A DNA stretch of 64,000 nt from Dicyema japonicum (lineage: Eukaryota > Animalia > Dicyemida). Below the pieces are notes generated by a model. The model did not search any database, was not told the DNA's origin, and saw only the letters and a list, made by a program, of their open reading frames with translations. This document shows positions 1 to 64,000 of this stretch, in pieces. The translations under genes and the position numbers were made by a program. Numbering within the stretch: the stretch's first letter is position 1; each line of letters begins with the position of its first letter. The stretch is taken from the NCBI GenBank assembly GCA_011109175.1, contig RDEW01000038.1, positions 429,155 to 493,154 on the forward strand, written 5' to 3'.

Positions 1-742
1 AAATGGCTGAGTGGTCATTAAAAGTAAACACAAACAAAACCAAAATCACGGAGCAAAAAAGAAGTGAGGAAAGGACCGGGGAGCACTGATATAGATCAAA
101 ATAACTAGGATCCCTTCTCGGTGACACCGAAGATACAGTACGAAGGAAGACACTAACTAATGTCGCTTTCAACAAAATGAAGAAGACCTGGCTTGTGCAC
201 AAAAGGCTTGACCCTAAAACTTGAATAAGACTATACAATGTTTTAGTGAGGCCAATCCTATTATATAATGCCGGTACATGGGCATGTACAAGGCAGGAAC
301 TCGAAAAGTTGAATTCTTTTCACAGAAATCATCTCCGGGTACTCCTTTCTTCCAGAAGCTTTTTCAAAACGCCGTCCGAAATCTTATACAGAGAACAGGA
401 ACTGAGCCAATATCATGTGAAAGTTACTAATTACAAAATGGAGGCTCTTTGGACACATACTACGCCACGATATGGGGACCCCTGCCAACATAGCAATGGA
501 GGAGTATTTTGTCTTAGAAGCTTCTCGTTTCCGCGGCCGGCCGAGGACAACACTGCCGGTTATTCTAGATGAAGATCTCAGGAGGATTGGAAAGTGCCTT
601 AAAGATGGGGATGATCTAGATATGCTACGGAACATGGCAACGGATCGAATAAGATGGGGGACGTTAATTAGATTGTTAACTTTTCGTGTTGCACATGGTT
701 TGTCATGATCTTGGCATCGAGTACGTGCCTATAATAATAATA
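1..742 (+). mobile_element. 3' end of RTE-like non-LTR retrotransposon (post-RT region, degenerate)
   Basis: Frameshifted peptide LGSLLGDTEDTVRRK...LYNVLVRPILLYNAGTW...FHRNHLR...LRNMATDRIRW, typical of LINE C-terminal regions. Ends in a (TAA)n tail at ~730-742. Same family as 6650-7190 and 9140-10460. Confidence 0.7.
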
Positions 743-2917
743 AGTTTATGTTTTTTAACGTGAGTAGTTATTTTTGGTTTTACCGTGGTCTTTTGAAATT
801 TTCATTTCAACACAGAATTGTGAGATTATTTAAGGGGATTAGCACCTCGCCGGTACGGAAAACGCCAAACATCGCGTTGACGATTGATTACTTCACAGTG
901 AGACTTCCTCAAGGTGACCAAGTCACCTGAACATCTCCTTGGCCAGAAGTCAATTTATACCTGGAAGCCGGCCGAGAAGAAACTTTTCCTTTTGTGGAGG
1001 ATTCCAAGACCATCCACAGAGGAAGGTTGATATTACACCGAGATCACTTACTGTTACTTTTCTTGAATGTGTGCCATACAAGAGCAATAAAGAACACTTG
1101 AATCATTTTAACGAATCTTCGAAAATTGTAGACTACATTTTTTTATTGTCAACGCCCCACGATACTCCGAATAATCCGAACATAATCGCCTTTGGCTTGC
1201 TACTGCAGTAGTAAACCTTGTTTCTTTAACTGATCTGCTTCAAAAGACGAAAAATGTTGGGTCTCCCCCATTAAAATAATAGGTAAATGAAAGAAATAAT
1301 TATTCAAAAACTGCAAATTTCTTTATTTTTAATGTCGTTTACTTTCCATTATAATTTTTCTTAAATTTTAATTTTCTCTTTGACGGACGGTTGTAATTTG
1401 TTAGTTTTTTCCAAGTTTTCCATTGGACTTCACTACAAAATCCAATTAACTGATCAAAGAACATGTTCTTTCTACTCATTGCAAAGTATATAAAAATGGG
1501 GTACTTTGTGTGACCTAGGGGTTTGTCCCCAGTCAGAAATTGAAAATGTCTTAGTATCCTAAAAAAAATAAACCCTCTCTTCATTCAACAACAATTTGCA
1601 TTAAAGATCACTCCGACATTATACACGTGACGATTGTGCTGACATTAAACAGGGATGAGAGAACAAATACTATGGAACGAGATCTTTATAAGAGAAGAGG
1701 CGAAAAATCTGCAACTTTATTCATAACCAACGAAAGGGACAGGACACGTGCAGTATTTGCAGTTGTGGGGGAGAACAAATGATTCTTTTTAATTCCATCC
1801 CGGCACTGAGGGTTGGTGGATTACATGACGTCACTCTAGTAGAATGAGAGAAGGTGAGAAACAGAAAAGTCTCTGAAATGACATGGGATGACATTGTTAC
1901 TACGGTTCACAAGGGTACTTGAGACAGTTCGAAGTTGTAGATACATCTACTCTAACATGCATGCACTGTGCTCGAAAGGCCATAAGAATGTGTCCCTTGA
2001 CGCACGAGGGATGAAAGACTAACTGTAAGGATTCTACCAAAAAGGAGACGACTAGTTTATGATGTCAAAAATTTGGGAGATATAGTTATGGGCTTGACAA
2101 GTAAAAAATCAATAATTTAATTAAAATCATCTTCAGGGGAGACAATCCTGTCCGAGTTATTTCATTTCTCCTCTTCGGCGCTAAAAGATTGACTCAAACT
2201 CTAGAGCAACTCAATATTTCGTAGCGATTTAGTTCAGACACTTCAAAAGATCCGAGGTCCATGAGTTAAGGAGAGCCATAAAGCCACTGATAACATTATC
2301 TTTGCAACCGTTCAGATTATCTGACAAAGATTTTTTACTGGCAAGCAGTTGAAATATTATTAATTCCCCGCTTTGATCACAAAAGTAGAAAGCCATTGAG
2401 AAGCCCACATACCAAACAGTAGATCTCAGAGATCTTGAACTCCATGACGAGGTTAGGTGGCCAAAGTAACAGAAGAGACCCAAAGTTTCCAGTTTAAGGG
2501 TCCAATACAATATCGTTGGAAACTTTCTTGTAACAAAAATATCCACGTGTGAGAAATTCAGTAAGTAATACTTGTCATTTCTGGAAAAGCTGTCGTCATA
2601 AATTAATTTATCGATTTATGAAATTTACTATTTTCGTTAATTTTCCATCCATGAAGCAGTTAAGACAAAACAGGTCACGTGGATAAGCCTGTAGGATAGT
2701 AAATTATTATCCCATTAAAGCCAGATTAATAACAAATCGGTTGAGTTGCTTTAACTCAGAAAGATCAGAGTTGCGGTTGGTAGAGACGATTTCTTTGATT
2801 TGCTGTTTTCAGTGAGCATGCTTTTCCAATTTGTAAGTCTACCCTTCTTTGAACAATATCAAATGAGAAATAATATCTTATGATTTATCACTGCAAAGCG
2901 ACCTTGAAAGGTATGAC

Positions 2918-3064
2918 CCTTCGACAGAGGTCTTGTGACTGGGTCAAACTATGGTAACCAACGTAGCCTTCGACAGAGGTCTTGTGACTGGGTCAAACTA
3001 TGGTAACCAACGTAGCCTTCGACAGAGGTCTTGTGACTGGGTCAAACTATGGTAACCAACGTAG
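2918..3064. repeat. Perfect tandem repeat, 3 x 49 bp
   Basis: Unit CCTTCGACAGAGGTCTTGTGACTGGGTCAAACTATGGTAACCAACGTAG starts at 2918, 2967 and 3016, with no spacers. Confidence 0.97.
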
Positions 3065-3610
3065 GATTCTCACAGACAAGTACTTTAATTCAAAGACAAT
3101 AAAACAAATGACCATTTATAGTAATTGATTGTGATTTTAACGAGTTTACAACAAATATTACTTATGTTTTGATTATCAGTTTTCATGTAAAGAAGATAAT
3201 TTTAATGAAAATGTGGCAATTTGAGTGTACTTGACCCAATAGAGAACTTAATTAACCACACGAGTAAGTTCCATTTGAGTTTCGCATATCTCTGCTCACT
3301 CAATTAGACAAATTAAAAGTCAATTATAATTTTGATAAAAATATTTACCACAAAACAGCGATAAGACAAACTCAAGGATATTGGAGACATTGCAGTCAAA
3401 TTGATGCAAATTATAATGTTAATTGTGTCAACATATATTAGAATTATGCAACAAAATTGGCTACAATTGATTTTTTATAATAAAAAACATATAAAGTGAA
3501 CAATTAAAGAGAACGAGTGCAAGATGTGCTTTATCAATACAAACGTCAATAAGGCGCACAAGATCAATAGACATAATAACGCACGCAGTTATGCGCAAGC
3601 TAAATCAGCT

Positions 3611-3650
3611 TTAAGCCATCAAAAGAAAGGCGCCGCTGCCTTTTGATAGT
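3611..3650. promoter_or_regulatory. Putative paired TCF (HMG) sites flanking a GC-rich helper-like motif
   Basis: Inverted ATCAAAAG (3618-3625) and CTTTTGAT (3640-3647) flank GGCGCCGC, just upstream of the TCF ATG. Resembles the CTTTGAT Wnt-response element plus a GCCG helper site. Confidence 0.35.
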
Positions 3651-3655
3651 AACCG

Positions 3656-5058
3656 ATGGCGAACGGCAGCAATAGCGATAAAGAGTCTAATCCTATTGAA
3701 GAAGTCAAAGTCTATTGTGATGAAGGAGATGAAGAGAAACCATCGTCAGATAATTTTACTCTAGAAGGGATCGGTCTTTTGAAAGAAGCCACCCAGGTTA
3801 GCCTCCATTTTCATATGCATGACAGCCAAGTGCTCTTGATGTCGCTGTTTGGTCACTTTTATCAGCAGTTGGGCTTTCAATTGCCTGTGTAAATTGTCTA
3901 TTAAACAGCTGGCTCTAATTTCATGCTGATATATATTTTGTTACATAATATAATATTCCTAATCCGATCATAGAATTCGAGTCAAGAACTGGGATTCAAT
4001 CCTTTCCCCTTCCTCAACGGTAACTTTTTATTTTACTCCCATCAGGTGGTATTATTCCTTGGAATTTCGGAGTCTTACCAGTCATGTTGAATCCCTACAT
4101 GTACAGTCCTCAAATGGTATAAGTCTTGTCAATTAAGTCGTTATTGTATTGCCACTAAACACTTATCTAATGACATTTTCAATTATATTTTAATTTAGAA
4201 TCCTCAATTTTTTCAACAAGGCTTAAACTTCCCACCAGGATTCCCTTGTTATCCCAATCCACAGATTCTTTACCAAAATGATCTAAAACCACCGAAAGTT
4301 GATAATTCACCGCCAGATTGGAATCCAAATGGAATTATCAACAGGTAATTGCTGATTACGATTAAAGACCAAGAGAACAGAATCTGCCTGAGACCCCCAA
4401 ACGACCCTATGTTAAGAAGCCGCTCAATGCCTTTATGATTTTTATGAGAGAAAAGAGGAATGAGATTATGGTTGAGTGTACGATGAAGGAATCTGCTAGT
4501 GTAAACCAAATTCTGGGGAAGAAGGTCATTTTTATTAAGTATTTCAGTGGCATGAACTCGATAAGAATGAACAAAACAAATACTACGAATTGGCTCGTAC
4601 AGAAAAGGAGAAACATAGGGAGATGTACCCCGATTGGAGTGCACGTGATAATTATGCCTCACGTGTTAGAAAACGTCGTTATAAATCCCCCTGTCCTCGA
4701 TCTGTTGATCAAAGTAATCATTTGCTCTTATAATAAGCTGATTGTTCAAGTTCAAAGAAATGCCGAGCCCTTTTAGGATTTAAGCAACGTGATATGTGGT
4801 GCAAGCGTTGTCGGTGAGTTTGTAGTACCCATTTTTAGAGATAAGAAAAAATGTATGAGAATTTCGTACAACGGTGAGGGGGATTTTAGTGAAAATGAGG
4901 TAAAACCAAACTTCAATAATGGGGAATGTTGCTCACTCAATGGAATGGGGGACCAATCTTCTGCGAGCACTGACAGAGACATGTGTTTGGACTCCGTGAA
5001 AGAGTATGTACTTTCGAATACTGAATTTGATGAGACTTTGACTTCTGAGAAGCAGTAA
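3656..5058 (+). CDS. tcf: TCF/LEF (Pangolin-type) transcription factor with beta-catenin-binding domain, HMG box, basic tail and C-clamp; 8 exons
   Basis: Exons 3656-3796, 3974-4019, 4046-4116, 4199-4344, 4368-4524, 4548-4713, 4738-4813 and 4839-5058 splice into one open frame. Motifs: [14 protein letters not shown] (CTNNB1-binding); [16 protein letters not shown]...[12 protein letters not shown]...[25 protein letters not shown] (HMG); [25 protein letters not shown] (C-clamp). Confidence 0.93.
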
Positions 5059-6649
5059 ATCTTATTTTAGACCTTTACTCAATTTTAATATCATATGTAT
5101 TTTTTGTAAATTTTCGTATTGGTGTCTTCATTTATTTACTGTGAAGGAGCTCTATTTTTTGGGATCGATTATGGGTGTTTATCGCTCTAATATGAAGCAC
5201 CTGCCTGTCCTTAATAAGCACGTGCACTTTAAATACATCGATGTGATTAGTTATAATTAGTCATCCTATATTAACTCACTCATTAGTCATCTCCATACTA
5301 TAAATGCTGACTTTTCGAATGGGTTTTGCCTCTCATTCCAGGGGGTGCCAAAATACTTTAAAATGACTTGGACGTCATTCCATCAAATGGTCTATTACAC
5401 TTTAAGGTCACCCAGCGATTTGGGTTGACTTTGTGGTCTTCCAAACATGACAGGTAATCAATGTCGGCTATCAATTTAGTCGCAGTTGTTTTAGTATTCT
5501 GGCCATTCCGAAGTTTGTTAATTGCTGCATTTAAAACTGTTTTAATTGAATTCCTGGTAATTTAAAAATATCGAATTTCAATCAGTCTGACCAAATAATA
5601 ATTTAATTACTACTTTTAACAAATTAATAAACTTAATCATTTAGTGTTGAATAATCTTATATTAAAAAAGGATTAAGTTTATCGGATCAATAAAACGTGG
5701 GTGAATCATAGCTGCACCTTGAGACGAATGGTGCCCTTTGGGCGGACGGGTTTGAACCCCGGTCTTACATGTATCTGACCTCCCTTTATGTAGAACTATA
5801 GGTTTCCGATATCCCCCGAGTGTCTGTCTGAAGGAAGACATGGGCTTTCATCCATCATGAGGTACACATTATAGAGATACGTCGTCACCAATTGACTAGC
5901 TGAACTGATCATAGAATTTAAGTAGCACTTATATTTTATTGTTGAGTGCACTCCCGTCACCACAAAAGTGTGAGAAAAACACTTATTAAATTTTTTTAAT
6001 TTTACTGCTTTTTCCAAAAAAATAGGCTATTCAAAGCAGATTTTTTTCATGGTAAAAGTCACATGGTGATGGCATTTTTGTAATTCTCGGACCAAGATTC
6101 TTTATTGGGAGATAGTTTTCGGTCCATTTAGTACGATTATTAAAGCCAGAATTTGAGGAATAACCAAGGTCAAGTCTGTTTAAGACAGATCTGGCCGACC
6201 ATTTTTATTCAGATTACACAATCCAATGTTCTCCTTTGCATTGTCCACTCTGTGTTTCAGCCTCCCCCAAATTTAAAAAATTATCTATTTTTGTTAGTTT
6301 CCTAGTAAAAATGAAGAATTGTAATCAAATAATTATCAGCATGTGGTTGTATGAAATCAACTAAATTATGCGTTCTCTTTTGTAATATGACCTTAATTGA
6401 TAATTAATTCATTTTGAAGAGCCTGAATGAAATCATTTAAATCTCAGTGAAGGGTATTAGTATTTTTTCGATAACTGAATTTTGAGTTACAGTTATAACT
6501 GAAGCTGATAGTCAGTCATTACTCGAAATCAATTTTTCATAGCTACTATTATTTGAATCGTGGGAGTTACTATTGAGAACATTCGAGAATTATAACTAAT
6601 ATTTCTCCTGTTCCTCTTAGAGGCGGAGCTGTCCGAGCTCCTCCAATTA

Positions 6650-7190
6650 GTGCCAGATGGGAGTCAAGCTCAGATAGTCGTGCTCACCTTGCGGAGATAA
6701 GAACAGTAAGCTTAGTATCTTTCTCGCCAGTTTTCTTAGATCATCAAGGTCGTCGGTTGTTTCAAGTTTTTGCCGACTCTCTTTAAACATCATTGAAGAC
6801 GAAAGACTTGGTTTGTCAATGCGGCCAGATTTTTACGTAAGATGTCATCAAGCAGTTTCTATCGTGATCGTTGGGGCTCAGTATATTTGACTTCGGTAGG
6901 ACTTTATGGCAAATTATATCTTCCATATCTCCTAAGAGCAGTCCGACCTTCTTACGACTTCTTGTCTTCTCAGATCATTTTTCTACTTATAGAATAGTGT
7001 AAATTCACTTTTATCAGTGCGCGTGAGATAGAACGTCGTGGGTGTACTTGATTCCTGTTCTATCCAAAGGTAGAAGATATATGAACAAAATTCGGTGGTG
7101 CATCCGACAATTTTTAGTTTCTGAGTTTGTCCATTAATATTAGAATGACTGGAACGAGGGGCTACATACAAGACATTTTAGTGCAATAGA
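6650..7190 (-). mobile_element. Degenerate RTE-like non-LTR fragment
   Basis: Minus-strand peptide KVGLLLGDMEDIICHK...LETTDDLDDLRKLAR parallels the copies at 1-742 and 9140-10460. Confidence 0.55.
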
Positions 7191-7710
7191 GGTACCTCAG
7201 CCTTAGGTTATACGAGTTGACAGGTCTAAGCTGACAAAGAGAGTTCGTTTGTTATTTTATTGATTCCATACATCGAAAAAAAAGTCGACGATTAACTAAT
7301 CAAATGTATTCTACTCACACAGTCGCAAAAAGTGGATACAAGAAATTGCAATGAGACAAGTCCATCAACCACTTCCATTGATGATTCAGTGAATTGGAGG
7401 AGAGCAAATATCCCTATTGATGCCGTCCTAGAACTGGGCGCATCCTGAGGTAAACACATAAAGCCACACAAATGGAGGTATGAAAAAAAATAACTTAGCA
7501 AAGGTCAAAAAACTCTGCGACCAATAAGTCAATTCCCCCGTTTTCCTTTAGGATGGTTGACAGAGAAGTGGATTTTTTTCGGTACATAAGGGACTCGGCA
7601 GTTTCTATGGCTAATCGATGGAAACGATAATTAATCGTAATTTTAAATTAATTAAAAATAATCTAAATATTATTTAAATTATTTAAAATTGGGAGAATAT
7701 GTGATAATTT

Positions 7711-8763
7711 ATGCGGCATGGTTTGATTGGACTAAGAGGTCTCTCCTCTTTTGCAAAGTTTTCTTAATTCAGAATATTTAAGGACCCAAATATGCCGAGG
7801 AGTGGAACTTGCCAGAAATATCAACTTAGAAACCAAGACAATCCTTGATAACTGCAATAGACGAAAACCCAATCTCTACATTGTTCACGTGGGCACTGAC
7901 TCGGCCAGCTCTCTTTATATAAAAAATAAGATTTTAATTTGTAATTTTGTGGGTATTTTGGTTGTTAGAATTTAGGAATAAATGTCCACGTGGAAAATAT
8001 TGGTCGTAAAATTTCCCAATCGGAATTATTAAAATATATTAATTCTATTAATTCTGACCATAATATCGATGCTGTATTGGTCCAGCTTCCTCTCCCCCCT
8101 CACATTAGTGCTAGGGAGGTGATTGATTCCATAGATCCTTCAAAGGACGTCGACGGGATGGGAAGGACCAATCTATCAAATCTTCTTCTCGGATATGATT
8201 ATATCACTCCTCCACCTGCCGCTGCTGTTCTCCACATTCTGAATTCATATGGTTTGGGGCATTCCGTAATTGAGTAGAGATTCCGTTGTTTGGGAGGAAC
8301 GTGACTGTCGTGGGTCATTCCACCAACGTGGGGATGCCTATTGCCGCCATTCTGAAGGCTACGTGCAAGCAGAACATAAACGGATGTTTGTCTTTTAATT
8401 AATTAAGGCGACTCCAATGTGACGATTGTAAGTTCAAGCTGTTCTTATGATGATCTGATCAAGCATGTGTCCAATGCTGAGGTGTTAGTAACCGTGTGTG
8501 GGTATCCTCAGCTGATTACGGGGAATATGGTGACTGATGGAGTGAGTGTCGTTGACGTGGGGATTAGCTATGTTCATGATTCAAAGGAAACCTGAAACTA
8601 GTGGGGGATTGTCACTTTGAGAGTATCTGAGTTATTAATAGTGTTAGGTGTGTCCGAAAAGAGTAAATTCATAACTCCGGTCCCCGGTGGTGTCGGACCC
8701 GTCACGGTGGCTATGCTCATTAGGAATGTTGCGACTTTATGTGTCACCAACAATCATATTTAA
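7711..8763 (+). CDS. folD: Methylenetetrahydrofolate dehydrogenase/cyclohydrolase (FolD/MTHFD family); 5 small introns; one apparent 1-nt frame break at ~8583-8586
   Basis: Spliced motifs SLYIKNK, LVQLPLP, KDVDG, GRNVTVVGHSTNVGMP, VDVGISY, KLVGDCHFE, ITPVPGGVGPVTVAMLIRNV. Introns ~34, 23, 26 (8252-8277), 22 and 25 nt. The first exon/intron is the least certain. Confidence 0.88.
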
Positions 8764-8859
8764 CTATTCTTTGAATAAACCGTTGATATTGGAGTTCCCT
8801 AAATATAGTTACGTGAGGAATTTGAATATCTCAGCCTGCGAGGTCCTTTTTTAAGCCTT

Positions 8860-9130
8860 GGGTAGGCCTTCAACTTTATTTATGTCAGACTTAATACCGG
8901 GTTATCTCTCCGCTTTTTGCCTTCTTCAATTCCTAGAGGCGTCGTTGAATCCACTTAGTTCAGGACACGTCTATTGCCTGGTCGGCATCAAAAAAGGATT
9001 TATCTGTTCTCTACTCAAATGGAGAGATTCTATAATGGCGGATGCTTGGAAAGGACGTGATGCTGGGAAACAATATGTCTCTGCAGGGGGAATTGGATAA
9101 AACCTATTTCACGTATATCTGGGTTATTTT
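8860..9130 (+). repeat. Dispersed ~250 bp repeat, probably a decayed coding remnant (copy 1)
   Basis: Shares GCCTTCTTCA(A/G)TT(C/T)CTAGAGGCGTC...GTGATGCTGGGAAA...GGATAAAACCTATTTC with 14110-14340; an inverted partial copy lies at 11930-12030. Confidence 0.5.
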
Positions 9131-9139
9131 ATAAATTAT

Positions 9140-10460
9140 TCAACAAAGACGCACCAACCCAGCTGGCAGAAAAGATAACTTTCAACGATGGGAGTTCTAC
9201 TTCCTTTACAAAAACCTGACAAACCTGCAGGTCCAATTGAAAATCTCAGGCCGATCGTGCTTTTGACCACTTTGCGAAAAACATTGTCGATTACAACGGT
9301 GAATATCAAATTCAGTTAACCAATACTTGTCATCAAGTCAAAGCGGATTAAGGAAGATCAACCGCTGATATAGTGTGGAGTCATCCGTATGTCAGAAGTA
9401 CAGAAAAACAATGTATATTCTGAGAGTCGACTTATCGAAAGCATTCGACTGTGTCTTAAACTATTGCAAGTTCTCAAGGACATAATTGATGAGGACTGTT
9501 TCAGGATTGTGCGTTTTTTGATGGCTGACACGAGCCTTATAGTGAAGGTGAGGAAGGGCTATTCGGAAAAATTCATGACCGGGATTGGTAATCCACAAGA
9601 GGACTCGCTTTCGCCAGTTCTCTTTGCAATCTATTTGGAAGCTGCGTTGAGGGACGTTAGAAAAGAATTGGGTCACTTAAATAAATATTTTGTTGAATTA
9701 ATATATGCTGATGACATCAATTTTGTGTCTGAGGATGTGGAGGTACTAAGAACTTAATGATAAAGCCACAACAGGTCTGGAGAGGTGGTCTTTGAAGATC
9801 AATTCAGAAAAAACGAAGTTAACTTCGATTCAGCGGTTACCGACACAGATTGATGAGAAATGGAGGTTTACTAAAAGGCTCGGCTCGTTTTTGGGTGATG
9901 CTGAGGACATTGCTTGTAGAAAGATGTGGAGTATTTTGACTCGCAGAAAACTTATCTCCTTAAATCTTCGGATGCGCTTACATAAGCGTTCATACAACCA
10001 GTCCTATTATATAACTCGGGAACATGGGGAACATCAAAAACGGACCTTGAAGACAAATTTCATAGAAATCAATTGAGAAAAATTGCGGGAATCAAATGGC
10101 CATATCAGAAACGACACTCTACATATTATGTAAATGCAAAACGATAAGCAGAGAAGTAATTACCTCACGCTGGCGACTTTTCGGACATGTTCTGAGAATG
10201 GACCAAGTCATTCCTGAAAAATTACTATTCAAATCACGGAATTGGATTTCGGTGTCGGCCAAGATGTACGATTCCCCTCTGCCTGAATAACGATTACGCA
10301 CGAATTGGCGGTCAACTCAAAACTGGATACGATCTTGAGGATATTCGTAAACGGGCAAGGAACAGAGCTAGATGAAGAGGGCTGACTGGGAGGATAGTCG
10401 AGTGTACGGCACGAGCGAAACCCTAGGCATTTTAAGTGCTTATGGCAACGCGGGAGTGCT
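9140..10460 (+). mobile_element. RTE-like non-LTR retrotransposon, RT domain to 3' end, frameshifted
   Basis: KPDKPAGPIENLRPIVLL, GNPQEDSLSPVLFAIYL, YADDINF, LGSFLGDAEDIACRK, RWRLFGHVLRMD. Confidence 0.8.
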
Positions 10461-11929
10461 ATTAACTAAAATAAATGCTAGTTGAGGAAACCGGCTGCGT
10501 GGATCGCAAACGAGTTCCCTCGGAGTATGGCCAATTCAATCTTTTGTCTCAGCTTATTTGAAAAAATAATCGATCATATTAATGTTCAGCTGAATCTTAG
10601 TCATTGGAAAATGCACCTTGAAGTTCTTCCTTGATGACGTCTTCAGATCCACCACAATAGAAATTGAGTTTCTTGCAGGATCAGGGATAGTATGGGTCTT
10701 CCAGTTGGAACTTTCAACCATGTTCTTTTTTCCTACACAAGTACGATGAAAAACACGTTTATACAAAATTATAGAGACAGTTCTTGGTTCAGAAAAGCAG
10801 TGAGGACTTTATAAGAATATCAGAGAAACCGTCTTACACATGTCTGGGGATAGCCGAATATTTAAATATGGATTCCTTAGGGAATTGGAAAGAGAAATTT
10901 AAGTGATTTAACACTTTCTCTGCCTTATTTGGAGTTACTATACTTAGTCACTTCCTTTACAGTTTACAAGTCTCCGATTCTCTTCACAGTCTACAAGCCC
11001 TGCTGGCTATTTGCATCTTGAATAGTCACGCAGTCTATTGCATGACTCTCGGATGATCTTTTAAATAACTTGATGGCTTACAAGCAGAAATAATAATATG
11101 TTAGTTAAAGGACAATTTATGAAAATGGAATTTTTTCTTACTACAAGGCAGACATCAAGTTCCTCCAAATTTGTCCGGATGAGAATCCACTCAAACACTG
11201 GGCTTCCTTATTTCAAAACCAGGTTACCAGTGTCTCTTGAGTCCACTAAAAAGGACACCAGAAGTTGTATTACCCCGAGATGAAGACAGTAAGTGTACTA
11301 GAGTTATCACATTGTTCAGAAAAGCTACACCACCAGCTCGACCTTCCTTGAATCATAAAATGATGACTTTAAAGGTTTTTAGAAGACTCTATAGGGACGT
11401 AAAAACGGGACAACGACGTAAACAAATTTCTTTTGCCTTTGGTTTGTTTTGGGTTGTCTAACTTCTCACTACATCGAATAGCGAAATTTGAGTAAATTCT
11501 CAAGCTTCGGAGATCATTTCCACTTTATCCAACATCTTCGACAACACGCGTAGTCACCTTGAGGAATGACGATGTGCCTCATCAGTAGCAATGGCCAGTC
11601 TATCGGAAAATAATAAATGAGATAAACCCACCTCATTAGGTGACCATGGTACCCTAAAGGTTGGATACACAGGTTAATAAGAATGTTCTACATAGGCTGA
11701 TTACAACATCATTTTAGCGCTATTTTAATATCTGAAGATTATGTCGCTGTATATCCTATTATTCCTCTAATTTTTGAATAAAAAGTCCTTACCGAATATT
11801 TGACTACGAATCAAATCATTAAGATAACAATAAGAAGATCATGACTGTTTGTAAAATGAACTCATCATTTTTTCTTGTGGTCCCGAGGTAATAAATAAAT
11901 TTAAGCAGAATCGGGATCACCGAACCCTT

Positions 11930-12030
11930 CCACTAGAATTTTTGGATGCCTCCAGACAGAGGCATCTCCTGAGTTAGGTTCATTCCACGAGGCCTCTTAA
12001 AAATTTAAGAATGCAGAGTCATTTTGGATT
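11930..12030 (-). repeat. Inverted partial copy of the 8860-9130 repeat
   Basis: Reverse complement matches the CTAGAGGCGTCGTTGAATCC...GGCATCAAAAA segment. Confidence 0.4.
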
Positions 12031-12189
12031 CACTCTTCTGTGTTGTTGCAAGTCGACTGACTGTTCCGACAAACTCCGTAGTGATGGGGACAAGCACCAG
12101 ATATTTCCGCAAAAGTGAGTTAAAAGTCTTTCTGTCAGTCCCTGGTATTTCCATCTCTTAAAAAACTATTCTTTAATTGGCTGCCCAAG

Positions 12190-12560
12190 GAGATGAGAGA
12201 AAACCAAACTGGATGACGATCTTCGCATTTACAAAAGGCACTCTCTTATGGAATGTTACTTGAGTGGATACTTTTTCCTCGACGAATATGATTTCCACTA
12301 CAAACTCAAACTGTCTTGAAGCTGACTCTGCTGAACGGAGAAAGCTGGATTGATATTCTTCGCTTGGGGACCGTTTCAGCTTCATCCCAATTGCGTTTGA
12401 GACTTCGGATGTATCCAGGCCTGTCACCAGAGGTGTTCTCCGAGAGATTGAAAGCGCAATCTCGTAAAGGCTAGAAGATCTTCGGAAGTGACGTTGGTTC
12501 CGTGAACGCCTCGGATTGCCAGCGTTCGCAGCAATGTTCACTGTCCCTTGACAACTTGTG
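12190..12560 (+). mobile_element. CRE-like non-LTR retrotransposon 3' fragment (RLE endonuclease region), old copy
   Basis: KPNWMTIFAFTKGTLLWNVT*VDTFSSTN...LGDRFSFIPIAFETS aligns with the younger copies at 44714-49860. Confidence 0.7.
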
Positions 12561-13553
12561 TTCGATTTCCTTCCTTCGTCCAAAATTAAAAAATTGGTTG
12601 ACAATTTGAATCAATTATTTTGACTAATCGAAAATTTAACTAAATAGCTCAAATAATTTATAAATCGATTAGTCTTTACGTCAGGAATCTTACAAATTGA
12701 TAATTCCTTCCATTTGTCTAGAATAGGGTTACGATAACCATATCATGCGGGGAATGTGAGGCCCACTTTATTAAATATAATCCTTTTAAAGCAGTCTCAA
12801 ATATTATCTAATGATTCCACAGAACAGCTGGTCAATTAAAATGATATGGAAAATTGGAGATATTCCGAATTAAGTACGACCCCGTATAAAGCAGTCTTTC
12901 AGTATTTTCCATAAAGCTGGTAATCTCGATAATCCTTATTAAAGATAAATCATTAAATATAGTATCTCCCATGACAACAAATTAATTGTGGTTTCCTGAT
13001 TGTTGCTAGCCTCTGCATTGGAATGGTCAACCAAGTGGTTAATTGGTCGGAGGGTTGAGGTGGCGACTTACGGCTATGGGACGAAATGTATAGTTACTGT
13101 CAATTTGTGTAATCAGTCAATTCATGTTTATCTTTCCTTCTTATGAGCACGAACGAGGTCTTCCTTGTAATGGGATTAGAGTCCGACTATTTACTCTGCT
13201 TTATCACATAAAAGCCAAAGAAAAGATATTAAGATTTTCCAAGAGAGTCACGTCGCTAGCATCTTTAAAGGATTCATTGGTGGAGAGTCGAGGTGGTGAC
13301 TTACTCTATGGCACGAAATGTCTACTTGGCTTCCCAATGAATGGAAGCCCTTGTCTTCCTTGAGCATGGAAGATAAGATAGACTGAAGAGATATTGAAAA
13401 CCAGAAGGTTTGAAAGGGAAACATTGGGTACACTCAGGAACAATAGTGGAATCAACATGGGGCACAATTGAGGGACTTTGAGGATCATGAATCAGCACGT
13501 GCATTACGAATTGGTAAGAAAAGAAAGTTAATTTATTAGTAAAGACAAAATTA

Positions 13554-13937
13554 TTAACTTTTAGCCGAGTTGTAATTATAAATTCTCGCAAGTTGGTAGA
13601 TCCCAGTAAGGGCGACGAAAAGATTGACCCCCAGAAGGTTGTAGTTCTTAGGGGTGATCACTAGCGAGTACCTCGACCAAATAATCCCTGGGATAATATC
13701 ACCAAAGCAGTACCTGTGGCTGCCAGCGCAGTTGACTGAAATAAACTGAGCCTCTCAGCCGGTCTTGCAATGTCCCCAATCCCAGCTATTACTAAAGCCT
13801 GGGATTTTGTCAAAAATACATACCCATTTCATTGAAGGAGCCCAGAAAAAAATGGTTTTCGGACCTTACATCTTAGTCTCAAACTATAAACCTGCCGGAT
13901 GGTCAAAAAAGTGCTTGAATTTTGCTATATAATTCAT
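13554..13937 (-). CDS. MPC2: Mitochondrial pyruvate carrier 2; 4 exons, introns 27/25/26 nt
   Basis: Spliced product MNYIAKFKHFFDHPAGPKTIFFWAPSMKWALVIAGIGDIARPAERLSLFQSTALAATGIIWSRYSLVITPKNYNLLGVNLFVALTGIYQLARIYNYNSAKS*. Matches the MPC2 signature HPAGPxTxFFWAP...MARPAEKLS...IWSRYSLVIxPKN. Absent from the ORF track. Confidence 0.93.
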
Positions 13938-14109
13938 CAGGGATACAAAGGGATCCACAAAAAATGACAAATGCGGTTAACCACAATAAATATTTTTATT
14001 AAAAAATTAATTTATAAATCTAACAACTAATTATTTGGAAAAATTAATTATTTAACATGGTTAAGGATGAGACTATGATATTTGAAAAAAACTGTGAGTT
14101 GGCTAGTTC

Positions 14110-14340
14110 GTAGAAGGATTTTTTTCAGCCCTGTGCCTTCTTCAGTTTCTAGAGGCGTCATTGGATCGGCTTGGGAGATGCCCAGATGGCATCCAAAATG
14201 ATTTCTCTTTCCTACTTCAGCATAATGGCGTAGTATACTTGGAAGATAGTGATGCTGGGAAAGGATAGGACCCACTCCAACCAGAAGAAATGGATAAAAC
14301 CTATTTCGAATATATCCTTGTAACAAAGAGTAATTATTAG
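14110..14340 (+). repeat. Dispersed ~250 bp repeat (copy 2 of 8860-9130)
   Basis: Both copies read CLLQFLEASL...DAGK...DKTYF in translation. Confidence 0.5.
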
Positions 14341-15249
14341 CACGTTTTGAGTTCATTCAAAGTCCCATTATTATCAGGTCGTCAGATATTAATCCCGAGT
14401 GACCAGTAATAAATTAGAACCACCCTTTAATATCTAATAGAGTCACTCTTATTTACAAGCGACAAACATTCTTTAGATCTCGAATACTTTCTAGTATTAG
14501 CTTCAGTGTTTTTCTGTTATTTGGTTTAATTAAAGTTGATTTTTAAGGATGTAGTCATGGTAACAATAATTATGATGTTAAAATCATCAATAAAATTGTT
14601 TATTCGAAAACTTAATTAAAGACACTTGTAACAATTCATGTTCCGATATGAAATCCATTTTAGTTAGGAGACAGAGGCTTGCTGGCATCCTAAAAGCTTT
14701 ATCGTTTCCCTAATTATTAAAGGTGTTCCCACAATGCAGGATATGAATGGAGGGGATATCACTTCAACCATGGGAAATTCCCACATACGACGGGCGTACA
14801 TTTCACGGAATCCTTACCGATCATGATGGATGAAAGCACTTCTTTTCCTTTTTATCGTTGGCATGGACTGTGACAAACCAATGAACAAGGAAACCCTAAG
14901 GAAGTGCTGGATGCATGAAATATCCGAGGAATGAATATTATCATAGATTTACGCAGCTACGATCTTCTTGTCAATTTCGCAGCACCACTGAACAATTTTT
15001 CAGTGAGACGCCTCCACGTTCCATACGATGATGCGATTTTGTGGAGAGCATCATTTTTGAATTCCTTAAGTCTTCTCTGATTGTAATGTATAGTATATGT
15101 CTCTCGTCCTCGATATGAGTGCCCGTATGCTTCGATTACCTCGTAGGCGAGTACCATGGATTCATTCTAGTCCAATAATTAAATTCAATTAAAACTGAAA
15201 ACACAAATGTGCATAAATTTATCTTACTTAAAAAGGAGATTCTATTAGT

Positions 15250-16740
15250 TATAAAAGTAACCCCCTCACTAACATGTAGGCGGCCAGCAGGTATTAAATA
15301 AAACGCACCAGATGTTGGTCACTCCCATTAATCGGTCAGTCCCGGCATTGTAGACGAACATTGTGCCAATTTATGACATTCAAATAGGTGGTTTGTTGTC
15401 AACACGTGGAGGTTGCAAAGGGACAGAGGATATCATAGATAGGGGTGGTGAACACATCGTAGATGAGCCAGGTTTACTCGTACGTCCCTTGAATGAGAGG
15501 ATTCTGATTGGTATATTGGAGGAGGGAGTCGGTGTAGTATTTAATTGTCTCCGAGTCTTCGGATGCTTCTCGTAGAAACAAAATCGTGTATCTGTTTCAG
15601 ACGACTCCGTCATTGGGGCTGGAAGGGATGGATAATAGCATTTGAGACAGGTCACTGGTTGTCATAATTTTTCTTTTGTTTTAAGGTTTGCATAGAAAGT
15701 GGCAGGAATAGGAAGGAACTTGAGGGCTCTCATTTCCAGACGATCTCCAATTGGAGAATCTTTGATTCCCAATATAGATGATCAACAGGAATTGAGCTGA
15801 GACATCCAGTAATCGTCCTGAGCGAGATGTTTTGTACTTTTTGTAATTTGTCAATAAAAGTTGATCAGCAAGGGCTTGCATAGTTAATAGTTGTTAGAAT
15901 GAATTGTTTATGATGGTTAGGGCTTTTTTGCTTTGGCCAAAAGACACAGCTTTAAGTATGTTGATATTGTGGCCTTTGTACATTGTTCCTCCACATGTTT
16001 AGAGAAAGTTAGTAGTTGGTCATAAATAACTCCAAGAATTTTGGATGTTTCGTAACGGTGAGTAGTTGTCCATGAATTGTTAAAATTGGTTGAAAATTTA
16101 ATTGGCGTCGGTTGGACGTGAATATAGTTACGGTGGATTTCGATGGAGAGGGGGATAGGTGGTTTGCTCCAAGCCACTTTTCAAGAGTGTTCAAATGGTT
16201 CTGAACATCCTTCGTTGCTAACGTTGTCTTTAGAGGCAACAATCATGTCATCCGCATACAATAGTAGAGGTGTCTTGGAATTGGTTGGAATGTCGCTTAG
16301 TGCAAGTTGAATAAGGTAGGTGACAAAACGAGCCTTAGGGAACTCCATTTAGAAGGAGTCGATAGTGAGATAGACAGGACTTAACCAATTCTTCCAGAGA
16401 GAAAATTTGTTAGCCAATTCTGAAACGTGGAGGAATTCGAGATACAAGAATTTAGTTACTTAGGACGCGTCTTTATGTTCGATCTAACGCCTTGGTTATG
16501 TCAATCGATGCAAGTATAGGAGGATTAGGATTATAATTGTTAAAACCATCAGCGACATATTGAGCTAGAATAGAGAGATGTGTTGATGTGGAGTATTGTG
16601 GACGAAAGCCATGTTGAAAATTTTGGAAGATACTCCGATATTAGTTTCAATACAACACACGTTCAACAATATACGATATACTTCAGATAGTAGTGAAATT
16701 GGTCTCAAAGATCACGGATTTGAAGGATCTTTTTTGGTCT
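15250..16740 (-). mobile_element. I/Jockey-like non-LTR retrotransposon RT fragment, degenerate
   Basis: Minus-strand remnants QHGFRPQYST, ASIDIT, YADDMIV, QNHLNTLEKWLGANHLSPSPSKST, and an FLGV-like region. Confidence 0.7.
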
Positions 16741-17030
16741 TTTTTGGCCCATATTTTAGGAGCTCAGGCTTATGTTGTCCGGCCCAGCACTCTTGTTGTT
16801 CTTCAGTTTATTTATCGCTAATTCCACTTCTTCCACTGTGATTAGGATTTTTAGCGCCTTTGCTTCTCCCTGGAAAAGGGGAAAGTCATTATTTTCTTTA
16901 TTCAACAGTGTTTTGAAGTGTTTTGAAGTGTCTTGCAATCAATTCTGCTTTTCCTCCGGGTTACCCACGAATTTTCCATCTTTGTCTTTGATGTGAATGG
17001 TGTTTGTCCTTTCTTTTCCGCAGCAGCCGC
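16740..17030 (-). mobile_element. RTE-like fragment (pre-RT linker)
   Basis: ITVEEVELAINKLKNNKSAGPDNIS motif. Confidence 0.5.
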
Positions 17031-17331
17031 AAAAGCCGCATACATCCTTAATTATCCTTTAGGCATTCCACATTTTTAATAGGGATGTAATAATTTCCCG
17101 TGTTTCTGTGCATCTTTTTGATTTTCCATTTTAGTTCCCTTTGTTGGATATTAAACTCTTTTTTTACTCTCGTCTGAACAAATTTGAGATTTTTTCATAT
17201 AAAATTCGACCAGTGTTGCTTAATATAGTTAAATTACATTTTAATTCTAAAAATTATTATTTTTTTTATTTAATAATAATTTAAAAACACAATAGACTAT
17301 AAATTGTTTCTAAAGTTGTTCTTGTGCTGTC

Positions 17332-19577
17332 ATGGATATGCAGTTTACAAAAGCCAAATACGAAAAGTATCGACACTGTTTAAACGACTTCAAAGTTCCA
17401 GATAAACTAAAAACCTGTTACTTGAAGCGTCTAAGGATTTATGCTTCCATGCAAATGTCCCAAGAATCTTTTATAGTCAACAAGGGACACTGGATACTCA
17501 CAGAATTACTTAAAAACTCTATAAACTCACAAACCAACATCAGATCCATTTCAACCAAGATAATTCTGACCGTTATATTCCAGTTATCCTCAACCTCTCA
17601 GTTTGAAATTTTGAAAATCATGAGTTTTTTCCATTTTAATTTCTAGTGGATTTGACCTGTGTGTGGAAGGGGGACGATAATCTGGTAGTAATCATCATGT
17701 TCTTCAGGACTTTTAGCCGGAGACTGAGAAAGCCGACTTTTTGGTGGACAAACTGAAAGAGTGTCTCAAATTCTGTGTATACTTGTGCTGTACCTCCGTC
17801 TCCTTGACGAATCTTGCCAAGCAGGCTTTCTGCACGATGAGGTGAGCTCTCCCACTTAATGTTTCAGTGTGATGCTTAAATTCTCCAAACTGGCCTTATT
17901 TTTTATCCAGAAAATGAATTTGGATGGTTTGCTTAGTAAAAACGACTGGATGAAGCTAAAGTCGATGAACTTGCTCATGCACCTCCTCGTAAAGTACTTT
18001 TATTGGTGACCTTCCAGAAATCCGGTGCCACATATCGAGTACGGGTCCGACCTGGTGGATCCCTACACATTTTGGGATAATCTTGTCACCACAGAGACAC
18101 TGTCCACACTGTACAACGATTTTGTCAAGTCCTCGGACATGAACATTGTTAGCACTTGCTCCTCCCTGTTGGTCACTTTGGGCTTAAAACGACTCTTTCA
18201 CGAGACAATTCAGTTCTCCGCAAAGATTTTTACCAACTCGGACTTTCCGGCCTTTCCTTACAGATCCCCCACCTTTTCGGAGACCATGGACTCGTTTGAG
18301 GATCTTCGTCTGAACTGTCTTCGTGCTATCCTCTTGGTCTCTGTGAATCCTTCTGCCATTCAAGATGAACCCGACTTGTACAAGATTTGTTTGACCTCCC
18401 TTTTCCGGTCATACAAGGAACAGATCCTCACCTCCACCAGCCTTATAAAGTGTCTTTACGTCTTCCACATGTTTTGGCCGTATCCCCCTGCCACGGTGTT
18501 TTCTTCCGCATGCTACTTTGACACTTTGTTGGAGATCCTGTACAGCCTCCTTGAATTTCCAGAAGATGTTCCCTCCTTTCTTATTGAGCACCTCATCAGG
18601 ACGGGAAGCTCCCGACGTGCAGGAAGGACACATGCAGGTGCTTCTGTTCCATGGCTGTCCGTTTTAACCACCAGAACATTTACGTGATTGTTCATATCTT
18701 CAAAATCTTCGAACGTTTCATCAAATTTTACCCATCTTTGGTTCCGCGTGAGTGCTACACACTGGTCCTCGATTTCATATTGTGTTCTTCTCTAAGAGAA
18801 AAAGTTTCCTTAATATTGGACAATACGGAGGCTTTCAAAAGGTTTTCTCCCACGTGTCATCTGTACTACAAAATTCTGGAGAAGAACTCTATTTATGTGA
18901 CGAGTTTGAGGACTCTCTCCTCTCTGAATGCCCAAGCGGTCCCTTGTTCTGACTCATTTCGCGAGTATTTAACCTTTATGAGATGGAAGCTACATCACGT
19001 GGTTACTCTCCCCGTAAATCTATGGAAAAGTTATTCCAACAACGAATGTCGGTATGGAGCCAAAGTGGTGGACCAAGTTATGCTGCGTGTTGGGGAAGAG
19101 AGGTTTGCATGTTCATATCGACATCTCGTTAACCTAAGCGACTATTTTTTGCGTATGTTCAACTCGAGGATGACTGAATGTGATGCTATGACTTGTACAT
19201 TGGATGAGGATGCTAGAGTTGTGGAGACTATGGTTCATCTTTCCGGAGGGTGCCGTTTTCCGGATTGTTTTATGAGGGGAAGCTAGGGATCCTTTTACTT
19301 TGATCTTTTTGTGGCTGCCGACAAATTTGGGTTATGTGAGGAGTTAGTTAATGCTCTGGGAATGTTGGTTATGTCTACCTTTCAAGAAGATGTTGAATGT
19401 CTTGTTAGTTTGGTTGGGCGGTCCCTTAGTTGTGATCGATTTATGGAAGTTGTCTGTTCGTTCATTTTGTCTGCTGATGTATACGTTGCCTATTCATTTG
19501 AGTATTTGATGAGGAATAAATCGTTTCAGAATGAATTTTTTATATTTTGTAAGCGTTTTTGCTCCGTTTTTGAATGA
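17332..19577 (+). CDS. Armadillo-like helical protein with C-terminal BTB domain (ARMC5-like); 3 micro-introns; apparent frame breaks at ~17719 and ~18612 and an in-frame TAG at 19284
   Basis: BTB: VMLRVGEERFACSYRHLVNLSDYFLRMFNSRMTE...MVHLSGGCR...AADKF. The H-x-x-x-GCR ending resembles ARMC5 HHLHGCR. Introns of 23, 26 and 24 nt join the ORF-track pieces. Orthology inferred by eye only. Confidence 0.6.
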
Positions 19578-20891
19578 TTTGTCAAAATATTTTTGTTTAT
19601 TATTTTGAAATTGTATTTCCCCCTTTCGTGGGCATTTATTGAGTCGTGAGGGATTCCATAATCTATTAGGCAAGGCAGATAGTCTGAATGAAGTAATTTA
19701 GCTTTTTTATTTTGACTATATTTGATGCATTTTACTTGATTTATTTTAATGAATTTCCTTCGGCTTGATTTTCCGTAACACGATTAGGCTTGATGAGTGG
19801 ACTAGGCAGCAGAGAATTAGTTAGAACTCCGAATAATCCCTTCTTGGTCGCTTCCACATATGTGTACTATGGAATCTTTCAAATCACGAGTATATATGTC
19901 TCTGAGGATTATAGCGATGATAATGTTGTTGAAATAAAATGATTCTTTTAAAAAATTTGGTCGTTTTTCTGACAATATATTCTAAAACATTGCTGAGACA
20001 AGATTGCCACCAGTTTTAATTAGAGTGACTTAAGAAGATTCTTCGAAGCACAGAAAATCACGACATGAAAGCAAGGTTGTTGACCTTAAAGCTTGTATTT
20101 AGATTGTAAATCCATAAAATGAGTAAATAGAAATTACAAGCTCCATGATTGAATCAAAACAACTGGGAAATTAATTTTTTTCAAAAACTTGGTTTTTTAT
20201 TTTGATCTCAACTATAAGTTCCTCTATTTGATCTACGCGATTAATAACAAAATACAAATACATCCAATGCTTACTCGTATCCGAAAGATCGCGAATCTGA
20301 TGTCTTCTAAACCCAAGAAGGGAAATGAGAGGTTACGTACATATTGAGATGAAGACATTAAAAGACTAAAGGCTATGTCACAGTGAACCATAGAACAGTT
20401 GATGTGTATCCAGTTTGCATTCTCACAAAAAGAGTCCCTAACCTTACACAAGTCCATCCATAACTAGCATAAAAGGTAAAAGACTCCATTCCTTAAGTTG
20501 TGAGAACCCTACCAGTGTAGCGAAAAAGAGGAAATGATCCCTTTTAGTGCCACCTTGGCACTGGACTCCACTTGAGACAGGTGGATCACATGATGACACT
20601 CTATAGGAAAAGGGGATATGAAGAACATAAGAAACAGAAATCTTCAAGTAGTCACATGGCAACACAAAAACGTTAAACTACATGCCCTTTTCCTATGACA
20701 ATTGTACTATTAATATTCGATTTTAATATGAATGCGATTTACTTGTGGTTTTTCAATAACCCCGGAATATCTGAAGAGATTTAGTTCTTAAACTATGTAG
20801 CTTCTACCACTGTTTAAAAGAACTGCGTGTTAATCTACGAGAAAGTCGTATAACCATAAAATAACTTAACTTTCACTTAATAACCGAAATA

Positions 20892-20970
20892 CAGAGGGAA
20901 CCCCTCCATTGGAGTGAAGAAAGGAAAATCCTTTTTGGATACCAGTCGGACATTGGGGGTCCCCTGAGTG
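20892..20970. mobile_element. Possible Tc1/mariner-pogo-type micro-MITE
   Basis: TA|CAGAGGGAACCCC with an imperfect inverted GGGGTCCCCTGAGTG end. Same terminus as 46468-46518. Confidence 0.3.
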
Positions 20971-21185
20971 ATGTGGATCCAATGACACCTCTAAGAATTT
21001 CAGAAGACAGAGAAAAAATAATTTGTTAGACCAAATAGGCAGTATATTGAATCAACAGCTAATCTCAACACGAATGACGCACCACCCCTGGCCTACATGG
21101 TCATTTTGTTGTGGGTTTATTAGTAATTTAAATAATTTTAAATATTATCATTATTTAAGGCAAAATCAAATTTGCTATGTTAGGA

Positions 21186-23025
21186 TTAAACTCTGAGTTG
21201 CACGTAGCCTTCTCGATGTCCCACCTGAGGTTTCCAACCAGGACTCTTAAATGCTTCATTCTAAAAGAATTAAATCTTGAGCTTACTACGCCTTTGTAGA
21301 CTAAGTACCCAATCGCATAAAATACAGTGATTACAAGCGGATAAATAGAGATTATCACATTGAGGGCTTTCGCTCCCGTTGACGTGGCACTTGAAGAGTA
21401 CTCATAGTGGGGATATCCGGAAATAATAATGGCAAGGATGCATCCCGGAGTTACAGCAATCCAGCAAATAATCCACAGCGGGTTCGTCTTCTTTCCAAGC
21501 ATAAATTCTAAATCTTTGAGAAAATTTTTAATTCCTTTAATCAATTAAACTTAAAAAACCGTAAATATACATTACTCCAACAATTTCTAGAAATCCAATC
21601 CAGAGGAAAGTCCCAGAAACTCCGTTATCCGAAACGTCGAGCAAAAACATTCCTCCCTAACATAATCTCTACAAAGCAAACCTCATAGGTCTGGGGGATA
21701 CCCATAACGAAACCCAAAAAACAAACCGCGGCTCTAAAAAGTAAACTGATTTTTTGGGTGTGAGGAGGAAGGCAGTTCTCCAACGCTGATAGGACTCCCT
21801 CCATGATTGTCAACTATGGTAAATCAAATTAAGGACCATGGATCCGAGTCCAAGGGAAACCATCATTAGAAAGAAAAATACGGACCATATTTGGGGGAAC
21901 GCGAGGGTAGACAAACCAACTGGATAGGCGATAAATGCGAGATCGAATCCTAAGGTTTATGCCAAAAATTGCCTTGTTGAACTATATCGGGAATTTTTTT
22001 CCCGGTAATGTTAGAAAGATACCCGATTACGGAAAAAACGGCGAATCCCACATAGAAGGAAGACAAACAGTTTAGAAGTGGGATTATAATAGAGTCTCTC
22101 AGAGCAGAATTCGTGAATTTTGTGTAACTCGCCAACGTTACAATACCTCCGTAGCAGATTGCCACAGAGAAAAAAATTTGTGAAGAGGCAAGCTTCCAAA
22201 CCTACAAATTAAGAATATTAGAACATTCGGATCCTTCAGTTTGAAATATCAGGCTTGACATAGTATTTTATGCCTTCCTTAGAGCCAGGAAGTTGTGCCC
22301 CTTTAATGACGAGGACGGTAATCATGAAATACGGGAAAAGAGCAGTTATATATGAAACCTTCCCCATTGATTTTATGGAAAAGGAAAGACTGAAGAACAC
22401 AAGACACCAACAGATAAAGTTACTGCCGATCATGTTTGGTTTGAGTTTTCCATAATCTCCGAAACGAGAGGTATTCAAACCGAGAATGCCGAAACTACCA
22501 ATAAGGACAAACTTACTTAAAAAATTGAGTTGCCTCTTCTCCCCTCGTGCCTAAATATTTACCAACTCCGCATACAGTTTAAGTTCCAACTTCCATTACA
22601 AATAGTCCATGGGAGTTGTTTGTAGAACGAATAATATACGTATTGCAGGCATATGCAGACTATGACATTGTAGTAGGTTCCAATAATTGCTGAGATCATA
22701 ATACAGCTGACTCCCACTCCTGCTCATAAATCGGAACTTACAACCTCTAAACATCGGGGCAATGTTCCAGCATTTTAAGCAGTCGAGGCCGGAGAACTGT
22801 CCTACAGTCAATTCAAGGTAAAAAAGCGGAATTCCGAGCAACAACATGCTCATAAAATATGGAATGAGGAAAGCACCTAGAAAAATATTTTTAGATTCAA
22901 CCTCCCCCATTTTGGTAGCATAAATATGGGAATCTCCAAACATTACCAAGTCCGACAGCAAAGGCCAGAAGCGCTAAGAAAAATTCAATTTTTTTTGCCC
23001 AAACCAACTTTTCTTTAGTCATCAT
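21186..23025 (-). CDS. SLC6 (neurotransmitter:sodium symporter family) amino-acid transporter; 10 introns of 22-26 nt; one apparent 1-nt frame break at 22240-22242
   Basis: [40 protein letters not shown]; LELTVGQF; [11 protein letters not shown]; [12 protein letters not shown]; [10 protein letters not shown]; [10 protein letters not shown]; ends [20 protein letters not shown]. Confidence 0.92.
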
Positions 23026-24109
23026 AATTTTCGAGAAAAAATCGCTTAAATAGTAATTTAACAATTGAAACCACTAATTCGAAAAAATAAATTTACATTC
23101 CAATCTAGGGCGTGTATGTTTCGAAGCTTGAAACTACAAAATTCACTGAATTGGCGAATAAGAACATATTTGGTTATCAAAGTCGGATATTAAAGAAAAG
23201 AAAAATTTTTTAAATGAGAGCAAAATTCCTCAAAGAAGGCAGAAACCCACTTCTAATATCTCCGTCAAGGTGAAAAAATCGATTGGCCCAAAAGTTCGTT
23301 TCCCCAATGCAGATATGATAGAAGGCGCTTCCTGGCAACACGGGCACAATGACAAACCACAAACGTAAAATGGTGCTGTTAAATGTGGGAACTGGGATCA
23401 CCTAACTTTCTGACTATACTTTGTCTTTCTTTCTCGATGACCCCAAAGTTCTTAAATAAATAAAATTTTATTATTAAAAACTAATTTTTGGCTTATAATT
23501 CCAAAATTCATTTAGGGCGTATTTATTATTTTCAGAATACGCTTGATTGAGATAAATTTGACAAGCATTATTTATAGTCTATGTATATTTGAGCATTTGA
23601 GTTATTCACAAATTCTTATTCATTCTAATTGTATCAACCTCTAGTTACGACGGTCAAAGCTGCAGAGAGACAAGTTTTTCCAAGCAAATAGCCCACTCAA
23701 GACATTTCAAGGAATGATCTAGCGAATTGGGAGAGAGCAAATGAGATTCTTTTGATGGCGCTTTGACACTGGCACCCCGATTCCTTATCGACAATCTAGT
23801 AATGAAGCGAAAGTAAAGATAAAAAGACGGGAAAGTCTTCAACCAAGCAAAAAATAAAAATCAGGAGCATATGGGTATGAGATACCTAACACTATCTACC
23901 TGATCATTCGAATTACCACTACTCAAATACGTTTATAGTAGATTTCATTTCTTGTAATTCAGGAATGGTTTAACGATAAACGGATGAATAAATCAAAATT
24001 TTATTAAACTGATAAATTCAAAAAATTGAGTTATATTAACTAATCTTTGAAATTGGTGAAGGAACCAAGAAATATCCTTTAACTTTTTTTTCTAGCGTGA
24101 GTTTTATTC

Positions 24110-24264
24110 AAACGATCCGGTTTTGAAGTGAAACATTCGCTGGTGACGGCGTGATACCCAAGGCATCATAGATGAGTGGAACCTCCTTCGAAATGTACAG
24201 AATGAGATTCCAACCCTGGGCCATCAGAACTTGCTTGTCACTTATGACACTGAGCTATTGCGGC
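24110..24264 (-). mobile_element. tRNA-derived SINE, family copy
   Basis: Minus strand GCCGCAATAGCTCAGTG (A box)...GGTTGGAATC (B box), followed by the family core CCACTCATCTATGATGC...CACGCCGTCACCAG. Confidence 0.55.
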
Positions 24265-24774
24265 TATTTATTTGCTAAACGTTTAACATCAAAAAAATGA
24301 TTTAAAAGTAATTCAAATATGTTCTATTAAAGTAAATTCAATAGACCACCGAGTACCCCACTTCTCTAAAGGATTTTCAGTCAAGTCAGGAGTAAATAAC
24401 CATAATCCTTCCAGTAACTTGGCTATAACCTTTTTTCAAAAGAAGACATAAATATTTACAGCAAATTATAGACAAGAAGTCCTCTACAATAATGTTCCCT
24501 CCAAAAGAAAGTTTAGATTGTGTACCTTAAACATGGGTAAAGCTCACTTTTTGCAAAACTTCAAAAAATCCAATTCTGGATAACTGAATTCTTGAAACAT
24601 TCATGACAGAAGACAAACTCAATGGCCGTTCTTTTTTGATATTTTTATTATTTCAGGACCCCATATGGATGATCAGCACCAGAAGTTCAACCCATATGGA
24701 TGATCCACATAGACAGCAACCATCAACCAGCACATTTTAATATTTATGATAACATTACAAATGCCATCAGGGGG

Positions 24775-24945
24775 CCTCTGAAGGAAAATCGAATGACGCA
24801 GTCATCAGTGAATACCTCACTACGGAACCGGATTGTCTACAAGGACTCACACGAGAAAAGAAAAAAAGTGATTTAAGAACATTCCTTGGTCCTCTCTCAA
24901 CGATTGGTAAACATAACTGTTTTTACTCTAAAATAAAGATAAACT
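24775..24945 (+). mobile_element. tRNA-derived SINE, 5'-truncated copy
   Basis: GACGCAGTCATCAGTG...CGGATTGTCTACAAGGAC...ATTCCTTGGT...AAATAAAG matches 33505-33760. Confidence 0.55.
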
Positions 24946-25149
24946 CAAATCACCGACCTGAATGGAATCTACATACCAGAATGTATTATAACATTTGTAG
25001 TCTCGGCTATTGACAAAAGCATGGGAAGTACAGTGAAGTCTATCTAATTGACCAACTCTCAAATTGGCCACACATTATTAAAAATTTATTTTTACTAATC
25101 TTTTTCAATAATTTTATTAAAAAATCAAAATTTCAAAATAAAAATTTTA

Positions 25150-26380
25150 CCTAAAATCTGGACGGTCGAAGGACTCACCAGCTTCGTACAGACCAATATC
25201 CTTCCTGTGTGCCACCTCCAAAATCCTGGATAAACTCATTCTCAATCAGATTAAACCTTACCTCCCAGACGTATTCTTCCTTCCAACATGGATTTAAGAA
25301 GGTTCGTTCGACAACAACCCACCTTACCTGCCTGACAAAATTTATCAAGGAAGGCCTTTAACGCATTATGTGTTCCATTGACATACAGAAGGCTTTTGAC
25401 TCAATACTAAGGAAACTGCTCACTAGGAAAATCTATGGCTATAACATTCCGAACAACCTGAAAATTTGGATAATTAACTTCCTCAACAGACGAAGAGGGA
25501 GAGTAATTTCCCATTCCATATCTTAAGTCACTAAATTTCTGCCGAACGGGGATCAAGGATCCCCCTCTTTCCGATTTTTTTCAACATATTCATGAACAAC
25601 ATGCCTTCCTACGGTTGCGACGATACCCCATTTTTTGCTTACGCTGACGACTTAATCCTGTGAACAAGAGTCAGTGCATCCACACAGCTTGGTACCCGCT
25701 TACAAGATTCACTGGATAACCTCAACTGTTGGCTTACGAGAAACCAACTAAACACAAGTCCTGAAAAGTCGTGCTCTATGATCTTTACTTCCAATAGAAG
25801 ATTGACTAATTCGGCGCCTCCATTGACACTAAATGGAAAACAACTTCCTCCACAAATTCAACAAAAATACTGGTCTCATATGACTCACTAATGGTCACAT
25901 AGACCCACTAATGACCTTCAACAAATATGTGAGCAACATAATTTCCTCTTCCCAGCGAAAATTAAACTTTGTAAAAACACTACTTGGAAACTACAAGAGA
26001 TGTTTCCACCCAATAGTAGATCATATCTACTCCCAATATATACTACCATCAATCAGCTACTGCTGCGCGGCATGGGGCACTAATCTATCCCATACCAACC
26101 TAAAGAAAGTAAACTCTTTCCAAGAGACAGTAACGGAAACCTAACAGAGATCCTCTTCACCACTAAAGCCAACTCCGTTCGAAGAACTCTTGAGGAGAAC
26201 GGGAACCCAGCCAAAACCTCTAAACTTCCGAAAAGTGTTTCGTCCATGTAGGAAGTTTGTCGGCACTCGGGAGGAACACCGAGGAAAGATGAGGCGGGTG
26301 CTCAAAGGGGCCGGAATCACCTGACGGACCTTCCTTTGTTTTGTCGGTGATTCTTGGTTTTTAAATTAAAATTAAAAAAA
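25150..26380 (+). mobile_element. I/Jockey-like non-LTR retrotransposon, RT to 3' end, degenerate
   Basis: YRPISFLC, QHGFKKVRST, DIQKAFDS, QGSP...FFNIFM, FAYADDLIL, ILPSISYCCAAWG; A-rich tail at ~26366-26380. Confidence 0.75.
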
Positions 26381-26499
26381 AGTACCCAGATATTTCAAAT
26401 TCCCAAAATATCCAAATTCTCAAATTGGCCACAAATAGTTCAGGAACAATTTTGGGGCAATTTAAGGAACTTTACTGTATTAAAATTACAAATCCATTA

Positions 26500-27310
26500 T
26501 GTCTATTGAAGTCCCCGAAGAACGCCAGAAGTGACTGGAAAAGATAGCGGGATTTTCAGATTGGAGTTTAAAGAAAAGTCAGATAAAATCTCTTCCATTG
26601 AAGAGACTAATTTGTCCTGTCCTTTCGGGGAAGGAAATCATAAGTAGACCGAAAACCAAGAGAGGCTTTCGGTAATTTTTTTAAAAGAATTTGCAGACAT
26701 GGATTGAAGAAGCCGAACTTTTGGCATACATGGAAAAACTTTTTCTAACCACTGAGTTGGTAAAACGTCTTTTTAGAGATCGAATCGATGAGAAGAGAAA
26801 ACCGTAATTCCTCACGTTACCTGGATACAAGCAGGACGTCATGACCAAAAATCGACCTTTAACTATGATATTACGACAGAAAAGTCAACTGTAGATAATG
26901 AATACACGGAGGAGAAGCAAAAATAGGTCCTGATGGGAACCTATTCCGCGAGTTTCTGAAAGAAAATCAAGAGAATTAACGTTTGTGATTAACTGCTTGT
27001 ATGAAGAGAGTGGTAAATTGAATTTTGATTTACTGAACGTGGTGGCTCTGGATTTGAAGAAATCAGGCTGCCAAGTCAGCTCGTTGTAGCTCTCAAAGGT
27101 TCATTGTATATGGATGAACCTATATTTTTACGGAAAATCAAAGTTTATCATGGTGATTGGACGGCTTGCAGGACTACTGAAGGAGTAACCAGAATGTCAC
27201 GATTGCTTTAGAAAATTGCGCTCACAATCATAATTGGTAACTCCTATTGCGTACTTAATGCCCACAGGCTATAATGGAGACTATATTTCTAATTGCCCCG
27301 TCAGATAAGT
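26500..27310 (+). pseudogene. Possible decayed DEAD-box helicase pseudogene
   Basis: Stop-riddled frame IAGFSDWSLKK...PVLSGKEIISRPKT resembles the Q motif and motif I; QK*VLMGTYSASF resembles Q-x-L-x-F-SAT. Diagnostic DEAD and HRIGR motifs are not recognisable. Confidence 0.3.
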
Positions 27311-27389
27311 CTTCCACGAAATTTATACTAAAAGACTTTTCCCTTTAGAGTCATTTTTGTTAGAACTGTAGACAGAAATTTTTTATTTT

Positions 27390-29040
27390 ATATTATTATA
27401 ACTAGTAAAGTAACTAATTAAGCAAATTTTGATCCAGATTGTTGGTAATTCCTTTTCTCTTAGAAGAAGAGTGTGCCATAAACCATAAACTCATGTTACT
27501 CTCCATATCAGATTCAGTCAAAATATCTCCGTTAGAGTCCAGTGGGCTGTCTTCACGGCATGCCAGTTCCACAAGTTGGGAGGTAGCAGAGGCGTACTCT
27601 TCATCGTATACCCTCATCCCATGCTTATGTTCAATGAGCATACTTTCGAGCGTTCTCTTCAGAACAACCGATTGGATGTAAGTCCTCGTTGATTCCATAT
27701 GATTCTTGAAGCATCTTGAGACAACTCCATCCCATGTCAAAACCACTGGAATAATCTTCACTTGGCATTCATAGAGCAGCGAAAGTTCATTTGCTAGCAA
27801 GTCATATTTGTGAAGTTTCTCAACTTCAACTTGCTTTAGTCTGTCTTGTGAGGTAATCCCCACTTCAATTAAAGTTACTTCCTTCTTAGTTTTGGCATGC
27901 ACAAAAATATCAGGTTTATTGTATTGTACTTTTGTTTCTGTCATATTTGACGTGTCAATTCTAATTTCGACATTTTGATTCGTCAATATGGACTGAACCG
28001 AATGTCCATTCAATTTTCTGCTTTTTTTGATTTTATAAATTCGACAAATATGAAAATGGATGTACTTTACTACTTCATTATGTCTTCGGAGATAATCACT
28101 ATTTAGCATTTTACCACACTGAGTGGCCAAATGATCAACAGTTTTCTTGCTTTTTTACAATGGTTGCAAATTGAACCCGTGTGTGCGAAAAACAAATTCC
28201 TATCTTGAAAAAGACAGTACAATGCTTCGCTCCGTGGGCCGTTATTTCCCTTGGATAACCATTCCAAGGAAGTATATAGGTCGACATTTGTTTCATCAAT
28301 ATATATAAACAAAATAGAGTGTAGTGTTCTGCAATAAATTTTATTTAATAAATATTACCTCTGAGTGTCCTTGAGGGACTTAATATCCATGCTTTCCTTG
28401 TCGGAAATTGCATATTTAGAGGCAAGAAATCCTCAATTGTAGCCAAGTGCCATTTTTTGTTTTTATTACTCGCAGAATCCCCGACCTTCGCAAACAACAG
28501 TCGACTGTTTTTCCAAACTTTTAAGAAACTGGAGGAGTATTAATTCGCTCTTAAACGAAATCGAGATAAGACTCTTCCAAAAGTCTTCCTGTCCAAATAC
28601 AGCCTCTCTTTATTTGCAGGTTTGAGGTGCAACTTGAGTGACGTAAGCAGTTGCCGTATTTGTTGGTCAATACATCAAATTAATGATGGTTAATATTAAT
28701 TATAATAGTTAGGGACATTGCGTATTCATTTATTGCACGAAATAAGTTCACAGAATTTAACTAAGTTTTTGAAAGCATGGTTATTCTCTTAACATTTTCA
28801 AGTATGGACTCCATAACTTTGTTTCTAAGAAGATTACTTCCCTCGTTTTCAAAAACACTTAAATATCGATATCCACTGACTCCTTCCAGAGTCTCACAAC
28901 ATGATAACGATTTTACATTAGAGACTGACTTTTCCGAATTCATCTTCAAGCCGGCAACATGAAAGAAATCGCGAACAAATTCCATCATTTTAATAACAGT
29001 ACCTTCTTTTAGCCCAAATATCTTTGTTAGAATCGTAGAC
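27390..29040 (-). mobile_element. R4/Dong-like non-LTR retrotransposon (RT C-terminus, CCHC, RLE endonuclease), 5'-truncated
   Basis: GYRYLSV, FQDRNLFFAHTGSICNHC, RRHNEVVKYIH, NKPDIFVHAKTKKEVTLIEVGITSQDRLKQVEVEKLHKYDLLA. Clearly related to 36900-40290. Confidence 0.8.
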
Positions 29041-29829
29041 AGAAATATTATAGTTTCTAATCAAATAAACTATCTTGCGTCTAGTAAAATGTGCCTTGAA
29101 ATTTTGATAATGACAATACATGAGTTAAAGTAAACCCGTAATATTCTCAGGAAGAAATATTTTTCATAATGCAAGTTCGGCAGTACAAAATGTACAGGAC
29201 GGTGGTCAACTGAGAGAAAATATGTTTTTTACTCTTGAGGTGAAAATCAAAATTAATCAGCCAATTTATCAATATCCAGTCAACAAGCTCTCCATAAACT
29301 ACATGGGAGACGAAGCATCTATAATCAATATTTCTAAGACATTGAGCCATTTTTGGTCTTCGATGTAAAGATCTTGTAATCCAGTTCCATCCTGATATTA
29401 TATTTTGTCGAGTTTATATGTTTTAGATAATTATTTAAATACCTCTTAATTTATCTACAACTTTAGAAAATATTGAGTTTTAACTCGAAAAAATACTGCA
29501 TTCTCAACTATTCAGAAAACTATGTAGAAGATGGATTTTCGATAAAATACCATTAGACTCTACTATCTCTTTCTATTCTATCAACTCTTCAAGCTTCGGA
29601 AACTTTGGAAACTTTAAAAGACTGTTGCGAGAATCTATCAGCTAAGTCCAGACACGAACTAAAACTGGCTAGAAATTGGTTAGAAAACACGTAAACTAGT
29701 ACACGAGGTTATATTCAAACAAAAAAAGGCCATTAACGATCCCGATCTCTCAATTGCCTTCACATTTGCAATTCCTGGCATCCCATCGTCTGTCTACATA
29801 TTCAATTTCATACAGTAGAGATAAGTCAC

Positions 29830-30520
29830 CATCACCATAAAGTCAACAATAATAAATATATAAGAAAAAGTGAATTACTGATTGACTAGTCACTCGAGTG
29901 TCTAATTAGTTTCAGGGTAGTGATGGCGATGCGGCTTACTCTACGAAACTAACCAAATTGAAAGAACTTGGAGTGTATCATCATTCAGAAGTAATAGGAT
30001 TATAGTTATGAATTAATTTATGCTGTTAATCATTTATAGAACACATTAATACATAAATTCATAAATTTTTTTGTCATTTATATAAATTACGAAAAGTAAG
30101 ATTATAGAAAATGTTTTCAATCATTTTGTTGTTTTGCGCTTCGAAATTTAAAAATGTAGATATATTAAGCCAATACGACTTGTTGAACAAAGTGCCAGGT
30201 ATAATGACGTTAATTTTTGTCAGAATAAGATGGTCTCCAAGTGATGTCTCATGTTAAGAATTTACCATTGAAATTGGACTATTTTAAAATAAAGGAAGCA
30301 CAATCTCATCTTACTAACAACTAATATCTCCTCTAACTAACTTTCATTTTATTTGGGTGGTTTTAATAATTTGAATTGTCAGTAATATCCTTATGTATTC
30401 ATTTCTTCTGTTTTTTATCCCAAGGGGTTTCTCAACTCCCCTCGTTTTCTGACCTCACAAATAAAAGTATAACTTACTAAGGACTTTTAAGTTCTATCAT
30501 TATTATGCCGAGAAATCATC
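29830..30520 (+). pseudogene. Decayed multi-copy gene family, 3' part with retained 25-nt intron and hydrophobic C-terminal segment
   Basis: Homologous to 49880-50540 and 60740-61230. GT-AG micro-intron at 30199-30223. Frame reads IIENVFNHFVVLRFEI...FHFIWVVLII with stops. Confidence 0.5.
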
Positions 30521-30829
30521 ACAATTAGTTAATTATAAAAAACCATGAAAAAAAACCTTTACAAAAGAACCATGGAACATGTAACTCTGACAAGAATGAC
30601 TAGTTTTTTATTGGAATATGATAACCAATTGTAGGAAAAGAACCAATGAATGTTTTTTTCATTTATATTAATTTTGTTGCTTGTGAGTAATTTAGACAAC
30701 CAGGTCTCGTAGTGAAGTACTAACTGATCATGGCTTTGGTATGAAAACAAAAAAAGAGTGAACTTTTGAATTGTTAGGTAGAAATAAAAGATATTCTATC
30801 AAATTCACTTAGTGACTTGATTTAAAATC

Positions 30830-31490
30830 TAACACCCCTCGATACAAAGATATAAGAAGCGTTGAGAAATATTAGATCTCTTGAATACTCAGTGTACATG
30901 ACATGTATTGAGAGTCATCAGCGAACAAATGGTGTCACATATTAACCTTTCAACCATAGCACCAACTCTATTACTTCATGATTATTGGGGTTTTCCTATC
31001 ATAAAAAATAATAAGTCTATAAAAATAGTACTTCCATGCCAATATTAAAGTATTTCGTTCACAAAATATATATGTCAATGTTCACAATTTGAAATAAATT
31101 TCATTGAAAAATCATATTTGGCTAGCAAGTGAGTTTTGGTCACAAAATAAAATGTGCCCAACTAAAACTCAACGACTTTTTTGATTGTGTTTTATGATGT
31201 ATTTTGATTATATTAACTAACCTAATTGTGAAATGAGATCAGATTATTCAAATTGGTCATCCAACTATTTGGTTTAGCTATATGATATTGACTAAACTTA
31301 CATCAACTTGTATGTTTTATTTTACCAATATTTTCAATATCTCTGATACACTGGTCAATTCACAATTTAAGAAGAAACCCTCGAGACAAGTTGTTGCCTA
31401 CAAATTTATCATTCAATCTTAAAAATACTAGATCTATAAAAGAAAATGACTTATATTCATTTACCAGTTAATCGATTGGTTAATTCCTCT
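30830..31490 (+). pseudogene. Decayed multi-copy gene family, middle part
   Basis: Shares GTATTGAGAGTCATC, GTCAATGTTCACAATTTGAAAT, GAGTTTTGGTCACAAAATAAAATG and ATTCAAATTGG blocks with 46860-47290, 50542-51210 and 62330-62974. Confidence 0.55.
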
Positions 31491-33504
31491 TTAACCCAAA
31501 TTGAAACAACTTGGAGCATCCATCATCTATCAGAAGCTTATGAGTTAATTATCGTCCAATTTAGGTATATCTAAGTTCCAAGGACGCATTCTTCTCAGAC
31601 ACCACGTCCATCCATATCCGCCATTGTAGGAACCCCTTCACTGGAGTAGAAAAAACAGATTTTTATGATGCTTAATAATTCCCTTGTTCCTCCTCTTGGA
31701 AGAATTATTATTAAAACACGTTCACAGAACCAAAGAATAATAAATTAACCAAGGTCACATATGATAAAATTGGTATCGGAAAAGTAGCTATACGCTCGTC
31801 CTTTAACCGTTACCAAGAAGTGATATAGTTATTTGATAAGGAATTGAGATTTGGTCAGTTCACTACAACATTTGTATGTAGTTTCCACCACGAGCAGGTA
31901 ATCCTCATGAAAATCATTGTATTCTACGCTTTGTCATTTCATAACATTTTACATCCAGTGTCTCATGGCTCTATTATTCGTCTTTCACTATAAAAAAGAA
32001 AAAATTTCACGTCAATTTTGAGGTTTATGACATCCGTGAATTTGAGTTGCTTAAACCATCCAACCAATTAACCACCTGGCTAGCTCATCTGCTGTTTAAA
32101 ATAAAGCTAATTGGATTTTCAAAATACTTGGCACATATTTAACATTAATTGGGTTATCAATAAATCGACATATTTAAAACAAATTAATTTCTATTTGTAG
32201 ATCATAAATGTGAGGTTCTTTGGAGGATTTCAATCGCAACTTGTCATGGGCTTTCGTCGGCAATTGGTCTTATGAAATCATTCCCAGCCAACCATAATAG
32301 CATTCTAAGTGTTCAGTGCACGACTTCTCTCCCTTACCAACCAACTACCGAAAAGTCGATTTGTTAATGGCTACTGGACGATCCCCAAGCTACCGTTTCC
32401 AGTTTTTTTCTTCTTTAATAGCATTCTGTTACTAGTTGATGTCCATGGTGAATTCACGGAAGAGATTGAGATTTTCAGTCTAAGGTAATAATTATAAAGT
32501 AACAGCTAGTGCAATTAATTTAATAATAATCAATATATTGCTATATAAATGGATAATTGTAGAATTTGCGAGGACAGGTGGCCTCATATTGATGTGGACT
32601 GTGTGGCTTGACTGAAATTAAGGCACACTTTTCATGTCAATAGAAAGGTCAGTAAGTCTTTGATATTTCAGTTTTATCCTAGAGTCGTGCAAATTTGGAG
32701 ATCTGTAAAGGAGGGCAATCATGGATTTCCTTACGAATTTATTTTATAGCCTAGTGATCACTCGATTACAGAGAAGATGAAATTTCACTGGATTAAAGGA
32801 GAAAGAAATATCCTCAGCAAACCAAGTGATTTTTTACGAATTCGAATTTGATTTTTTATTCACTCGTTTTGTTAGAAATTTCGAATATTAATAGTAGAGA
32901 TCATTTAGGATACTATTTTTAGCCCAAATTATTCTGAAGAAGGAAAGACAATTGATCACGATTTGGAGAAAGGATAAGCAGTTAACTCCTTTTAGATGCT
33001 GATTTCCAGCAATAACTGCAATATTGCTTAGATTGTGATTTATTTACTTTTGTTGTTAAAATTAGAAGGTTATTTTCGGTATTCTTTTCGTTCAAATTGA
33101 AAGATCTTGTGGGATCATCTGTCAGAAGCTGCACGTGTAAGGTGATAGTTATATAATTATGAGTTGTTGCTAATTTTTAAGATAAGTGTGGGTTGCACTG
33201 ATACTCTTGGTTTGACTCCATGCGGCATTATATTAGAATTCCGACAAGCATCGTCTCCCATGAAGAGAACAGGAGGATTATTAGTAGTTTTCGAACACTT
33301 TAATTGTAATAATGCGACTAGACAGTATTTGTGAAGGCATAAGGATGTATAAGGAGCTGGGACCGGTTTTAATAAAAGCCTATCAGCTGGTCAGACAGAC
33401 GATTGTAATTGTGATGTGGTTTTTGTACAAACTCATTTATTGTCTTCATGCTGATGTAAAGTTCTCCTTGGATTTCTCAATGTGCGGAGAATAAACGATC
33501 AACT

Positions 33505-33760
33505 AAAATATTTAATAGTGGTTAGGTGTCAGGCTAAAGTGACTTAGGTTACGGGTTCGATTCTCGATGCTGTTATCTGGTGGAAGGGTCCACGCATCTA
33601 CGATGCAAAAAGGGTTTGACGAGTGACGCCGTCATCAGTGGATATTCACTGCGGAATCGGATTGTCTAGAAAGGACCCACACACAAGAAAAAAAAGTGAA
33701 GATCATTCCTTGGTTCTACGATTAGTTAAAATTAAGTGTTCTTTACTTAAATAAAATGTC
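33505..33760 (+). mobile_element. tRNA-derived SINE, near full-length copy
   Basis: A box TAGTGGTTAGG (33516), B box GGTTCGATTC (33554), core CCACGCATCTACGATGC...GACGCCGTCATCAGTG...GGATTGTCT, A-rich tract and AATAAA tail. Confidence 0.65.
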
Positions 33761-34019
33761 CTGCCTATGCGGAGCTATAAATATTATGGCTCTCGTGAAA
33801 AGGCTGTTAAAAATTATATAAAGTTTAAAGTTTGAATTCTTCCAGTGAAGATCGATAAATGGAAAAACTCGTCAAGAATCGTTTTATCAAATAACAAAAA
33901 GATTATTATTTGTATTATTAAAAAATAAATGAATCTCAAGCTCTAAGACACTCAGTTAGAGCTTAGTCCTGTCAGTTCTCTTGGACTCTACTAAAGGGAA
34001 ATAATGAATATAGGAATTA

Positions 34020-34480
34020 TGTCGCACGCACTGTGAACAACCATGCACAATGTGCAACAAATAAACTCAGATAACTTTGAATTTATTTGTTACATCAAAA
34101 TTAATTATATTTTCTGAGCTTGGTTATGGAGTGCTGAGGTTAAAACTTCCATCTCATTGTCATTGTACATACAAATGATAAGCTTGTGATTTCCATTCGG
34201 ATCTGTAAGATACATTTTGTTGTTGATCATCATAAATTTTTGTAACAGACGAAATTTATTATACCTGTTGATACTTGTAAATGCTTGGTTTTTAATAGTG
34301 CGTTTGATTATTTCATATTCCTCATAACATTTTATGTAACCTCAGGTATCCTTATATTTAACAATATTTTCGCGAAAGTTCTATTATATTATCGAATGAC
34401 GTGGTGTGATTTTGACACATGACATTGATTGACAAATGATTTGTTGCACGTTGTCCATGGTGCTCACAGTGCGCGCGACA
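34020..34480 (-). mobile_element. Ginger2/Tdd-like non-autonomous DNA transposon (internally deleted)
   Basis: ~43-bp imperfect TIRs TGTCGCACGCACTGTGAAC...TGCAACAAAT / ATTTGTTGCA...GTGCGCGCGACA. Internal minus frame KCYEEYEIIKRTI...KFRLLQK...YL...KLII...EMEVLTSALH is homologous to the 55167 ORF. Confidence 0.7.
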
Positions 34481-34749
34481 AAATATGTTTGAAAATTACA
34501 ACTTTTTGACAAATTAATTAAACAAATCGGAAAACCCTGTATGAACGTCATGCAAATCAATTCAGAAATCTCTCACGTCATTCAAGCAACGTCAGTGAAC
34601 GCCACTGGCCGCATTTTCCCGGTTTTCAAGAGAGGGGCCCTTACTTTAATCTTTGTATCTCACTTTAACATAACAATATAAAAAATCAAAATTTCTCATA
34701 AAAATACTGTTGACAAATAACACTAATTTCCAGTCATTTTATTATAAAA

Positions 34750-36804
34750 TCAGTCAATTTCGACAAAATTCCTGAGCATGTCGAATTTATTAACAATTGA
34801 AGTGCATCCTATAATAATATTGATTCCTACAATCTCAACAAAAATGACCTTTTTTTCTACTCAGAAACCTAAGAGCGGCAATTTCCTGCATAGTGCATCC
34901 CCCAAAACATACACCATTACAGAAGACACACTATTTCCCCCATCACCGACATAAGCATTGTACTCTACGTTGCACTCACGTCCAAATGATGACAAGCTGG
35001 ACTGTTCATCTCCCAAAGAGTTCAAAAACTAAAGGTCACTCATTAAACTACTTCTTCCACGATTCTATAAATAATCGGAATGTAGCATCCATTAAATAGG
35101 TAGGAGACATCACTCATGTCCTTCCACAGTTCACTCTCGATCATTTTCTGTGAGGGAAGCTGGGATCATTAATCAACCGACCGAGTTTAGTTTCTTGGCG
35201 ATGTTCCGAAAAGGACAGGACGGCTTTACCAAATTGCTGACCAACCTCGATATTGAGGCCTTCCCGGACATGTTAACGGTAATTAACCCAGTCCGGGTAA
35301 GTTCTTCGAAGATGCTCAAATATTTGAATCCGTAGGTCTGAAATTGTCAAATATGACTCACGTGGCAAAAGGCTCTCACAATCGGCTCAATCTCGGCCTT
35401 CCAAACCACTCAGTTGTCTGGGATAGCAGTACCACTAGGGATAGCGCCAAATATTCGTCCATCTACCAGAGTAAAACTAGAATTAAACGTTTCTGTACAC
35501 GAGGTCTAACACATAGTCCACTATAACCGTCCTATCCGCGTCTTGGATTGTGGCTAAACTATCGAACCAAGTAAACTATGCTCAATAGAGAAAAGAACGT
35601 CGGGCTCAGAGATTATCTGCTGAATGTATTCACAGACACTCATATCTGAACATTAGTCGGCAAATACGCTGAACGAGCTGTCGTTGATCTTCCCGAAAGG
35701 CCCCCAGATCAGAGGCTACAAATTTTCTGAGTTCGTTCAGAGTAGTGGCAGACAAGTTTTTCTAAAATAGCCTGAAATTTTGAACCTCCATACTCGAGGA
35801 TAATATCTTGACTTTTCTAGAAAGTTCTAAAGTGACGTTATAAAAGTGGAAGTCGCAAAACTCTTCCAGGATCTAGAATGAGTCCCCATTTGACCTTATC
35901 TGGATTTGACAGGGAGAGATTACCTGCGACCAGAGCTGGCTGGTCAGCAGGAAGTGTAATGATGTCCTCCCCTCAAACCGAAGACCTCACAAAGAATCCC
36001 CCGTAGGTGATGTTTGTAGTGAAGGGAGTGACCAGATCCAGCTTTCTGTCTATCAAAAGAAGGTGGGAGATCAATCCAGGTGACTCAGAAGCCAAGTGTT
36101 GAAGTGAATTCTCCACAATCTAAAGTCAGCCAAAAGTTAACCCCAGAGATCTCCCCGAATGCGTGGATTTGGAAAAATGGGCCGAAGCAGCTTTGCAAGA
36201 CGTCGAGGGATCTTACCACAGTGTGGACCCAAGTCCAAACATTATCCTACATGTAATCAAACAGGACAACGAGAAAAGTTGAGTGGAAGAAATCAGTGAT
36301 TCCAAGGCTGAGGATGTCCTTTCCAAGTGGAATGAGTCCGATGAAGGCTGAGACGAGTTCCACGTCTTCTATCAGTCCATTTCGGGCTAGTAGCTCCTCG
36401 CATTCGAAATTCTGGTAAAAAAGACGGTATTTACGATTTGCGGGACGAAAATTATGTTGTATTTTCGGTCAATTTCGACCATTTTGTCTGAAAGAATCTG
36501 ATCAATCACTTTTTTCAACGTTTTGGTCTCCCCGTTCGTGATGTAGACGAATCTTCATTTTGCGGAATTTTTACCTTCCACAAGAATTCTGAACAGGGGA
36601 TCCTAACTTGCAGATCTTTACCACACGGCATTCTTTCAAGGAACTAGCTGAAACAAGGATATCTATGCGTTTCATGAGGGATTCATCAATGAACAAAAAA
36701 TTTGAGTCATTTATCTGTTGATTGGAGTGTTAATGATTATTTACCTCTGACAAAATGCGAAGTAGTTCTTGTCTGGCTAAATATAGCAAAACTTGAAAAT
36801 CCAT
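34750..36804 (-). CDS. VPS33B: Sec1/Munc18-family protein VPS33B; 14 introns of 22-30 nt; frame anomalies at ~35964-35990 and ~35399
   Basis: Spliced product MDFQVLLYLARQELLRILSEI...KYNIIFVPQINFECEELLARNGLIEDV...LIPLGKDILSL...WVHTVVRSLDVLQSCFGPF...LLIDRKLDLVTP...HTYGFKYL...FRNIAKKLN...YIPIIYRIVEE...VLGGCTMQEIAALRFLSRKKG...FVEID*. Colinear with human VPS33B. Absent from the ORF track. Confidence 0.88.
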
Positions 36805-36899
36805 TAGTTTTTACACATCAATCAAATACGTATGTATTCAAATATTTGAATTTAATTTTAATGTAGATGGATAAATAATAAAAAAAAACATGAAACGTG

Positions 36900-39800
36900 C
36901 TTTCGATTCGTGGCGTTAAAACTCTCTCGAGTTGGTATAAATGTTGAAAGGAAAAAAGGAGAAGGGTCACTTGCGTTACCTGATGGTATGAATATAATTT
37001 TTAACATATCCGAGAGCGTTGTGGCAGCTGACCCAAAAGAATGGGCGAGGCAGGTAGTCCTGCTGGTACGTAGCCGAATACCCTGGAATGGTGGCCATAC
37101 TCGGCGGAGCTCTGCAGTGGCAGATTCAGTACTGCTATATCTGTGAGTGAACTCAGGAAAATGGCTGTAGGCAAAGAGGGCACTGGTCTAAAGGGGCGGG
37201 GACCAGATAACCACAACTGTCAAAGAGAGCACGAGCACCAGAGTTGTGATACGTTGCAGCTCAAGCATGTTTATGAGGTCTTTGCGTGGAATCTTGTTGC
37301 AGCTGCAGATGTCCTACTTGAGGACCGTAGATTTACCCGAAAGATCTCTCATTGTAAGGTTAACGGAGTAGTTTAACCTGTATCAATAAAGCTGTGGCTT
37401 ATGCGATGGAGGCTAAGCCAGTAGGGTCACTTGGTGACATCTCCCTAGTACTGTATGCAGTGAAGATCACCTATGAGGAAATGACGGACAAGCTCAGACC
37501 ACCCAGTAAATGGAGGGAGCAGATCTGTGCCAAGATTGCTTTGAGACAGACTGAGCTGGAAGCACTGAAGGAGCACATAAGTAGTGTGGCGAGAGGGGTT
37601 TAAAAAAATCACCACCTATAGTAAAGGGGTTGCTTAGTAAACTCCGTGTTCCCAAATGGGGTCTCAAAGAGTTGAGGAGGGCAAAGGTGGAGTTAGAGGG
37701 GGCAATAATGGTGTATAAGAGGAAATTTTATACACATGAAAGTCGGTGTAAGAGAAGGAGAGAATATAATCTGTTTGAGTTTAATCGCAGATTGTTTTAC
37801 CGTCGCCTACACGAAAATGGCCATAGTGCATGTTCCCAGAGGACGCGGAAATGTTTTCCACATGGGGTTGTATGAGGCTAAACGACACAGAGGAAATGCA
37901 ATGTCCCGTACAGCGCCGCTCCTTTCTTGGCGGAATCTTGCGGAATTTTCGATTTTCGCAAGAAATTTGAGGCGGTAGTGAGACATCTCCCTGATTGGAA
38001 ACGACCGGGGTCGATAAAGTTTATAATTTCTTTATCAAAAGATGCACTTCATTACACGAGTCTATGTGTCGTGTATTACAGAAAAGCATCACTAACCCGG
38101 AAACGATTCCTGATTGGGCATGCACAGGGACAACTTATTTGATCCCAAAGCTGGACAACCCCCAGTCTGCTGCAGATTATCGACCGATAACCTGCATGCC
38201 AACCCTGTATAAGCTGATGACCAAATTGGTGGCTAATGAGGTCAGGAGCTTTGTAGACGCAAATGGGATTCTCTCCGAGAATCAGTTGGGAACTGTGCGA
38301 AATTGTCAGGGGGCAAAAGAGCAGGCTTTGATCAACAAATGCCTTTCTGTGTCTCACGGAAACTCACTTTTGTCTATGTGGGTGGATGTGAAGAGAAGTT
38401 GATCATTACCTTGTCGAGTGCCTACACAGTCTGTGTATGCCTGTGTGGTTCATCAGCTTTGTAGTGGCTGTGATGAATAGGTGGAGTATTCATCTGAACT
38501 ATAATAGGCACCGGATAGGCGAGGTAAAACTCAAGAGGGGGATCCTTCAGGGATAGCATGTCTCCGCTACTCTGTTCTTTTTTTAGACCCATTGAGTCGC
38601 CGCCTCAATGACCGGTTTGAGCAAATACCAGTTCATTGTGAAGGGGTTGTTTCAGTACAAATCACCTTCTTTTTATCGATGACCTGAAGATGTATGCTCG
38701 AACAGCCGAGGAGCTCTACTCCATGGGGGTCTGTGCCAGGGAATTCTTTGAGAGTATAGGCTAGACTTGAATTATTCAAAGTCTGCGACTAACACGCAAG
38801 TATATGTAGCGAGTTAGTAAGAGTCCTAGAGGAACACGAAGGATATAAGTATCTGGGTGTTACCGAACTCCAAAGTCCCTTATAATGCCTGAGACAAAGC
38901 GACAAATTACTGAAGGCATCCGTAAAAGAGCAGCGTTATTGTGTAAGACGTCTCTAAATGCAAGGAATTTGTTCCTAGCATTAAATGAGTATGCTGTCTC
39001 GCTGCTAAACTACTACATAGGTGTTGTGGAGTTTGAGCCCAAAGAGTATGATGAGATGGATGTTATGATCCGTGGAGTACTCAGAGAGAACCATGTCCAT
39101 GTGCTGGCAGCCAATAAGGAGAGACTATATTTACCCCGTGATAAATTCGGCCGTGGACTGTGTGGAGTAGTCCAACTAAGTGAGCGTATCCTAATGCGAA
39201 TGCACGACACCCTGATAGCCGGGTCAAGTGTGTCTGCTAGGAAGCACGCCATAATAGCGACCGAGAAAACAAGGGAAACCCACCTAGGCACTATCAGACC
39301 TTTATTGTCTGCCAAATATGGTGTTGATGATGGTGGGCTAGTAAATGTGAAGGCGTTGATCGAATTACAATATAATAATTTGATGGAAAAGATCAACTTA
39401 AAAAGCCTTCATAAGGTCCTCTTCAGAGCATTGGACAACCCACATGTCGACCTTAAGTCGTCGACAATATGGCTAAAATACGGTGACAACTCACCTCCAT
39501 CGGAGGCGTTGTACACGTATATGCAAGACCGCAATATTTTTTGGGGTCGATCAACAAATACATGTCCCCACTGTAAGTCAAGGAGCATGTCGGTTGATCA
39601 TTTAGCCACTCGATGTGGATCCATGTTCTGCCACGAGTATGTGTGGAGGAATAACGAGGTAGTAAGGAGTCTTCATCTTATACTATGCAATAAGTATGGT
39701 ATTCGCCACACCAGAAAGTTGCGGATTCATAAGGTGCAATCTGTAGTAGAGAACATTAGGGTCCAAATTTAGGTAGACAGTGTTATCCGTACCTCGGTGC

Positions 39801-40290
39801 TAGTCAAGCACAATTAACCGGACATTGTGGTACATGATAAGGAGTCTGGCCAAGTCCTTATCATAGAGGTTGGCATCACGTCTCAAGACCGTTTGCAGAC
39901 TGTGGAGGTGGAGAAAAAAAGGATGTATGACTTGCTTGCAAACGAGATGGAGCAGATGCTTGGTTGTAAGTCCTCGTTATTCCAATAGTAATGTGGGAAG
40001 AATTGTAACAAAGTACCACAAGGGTTATCTGAAGCAGTTGGGGGTAGAGGAAGCTCCAGGCCTATCTACAGTCCACTGTATTAAAGCGGACCCTAGAGAG
40101 CTTGACACTGGAGTATAGGAGGCAGAGCCCGGAGATGCCATATGGGCAGAAGGTTCAATAAGACAAGGCGCTCTCGGAGTCGTTTCAGCAACCAGAATCG
40201 AACCTGCCTGAGGAGGCTGGTAAACAGGCAGGCGAGGATGGTTGTTGATTATTAAGTATTTTAAGTATTAACTTTTTATTGTTGGTTAAA
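36900..40290 (+). mobile_element. Near full-length R4/Dong-like non-LTR retrotransposon (RT + CCHC + RLE), frameshifted
   Basis: GTTYLIPK...DYRPITCMPTLYKL...ENQLG...QGAKEQAL; FIDDLK; GYKYLG; RLYLPRDKFGRGL; CPHCKSRSMSVDHLATRC; PDIVVHDK...IIEVGIT. Confidence 0.85.
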
Positions 40291-41463
40291 TAAAGTTCAG
40301 TGTTATTTTAAAAATTTAACTTTCTACTAAAAAATGATTCCGTGATAAACCACAGGAAAAGGACTGGTATGGACACCGGGATCACATAATTAGACAATAA
40401 CTTTTATCCTCTTTCTTTTGGAGAGGTCGGAATCGGTTATTGGTATTGTTTTTTATTTAAAAAATAAACCTTGTGTGCCAATTTACGTGTTTTCTAACCA
40501 ATTTTAGAATTCTAACGAACTTTAATAAGGATTACTTATTGTTTGATTCGTGAGAAGGATTGGATGTAGGCTAACTCATATTCTAGGATAACATTGGTCT
40601 ATTCAAGTGAAGGAAACTAACACAAGAGAAATTAGCAAAAGCGGACGCACCAGGAAAACCGTCAGGTGAATCTGGTATGGTGCTGAATTCGAAGGAAGAC
40701 CAAAACGGAAGAAGAGGTGACCTGGCAATCTTGGAAGAAAGGCAATACCGACGAATCCGATTTTTGTTCATATAGTCTTTTGAATCATATTGTGACTAAC
40801 TTCTTGAGGGTAGAAAAGCTTCGATCTTCCAAGGTTTTCGTAGAAGACTGTGGATGAATTCTTTGACGTTGTACATTTATCAAGGAAAATTAGGTCATGT
40901 AGGAGGAAGTTATTTCAGATAAAATTTATATTTAGGTCAAAATTTTAGACAACAGACCAAGACTTTCTCCCTTACAAGCAACTTAAATTATTTTACTTTG
41001 TAGTGGCTACTAGACAACCGCCAAACTACAATTCTCAGGATTATTTTTATTTTATCTACATAACGCTGGGAAAAAACGAGAAATAAGATAATAGTAACCA
41101 TACTAATCTCAACTCCCTTATCGTCCTTACCACTTTCATTTTGTCCTCGTGTGCCTACACATGCTCATGTGTCTGTTGGGGAAAATTTCTGAAAATACAA
41201 GCCATTTTCCGATCGGACAAGGACAAACATAGCGGATTACCTGGTTCCTTATTAAACCTAAGGAATCCGCAGTAATTCTTTCGTATCGATGACTCCGAGA
41301 GATAAGTTTCCAGATTTATTTCAAATCAATAATTTTAAAATTGATAAATAATATATGTTAAAATTATTCAAAAATAATTCTAAATAAAATATAGGATACC
41401 TATTAATTCAGTTTATAATGAAAATATTTCATTTGCTTGTCTAAAATCTTATTGGTAAGTCAA

Positions 41464-42586
41464 ATGTCACTCCCAAGAAGTAAATCTCTATTCTTTCGTA
41501 CAAATTCCACTGAGAACACTTCCTTGCTAGAGAAAGGATTTCGCTGGTTCAAGAACAAAAATGAAAGTAGACAGAACAAGCGAGTTTCTGAAAACAGAAT
41601 GAAAATCCTCGTGACTGGTCTCCCTCTATCAGGGAAAACAAGTTTACTGAACCAACTAAAGGCTCAAACATTTTTTGGGTTCAACGGTGAAACCTACGAA
41701 GCTGCAATAACTGCAATCGAGAACCTCATCATCGAAACCATGGACTTGTTAATAAAGATTTTGTTGGAGGAAAATTTTCAAGATTATATACCTCATTTCT
41801 ACGGACTGTTGAATGATTTTCAGACCAGGAGAAAGAGCTATGGTACCCTCTCTATGCTAAAAACTATCATAAACCAGATTATGCTATATCCAATGTCAGA
41901 AACTGCCATTACAAGGCATTACTTTGAATTTGTATTCATTTCTGTCATTTTCAGCCTCAGAATTTTCGTTATTTCTTGGACAGATTAAATTGGATCGCAA
42001 ATGAGGTTAATTTGTGGTGACAGTTTAGGACTATTATCCCTCTTCCGAAGACATTATCCGTGCTTTGATTCCCTCAGAGGAGGTTGAGGAGACCTTCTTG
42101 GAAGTTCATAAGAATCTGTACATTATCACGGTCATGAGTGGGGCTCGACTGTTGAAATCCACCAAATCAATTGATTATTTTTATGATTCTACTGCGATCA
42201 TGTTCATGGTGAACTTGGATCGGTTCGAAATTGATCTAAAAACGGTCTTTGAAGTTTTCAATGAAATAACCCACGTGCAATATTTAGAGAAATCCTCCTT
42301 CATTATCTTTCTTAATAAAAGCCGGGATTTCAGGAAGAAACTAACGTCCGTTTACTTTGCCGATAGTTTCCCCGATTTTAACAACTTTGATGCTAAGACT
42401 GAGTTATCGATGGAAAGGAGAATTGAGAGATACGTCGAAGCCCGTCTGATTCAGTCATTTTTGAAATTTCAGGTTCATTTTATGTATATATGCGATGTTG
42501 TTGGATCGTTTTCTACCAAACATTTCCATAAATCAGTAAAGCTGTTGATTTTGAAATACAATCTGAACATGTACTACTTTCTGTAA
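41464..42586 (+). CDS. Highly divergent heterotrimeric G-protein alpha-like protein (probable pseudo-GTPase); 2 introns of 23 nt
   Basis: Exons 41464-41931, 41955-42005 and 42029-42586 form an uninterrupted frame. Motifs: KILVTGLPLSGKTS (G1); YFLDRLNWIANEDYYPSSEDIIRA; YFYDSTAIMFMVNL; FIIFLNKS; ADSFPDF; C-terminal ILKYNLNMYYFL. All are colinear with G-alpha-i/q. Start codon is the best guess. Confidence 0.8.
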
Positions 42587-43409
42587 GTCGCGATGCTCTA
42601 ATAACTCTAATTTTTACAAATTTAATAGATTTACTTTCTTGTGATATAATGAAAGTGTAGTGAATCTTTCTGTCACCCGTTCTTGGACAAGGTCGCTTGA
42701 GTTTATTGAGATTTGCATATTTTTTGACATTTAATGGGCAAAGTAAAGGGATATGACAGACTCTGCCTTTCTATCCAATATCGAAAGATCTCTTAGAAGA
42801 GAATTGAACCTCGCGAAATACTTTGATTGAGACAGAGGCTCGTAATGGAGGTGATCAGAGGAAACACTCACAAAATCTTGGCCTCTTAGTAAAATGACTT
42901 TAGTTGTTTTTAATTTAAAATTTAATTTTGAAGCCAAAAACGAACTCGACTTTTAATGAAGCGCGATCGTTCTCGTTTTCTCACTAAACACTGTTCATAA
43001 ATTCCGCATGTTTTATAAGATTTTTAGTCTTTAGTTTAGAATTCAAGGGGTTTCAAGACCCAATCTTTTGGTTTTAAAAGACGCTCTTATATTTTAGTTC
43101 CTTCTTCGCTTTTTAACCATCTTTGAGAGCCATTATTCAGGATTGGCTCCGTTTTCGCTTTATCATGAATGTTTTTGGATTCACATGAAAGCGAATAAGA
43201 AACAGTATTGAACACAATTTATTGAGATTTTAGTCAATTATTTAAATCGTGATAAACCTTGATGACTAAAGGACAGATTAATTTTCTCCCGTCTTGCCCA
43301 ACCTTCTGTGTGTTCTAAACACGGGATTAACCTGTTAGATCTCTGGGAACGCCCGTCATTGTTACTTGCGTTTTGTTAGTCATCGGTTTCCTTCACTTGA
43401 ATGTAAAAT

Positions 43410-43640
43410 AATAGCAAAACAGCGCAGTGTAATAAGTTCAGAGTCCGAGTTCGAATCTCAGTGCTTTCTATTCCGGTTGTAGGTTCCACGTATCTACAAT
43501 GCTTCTGAATTGAAGAGCGACGCCGAATCAGTGATTCACAAGCCCGGATTGTCTCAAGTACTAGCACGTGAGAAAAAAGAAAAGAATAAAAACACCTTGG
43601 ATTTTGAATTAATTAGCATGAATGTTCTTAAATAAAGTGA
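43410..43640 (+). mobile_element. tRNA-derived SINE, diverged copy
   Basis: AGCGCAGTG (A-box-like), GAGTTCGAATC (B box), core GGTTCCACGTATCTACAATGC...GACGCCGAATCAGTG...CGGATTGTCT, AATAAA. Confidence 0.55.
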
Positions 43641-43699
43641 GTTCTCCCTAAGATGAGGTTTATTTATTCCGGGTCTTTTTGAATGAAAGAAACTGTCGA

Positions 43700-44700
43700 C
43701 TAACAAAAACGATTCACAGACAAGAGCGGACGTTTCCATATATACAAGTTGATTTGGTTCCAAATATGTAGAAATCGATTCCAAGAATACAAAATTTTAA
43801 AGACTTTGTCTCTATTATGGATTGTTCGAACATGCCACAAACCACTGAAGATTGCAAACCAAAAATGCATCAATGTTTTCAAAATTATGCTCGTCTGGGA
43901 AATCCAACGTCACCCTACTGGACTTTCCTTGGAGACAGTATTTGACAAAGCTATCAGTCGAGGGAAGCAGGATTTCCAATCCCAGATGATGTCTCGAATC
44001 AGAACAAATGGGACGCAATTGATAGCCTAAAGAAAGAGTCGAACCAACACCAGCTTGCCTGTTGGTTATCTGCTGCACAACATGGAAGTGGTGCATGGCT
44101 CCATGCTTTTCCATGCGCTTCTCTCAAAACTCTTATGGACGACGACTTTGTGACAATTGGACTAGCAGAATGATTGGAACTTGACGTCTGCCAGAAACAC
44201 AGATACTGTTGTGGAGGAACATTTGACACCAAAAGACTACATCTTTTGTCTTGCAAAAGGAGTACAAATCGCCCACCTTGTCGCGCCGCATTAAATAATG
44301 TTATTTTGCGAACCCTCGAGGCAGCAGGCTTCACGACTAGATCGTGGAGATGGCAAAAAGCCATACGGAATGATGCTTTTCCCATATTCACACGGAAAAT
44401 CATTTGTCTGGGATGTAACCTGTGTGGATACCTTCTCCGCTTCACTCCTTCCAAGAAACCTGGATATCAAGCCAACACAGCGGAATCAGCCAAGATCCAG
44501 AAGCACTCGGCGATTGGAGACCGATTCACACCAGTAGCCATAGAAACGTAGGGAGCTTGTAGGATCCCTCACTGCGGCTTTGTTGAAAGAGATTGGAAGG
44601 AAACTAGAGAGCCGAAAAAACCCCACGAATCGTTCCGGCTAAGGCAACGAGTCGGGATTGCAATATTACGCAATTCTATCTGCAAAGGCGTAATTATTTA
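43700..44700 (+). mobile_element. CRE-like non-LTR retrotransposon 3' region, older diverged copy
   Basis: GSGAWLHAFP, C-C-GGTFD...[16 protein letters not shown]...WDVTCVDT, FTPVAIET. Confidence 0.7.
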
Positions 44701-44713
44701 AATTTTTTAAACA

Positions 44714-45075
44714 CCGATGCCGATGCGGGAAAACAGTCGATGCGAAGGGTTTGCACCCGCTGTCCTGCAGAAGAAGCGCCGGAAGAGGATCACGTCACGC
44801 TGCTCTGAACGATGTGATCGTCAAAGTTCTGAAGGCTACTGGCTTCCCAGCAAAGCTTAAACCAGTGGGTCTCGATCGAGGAGATGGAAAGAAACCTGAC
44901 GGGATGACCCTTTTCACTTTCACATCCGGATGATCTTTGGTCTGGGACGCAACTTGTGTTGACATATTCTCAAGCACGAATCTTTTCAAATCAGTTCAGA
45001 CACCTGGAGCAGCTACTTCGACCGCGGAAAATTCAAAAATTAAAAAATATTCCTGCCTCGAGGACCGCTACCGAT
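44714..45075 (+). mobile_element. CRE-like non-LTR retrotransposon fragment, directly behind the previous copy
   Basis: [17 protein letters not shown]...HAALNDVI...[12 protein letters not shown]...WDATCVD. Confidence 0.8.
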
Positions 45076-45179
45076 TACTATTTTTATATTCGGAATTTTC
45101 TCAGGATTTGAAAAATCTTATACTCAATGTGTCACTGTGGGAGCACTATTACACTATGGAATACTAACTCAGTTTTTCT

Positions 45180-46280
45180 GGATGCTTTCCCAGACTATAA
45201 TTCATTATATAAAATTCATCAAAGTTATTGGCATGAACATGGATAATCTGATTTTAAAGATTCTTCTAATTAACTGGGGTTAAGTTTTTGTTAATTTTTA
45301 GGAATCTGCTTCCTATCATTTCATAAAGAACATTCTTATAACATGATTTGAATGAGTTTATGATCCCCATATCTAAAGGTTGAAGAAGTGCTGTTATGTT
45401 TTTAGGAAGTTTAAGAAATGATAAGTTTGAATATTCCTGACATTTGTGACAACGTGCATTATCCATAATAATCAAAATTTTCCTGTTTTTTTGAACCATT
45501 TCGAAGTTTATTCTTTGTAGCCATGTATCAAAAATATCCATCGTCATCCATGCATTTTTGAAGCTGTATATTAACCCAACACAATATACCCCATAATCTT
45601 CTGTATTTATGTTTTTTAAGTATCTTGGGGATTTGAATTTCCCGATAACAAGAGGTTTTAATTTTTCTCCTTCACGGCTGCAGCATAAAAGAACTGAAAC
45701 TCGTTCTTTACTTTTCGTTTTACCGAAACAATCATCATTTGAATAGACAAATGATCTACATGAATTTTTTTAATAAAAAGAGAAGTTTCGTCGCAGTTAA
45801 AAATATCTTTTTTATCGTATTCCTCAAATAAACTGTCGTAATTGTTAAAAAACTCTTTAAGTTTTTTTTGTCGGATGAGTTTTTTTCACCCGAAATTACT
45901 TTGAATAGTAATTTCGCTTTTTAAATCGATCAAGCCATCCATTTGATGCATTGAAATCATTAAACTGAAATTTGGCAGCAATCTTTTTTGCAATATTTTT
46001 GAGGAGACATCCAGATACTGAAATCCCATCCTTTCTCAAATTGTTGAAGACTTCGAATACTAGTCGATCAATTTGAATAGAAAGGTCGGATTCAAACTTC
46101 TTGCATGAAACTTCCTTAAAAAATACTTTTTTGTTTAACGAAATATTTTCTTTTCCAATTTCTTTTTTAATTCGAGAAACAGTTCCTTTTCCAATCTTGT
46201 ATAATCGAAAAATTTTTCTTTCTGACATATTTTGATTTATTAAAGAATCGAATGTTGTTTCAAATGACGACTAAGCATCG
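45180..46280 (-). mobile_element. pogo/Tigger-family transposase (CENP-B HTH + DDE_1), disrupted
   Basis: ISVSGCLLKNIAKKIA...FNASNGWLDRFKKRN; FNCDET; LIIMDNARCH; LPKNITALLQPLDMGIINSFK. Confidence 0.85.
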
Positions 46281-46467
46281 CAGGCATGCTGACAATTATT
46301 TGAAAATTAATAAATTAAAGATAAAATTAAATAATAGATTTTTAAATTTTCTATAGAGAAAGTGCCCCTAAAAGCGGGGTTTTTATTTTGAATTTATTGA
46401 ACAAAAAATGTGAAAAAATGTAAAAGATCATTTATAATTATATTTATTTAAAAAATCGCCCCAAATA

Positions 46468-46518
46468 CAGAGGGTGCCCCAGGGCCGGGGTTTGGTTGGG
46501 GGGGGGGGGTTCCTACTG
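46468..46518. mobile_element. Possible 51-bp micro-MITE with TA flanks and G-quadruplex core
   Basis: TA|CAGAGGGTGCCCC...GGGGTTCCTACTG|TA, containing GGG-N7-GGG-N2-GGGG-N7-G12. Confidence 0.3.
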
Positions 46519-46559
46519 TATTAGGTAAAATAAAAATTGATGTAAGTTTAGTCTACATA

Positions 46560-47290
46560 ATATAGACAAACGCAAAATATTACGGTAAAACTTACAAGTA
46601 GTTTTAAAATAACTAATAAATATGTCAAAGCAAATAAAAAATATTTCAGTTGTGCTTGAAAATATGATAGAGGCCACTGGAACAGTGCCTCTGCGAAGGA
46701 CTCGGGTATGCTGACTACGTGCATATCGAAAATGAGCATGAACGCAGTCGGAACATCGAGAGTAGATGCGAAGACTGTTAAGGGAGGCCATAATAAGAAT
46801 TTTGTTAATTTTGGTTATGACGGCCAAACCAAAAAGTTGGATGAGCAATTTAAATAATCTGTTCTTATTTCACAAGTAGGTTAGTTAATATAATCAAAAT
46901 ACATCATAAAACAAAATCGCAAGTCACTAATCGGTTTAATTTTTGAATGGCAGATTTTGTTTTGTCACCAAAACTCACTTTCTAGCCAAATATGAATTTT
47001 TTGATTAGATTGATTTAAAATTGTGAACATTGACATATATATTTGAACAAAGTACTTTAAAATTGGCATGTAAGTACTTTTCTTATAGACTTATTATTTT
47101 TTATAATTGAAGAGAGTTAAGAAAACCCCAAAAATCATGACAGTACAAGAGTTTGAAGTAAGTCTGAAAGGTTAATATGTGACTCCATTTGTTCGCTGAT
47201 GACTCTTAATACATGCCATTTATTCTGAGTATTCAAAAGATCTAATATTTCTCAACGCTTCTTTTATCTTCGTATCGAATAGTTTAGATT
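46560..47290 (-). pseudogene. Decayed multi-copy gene family, chimeric copy (middle part fused to the 5' part of the next unit)
   Basis: Minus strand runs GTATTAAGAGTCATC...GTCAATGTTCACAA...TTGGTTTGG directly into CCGTCATAACCAAAA...SLRIYSRCSDCVHAHFRY. Confidence 0.55.
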
Positions 47291-47299
47291 TTTGAGAGT

Positions 47300-47950
47300 T
47301 CCAAATCATTTTTCTAGGCAAAGTGAATTCAGAAAACATAAAAATGATTGGAGTTGTTTTCCCCATAATTTCGGGACTTTTATTTTCATTAATTTAGATC
47401 CCCAGAACTGTGAAAGGTTTTCATTCTTGAAATTGATTTTGAGTTCTTATTCATTTTAATTCAATTAATTATTCTTGAAATTCTTCGTCGCAATCATGTG
47501 GAAGTGGTACAAAAGAATCAATCATCCAATCTGAAATTTTAAATTTATCAAGTCGAAAATTTTTTTTCAAATCTCGGGCTAAAAGATTTTAAGTAAAATT
47601 GGTCAATTTTTGAATTCTTGTCATCTGAAGTATCGTCATAAAAATTTTGAGGTCCATATTTTGTTTACTCAAACTAAATTGAATAAAATAAACTTTTTCA
47701 ATGATCGTATTAATAATTCTTTTGCAATCATTGAAAAAAATATAATCCACTTGTATGAAACTTTATTCTTTATTTAAAAATCAAATTCAAATAAAAATCC
47801 AGTACGTTTGAATAATCTTTTTGTAAAATTTCATGAATAAATCTAAACACGTGAGAATAACTCTTTGCTATGGTGGGAATTACCTTCAAATTAAAATATT
47901 AAAATTAACAGTTCTTGCAATTATTTCTGCAACTTTGTATATATAAAATA
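47300..47950 (-). mobile_element. hAT (Charlie/Buster-like) transposase C-terminal remnant
   Basis: WMIDSF...DEEFQE*LIELK...LSQFWG resembles the hAT dimerisation region WI-NPF...QEELIEL...L-FW. Confidence 0.5.
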
Positions 47951-47988
47951 GTCCAGAAACATTTTGAAATACACTTTTATTAATAGTC

Positions 47989-48475
47989 CTGCTCTGAATG
48001 ATGTGATCGTCAGAGCTCTGAAAGCTTCAGGCTTCCCAGCAACAGCTTGAACCAGTGGGTCTTGATCGAGGAGACGGGATGACCCTTTTCCCCTTCACGT
48101 CTGGAAGATCTTTGGTCTGGGACGCAACTTGCATAGACACGTTCTCAAGCACGAACATTTTTAAATCTGTTCAGACACCTGGAGCAGCTGCTTCGACCGC
48201 GGAAAACCTAAAAATCAAGAAATATTCTTGCCTCGGGGATCGCTACCGATTTACTCCTGTTGCGACCGAATCATCGGGAGCCGTTGGTCCAATGACGGCT
48301 GAATTCTTGCAAGAACTCGGAGGATTGCTTGCCAGAAAGAAAAGGGATCAACGAGAAGGGCTATGGCTAAGACAAAAGATCGGAATAGCCATACTCCGAG
48401 GGAACTCGTTCGCAATCCACGCAGCAGGCTTCCTCAACTGATATTTGTTTAATTGTTAAAAAAAAAAAAAAAACT
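47989..48475 (+). mobile_element. CRE-like non-LTR retrotransposon, 5'-truncated, with poly(A)
   Basis: Open RLE-region frame to the stop at 48441 (WDATCIDT...FTPVATESSG...LRQKIGIAILRGN), short 3' UTR and poly(A) at 48458-48473. Confidence 0.85.
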
Positions 48476-48917
48476 TTTATTAAAAAGAGAAGTGAAAGTA
48501 TTTTTATTTCATAATTCATTTTTAATTAAAAAAATTTCTGTTTTTTTCCAAGTGAGATGGGATGTCTACGCTTTAAATTTTCGATTAAGCGCGATGGTTT
48601 TATTGCCTCATTGGAAAACACTGCCCACATTCTAAACTAAGCAGTTTATACGGATCCTGAGGATTTTTAATAAGTTCAAAAGAAATATATTCCTCTTTAT
48701 AGGTTCTAACTTTTTTTGAACAAACCTGATCACGAAATACAAGAAATCAAGCTAATAATTTTAAATGAAATATAATATAAATGTTATAGTTTTAATATAA
48801 TATAAATTATATAAGACTCGTTTATTTTTTCCGTATTTAAATTTTCATATGACAATGAGCTTCACGATGATCTTCCCCAGATTAGAAAAATCGCCCAAAA
48901 GTGGCGATTCGCCCCTC

Positions 48918-48931
48918 GTTGCGAACCACTG
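48918..48931 (-). mobile_element. hAT-type terminal inverted repeat
   Basis: Minus strand CAGTGGTTCGCAAC, resembling Charlie-family CAGTGGTTC(T/C)CAAC termini, in the same orientation as the 47300-47950 remnant. Confidence 0.4.
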
Positions 48932-49119
48932 GTCTAAAGTACTCACAACCAACAAAAAGAATAAAAGATGTAAAATTATTCCTTGGGTCCCTTCCTACAA
49001 TTAATCATCATAATTGTTAATTAATCCAATAAAGACTGAGTCATTCCTGTGCGAAGTTGAAGTGGTTCTTTTGTAATGGTCTTTTTATAGTTTTTTTTAA
49101 TGAACCAGAATTAAGAAAG

Positions 49120-49860
49120 AAGCAAATCAACATCGTCTGGCTTGTTTGGTGTCAGCTTCAAGTCGAGGGAGTGGAGCATGGCTTGGTGCAATACCTTGCC
49201 CAAACCTCGGGACCTTTTTGGACGACGATTCTTTGAGGATTGGAATCGGACAAAGGCTGGGACTAGACGTTTGCCAGGAGCACCGATGCCGATGCGGGGA
49301 AACAGTCGATGCGAAAGGATTGCACCCGCTGTCCTGCAGAAGAAGCGCCGGAAGGGGACCACGTCATGCCGCTCTGAATGATGTGATCGTCAGAGCTCTG
49401 AAGGCTTCAGGCTTCCCAGCACACCTTGAACCAGTGGGTCTTGATCGAGGAGATGGGAAGAGACCTGACGGGATGACCCTTTTCCCCTTCACGTCCGGAA
49501 GATCTTTGGTTTGAGACGCAACTTGTGCTGACACATTCTCAAGCACGAAGCTTTATAAATCTGTTCAGACACCTGTAGCAGCTGCTTCGACCGCGGAAAA
49601 CCTAAAAATCAAGAAATATTCTTGCCTCGGGGATCGCTACCGATTTACTCCTGTTGCGACCGAATCATCGGGAGCTGTTGGTCCAATGACTGCTGAATTC
49701 TTGCAAGAACTCGGAGGATTGCTTGCCAGAAAGAAAAGGGATCAACGAGAAGGGTTATGACTAAGACAAAAGATCGGAATAGCCATACTCCGAGGGAACT
49801 CGTTCGCAATCCACGCAGCAGGCTTCCTCAACTGACATTTGTTTGATTGTTAAAAAAATT
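49120..49860 (+). mobile_element. CRE-like non-LTR retrotransposon, 5'-truncated young copy
   Basis: [15 protein letters not shown]...[17 protein letters not shown]...RPDG; nearly identical to 47989-48475; A-rich tail. Confidence 0.85.
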
Positions 49861-49879
49861 TTTTGTTAAAAAAAAAAAA

Positions 49880-51640
49880 TTAACTAATTGACGTGTAATA
49901 ATGATAGAACTTAAAAGTCCTTGGTAAGGTATACTCTAATTTTTGGGGTCAGAAAACGAATAGAATTGGGAAACGCCCAGTCGATAAAACATAAATAGGA
50001 TATCAATGACAACATCAAATCATTAAAACCACCCAAATAAAATAAAAGTTAGTTAGAAGAGATCTCAGTTGTTAATTAGAGGAGATTGTACTTCCCTTAT
50101 TTCAAAATAGTTGAATTTCATTGGTGAGTTCCCAACATGAGACATCACTTGGAAACCATCTGGTTCTGACAGATATTAAATTCATTATACCTGATAATTC
50201 GTTAACCATGTCATCTTGGTTTAATATATCTACTTGACTAAATTTCGAAGCGCAAAACAGCAAAATAATTGAAAACATTTTCTATAATTTTACCTTCCGA
50301 AATTTATATAAATGACAAAGGAATTTATGAATTTGTGTATTAATGTGTTCTATAATTGATTAACAGCATACATAAAATCCTAGCTATCATCCTTTTACTT
50401 CTTAGATACGATACTTTCAGTTGTCTCAATTTTGGTTAAACAGGATAAGTTTCGTGGCCACTTCAACCCTGAGACTAATTAGCCACTCGAGTAACTAGTT
50501 TATCAATAATTCACTTACTCATATATTTATTATTTTTTAGATTAATATTGGTTGAGCATCATATTGCCAAACCAAGTAGTTAAATATCCAATTTGAATAT
50601 CTGCTTTCAATTCATAAAAAGGTCAGTTGATATAAGCAATACACCATAAAAAACAATCTCAACTCACAAATTAGTTGGGTTTTTGTTGAGTACATTTTAT
50701 TTTGTGACCAAAACTCACTTTTTTTGCAAAAATATGATTTTTTGATAAGATTGATTTCAAATTGTGAACATTGACATATATATATTTTGTGAACAAAAAT
50801 ACTTTAAAATTGGCAAGTAAGTACTTTTTTACATTTATTATTTTTTATGATTGAAAGCCTAATATTTTGTAAAAATAAACAGAGAATTTTATTTACCATC
50901 AAACTTTAGTGGTTAATTAAAGTTAGGAAAACCCAATAACCTTAAAGTTAGGACAGTGATAAATTTGAAGTAAGGCTGCCGAAGTTAATATGTGACTCCA
51001 AGTGTTTGACGATGACTCTCAATACATCTCATATAAATTGAGTATTAGACTGTCGTAAAGGAATTAATCCAATCTTAAACGGAAAATGAAAATAAAAAAA
51101 TCCACTGATTAGTGACTTGTCTACCTATTAAAAACCGTTACTGGTATAAAGTGCCAAACAGGGGCTTTATTATACATTCTCAAATTGCTTGTTTAAATTT
51201 TCTGAAAAACAGACTCAAATAAAGGCCCTTCTCCTACAAAACGACTTTCGCATCATGAAAATGCTAAGATCAGAATAAAATCTTCCAACAAATTAGATAA
51301 CTAGACTGTCGAGATTTGGATTTAAAATTATAGGATTTCTTGAATGCGCAAATTAATACGGAAAATACTACCAGTAGTTTCAAAATAATTAATTTAAATG
51401 TCAGAGCAAATTAAAAAAATAATTTAACTGTGCTTGAAAATTTGATAGAGGTGACTGGAACAGTGCCCCTGGAAAGACTCCAGTATGCGGACCACGTCCA
51501 TATCGGAAATGAGCAGGAACGCAGTCGGAACACCGAGAAAAGATGCGAAGACTGTAAAAAGAGGCCGGTATTAGAATTTTGTTTATTTTGGTTATGACGG
51601 TGATATTCTGGTTAAACAATAATAATAACTGTGCACAAAT
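49880..51640 (-). pseudogene. Decayed multi-copy gene family, most complete unit
   Basis: Contains all conserved blocks in order, from SLRIFSRCSDCVPAHFRY (51401-51619) to the hydrophobic 3' segment. Micro-intron at 50166-50190. Confidence 0.55.
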
Positions 51641-51649
51641 TTTTAAATT

Positions 51650-51880
51650 TTCGTTGTTGTTGTTATTGCAATAAATTTTTGAACTTTTATCTTTGTTACG
51701 TTTTCAATCCTTTTGATGATGTGCAGTTGTTCAATATTTGTGGTTTTCATGGATATATTGTGATTCCTCTGGTTTTATTAAGACTCCTGTAACCACATGT
51801 TTTGGACTCATAAGTTTGACTTATCAGCCCGGACACGAAATGTCCCCGGGTTCTCATACTAATCGACAATTATTATTATT
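51650..51880 (-). mobile_element. Short retroposon-like insert ending in (ACA)n
   Basis: Minus strand ends ...TTTATTGCAATAACAACAACAACAAC; mirrored at 61640-61865. Confidence 0.3.
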
Positions 51881-52249
51881 TTACTACTAAATTAATTCTT
51901 TTTTCATATATTTCCACTGTTTTTACAAAATTGAAATTATATCCTAATTTTGATATCCTAATTTATTAATGAAACAGAATTCTTAGAAGGAATTCTGTTT
52001 AAACAGTCAATAAATAAAGCTTTGAGTTTTTACAACTTCAGACGTACGCACGCAACAAGCTTATAATAAAAAGAAAATGAACAACTTTATATGATTCAAC
52101 AACTTACAGTTTATGGAGGTGATAAAAAATGGAGTATTGGAATTATCAACTCTAATAAAAATGGTAATCAATTCATAAATCATTTCAAATGTCTTTGACT
52201 TGTGGTTTTTAAAAATATTACATGGCTATTTTGTTAATGAAATAAATAT

Positions 52250-53510
52250 TGGTTTTAAAAATTTTTTTATGAATAGCTAGTAACAAATAAAGGCGTCATT
52301 GGTTTTTTCACAACATAAGAAATCACTTGGACATCATCTGGTTCTGACCAATATTAACGTTTATTATACCTGGCGCTTTGCTCGACAAGTCATCTTGGTT
52401 TAAAATTTCTACTGGACGAAATTTCAAAGAGCAAAACAGCAAAATAATTAAAAACATTTTCTATGATCTCACTTTTTCGAAATTTATATAGATAACGAAA
52501 GAATTTAAGAAATTGTGAATGAAAACGTTCTATAAATGATTAATTGCAAAAATAAAATTTTACCTATCATTCTATTACTTCTTAGTGACGATAATATAAG
52601 TTCTCTAAATTTGAGTTAAACAGGATTAATTTCGTGGCCACCTCAACCCTGAGACTGATTAGCCACTAGATTAACTAGTTAATCAATTCATTTTTTTTAT
52701 AAATTTATTATTTTTTAAGATTGATTGATAATTTTGTGGTAAATTATAAAACAAAATCAGAAATGTCCCATATTGGTTGAGTTTCAGCATCATATTGCCA
52801 AACCAACTAGTTAAATATCCAATTTGAATAATCTGCTTTTATTTTATAAGTAGGTCAGTTGATATAAGTAACATACACCAAAAAAAACAATCTCAAGTCA
52901 CAAATTAGTTGGTTTTTTGTTGTGTACATTTTATTTTGTGACCAAAACTCAAAAATATGATTTTTTGATAAGATTGATTTCAAATTGTGAACATTGACAT
53001 ATATATATTTTGTGAACAAAAATACTTTAAAATTGGCAAGTAAGCACTTTTTTAAATTTATTATTTTTTATGATTGAAAGCCTAATATTTTGTAAAAATA
53101 GACAGAGTATTTTATATACCATTAATCTTTAATCGTTAATTAAAGTTAAGAAAACATAATAACCTTGATAATGATAAGTAAGGCTGCCAAAGTTGACTCT
53201 CAATACATCTCATGTAAATTGAGTATTAGAAGGAAATAATACAATCTTCAACGTAGAATAAATTGAGGGAACAATCTACTGATTAGAGATTGTCTAGCTA
53301 TTCAATATCGTTACTGGTATAAAGTCCCAAACAGGGGAATTATTATACATTCTCAAATCGGAAATGAGCAGGAACGCAGTCGGAACACCGAGAAAAGATG
53401 CGAAGACTGTAAAAAGAAACCTGTATTAGAATTTTGTTTATTTTGGTTATGACGGTGATATTCTGGTTAAACAATAATAATAACTGTGCACAAATTTTTA
53501 AATTTTATCA
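52250..53510 (-). pseudogene. Decayed multi-copy gene family, tandem second unit with an internal deletion
   Basis: Diverged head-to-tail paralog of 49880-51640. Micro-intron at 52344-52369. Confidence 0.55.
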
Positions 53511-54479
53511 ATAAAGGCTTAAATTTTCATCAACATTCTAAAATTGAATAAAAACGACTAAAATCTCTTAACTAAGAAATCAGGATTCCGTGAATGTACA
53601 TTTTATCAGTTTTAAAGTAAACTATTTCTTCATGTAAAAATCAAGATTGAAGTAGAGTAGATCTTTGTATGAAGCTGTAATGAATCTCTCGTACGACAGT
53701 AAATTTTGAATCAGTCGCTGTGGGAAAATCAGCACTCTTAGGAAGCAAATCACAGACCCTGCTGAACCGTATCGGATCGATTATCCCAAGGAGCAAAAAA
53801 GATGAAAGTGACGGAACTGGCTCAACGAGAAGTATTTTTGTACATATTGGTCATCTATCTAATGGGGAAAGATTTGTGCTTCTCAAGTTTTTTTGTGGAT
53901 TGGTCCATAGTCCCCGCGATGTAAAGTAGAATTGGTTCCATAAAAAGGTTGTACAACCGAATTCAAAAGCGATTTAAGTGAGTGGATTCAATAACGGCAT
54001 CAGACGGAAAGAACATAAATTATAACCAAAGGGCCACATAGCACCACATGGGGCCGGGACTAAATTTTAAGAAAACTAACGATTTATCACAATTTCAAAA
54101 TTTATCGAGAATACAAAATACTCTTAAGGAAGAAAATTTACAAGTTTACATATTTCTCTTAAGAAAATGTATAACGATTTTCAAACAAGATATATTGATC
54201 TCTCTTCAACTTTGTTATTCCGCCATGGATTATTGTATATATCACAGTAGAGATCGAGATACATGAGTAGAGTCTTGATTTGACCATCTGGCAATTCAAG
54301 CTTTCGATAAGCATCAAAGAAATTTTTAGATATACACTGAATTCCTAAGAAATTGGAAACACATTATTAAAAAACATAAAATTTATTTTTAATAGACTTT
54401 TTCAATTATTTTATTAAAAATCAAATTTAAAAATAAAAAAATTCCCGTGAGACCATATTAAAAACATATAAAAATTATA

Positions 54480-54750
54480 TTACTTAACAAAAATATGCAA
54501 ATCGTTAAAATTTCATGAACTTGATACCTAGCTTATTGAATATGTGAATTTGATGGAATCAAAGGTATTTTTACTTTGTTTATGTCAGGTGGTTTGTTAA
54601 ATGATCCATTAACATCAAATAAAACACAAAATATTGCTGAAAAGTTATCAATTAGTGAATTCAAGAATTCAAAAGGATTTTTCACAAGATTCAAAAAAAG
54701 ACAAGTTTTCGAATGCATAAATTTCCTGTGGAATTGATAACTGACAAACA
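54480..54750 (+). mobile_element. pogo-like CENP-B HTH fragment
   Basis: NIAEKLSISEFKNSKGFFTRFKKR parallels F-N-A-S-x-GW-L-x-RFKKR. Confidence 0.4.
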
Positions 54751-54844
54751 ACCTGACTTAAAGGAGTTGTAGATTACTTTGAGGAAATTTCAGAACATTA
54801 TAAAAAGATGAAATTTAAAATATGGAAGAGACAGGGTTATATTA

Positions 54845-56524
54845 TGTCACATGGGCGGCGCGTAACGCATGGGCAGCCTGTTACATTTTTTCGACCTTGA
54901 AAAGGTCTTTTGATTATCCGACATTATTATTATTATTATTACCCCCAGGATCACTGGGTCAAAAAGAAAGAAATAAAAATTCTCATCTAACTAAGTGATC
55001 CCAGACCGACAAAGGTGAGCATGAGTCTCTCATTAGATTATCCGACATTTAATTTTATATATCCGATTTATATCGTGATTTAATTCTGTTAAATTAGTTT
55101 TTTATTCATAAATGTTATGATTATAAAGATTTTATTTTTTTATAGCGGTAAACCTAGATTTCCAGCGTGATTTATAGCATGGAAGATTATTTTGTTGCAA
55201 TGGCTTCTTACAAGGGTTTTGTGAAAGATTGCGTTGAATATCAAACTTTAAAAGATGCTTTGCATGATAAATTTCCCGAAAATCTTCCGAGACACCGAAA
55301 ATATAGGCTTGTAAAGAAGATAGAGAATTTTTCTATTATCAATGACAGGTATTGTAATTTTTCAATAATTTTAGACTATCTTAAATCAACTGATTCCAAG
55401 TTAGTCATATCCCTGGATAATGAAACCGAAATGGAGCATGTTGCGAAATCGTTGCACAAGTTTTCACACGGAGAAGTCAATAAAATTGAGTATGAATGTC
55501 GACACAGATACTTCACTGTAAAGAATGAGATTATCAGAAAAGTCATTCGAAATTGTGAAGTCTGCAAATTTTCGCTGGTAAAGAAGTATGTGAAAACTTA
55601 AGATCTTTGTTCCGCCTGAATGGGCCATGTAAATTTCTTCAGTCGGACAATGGTTCTGAATTTAAAAATCAAGAAATAACAAAACTTTGCGGAGATTTTA
55701 ACATTAAGCAAATTCACGGAAGGCCTAACAATCCACGAGCACAAGGAATTGTCGAAAGAATCAGACGATCACGAGGAAGTTGTCAAAAATGCTGGATAAC
55801 AGTGAAAAAAAGTGGCTTGATAAAAAGAAAGTGCTGTCTACAGTTACAACATATCGGTCCATTCATTTTCTAACGAAAGTCCTTTCGAAAGATATCGAGG
55901 AATAAATTCAATAATTAATGGTTATGCTTATATCACATTATGACTTAGATAATTTAAGTGATGAGTGTGCGATTCCAGAACAAATTGACGATTTGGTTAA
56001 TTGTTCGACTCCATAATCTATTGAAAATTCACGTAGTTTGATTTAAAAAATTTATATCTAGATAATTCCCAGTCAGATAATTTGTGTCCGAATTTCGAAA
56101 TTAAATCGATTGAAGAAAATTTGAATTATTACAAAGCTATGAACAGGAAAATGAATGTTCATAATAGTAAATATACTTTTAACATGGGTATGAATTAAAA
56201 ACATTAATAAATAGGTTCGGGCTAAAAAGGACTTTGAAACAAATCCCTTATTGCGACTGGATAAGTTTGAGTCTCAGTATTATCCAGTTGCAGAAATAAT
56301 TAATATTTTATCGAATAATCGCGTGGAGGTAGTTTTAAATAGTTTAATTTGATAGATAAAAAATTCGAAAGGAGAAATATCGACTGTATTAATGAGTAGA
56401 CTAAAAAAGTTACTTAAATTTAATTTTTGTGGTTAATAAATCATTTATAAAATTAATTGAAGTTAATCTTGGTTCAAGGTTAATGTAACAGGCTGCCCAT
56501 AGGTAACGCTTGGCCCATGTGACA
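54845..56524 (+). mobile_element. Ginger2/Tdd-like DNA transposon with rve integrase remnant, internally deleted
   Basis: TIRs TGTCACATGGGC...CATGGGCAGCCTGTTACATT / AATGTAACAGGCTGCCCAT...GCCCATGTGACA. HHCC zinc finger (LHKFSHG...CEVC). Core GPCKFLQSDNGSEF...HGRPNNPRAQGIVER; the first catalytic D segment is missing. Confidence 0.75.
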
Positions 56525-57779
56525 TATTATAAACAGATTCCGTCCAAAATAGTGAATTCTACAAAAGAAGACGAAATAATGATGGAAATTCTAGAACTGA
56601 AAACAGAGGTGAAATTTCAATGCACTTTTTCTGATTGAAAAAAATAATAAATAATATCGAAAATGAAAATAATGTCCTCTAGCAGGAGATACATTCAAAA
56701 TAAGATTTAAAAAATAAAAGACAGCTTGGGTTGAAATATTATTTTGATAAAAAATATTATTTTAATGGTTTTTTAAATAATTTTTTTCAAATTCTCAAAT
56801 TGGCCACAAATAGTTCAGGAACAATTTTGTATAATTTTAAGTGACCTTACTGAACACTTATTTGCCAAACAAATATCTTAATCTATGAATGAGAGCTCAA
56901 TTTTAAATTTCTTTTCCATCGTCATATTTGGTTGAATGTGGCCTCAGTAAAGTATTATTACTTAGAAAAATAAAGGAATAGACTTGATGTTGTCAATAAA
57001 TATTGAGCAGGATATAACTAAGTTGGTAAAGGGAATATAAATTGTTTCTGATGTTTATTGTTAATAATTCATTTAATTTAAATCAAACAAAAATTGTCTA
57101 TACATAATAAATAGTATTATTGTTGTTAAACTTAGGACAGGATAGAATATATTTTAAAAAATATCGAAAAGGGAGCCATTGATTATATGCCTGCCTAAAA
57201 AGAGGAGAATAAGAATGCTGAATTTTTGTTCAACGAAAGAGAGTGTATGTATTTCGGGAAAATATTTGGAATCAAATTACACACCTTAAGAAATAAACGT
57301 GTGACAGGGCTGAAAAAAATTTGATCAAAAAATCGCCATGTTAATATCGGAAAATATACTCCAGATAAGTGGTTGTAAACTGGACTTACCTATCTTATTT
57401 TGAAATAAAATGTGCGTCATACCCCAAAGTACTTAATACAGATTAAATGCCTAATTTACACAATTGGTTACGAACTATAAGAAAATATAGATGAGAAGGA
57501 ACAGAAAATATAAGCAGAAATCTTCAATCAATTAGTCACATGGCACTTTGATTACGTTGGCACTACGTGGCTTATAGTTGTTAACTGTTAACTTTTTTCT
57601 CGATGTATCCGGGGTTTATGATAATTTGGAACCCGAAGAATGTGTCAAGTGCTAAAAAACAGAAAACACTTAACCAGTTCAGCAACAAGTAGAACCAACA
57701 TGATTTGGAAATGTTATCGGTTCAGTGGACTTCTTGTTTAGGGTACTCGATAAAACTGTATTTCTTTACTGGATTTTAG

Positions 57780-58020
57780 AATGAAAAATTAAGTTGAATT
57801 TAATCATAAAAACTGAGGAAATCAAAAGTAAGAGAAGGAAATTGCATGGTGATTCTTTATCATCGCATATCTTTGAGCTTGTAATTGATTTTCTGGCCAG
57901 GGTACTAAATACAAAATACTCCAAAGTCGTTATTCACAACCCCGACCGAGTATCTAATAGTTATGCAAAAAACCACCTGCTGTTTATGGACGACCTAAAA
58001 ATATTTTTATAAAGCAAAAC
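57780..58020 (+). mobile_element. R4/Dong-like RT fragment
   Basis: HGDSLSSHIFELVIDFL...NHLLFMDDLKIF. Confidence 0.55.
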
Positions 58021-59373
58021 ACTACCATAATAAAGGTGATAATCGACTAAAAAAATTCGTGTACAGAATCAGAATCATTTGAACCCTGGAATCGAAGATA
58101 TACTCTATCTGAGAAAAAACTAGTCTGGAAAATGATTGGTATCCATTAACATAAAGTGAAGGCCAGCTGCCAAGGCAGAATATCTAAGCCAGAGATTTTA
58201 AATTATAAGTTATACTCATTTTTGCTAGATATTGTTTCATCATAGACAAGATCAACTACTAGTGATCACCGTGTTGTATTGACAACGCTGAAGACTTCGA
58301 GCGCACTGGTTTTTAATCGACGGCATATGTGTGTTCGCAGTGAAATCGCTCTTCGTGATGAAGCAATGTCAATGATCATTTCCTATTAATGACGACGATG
58401 TAACTTTTTACAGCATAGCATGCGAGGCGACGGTTGTTTTTCTTTACAACAGTCATCTTTTCGATTTCTTGTGTGCATTTATTCACATGAAAGAATTCCT
58501 GATCGCTAAATGCAATCCGTAAATATTTGGATTTTTTAGCAACACTTGAAAACTCATGCACGGTTGATTACTACTTCCAAAAGCATATTTTGAGTGAGAA
58601 AAAAAATTAGCGACATATTGTTGAACGAATTTTTGATGTTTTTTTCTCCTTACATGACAGCAATTTATATTCGTTTCTCTTAAATTTTTGGTGCCCTACT
58701 CTGTCATCAGTACAGAGAGTGACAAAAATATCTGGGAAAACTGATATTGACATTGGAAGAGTTTATAGTGTAAGTTGGCCAGCTCTAAGAAGATGCGAAT
58801 TATAGATGCAGATTTAACAATTCACTTAAGTTCCCAAGTATTTCCGTTGCGTTAATGAATTTAGTATAAAATTCAAATATCGCCGATGTTTGGTTAATGA
58901 TTCCATTTATAATTTCTTTTTTTATATTGCTTACTGCAGTTTACTGTAGTCAAGATCATTGCTGTGAAAAAGATGGTTTAAATTACGCATTAATATTTAG
59001 AGTGCTGCTATAGGACGAAGACAGAATTTTCATACAATTTACTGTCAAAGTTCATTTCCTTGACAATTAATCTTGCGAACAGCTTCATGAAATGATCACC
59101 GACTTGATTGACTAACACCTTTATTCTAATAATCTGAACGATTTAGTCTTATTACTTTTTTAAAATATGCCTTTTAAAGGTTTATCGAATTTTGTAAGCA
59201 AATTATTGTGAGAACTGGTGCAATTGTGCCCATGCCACTAGGCAGTTATAGTACCCACTAGGCAATTATTGTACCTCCATAATAAAAATATTTTTTTTTC
59301 ATTATAAAACAAAAAGCATTAAGAGTTAATAAATTTAACAACTTTATAACCTTTTTTTATTATTTATTTATTT

Positions 59374-62300
59374 TTTTCTTAAAATTTAGTCCCGGCCCCA
59401 TGTGGTGCTATGTGGCCCTTTGGTTATAATTTATGTTCTTTCCGTCTGATGACGTTATTGAATCCACTTCACTTAAATCGCTTTTGAATTCGGTTGTACA
59501 ACCTTTTTATGGAACCAAATCTACTTTACATCGCGGGGACTATGGACCAATCCACAAAAAAACTTGAGAAGCACAAATCTTTCCCCACTAGATAGATAAC
59601 CAATATGTACAAAAATACTTCTCGTTGACCCAGTTCCGTCACTTTCATCTTTTTTGCTCCTTGGGATAATCGATCCGATACGGTTCAGCAGGGTCTGTGA
59701 TTTGCTTCCTAAGAGTGCTGATTTTCCCACAGCGACTGATTCAAAATTTACTGTCGTACGAGAGATTCATTACAGCTTCATACAAAGATCTACTCTACTT
59801 CAATCTTGATTTTTACATGAAGAAATAGTTTACTTTAAAACTGATAAAATGTACATTCACGCAATCCTGATTTCTTAGTTAAGAGATTTTAGTCGTTTTT
59901 ATCCAATTTTAGAATGTTGGTGAAAATTTAAGCCTTTATTGATAAAATTTAAAAATTTGTGCACAGTTATTATTATTGTTTAACCAGAATATCACCGTCA
60001 TAACCAAAATAAACAAAATTCTAATACAGGTTTCTTTTTACAGTCTTCGCATCTTTTCTCGGTGTTCCGACTGCGTTCCTGCTCATTTCCGATTTGAGAA
60101 TGTATAATAATTCCCCTGTTTGGGACTTTATACCAGTAACGATATTGAATAGCTAGACAATCTCTAATCAGTAGATTGTTCCCTCAATTTATTCTACGTT
60201 GAAGATTGTATTATTTCCTTCTAATACTCAATTTACATGAGATGTATTGAGAGTCAACTTTGGCAGCCTTACTTATCATTATCAAGGTTATTATGTTTTC
60301 TTAACTTTAATTAACGATTAAAGATTAATGGTATATAAAATACTCTGTCTATTTTTACAAAATATTAGGCTTTCAATCATAAAAAATAATAAATTTAAAA
60401 AAGTGCTTACTTGCCAATTTTAAAGTATTTTTGTTCACAAAATATATATATGTCAATGTTCACAATTTGAAATCAATCTTATCAAAAAATCATATTTTTG
60501 AGTTTTGGTCACAAAATAAAATGTACACAACAAAAAACCAACTAATTTGTGACTTGAGATTGTTTTTTTTTGGTGTATGTTACTTATATCAACTGACCTA
60601 CTTATAAAATAAAAGCAGATTATTCAAATTGGATATTTAACTAGTTGGTTTGGCAATATGATGCTGAAACTCAACCAATATGGGACATTTCTGATTGTGT
60701 TTTATAATTTACCACAAAATTATCAATCAATCTTAAAAAATAATAAATTTATAAAAAAAAATGAATTGATTAACTAGTTAATCTAGTGGCTAATCAGTCT
60801 CAGGGTTGAGGTGGCCACGAAATTAATCCTGTTTAACTCAAATTTAGAGAACTTATATTATCGTCACTAAGAAGTAATAGAATGATAGGTAAAATTTTAT
60901 TTTTGCAATTAATCATTTATAGAACGTTTTCATTCACAATTTCTTAAATTCTTTCGTTATCTATATAAATTTCGAAAAAGTGAGATCATAGAAAATGTTT
61001 TTAATTATTTTGCTGTTTTGCTCTTTGAAATTTCGTCCAGTAGAAATTTTAAACCAAGATGACTTGTCGAGCAAAGCGCCAGGTATAATAAACGTTAATA
61101 TTGGTCAGAACCAGATGATGTCCAAGTGATTTCTTATGTTGTGAAAAAACCAATGACGCCTTTATTTGTTACTAGCTATTCATAAAAAAATTTTTAAAAC
61201 CAATATTTATTTCATTAACAAAATAGCCCTCATAGTTAATAAATAATATTTTATTGTTAATAAATTTTTGTTCGTTAAAAAAATAGCCATGTAATATTTT
61301 TAAAAACCCACAAGTCAAAGACATTTGAAATGATTTATGAATTGATTACCATTTTTATTAGAGTTGATAATTCCAATACTCCATTTTTTATCACCTCCAT
61401 AAACTGTAAGTTGTTGAATCATATAAAGTTGTTCATTTTCTTTTTATTATAAGCTTGTTGCGTGCGTACGTCTGAAGTTGTAAAAACTCAAAGCTTTATT
61501 TATTGACTGTTTAAACAGAATTCCTTCTAAGAATTCTGTTTCATTAATAAATTAGGATATCAAAATTAGGATATAATTTCAATTTTGTAAAAACAGTGGA
61601 AATATATGAAAAAAGAATTAATTTAGTAGTAAAATAATAATAATTGTCGATTAGTATGAGAACCCGGGGACATTTCGTGTCCGGGCTGATAAGTCAAACT
61701 TATGAGTCCAAAACATGTGGTTACAGGAGTCTTAATAAAACCAGAGGAATCACAATATATCCATGAAAACCACAAATATTGAACAACTGCACATCATCAA
61801 AAGGATTGAAAACGTAACAAAGATAAAAGTTCAAAAATTTATTGCAATAACAACAACAACAACGAAAATTTAAAAATTTGTGCACAGTTATTATTATTGT
61901 TTAACCAGAATATCACCGTCATAACCAAAATAAACAAAATTCTAATACCGGCCTCTTTTTACAGTCTTCGCATCTTTTCTCGGTGTTCCGACTGCGTTCC
62001 TGCTCATTTCCGATATGGACGTGGTCCGCATACTGGAGTCTTTCCAGGGGCACTGTTCCAGTCACCTCTATCAAATTTTCAAGCACAGTTAAATTATTTT
62101 TTTAATTTGCTCTGACATTTAAATTAATTATTTTGAAACTACTGGTAATATTTTCCGTATTAATTTGCGCATTCAAGAAATCCTATAATTTTAAATCCAA
62201 ATCTCGACAGTCTAGTTATCTAATTTGTTGGAAGATTTTATTCTGATCTTAGCATTTTCATGATGCGAAAGTCGTTTTGTAGGAGAAGGGCCTTTATTTG

Positions 62301-62974
62301 AGTCTGTTTTTCAGAAAATTTAAACAAGCAATTTGAGAATGTATAATAAAGCCCCTGTTTGGCACTTTATACCAGTAACGGTTTTTAATAGGTAGACAAG
62401 TCACTAATCAGTGGATTTTTTTATTTTCATTTTCCGTTTAAGATTGGATTAATTCCTTTACGACAGTCTAATACTCAATTTATATGAGATGTATTGAGAG
62501 TCATCGTCAAACACTTGGAGTCACATATTAACTTCGGCAGCCTTACTTCAAATTTATCACTGTCCTAACTTTAAGGTTATTGGGTTTTCCTAACTTTAAT
62601 TAACCACTAAAGTTTGATGGTAAATAAAATTCTCTGTTTATTTTTACAAAATATTAGGCTTTCAATCATAAAAAATAATAAATGTAAAAAAGTACTTACT
62701 TGCCAATTTTAAAGTATTTTTGTTCACAAAATATATATATGTCAATGTTCACAATTTGAAATCAATCTTATCAAAAAATCATATTTTTGCAAAAAAGTGA
62801 GTTTTGGTCACAAAATAAAATGTACTCAACAAAAACCCAACTAATTTGTGAGTTGAGATTGTTTTTTATGGTGTATTGCTTATATCAACTGACCTTTTTA
62901 TGAATTGAAAGCAGATAATTCAAATTGGATATTTAACTACTTGGTTTGGCAATATGATGCTCAACCAATATTAA
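59374..62974. repeat. Right arm of ~3.5 kb inverted duplication (contains two gene-family units on the + strand)
   Basis: Reverse complement of 50542-54075 with scattered substitutions and a 60-bp extra segment at 61229-61288. Confidence 0.95.
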
Positions 62975-62979
62975 AAAGT

Positions 62980-64000
62980 TATTGAACGTATCATTTTCAA
63001 AAGGATAAGCAGACATATAGAAGAAACCTACTTTCTGATTCCGGAGCAGTGGGGTTTTCGTCCCGGAAAAGGCTGTGCAGTCTGTTTCTTTCTACTGAAT
63101 TCTGAAATCATGAAAGCAAAGGATTCCAAGAGACAAATAAACTTATTATGTCTTGATATCTCGAAAGCATTCGACAGTGTATGCCATGAAGCGTTGTTAT
63201 AGCAGCTTGTATCAGCATGTGTTCCAAGATATTTATTTGTTTGGCTAAGAAATTATCTTCAGAAAAGACAATCTTTGTGAAGGTGTGTGGATATATATCT
63301 GATGCAATATCATTCAAATGAGGAGTACCTCAAGGTTCAGTATTGAGCTCTATTTGTTTAATACATTTATGGCGTGTTTTCCACGTCCGAGGAAAATTAA
63401 TGCTAGTCTTCTATTTATGCGGATGACGTAATCGTTGTGGACACATCTCTAAAATCTTCTATATCTGAAGGAAGAATCCGGGAGTATTGGTGCAACCTGA
63501 GAGGGCTAAAGCTCTCTGCTGAAAAATCTTGCGCACTCTGAATAAGCAGTTTGAAAAAGCACCTGAAACAAAAATAAATACTGGGAGTAAACAATTCACA
63601 CAGTTTGCGCTACCTGGGGGTCAACTATGGACACGCAAGAGATTACATGGACGAAATAAAGAGGAGGAGAAAGAGAGCCTTTCAGTCGCTCATATGTATA
63701 CGGAAGATACACGTTAGCCGTGACACTTACCTGTTTATCTTCAAGGGAGTTATTTCTCCCTAGCCTACTTTATGGGTGCGAGGGGTGGTTCTTCTCTCAA
63801 AGAGGGACAAGATCTTATCCCTCCTAGAGATGACTAGAAGAGCTGCAATTAAGCTCTCCTTAAAAAGAAACTGAAAAACTGTCTAAACGAGGACGAAAAC
63901 AAGCTCCTGGAACCGATTAGCAAGATTGTGGAGGATCGGATCAATGGTTTCAAGATGAGATCAAAGGTTCAGGACACATACATAAAGCTGGGAGAATAAA
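62980..64000 (+). mobile_element. I/Jockey-like non-LTR RT fragment abutting the inverted-repeat breakpoint
   Basis: IPEQWGFRPGKG, CLDISKAFDSVCH, GVPQGSVLSS, YADDVI, YLGV. Confidence 0.65.

Follow-up and report, generated by a model that had tools for sequence, protein, structure and literature searches.

A divergent G-alpha gene of Dicyema japonicum with damaged GTPase motifs: a candidate pseudo-GTPase

In animal signalling, the textbook example of a GTP switch is the G-alpha subunit. The locus described here raises the question of whether a G-alpha can be kept in an animal without this switch, and the animal in question is Dicyema japonicum, a parasite of the octopus kidney belonging to a lineage which has retained only a handful of GPCRs. 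The locus is found in a stretch of 64,000 nucleotides which we call the window and to which all coordinates refer. A sequence-only reading of this window had proposed that the gene is intact, that its product has the G-alpha fold and that all of the residues needed for catalysis and for guanine specificity have been lost from it. We have analysed the gene model, the family and fold of the protein, the fate of each motif and the evidence for expression and selection.

The gene occupies positions 41464-42586 of the forward (+) strand, on which all its features lie, and codes for a protein of 358 residues in three exons separated by two 23-nt introns of the GT..AG type. Each of the three coding pieces is open; they stand in different frames on the genome and are joined at phase 0. 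Exon 1 (41464-41931, 156 amino acids) contains the basic N-terminal helix, beta1, the P-loop, alpha1 and most of the helical domain. It is followed by intron 1 (41932-41954), by exon 2 (41955-42005, 17 amino acids), which completes the helical domain and adds linker 2, by intron 2 (42006-42028) and by exon 3 (42029-42586, 185 amino acids and a TAA stop codon), which covers the Ras-like domain from switch I to its C-terminus. Among animals, introns of 23 nt are restricted to the dicyemid D. japonicum and the myxobolid myxozoans (PMC13644364). When public contigs were compared with positions 40500-43500, one contig of 1145 nt from the run X5 was found to span 41401-42591 minus exactly these two introns, with a 5' UTR from 41401 and the coding part at 41464-42586. 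The alignment program places the second gap at 42004, which is the same as 42006-42028 because AG is repeated at the junction. Both introns are present in contigs from the genomic runs X1 and X3. As nothing but the two introns is missing from the X5 contig, the gene is transcribed, its splicing follows the model, and the open spliced frame of the sequence-only reading is confirmed. Upstream of the ATG at 41464 there are in-frame stops within the X5 contig. The 5' UTR in the same contig also carries an upstream ORF of 8 codons (41418-41444, +), out of frame with the main ORF, and a donor-like consensus, GGTAAGT, is seen just before the start codon; it is unspliced in the contig. Three other origins of the gene were considered and rejected: a chance ORF by the family E-values given below together with the spliced transcript, a retrocopy by the presence of introns, and an assembly artefact by the presence of the gene in runs of two studies.

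The exons were searched, aligned and folded one by one. The Pfam family of G-alpha subunits, PF00503, matches exon 1 with an E-value of 3e-7 and exon 3 with 54.1 bits against a cut-off of 48.8. Searches of the PDB with phmmer return G-alpha chains only (Gq, Gs, Gt and Gi), with an E-value around 1e-7 for exon 3, and a phmmer search of 1.84 billion representative proteins with exon 3 gave 95 matches, the best having an E-value of 2.2e-9 and 28% identity; the matches inspected were all G-alpha homologues. A profile which we built from 36 diverse full-length G-alphas finds exon 3 at 6.6e-26 and residues 33-105 of exon 1 at 1.6e-9, and it puts exon 2 on the YF..ri block between these two matches. 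Between the profile matches there is a helical stretch of about 90 residues, and about 128 residues separate the P-loop from switch I. The gene keeps the two-domain architecture of G-alphas, in which the Ras-like domain is interrupted by an all-helical domain.

Structure prediction agrees with this assignment and with the G-alpha fold that had been read from the sequence. AlphaFold2, given exon 3 together with 37 homologous C-terminal halves, returned a model with a pLDDT of 82.7 and the expected order of elements, beta2-beta3-alpha2-beta4-alpha3-beta5-alphaG-alpha4-beta6-alpha5, and the top matches of this model in a Foldseek search of the PDB are all G-alpha chains with a TMq of about 0.7. 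For exon 1 AlphaFold2 predicts the N-terminal helix, alpha1 and four further helices (residues 75-151) at a pLDDT of 80-88. Foldseek found no significant match for the exon 1 half, and a VIA search with it gave generic helical bundles, the helical domain of Gi-alpha-1 being at rank 14 among ties (Z 6.7, residues 62-148); the fold search is non-specific here, as one would expect with a helical fragment.

An assignment to one of the G-alpha classes was attempted and rejected, as the Gq, Gs, Gt and Gi chains of the PDB score alike and the local resemblances do not suffice for it. Local identity is highest to a snail G-alpha, P0004 (30% over 188 amino acids with BLASTP, 38% over the matched stretch with phmmer), and to a canonical G-alpha, P0038 (Logan, SRR30260941). 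Residues 120-140 of P0038 share a patch of the helical domain with exon 1 at window positions 41800-41870, 'NDL..KGYGTLS' in P0038 against 'NDF..KSYGTLS' in exon 1, in a region which is otherwise variable. Judged by this likeness the patch could mark the parent class.

The motifs were called from our profile of 36 G-alphas and from BLASTP alignments, with the established residue numbers and roles of Gi-alpha-1. The P-loop (41617-41643) reads GLPLSGKTS. The Gly equivalent to G12 of Ras has become Pro and the Glu has become Leu, and the Walker A pattern G-x4-G-K-T is kept, with G52, G57 and K58 in invariant columns. The sequence-only reading had listed this P-loop among the changed motifs; its sequence was given correctly, and the Walker A motif GxxxxGK[ST] is intact. 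The stretch from switch I to switch II (42050-42148) had been aligned without gaps to G-alpha-i1, and both the profile and the BLAST alignments reproduce this, including the six replacements read from it. In switch I the catalytic Arg is Leu, the Mg-binding Thr is Ser, which is a conservative change, and the Thr-Gly that follows is Glu-Glu. In G3 the sequence DVGGQ has become VMSGA, so that the Asp is Val, the first Gly is Ser and the catalytic Gln is Ala, while the second Gly of DxxG is kept. After switch II one residue is inserted, and the Trp of switch II is Ser. A deletion of 9 residues is located at 42236-42241, where the ED...NRM segment between beta4 and alpha3 is missing; the same gap is seen in the profile alignment and in two BLASTP alignments. 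By the nomenclature in use for G-alphas this segment corresponds to switch III. Neither the deletion nor the inserted residue had been noted in the sequence-only reading. None of the three switch regions is thus left intact, switch I and switch II being changed and switch III deleted.

The two motifs that recognize the guanine base are also altered, much as had been proposed. G4 (42314-42325) reads NKSR, in which Asn and Lys are kept and the guanine-selecting Asp of NKxD is replaced by Arg. The G5 region (42488-42499) reads ICDV against the canonical TCAT in the hmmsearch alignment, so that the Ala of G5 is Asp; hmmalign moves G5 by one residue (CDV), and TCA is absent in both alignments. The earlier statement that all catalytic and guanine-specificity residues are lost calls for some nuance. 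It is correct for the catalytic Arg and Gln, for the Asp of DxxG and that of NKxD and for the Ala of G5; the Asn-Lys of NKxD is kept, and the replacement of the Thr by Ser is conservative.

The N-terminus, MSLPR, has no Gly at position 2 and exon 1 contains no Cys at all, in agreement with the absence of a lipidation motif noted earlier. The first 47 residues are basic, with 12 Lys/Arg against 4 Glu and a net charge of about +8. At the other end the last 12 residues of alpha5 (42548-42583) are in register with the canonical G-alpha tail; compared with the consensus I-x4-L-x3-G-x2 derived from 37 G-alphas, the Ile at -12 and the Leu at -7 are unchanged, and Tyr stands in place of the Gly at -3. 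Also kept are the Gln after Walker A, the DYxPSxED linker, the Lys and Phe of switch II/alpha2, the core of beta4, FLNK (Asn and Lys) and the Phe of alpha5. Altogether 16 of the 31 columns which are conserved in at least 90% of the 36 G-alphas are retained, and the losses cluster in G2-G5 and in the switch regions. A homologous GTPase fold from which catalytic motifs are missing is one mark of a pseudoGTPase, and it is found here.

What such a protein can do follows in part from the residues lost. Hydrolysis of GTP is not expected of a protein that has neither the catalytic Arg nor the catalytic Gln. With switch II rewritten, switch III deleted and the gamma-phosphate-sensing DxxG damaged, the protein should not have a canonical switch, and the changes in both G4 and G5 should leave it with a poor affinity for guanine nucleotides. 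Binding of RGS proteins has probably been lost since Thr-Gly is Glu-Glu; a Gly to Ser change at this Thr-Gly is the classic RGS-insensitive mutation in G-alphas. Judged from these residues, the protein probably acts by binding to partners and not by GTP cycling. We consider that there is somewhat better than an even chance that the gene is a functional, lineage-specific G-alpha paralogue which has turned into a pseudo-GTPase and works as an adaptor or decoy without a GTP cycle.

The mechanism which we propose for this pseudo-GTPase is that guanine nucleotides would be bound weakly or not at all, as in the plant protein XLG2, and that the protein would act stoichiometrically as an adaptor or decoy, possibly, and this is speculative, at a 7TM receptor. 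The likely contact surfaces would be those which are still G-alpha-like, namely the N-terminal helix, which is long and basic, and the alpha5 helix with its C-terminus in register. In canonical G-alphas the alpha5 helix inserts into 7TM receptors, and the Trp of switch II contacts G-beta and effectors. The weight is placed on the N-terminal helix and the alpha5 tail because the Trp facing G-beta is lost, and the change of this Trp to Ser also makes a role as decoy for G-beta-gamma doubtful. Two further features of the sequence speak against this proposal. The tail that docks to receptors no longer has its Gly at -3, and the retention of Walker A, of Ser at the Mg-binding position and of the Asn-Lys of G4 goes beyond what is usual in nucleotide-free pseudoGTPases. 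With these residues kept, weak or non-specific binding of nucleotides is therefore possible.

A comparison with known systems helps to place the protein. With the canonical G-alphas (PF00503; Gi/o, Gq, Gs, G12/13 and Gv) it shares a similar length and a Ras-like domain into which a helical domain is inserted, as well as the N-terminal helix, Walker A, the linker DYxPSxED, the cores of beta4 and FLNK and the in-register alpha5 tail. In contrast to them it has neither the catalytic Arg and Gln, the Asp of DxxG and of NKxD, the Ala of G5, the RGS-contacting Thr-Gly and the Trp of switch II, nor switch III, nor a site for myristoylation or palmitoylation. Its best analogue is XLG2 of Arabidopsis, a 'decoy G-alpha' which binds GTPgammaS 100-1000-fold more weakly and which still binds RGS and G-beta-gamma in a nucleotide-independent way (bioRxiv 10.1101/795088). 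Both have the G-alpha fold without the catalytic Arg and Gln and with a bulky residue for the Ala of G5. The two differ in that one is from an animal and the other from a plant, with an independent origin, in that XLGs have a long N-terminal extension which is absent here, and in that XLG2 has lost the P-loop Lys whereas the Dicyema protein keeps Walker A and has switch III deleted.

Degenerate G-alpha paralogues of fungi occur among the 95 nearest matches, for example in Coprinopsis (KAH6881252.1) and Stereum hirsutum (EIM81013.1). They are likewise of full size and have several of G1, the catalytic Arg, DxxG, the catalytic Gln and G4 replaced. They differ in belonging to unrelated lineages, with 25-32% identity, and in being uncharacterised, and none has this combination of losses together with a deletion of switch III. 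The pG domains of p190RhoGAP, CENP-M and Rnd/RhoH are pseudoGTPases from GTPase families other than G-alpha. In pseudoGTPases of the small-GTPase kind the fold is kept for protein-protein interaction and there is no catalytic cycle (PMC5593906, PMC12490416), which is also the concept proposed here. An animal pseudo-G-alpha is not mentioned in the literature on pseudoGTPases and atypical G-alphas, as represented by a limited set of open-access texts. Degenerate G-alphas are thus known from fungi and, as XLG, from plants, and within this limited search an animal G-alpha kept without its switch is apparently unreported.

Another possibility is that the protein is dead in hydrolysis and still bound to a nucleotide, either GTP or, non-specifically, another NTP such as ATP, so that it is locked in one state and signals constitutively. 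Class II pseudoGTPases such as Rnd and RhoH are of this kind. For the Dicyema protein this idea draws on the GxxxxGKT in its invariant columns, on the conservative nature of the change from Thr to Ser, and on the retained Asn and Lys of G4 and second Gly of DxxG. We nevertheless hold it to be unlikely: the Asp of DxxG, the Asp of NKxD and the Ala of G5 are all replaced, switch III is deleted, XLG2 shows its loss of affinity with comparable changes in G5 and in the catalytic residues, and a conformation resembling the canonical 'on' state is not to be expected when switch II is rewritten.

The sequence is highly divergent. Over aligned columns the median identity to the 36 reference G-alphas is 24%, compared with a median of 36% for the references among themselves. 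No orthologue or self-match was found in the exhaustive phmmer search with exon 3 of the 1.84 billion representative proteins, a collection from which D. japonicum's own proteins are absent. A scan of metagenome contigs gave no match, nor did a word-index protein search with exon 3 among proteins of 102-324 amino acids, a set which lies outside full-length G-alphas and the organism's own ORFs, and an Rfam search of the window had no match either. One contig of 183 nt from the run X6, which carries another organism label and dates from 2015, is identical to the 3' part of the gene (42388-42570) at a depth of 2. It may come from host tissue containing the parasite or from carry-over, and it is no evidence for a homologue.

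Such divergence could mean that the gene is decaying, that is, a paralogue made redundant by the loss of receptors which drifts towards a pseudogene and is transcribed without a selected function. The reduction of GPCRs in dicyemids is indeed massive, with 2 rhodopsin-type, 4 secretin-type and 1 mGluR receptor left in Dicyema (PMC6543705). These receptor numbers also form the background of the functional reading, together with the 14 genes matching PF00503 and the 7 RGS genes of D. japonicum, compared with 33 and 24 in octopus, where the PF00503 counts include weak cross-matches to Arf-type proteins in other species (PMC6736024 supplement). The position of the gene between remnants of a LINE and of a pogo-type transposon would also fit with decay. 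Upstream there is a remnant of a reverse transcriptase with a weak match to RVT_1 (37995-38399, +), and downstream a remnant of a pogo/Tc5-type DNA transposon (45269-46228, -) with DDE_1 at 2e-15 and HTH_Tnp_Tc5 at 4e-12 in separate ORFs. ORF fragments of a non-LTR retrotransposon are seen over 37600-40100 (+), where the GC content of 0.44 is the highest of the window, and an ORF of 295 amino acids in this region (38885-39772) has no Pfam match. At 42806-42859 and 43320-43500, a short way beyond the 3' end of the gene, the depth of contigs from the genomic runs goes up several-fold and many matches are partial or end loosely, which marks short repeats of high copy number. The window as a whole has a GC content of about 36%, and the D. 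japonicum genome has 36.7% GC and 49% repeats (PMC6736024).

Several observations stand against decay. In spite of the divergence, and in a sequence of 64% A+T, the frame is open across 358 codons and neither pair of splice sites is damaged. The residues of the structural core have been retained, both termini stay in register, and AlphaFold2 is confident for the Ras-like half. A comparison of alleles points in the same direction. The X5 contig differs from the window at five positions, one in the 5' UTR and four in the coding sequence, and all four of the latter are third-position, synonymous differences. As 35% of the transitions possible in the ORF are synonymous, the probability of finding four of four under a neutral model with transitions only is about 0.014. 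This points towards purifying selection on the gene, with four polymorphisms being a small sample, and is in line with the constraint which had been suggested from the lack of stops. On balance we regard decay as a distinctly improbable explanation and prefer the functional pseudo-GTPase.

Much of this depends on what the run X5 is. It dates from 2017 and comes from a sample and a study distinct from those of the 2019 genomic runs X1-X4, and so the expression called for by the sequence-only reading is seen in an independent sample. A single assembled contig supplies the evidence for expression, and the type of its run is guessed. We read X5 as a transcriptome; its automatic label, 'DNA?', is a guess, and it is this label that would allow the contig without introns to be taken for the DNA of a processed retrocopy and not for RNA. 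This is highly improbable, since the contigs of X5 amount to only 12 Mb, since in the 3-kb stretch compared they cover 41401-42591 and one repeat and none of the flanks, and since a form of the gene without introns is absent from the genomic runs X1 and X3. Finally, although GTPases with relocated or non-canonical catalytic residues exist, a working GTPase of this kind is scarcely credible for the present protein, which has lost an entire switch region in addition to five independent motif positions and which offers no direct support for it.

If the pseudo-GTPase is what we think it is, its relation to certain engineered proteins deserves comment. In engineered dominant-negative or 'empty-pocket' G-alphas the Asp of NKxD, the Gly of DxxG or the Ala of G5 is mutated, sites which are changed in the Dicyema protein too, and these mutants hold receptors or G-beta-gamma without cycling. 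Chains of mini-G proteins are found among the PDB matches of the Dicyema protein. The engineered mutants and mini-G proteins differ from it in having otherwise canonical backbones, and mini-G in having no helical domain, which is kept here. A further and more tentative proposal, to which we would give a minority chance, is that the protein is a natural nucleotide-free 'frozen' G-alpha, in which the receptor-facing alpha5 and the N-terminal helix are all that is used and which might serve as a clamp, decoy or adaptor on one of the 7TM receptors remaining in dicyemids. If true, evolution would have arrived at a counterpart of the dominant-negative and mini-G proteins made by engineering, and the XLG decoys of plants would have their first parallel in an animal.

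The protein might also provide a scaffold for receptor-binding tools. The known natural precedent, the plant XLGs, altered the views on G signalling in plants. In the Dicyema gene we have a compact, soluble and expressed G-alpha fold with its three switches disabled, and thus a natural experiment on how a G-alpha can function without GTP.
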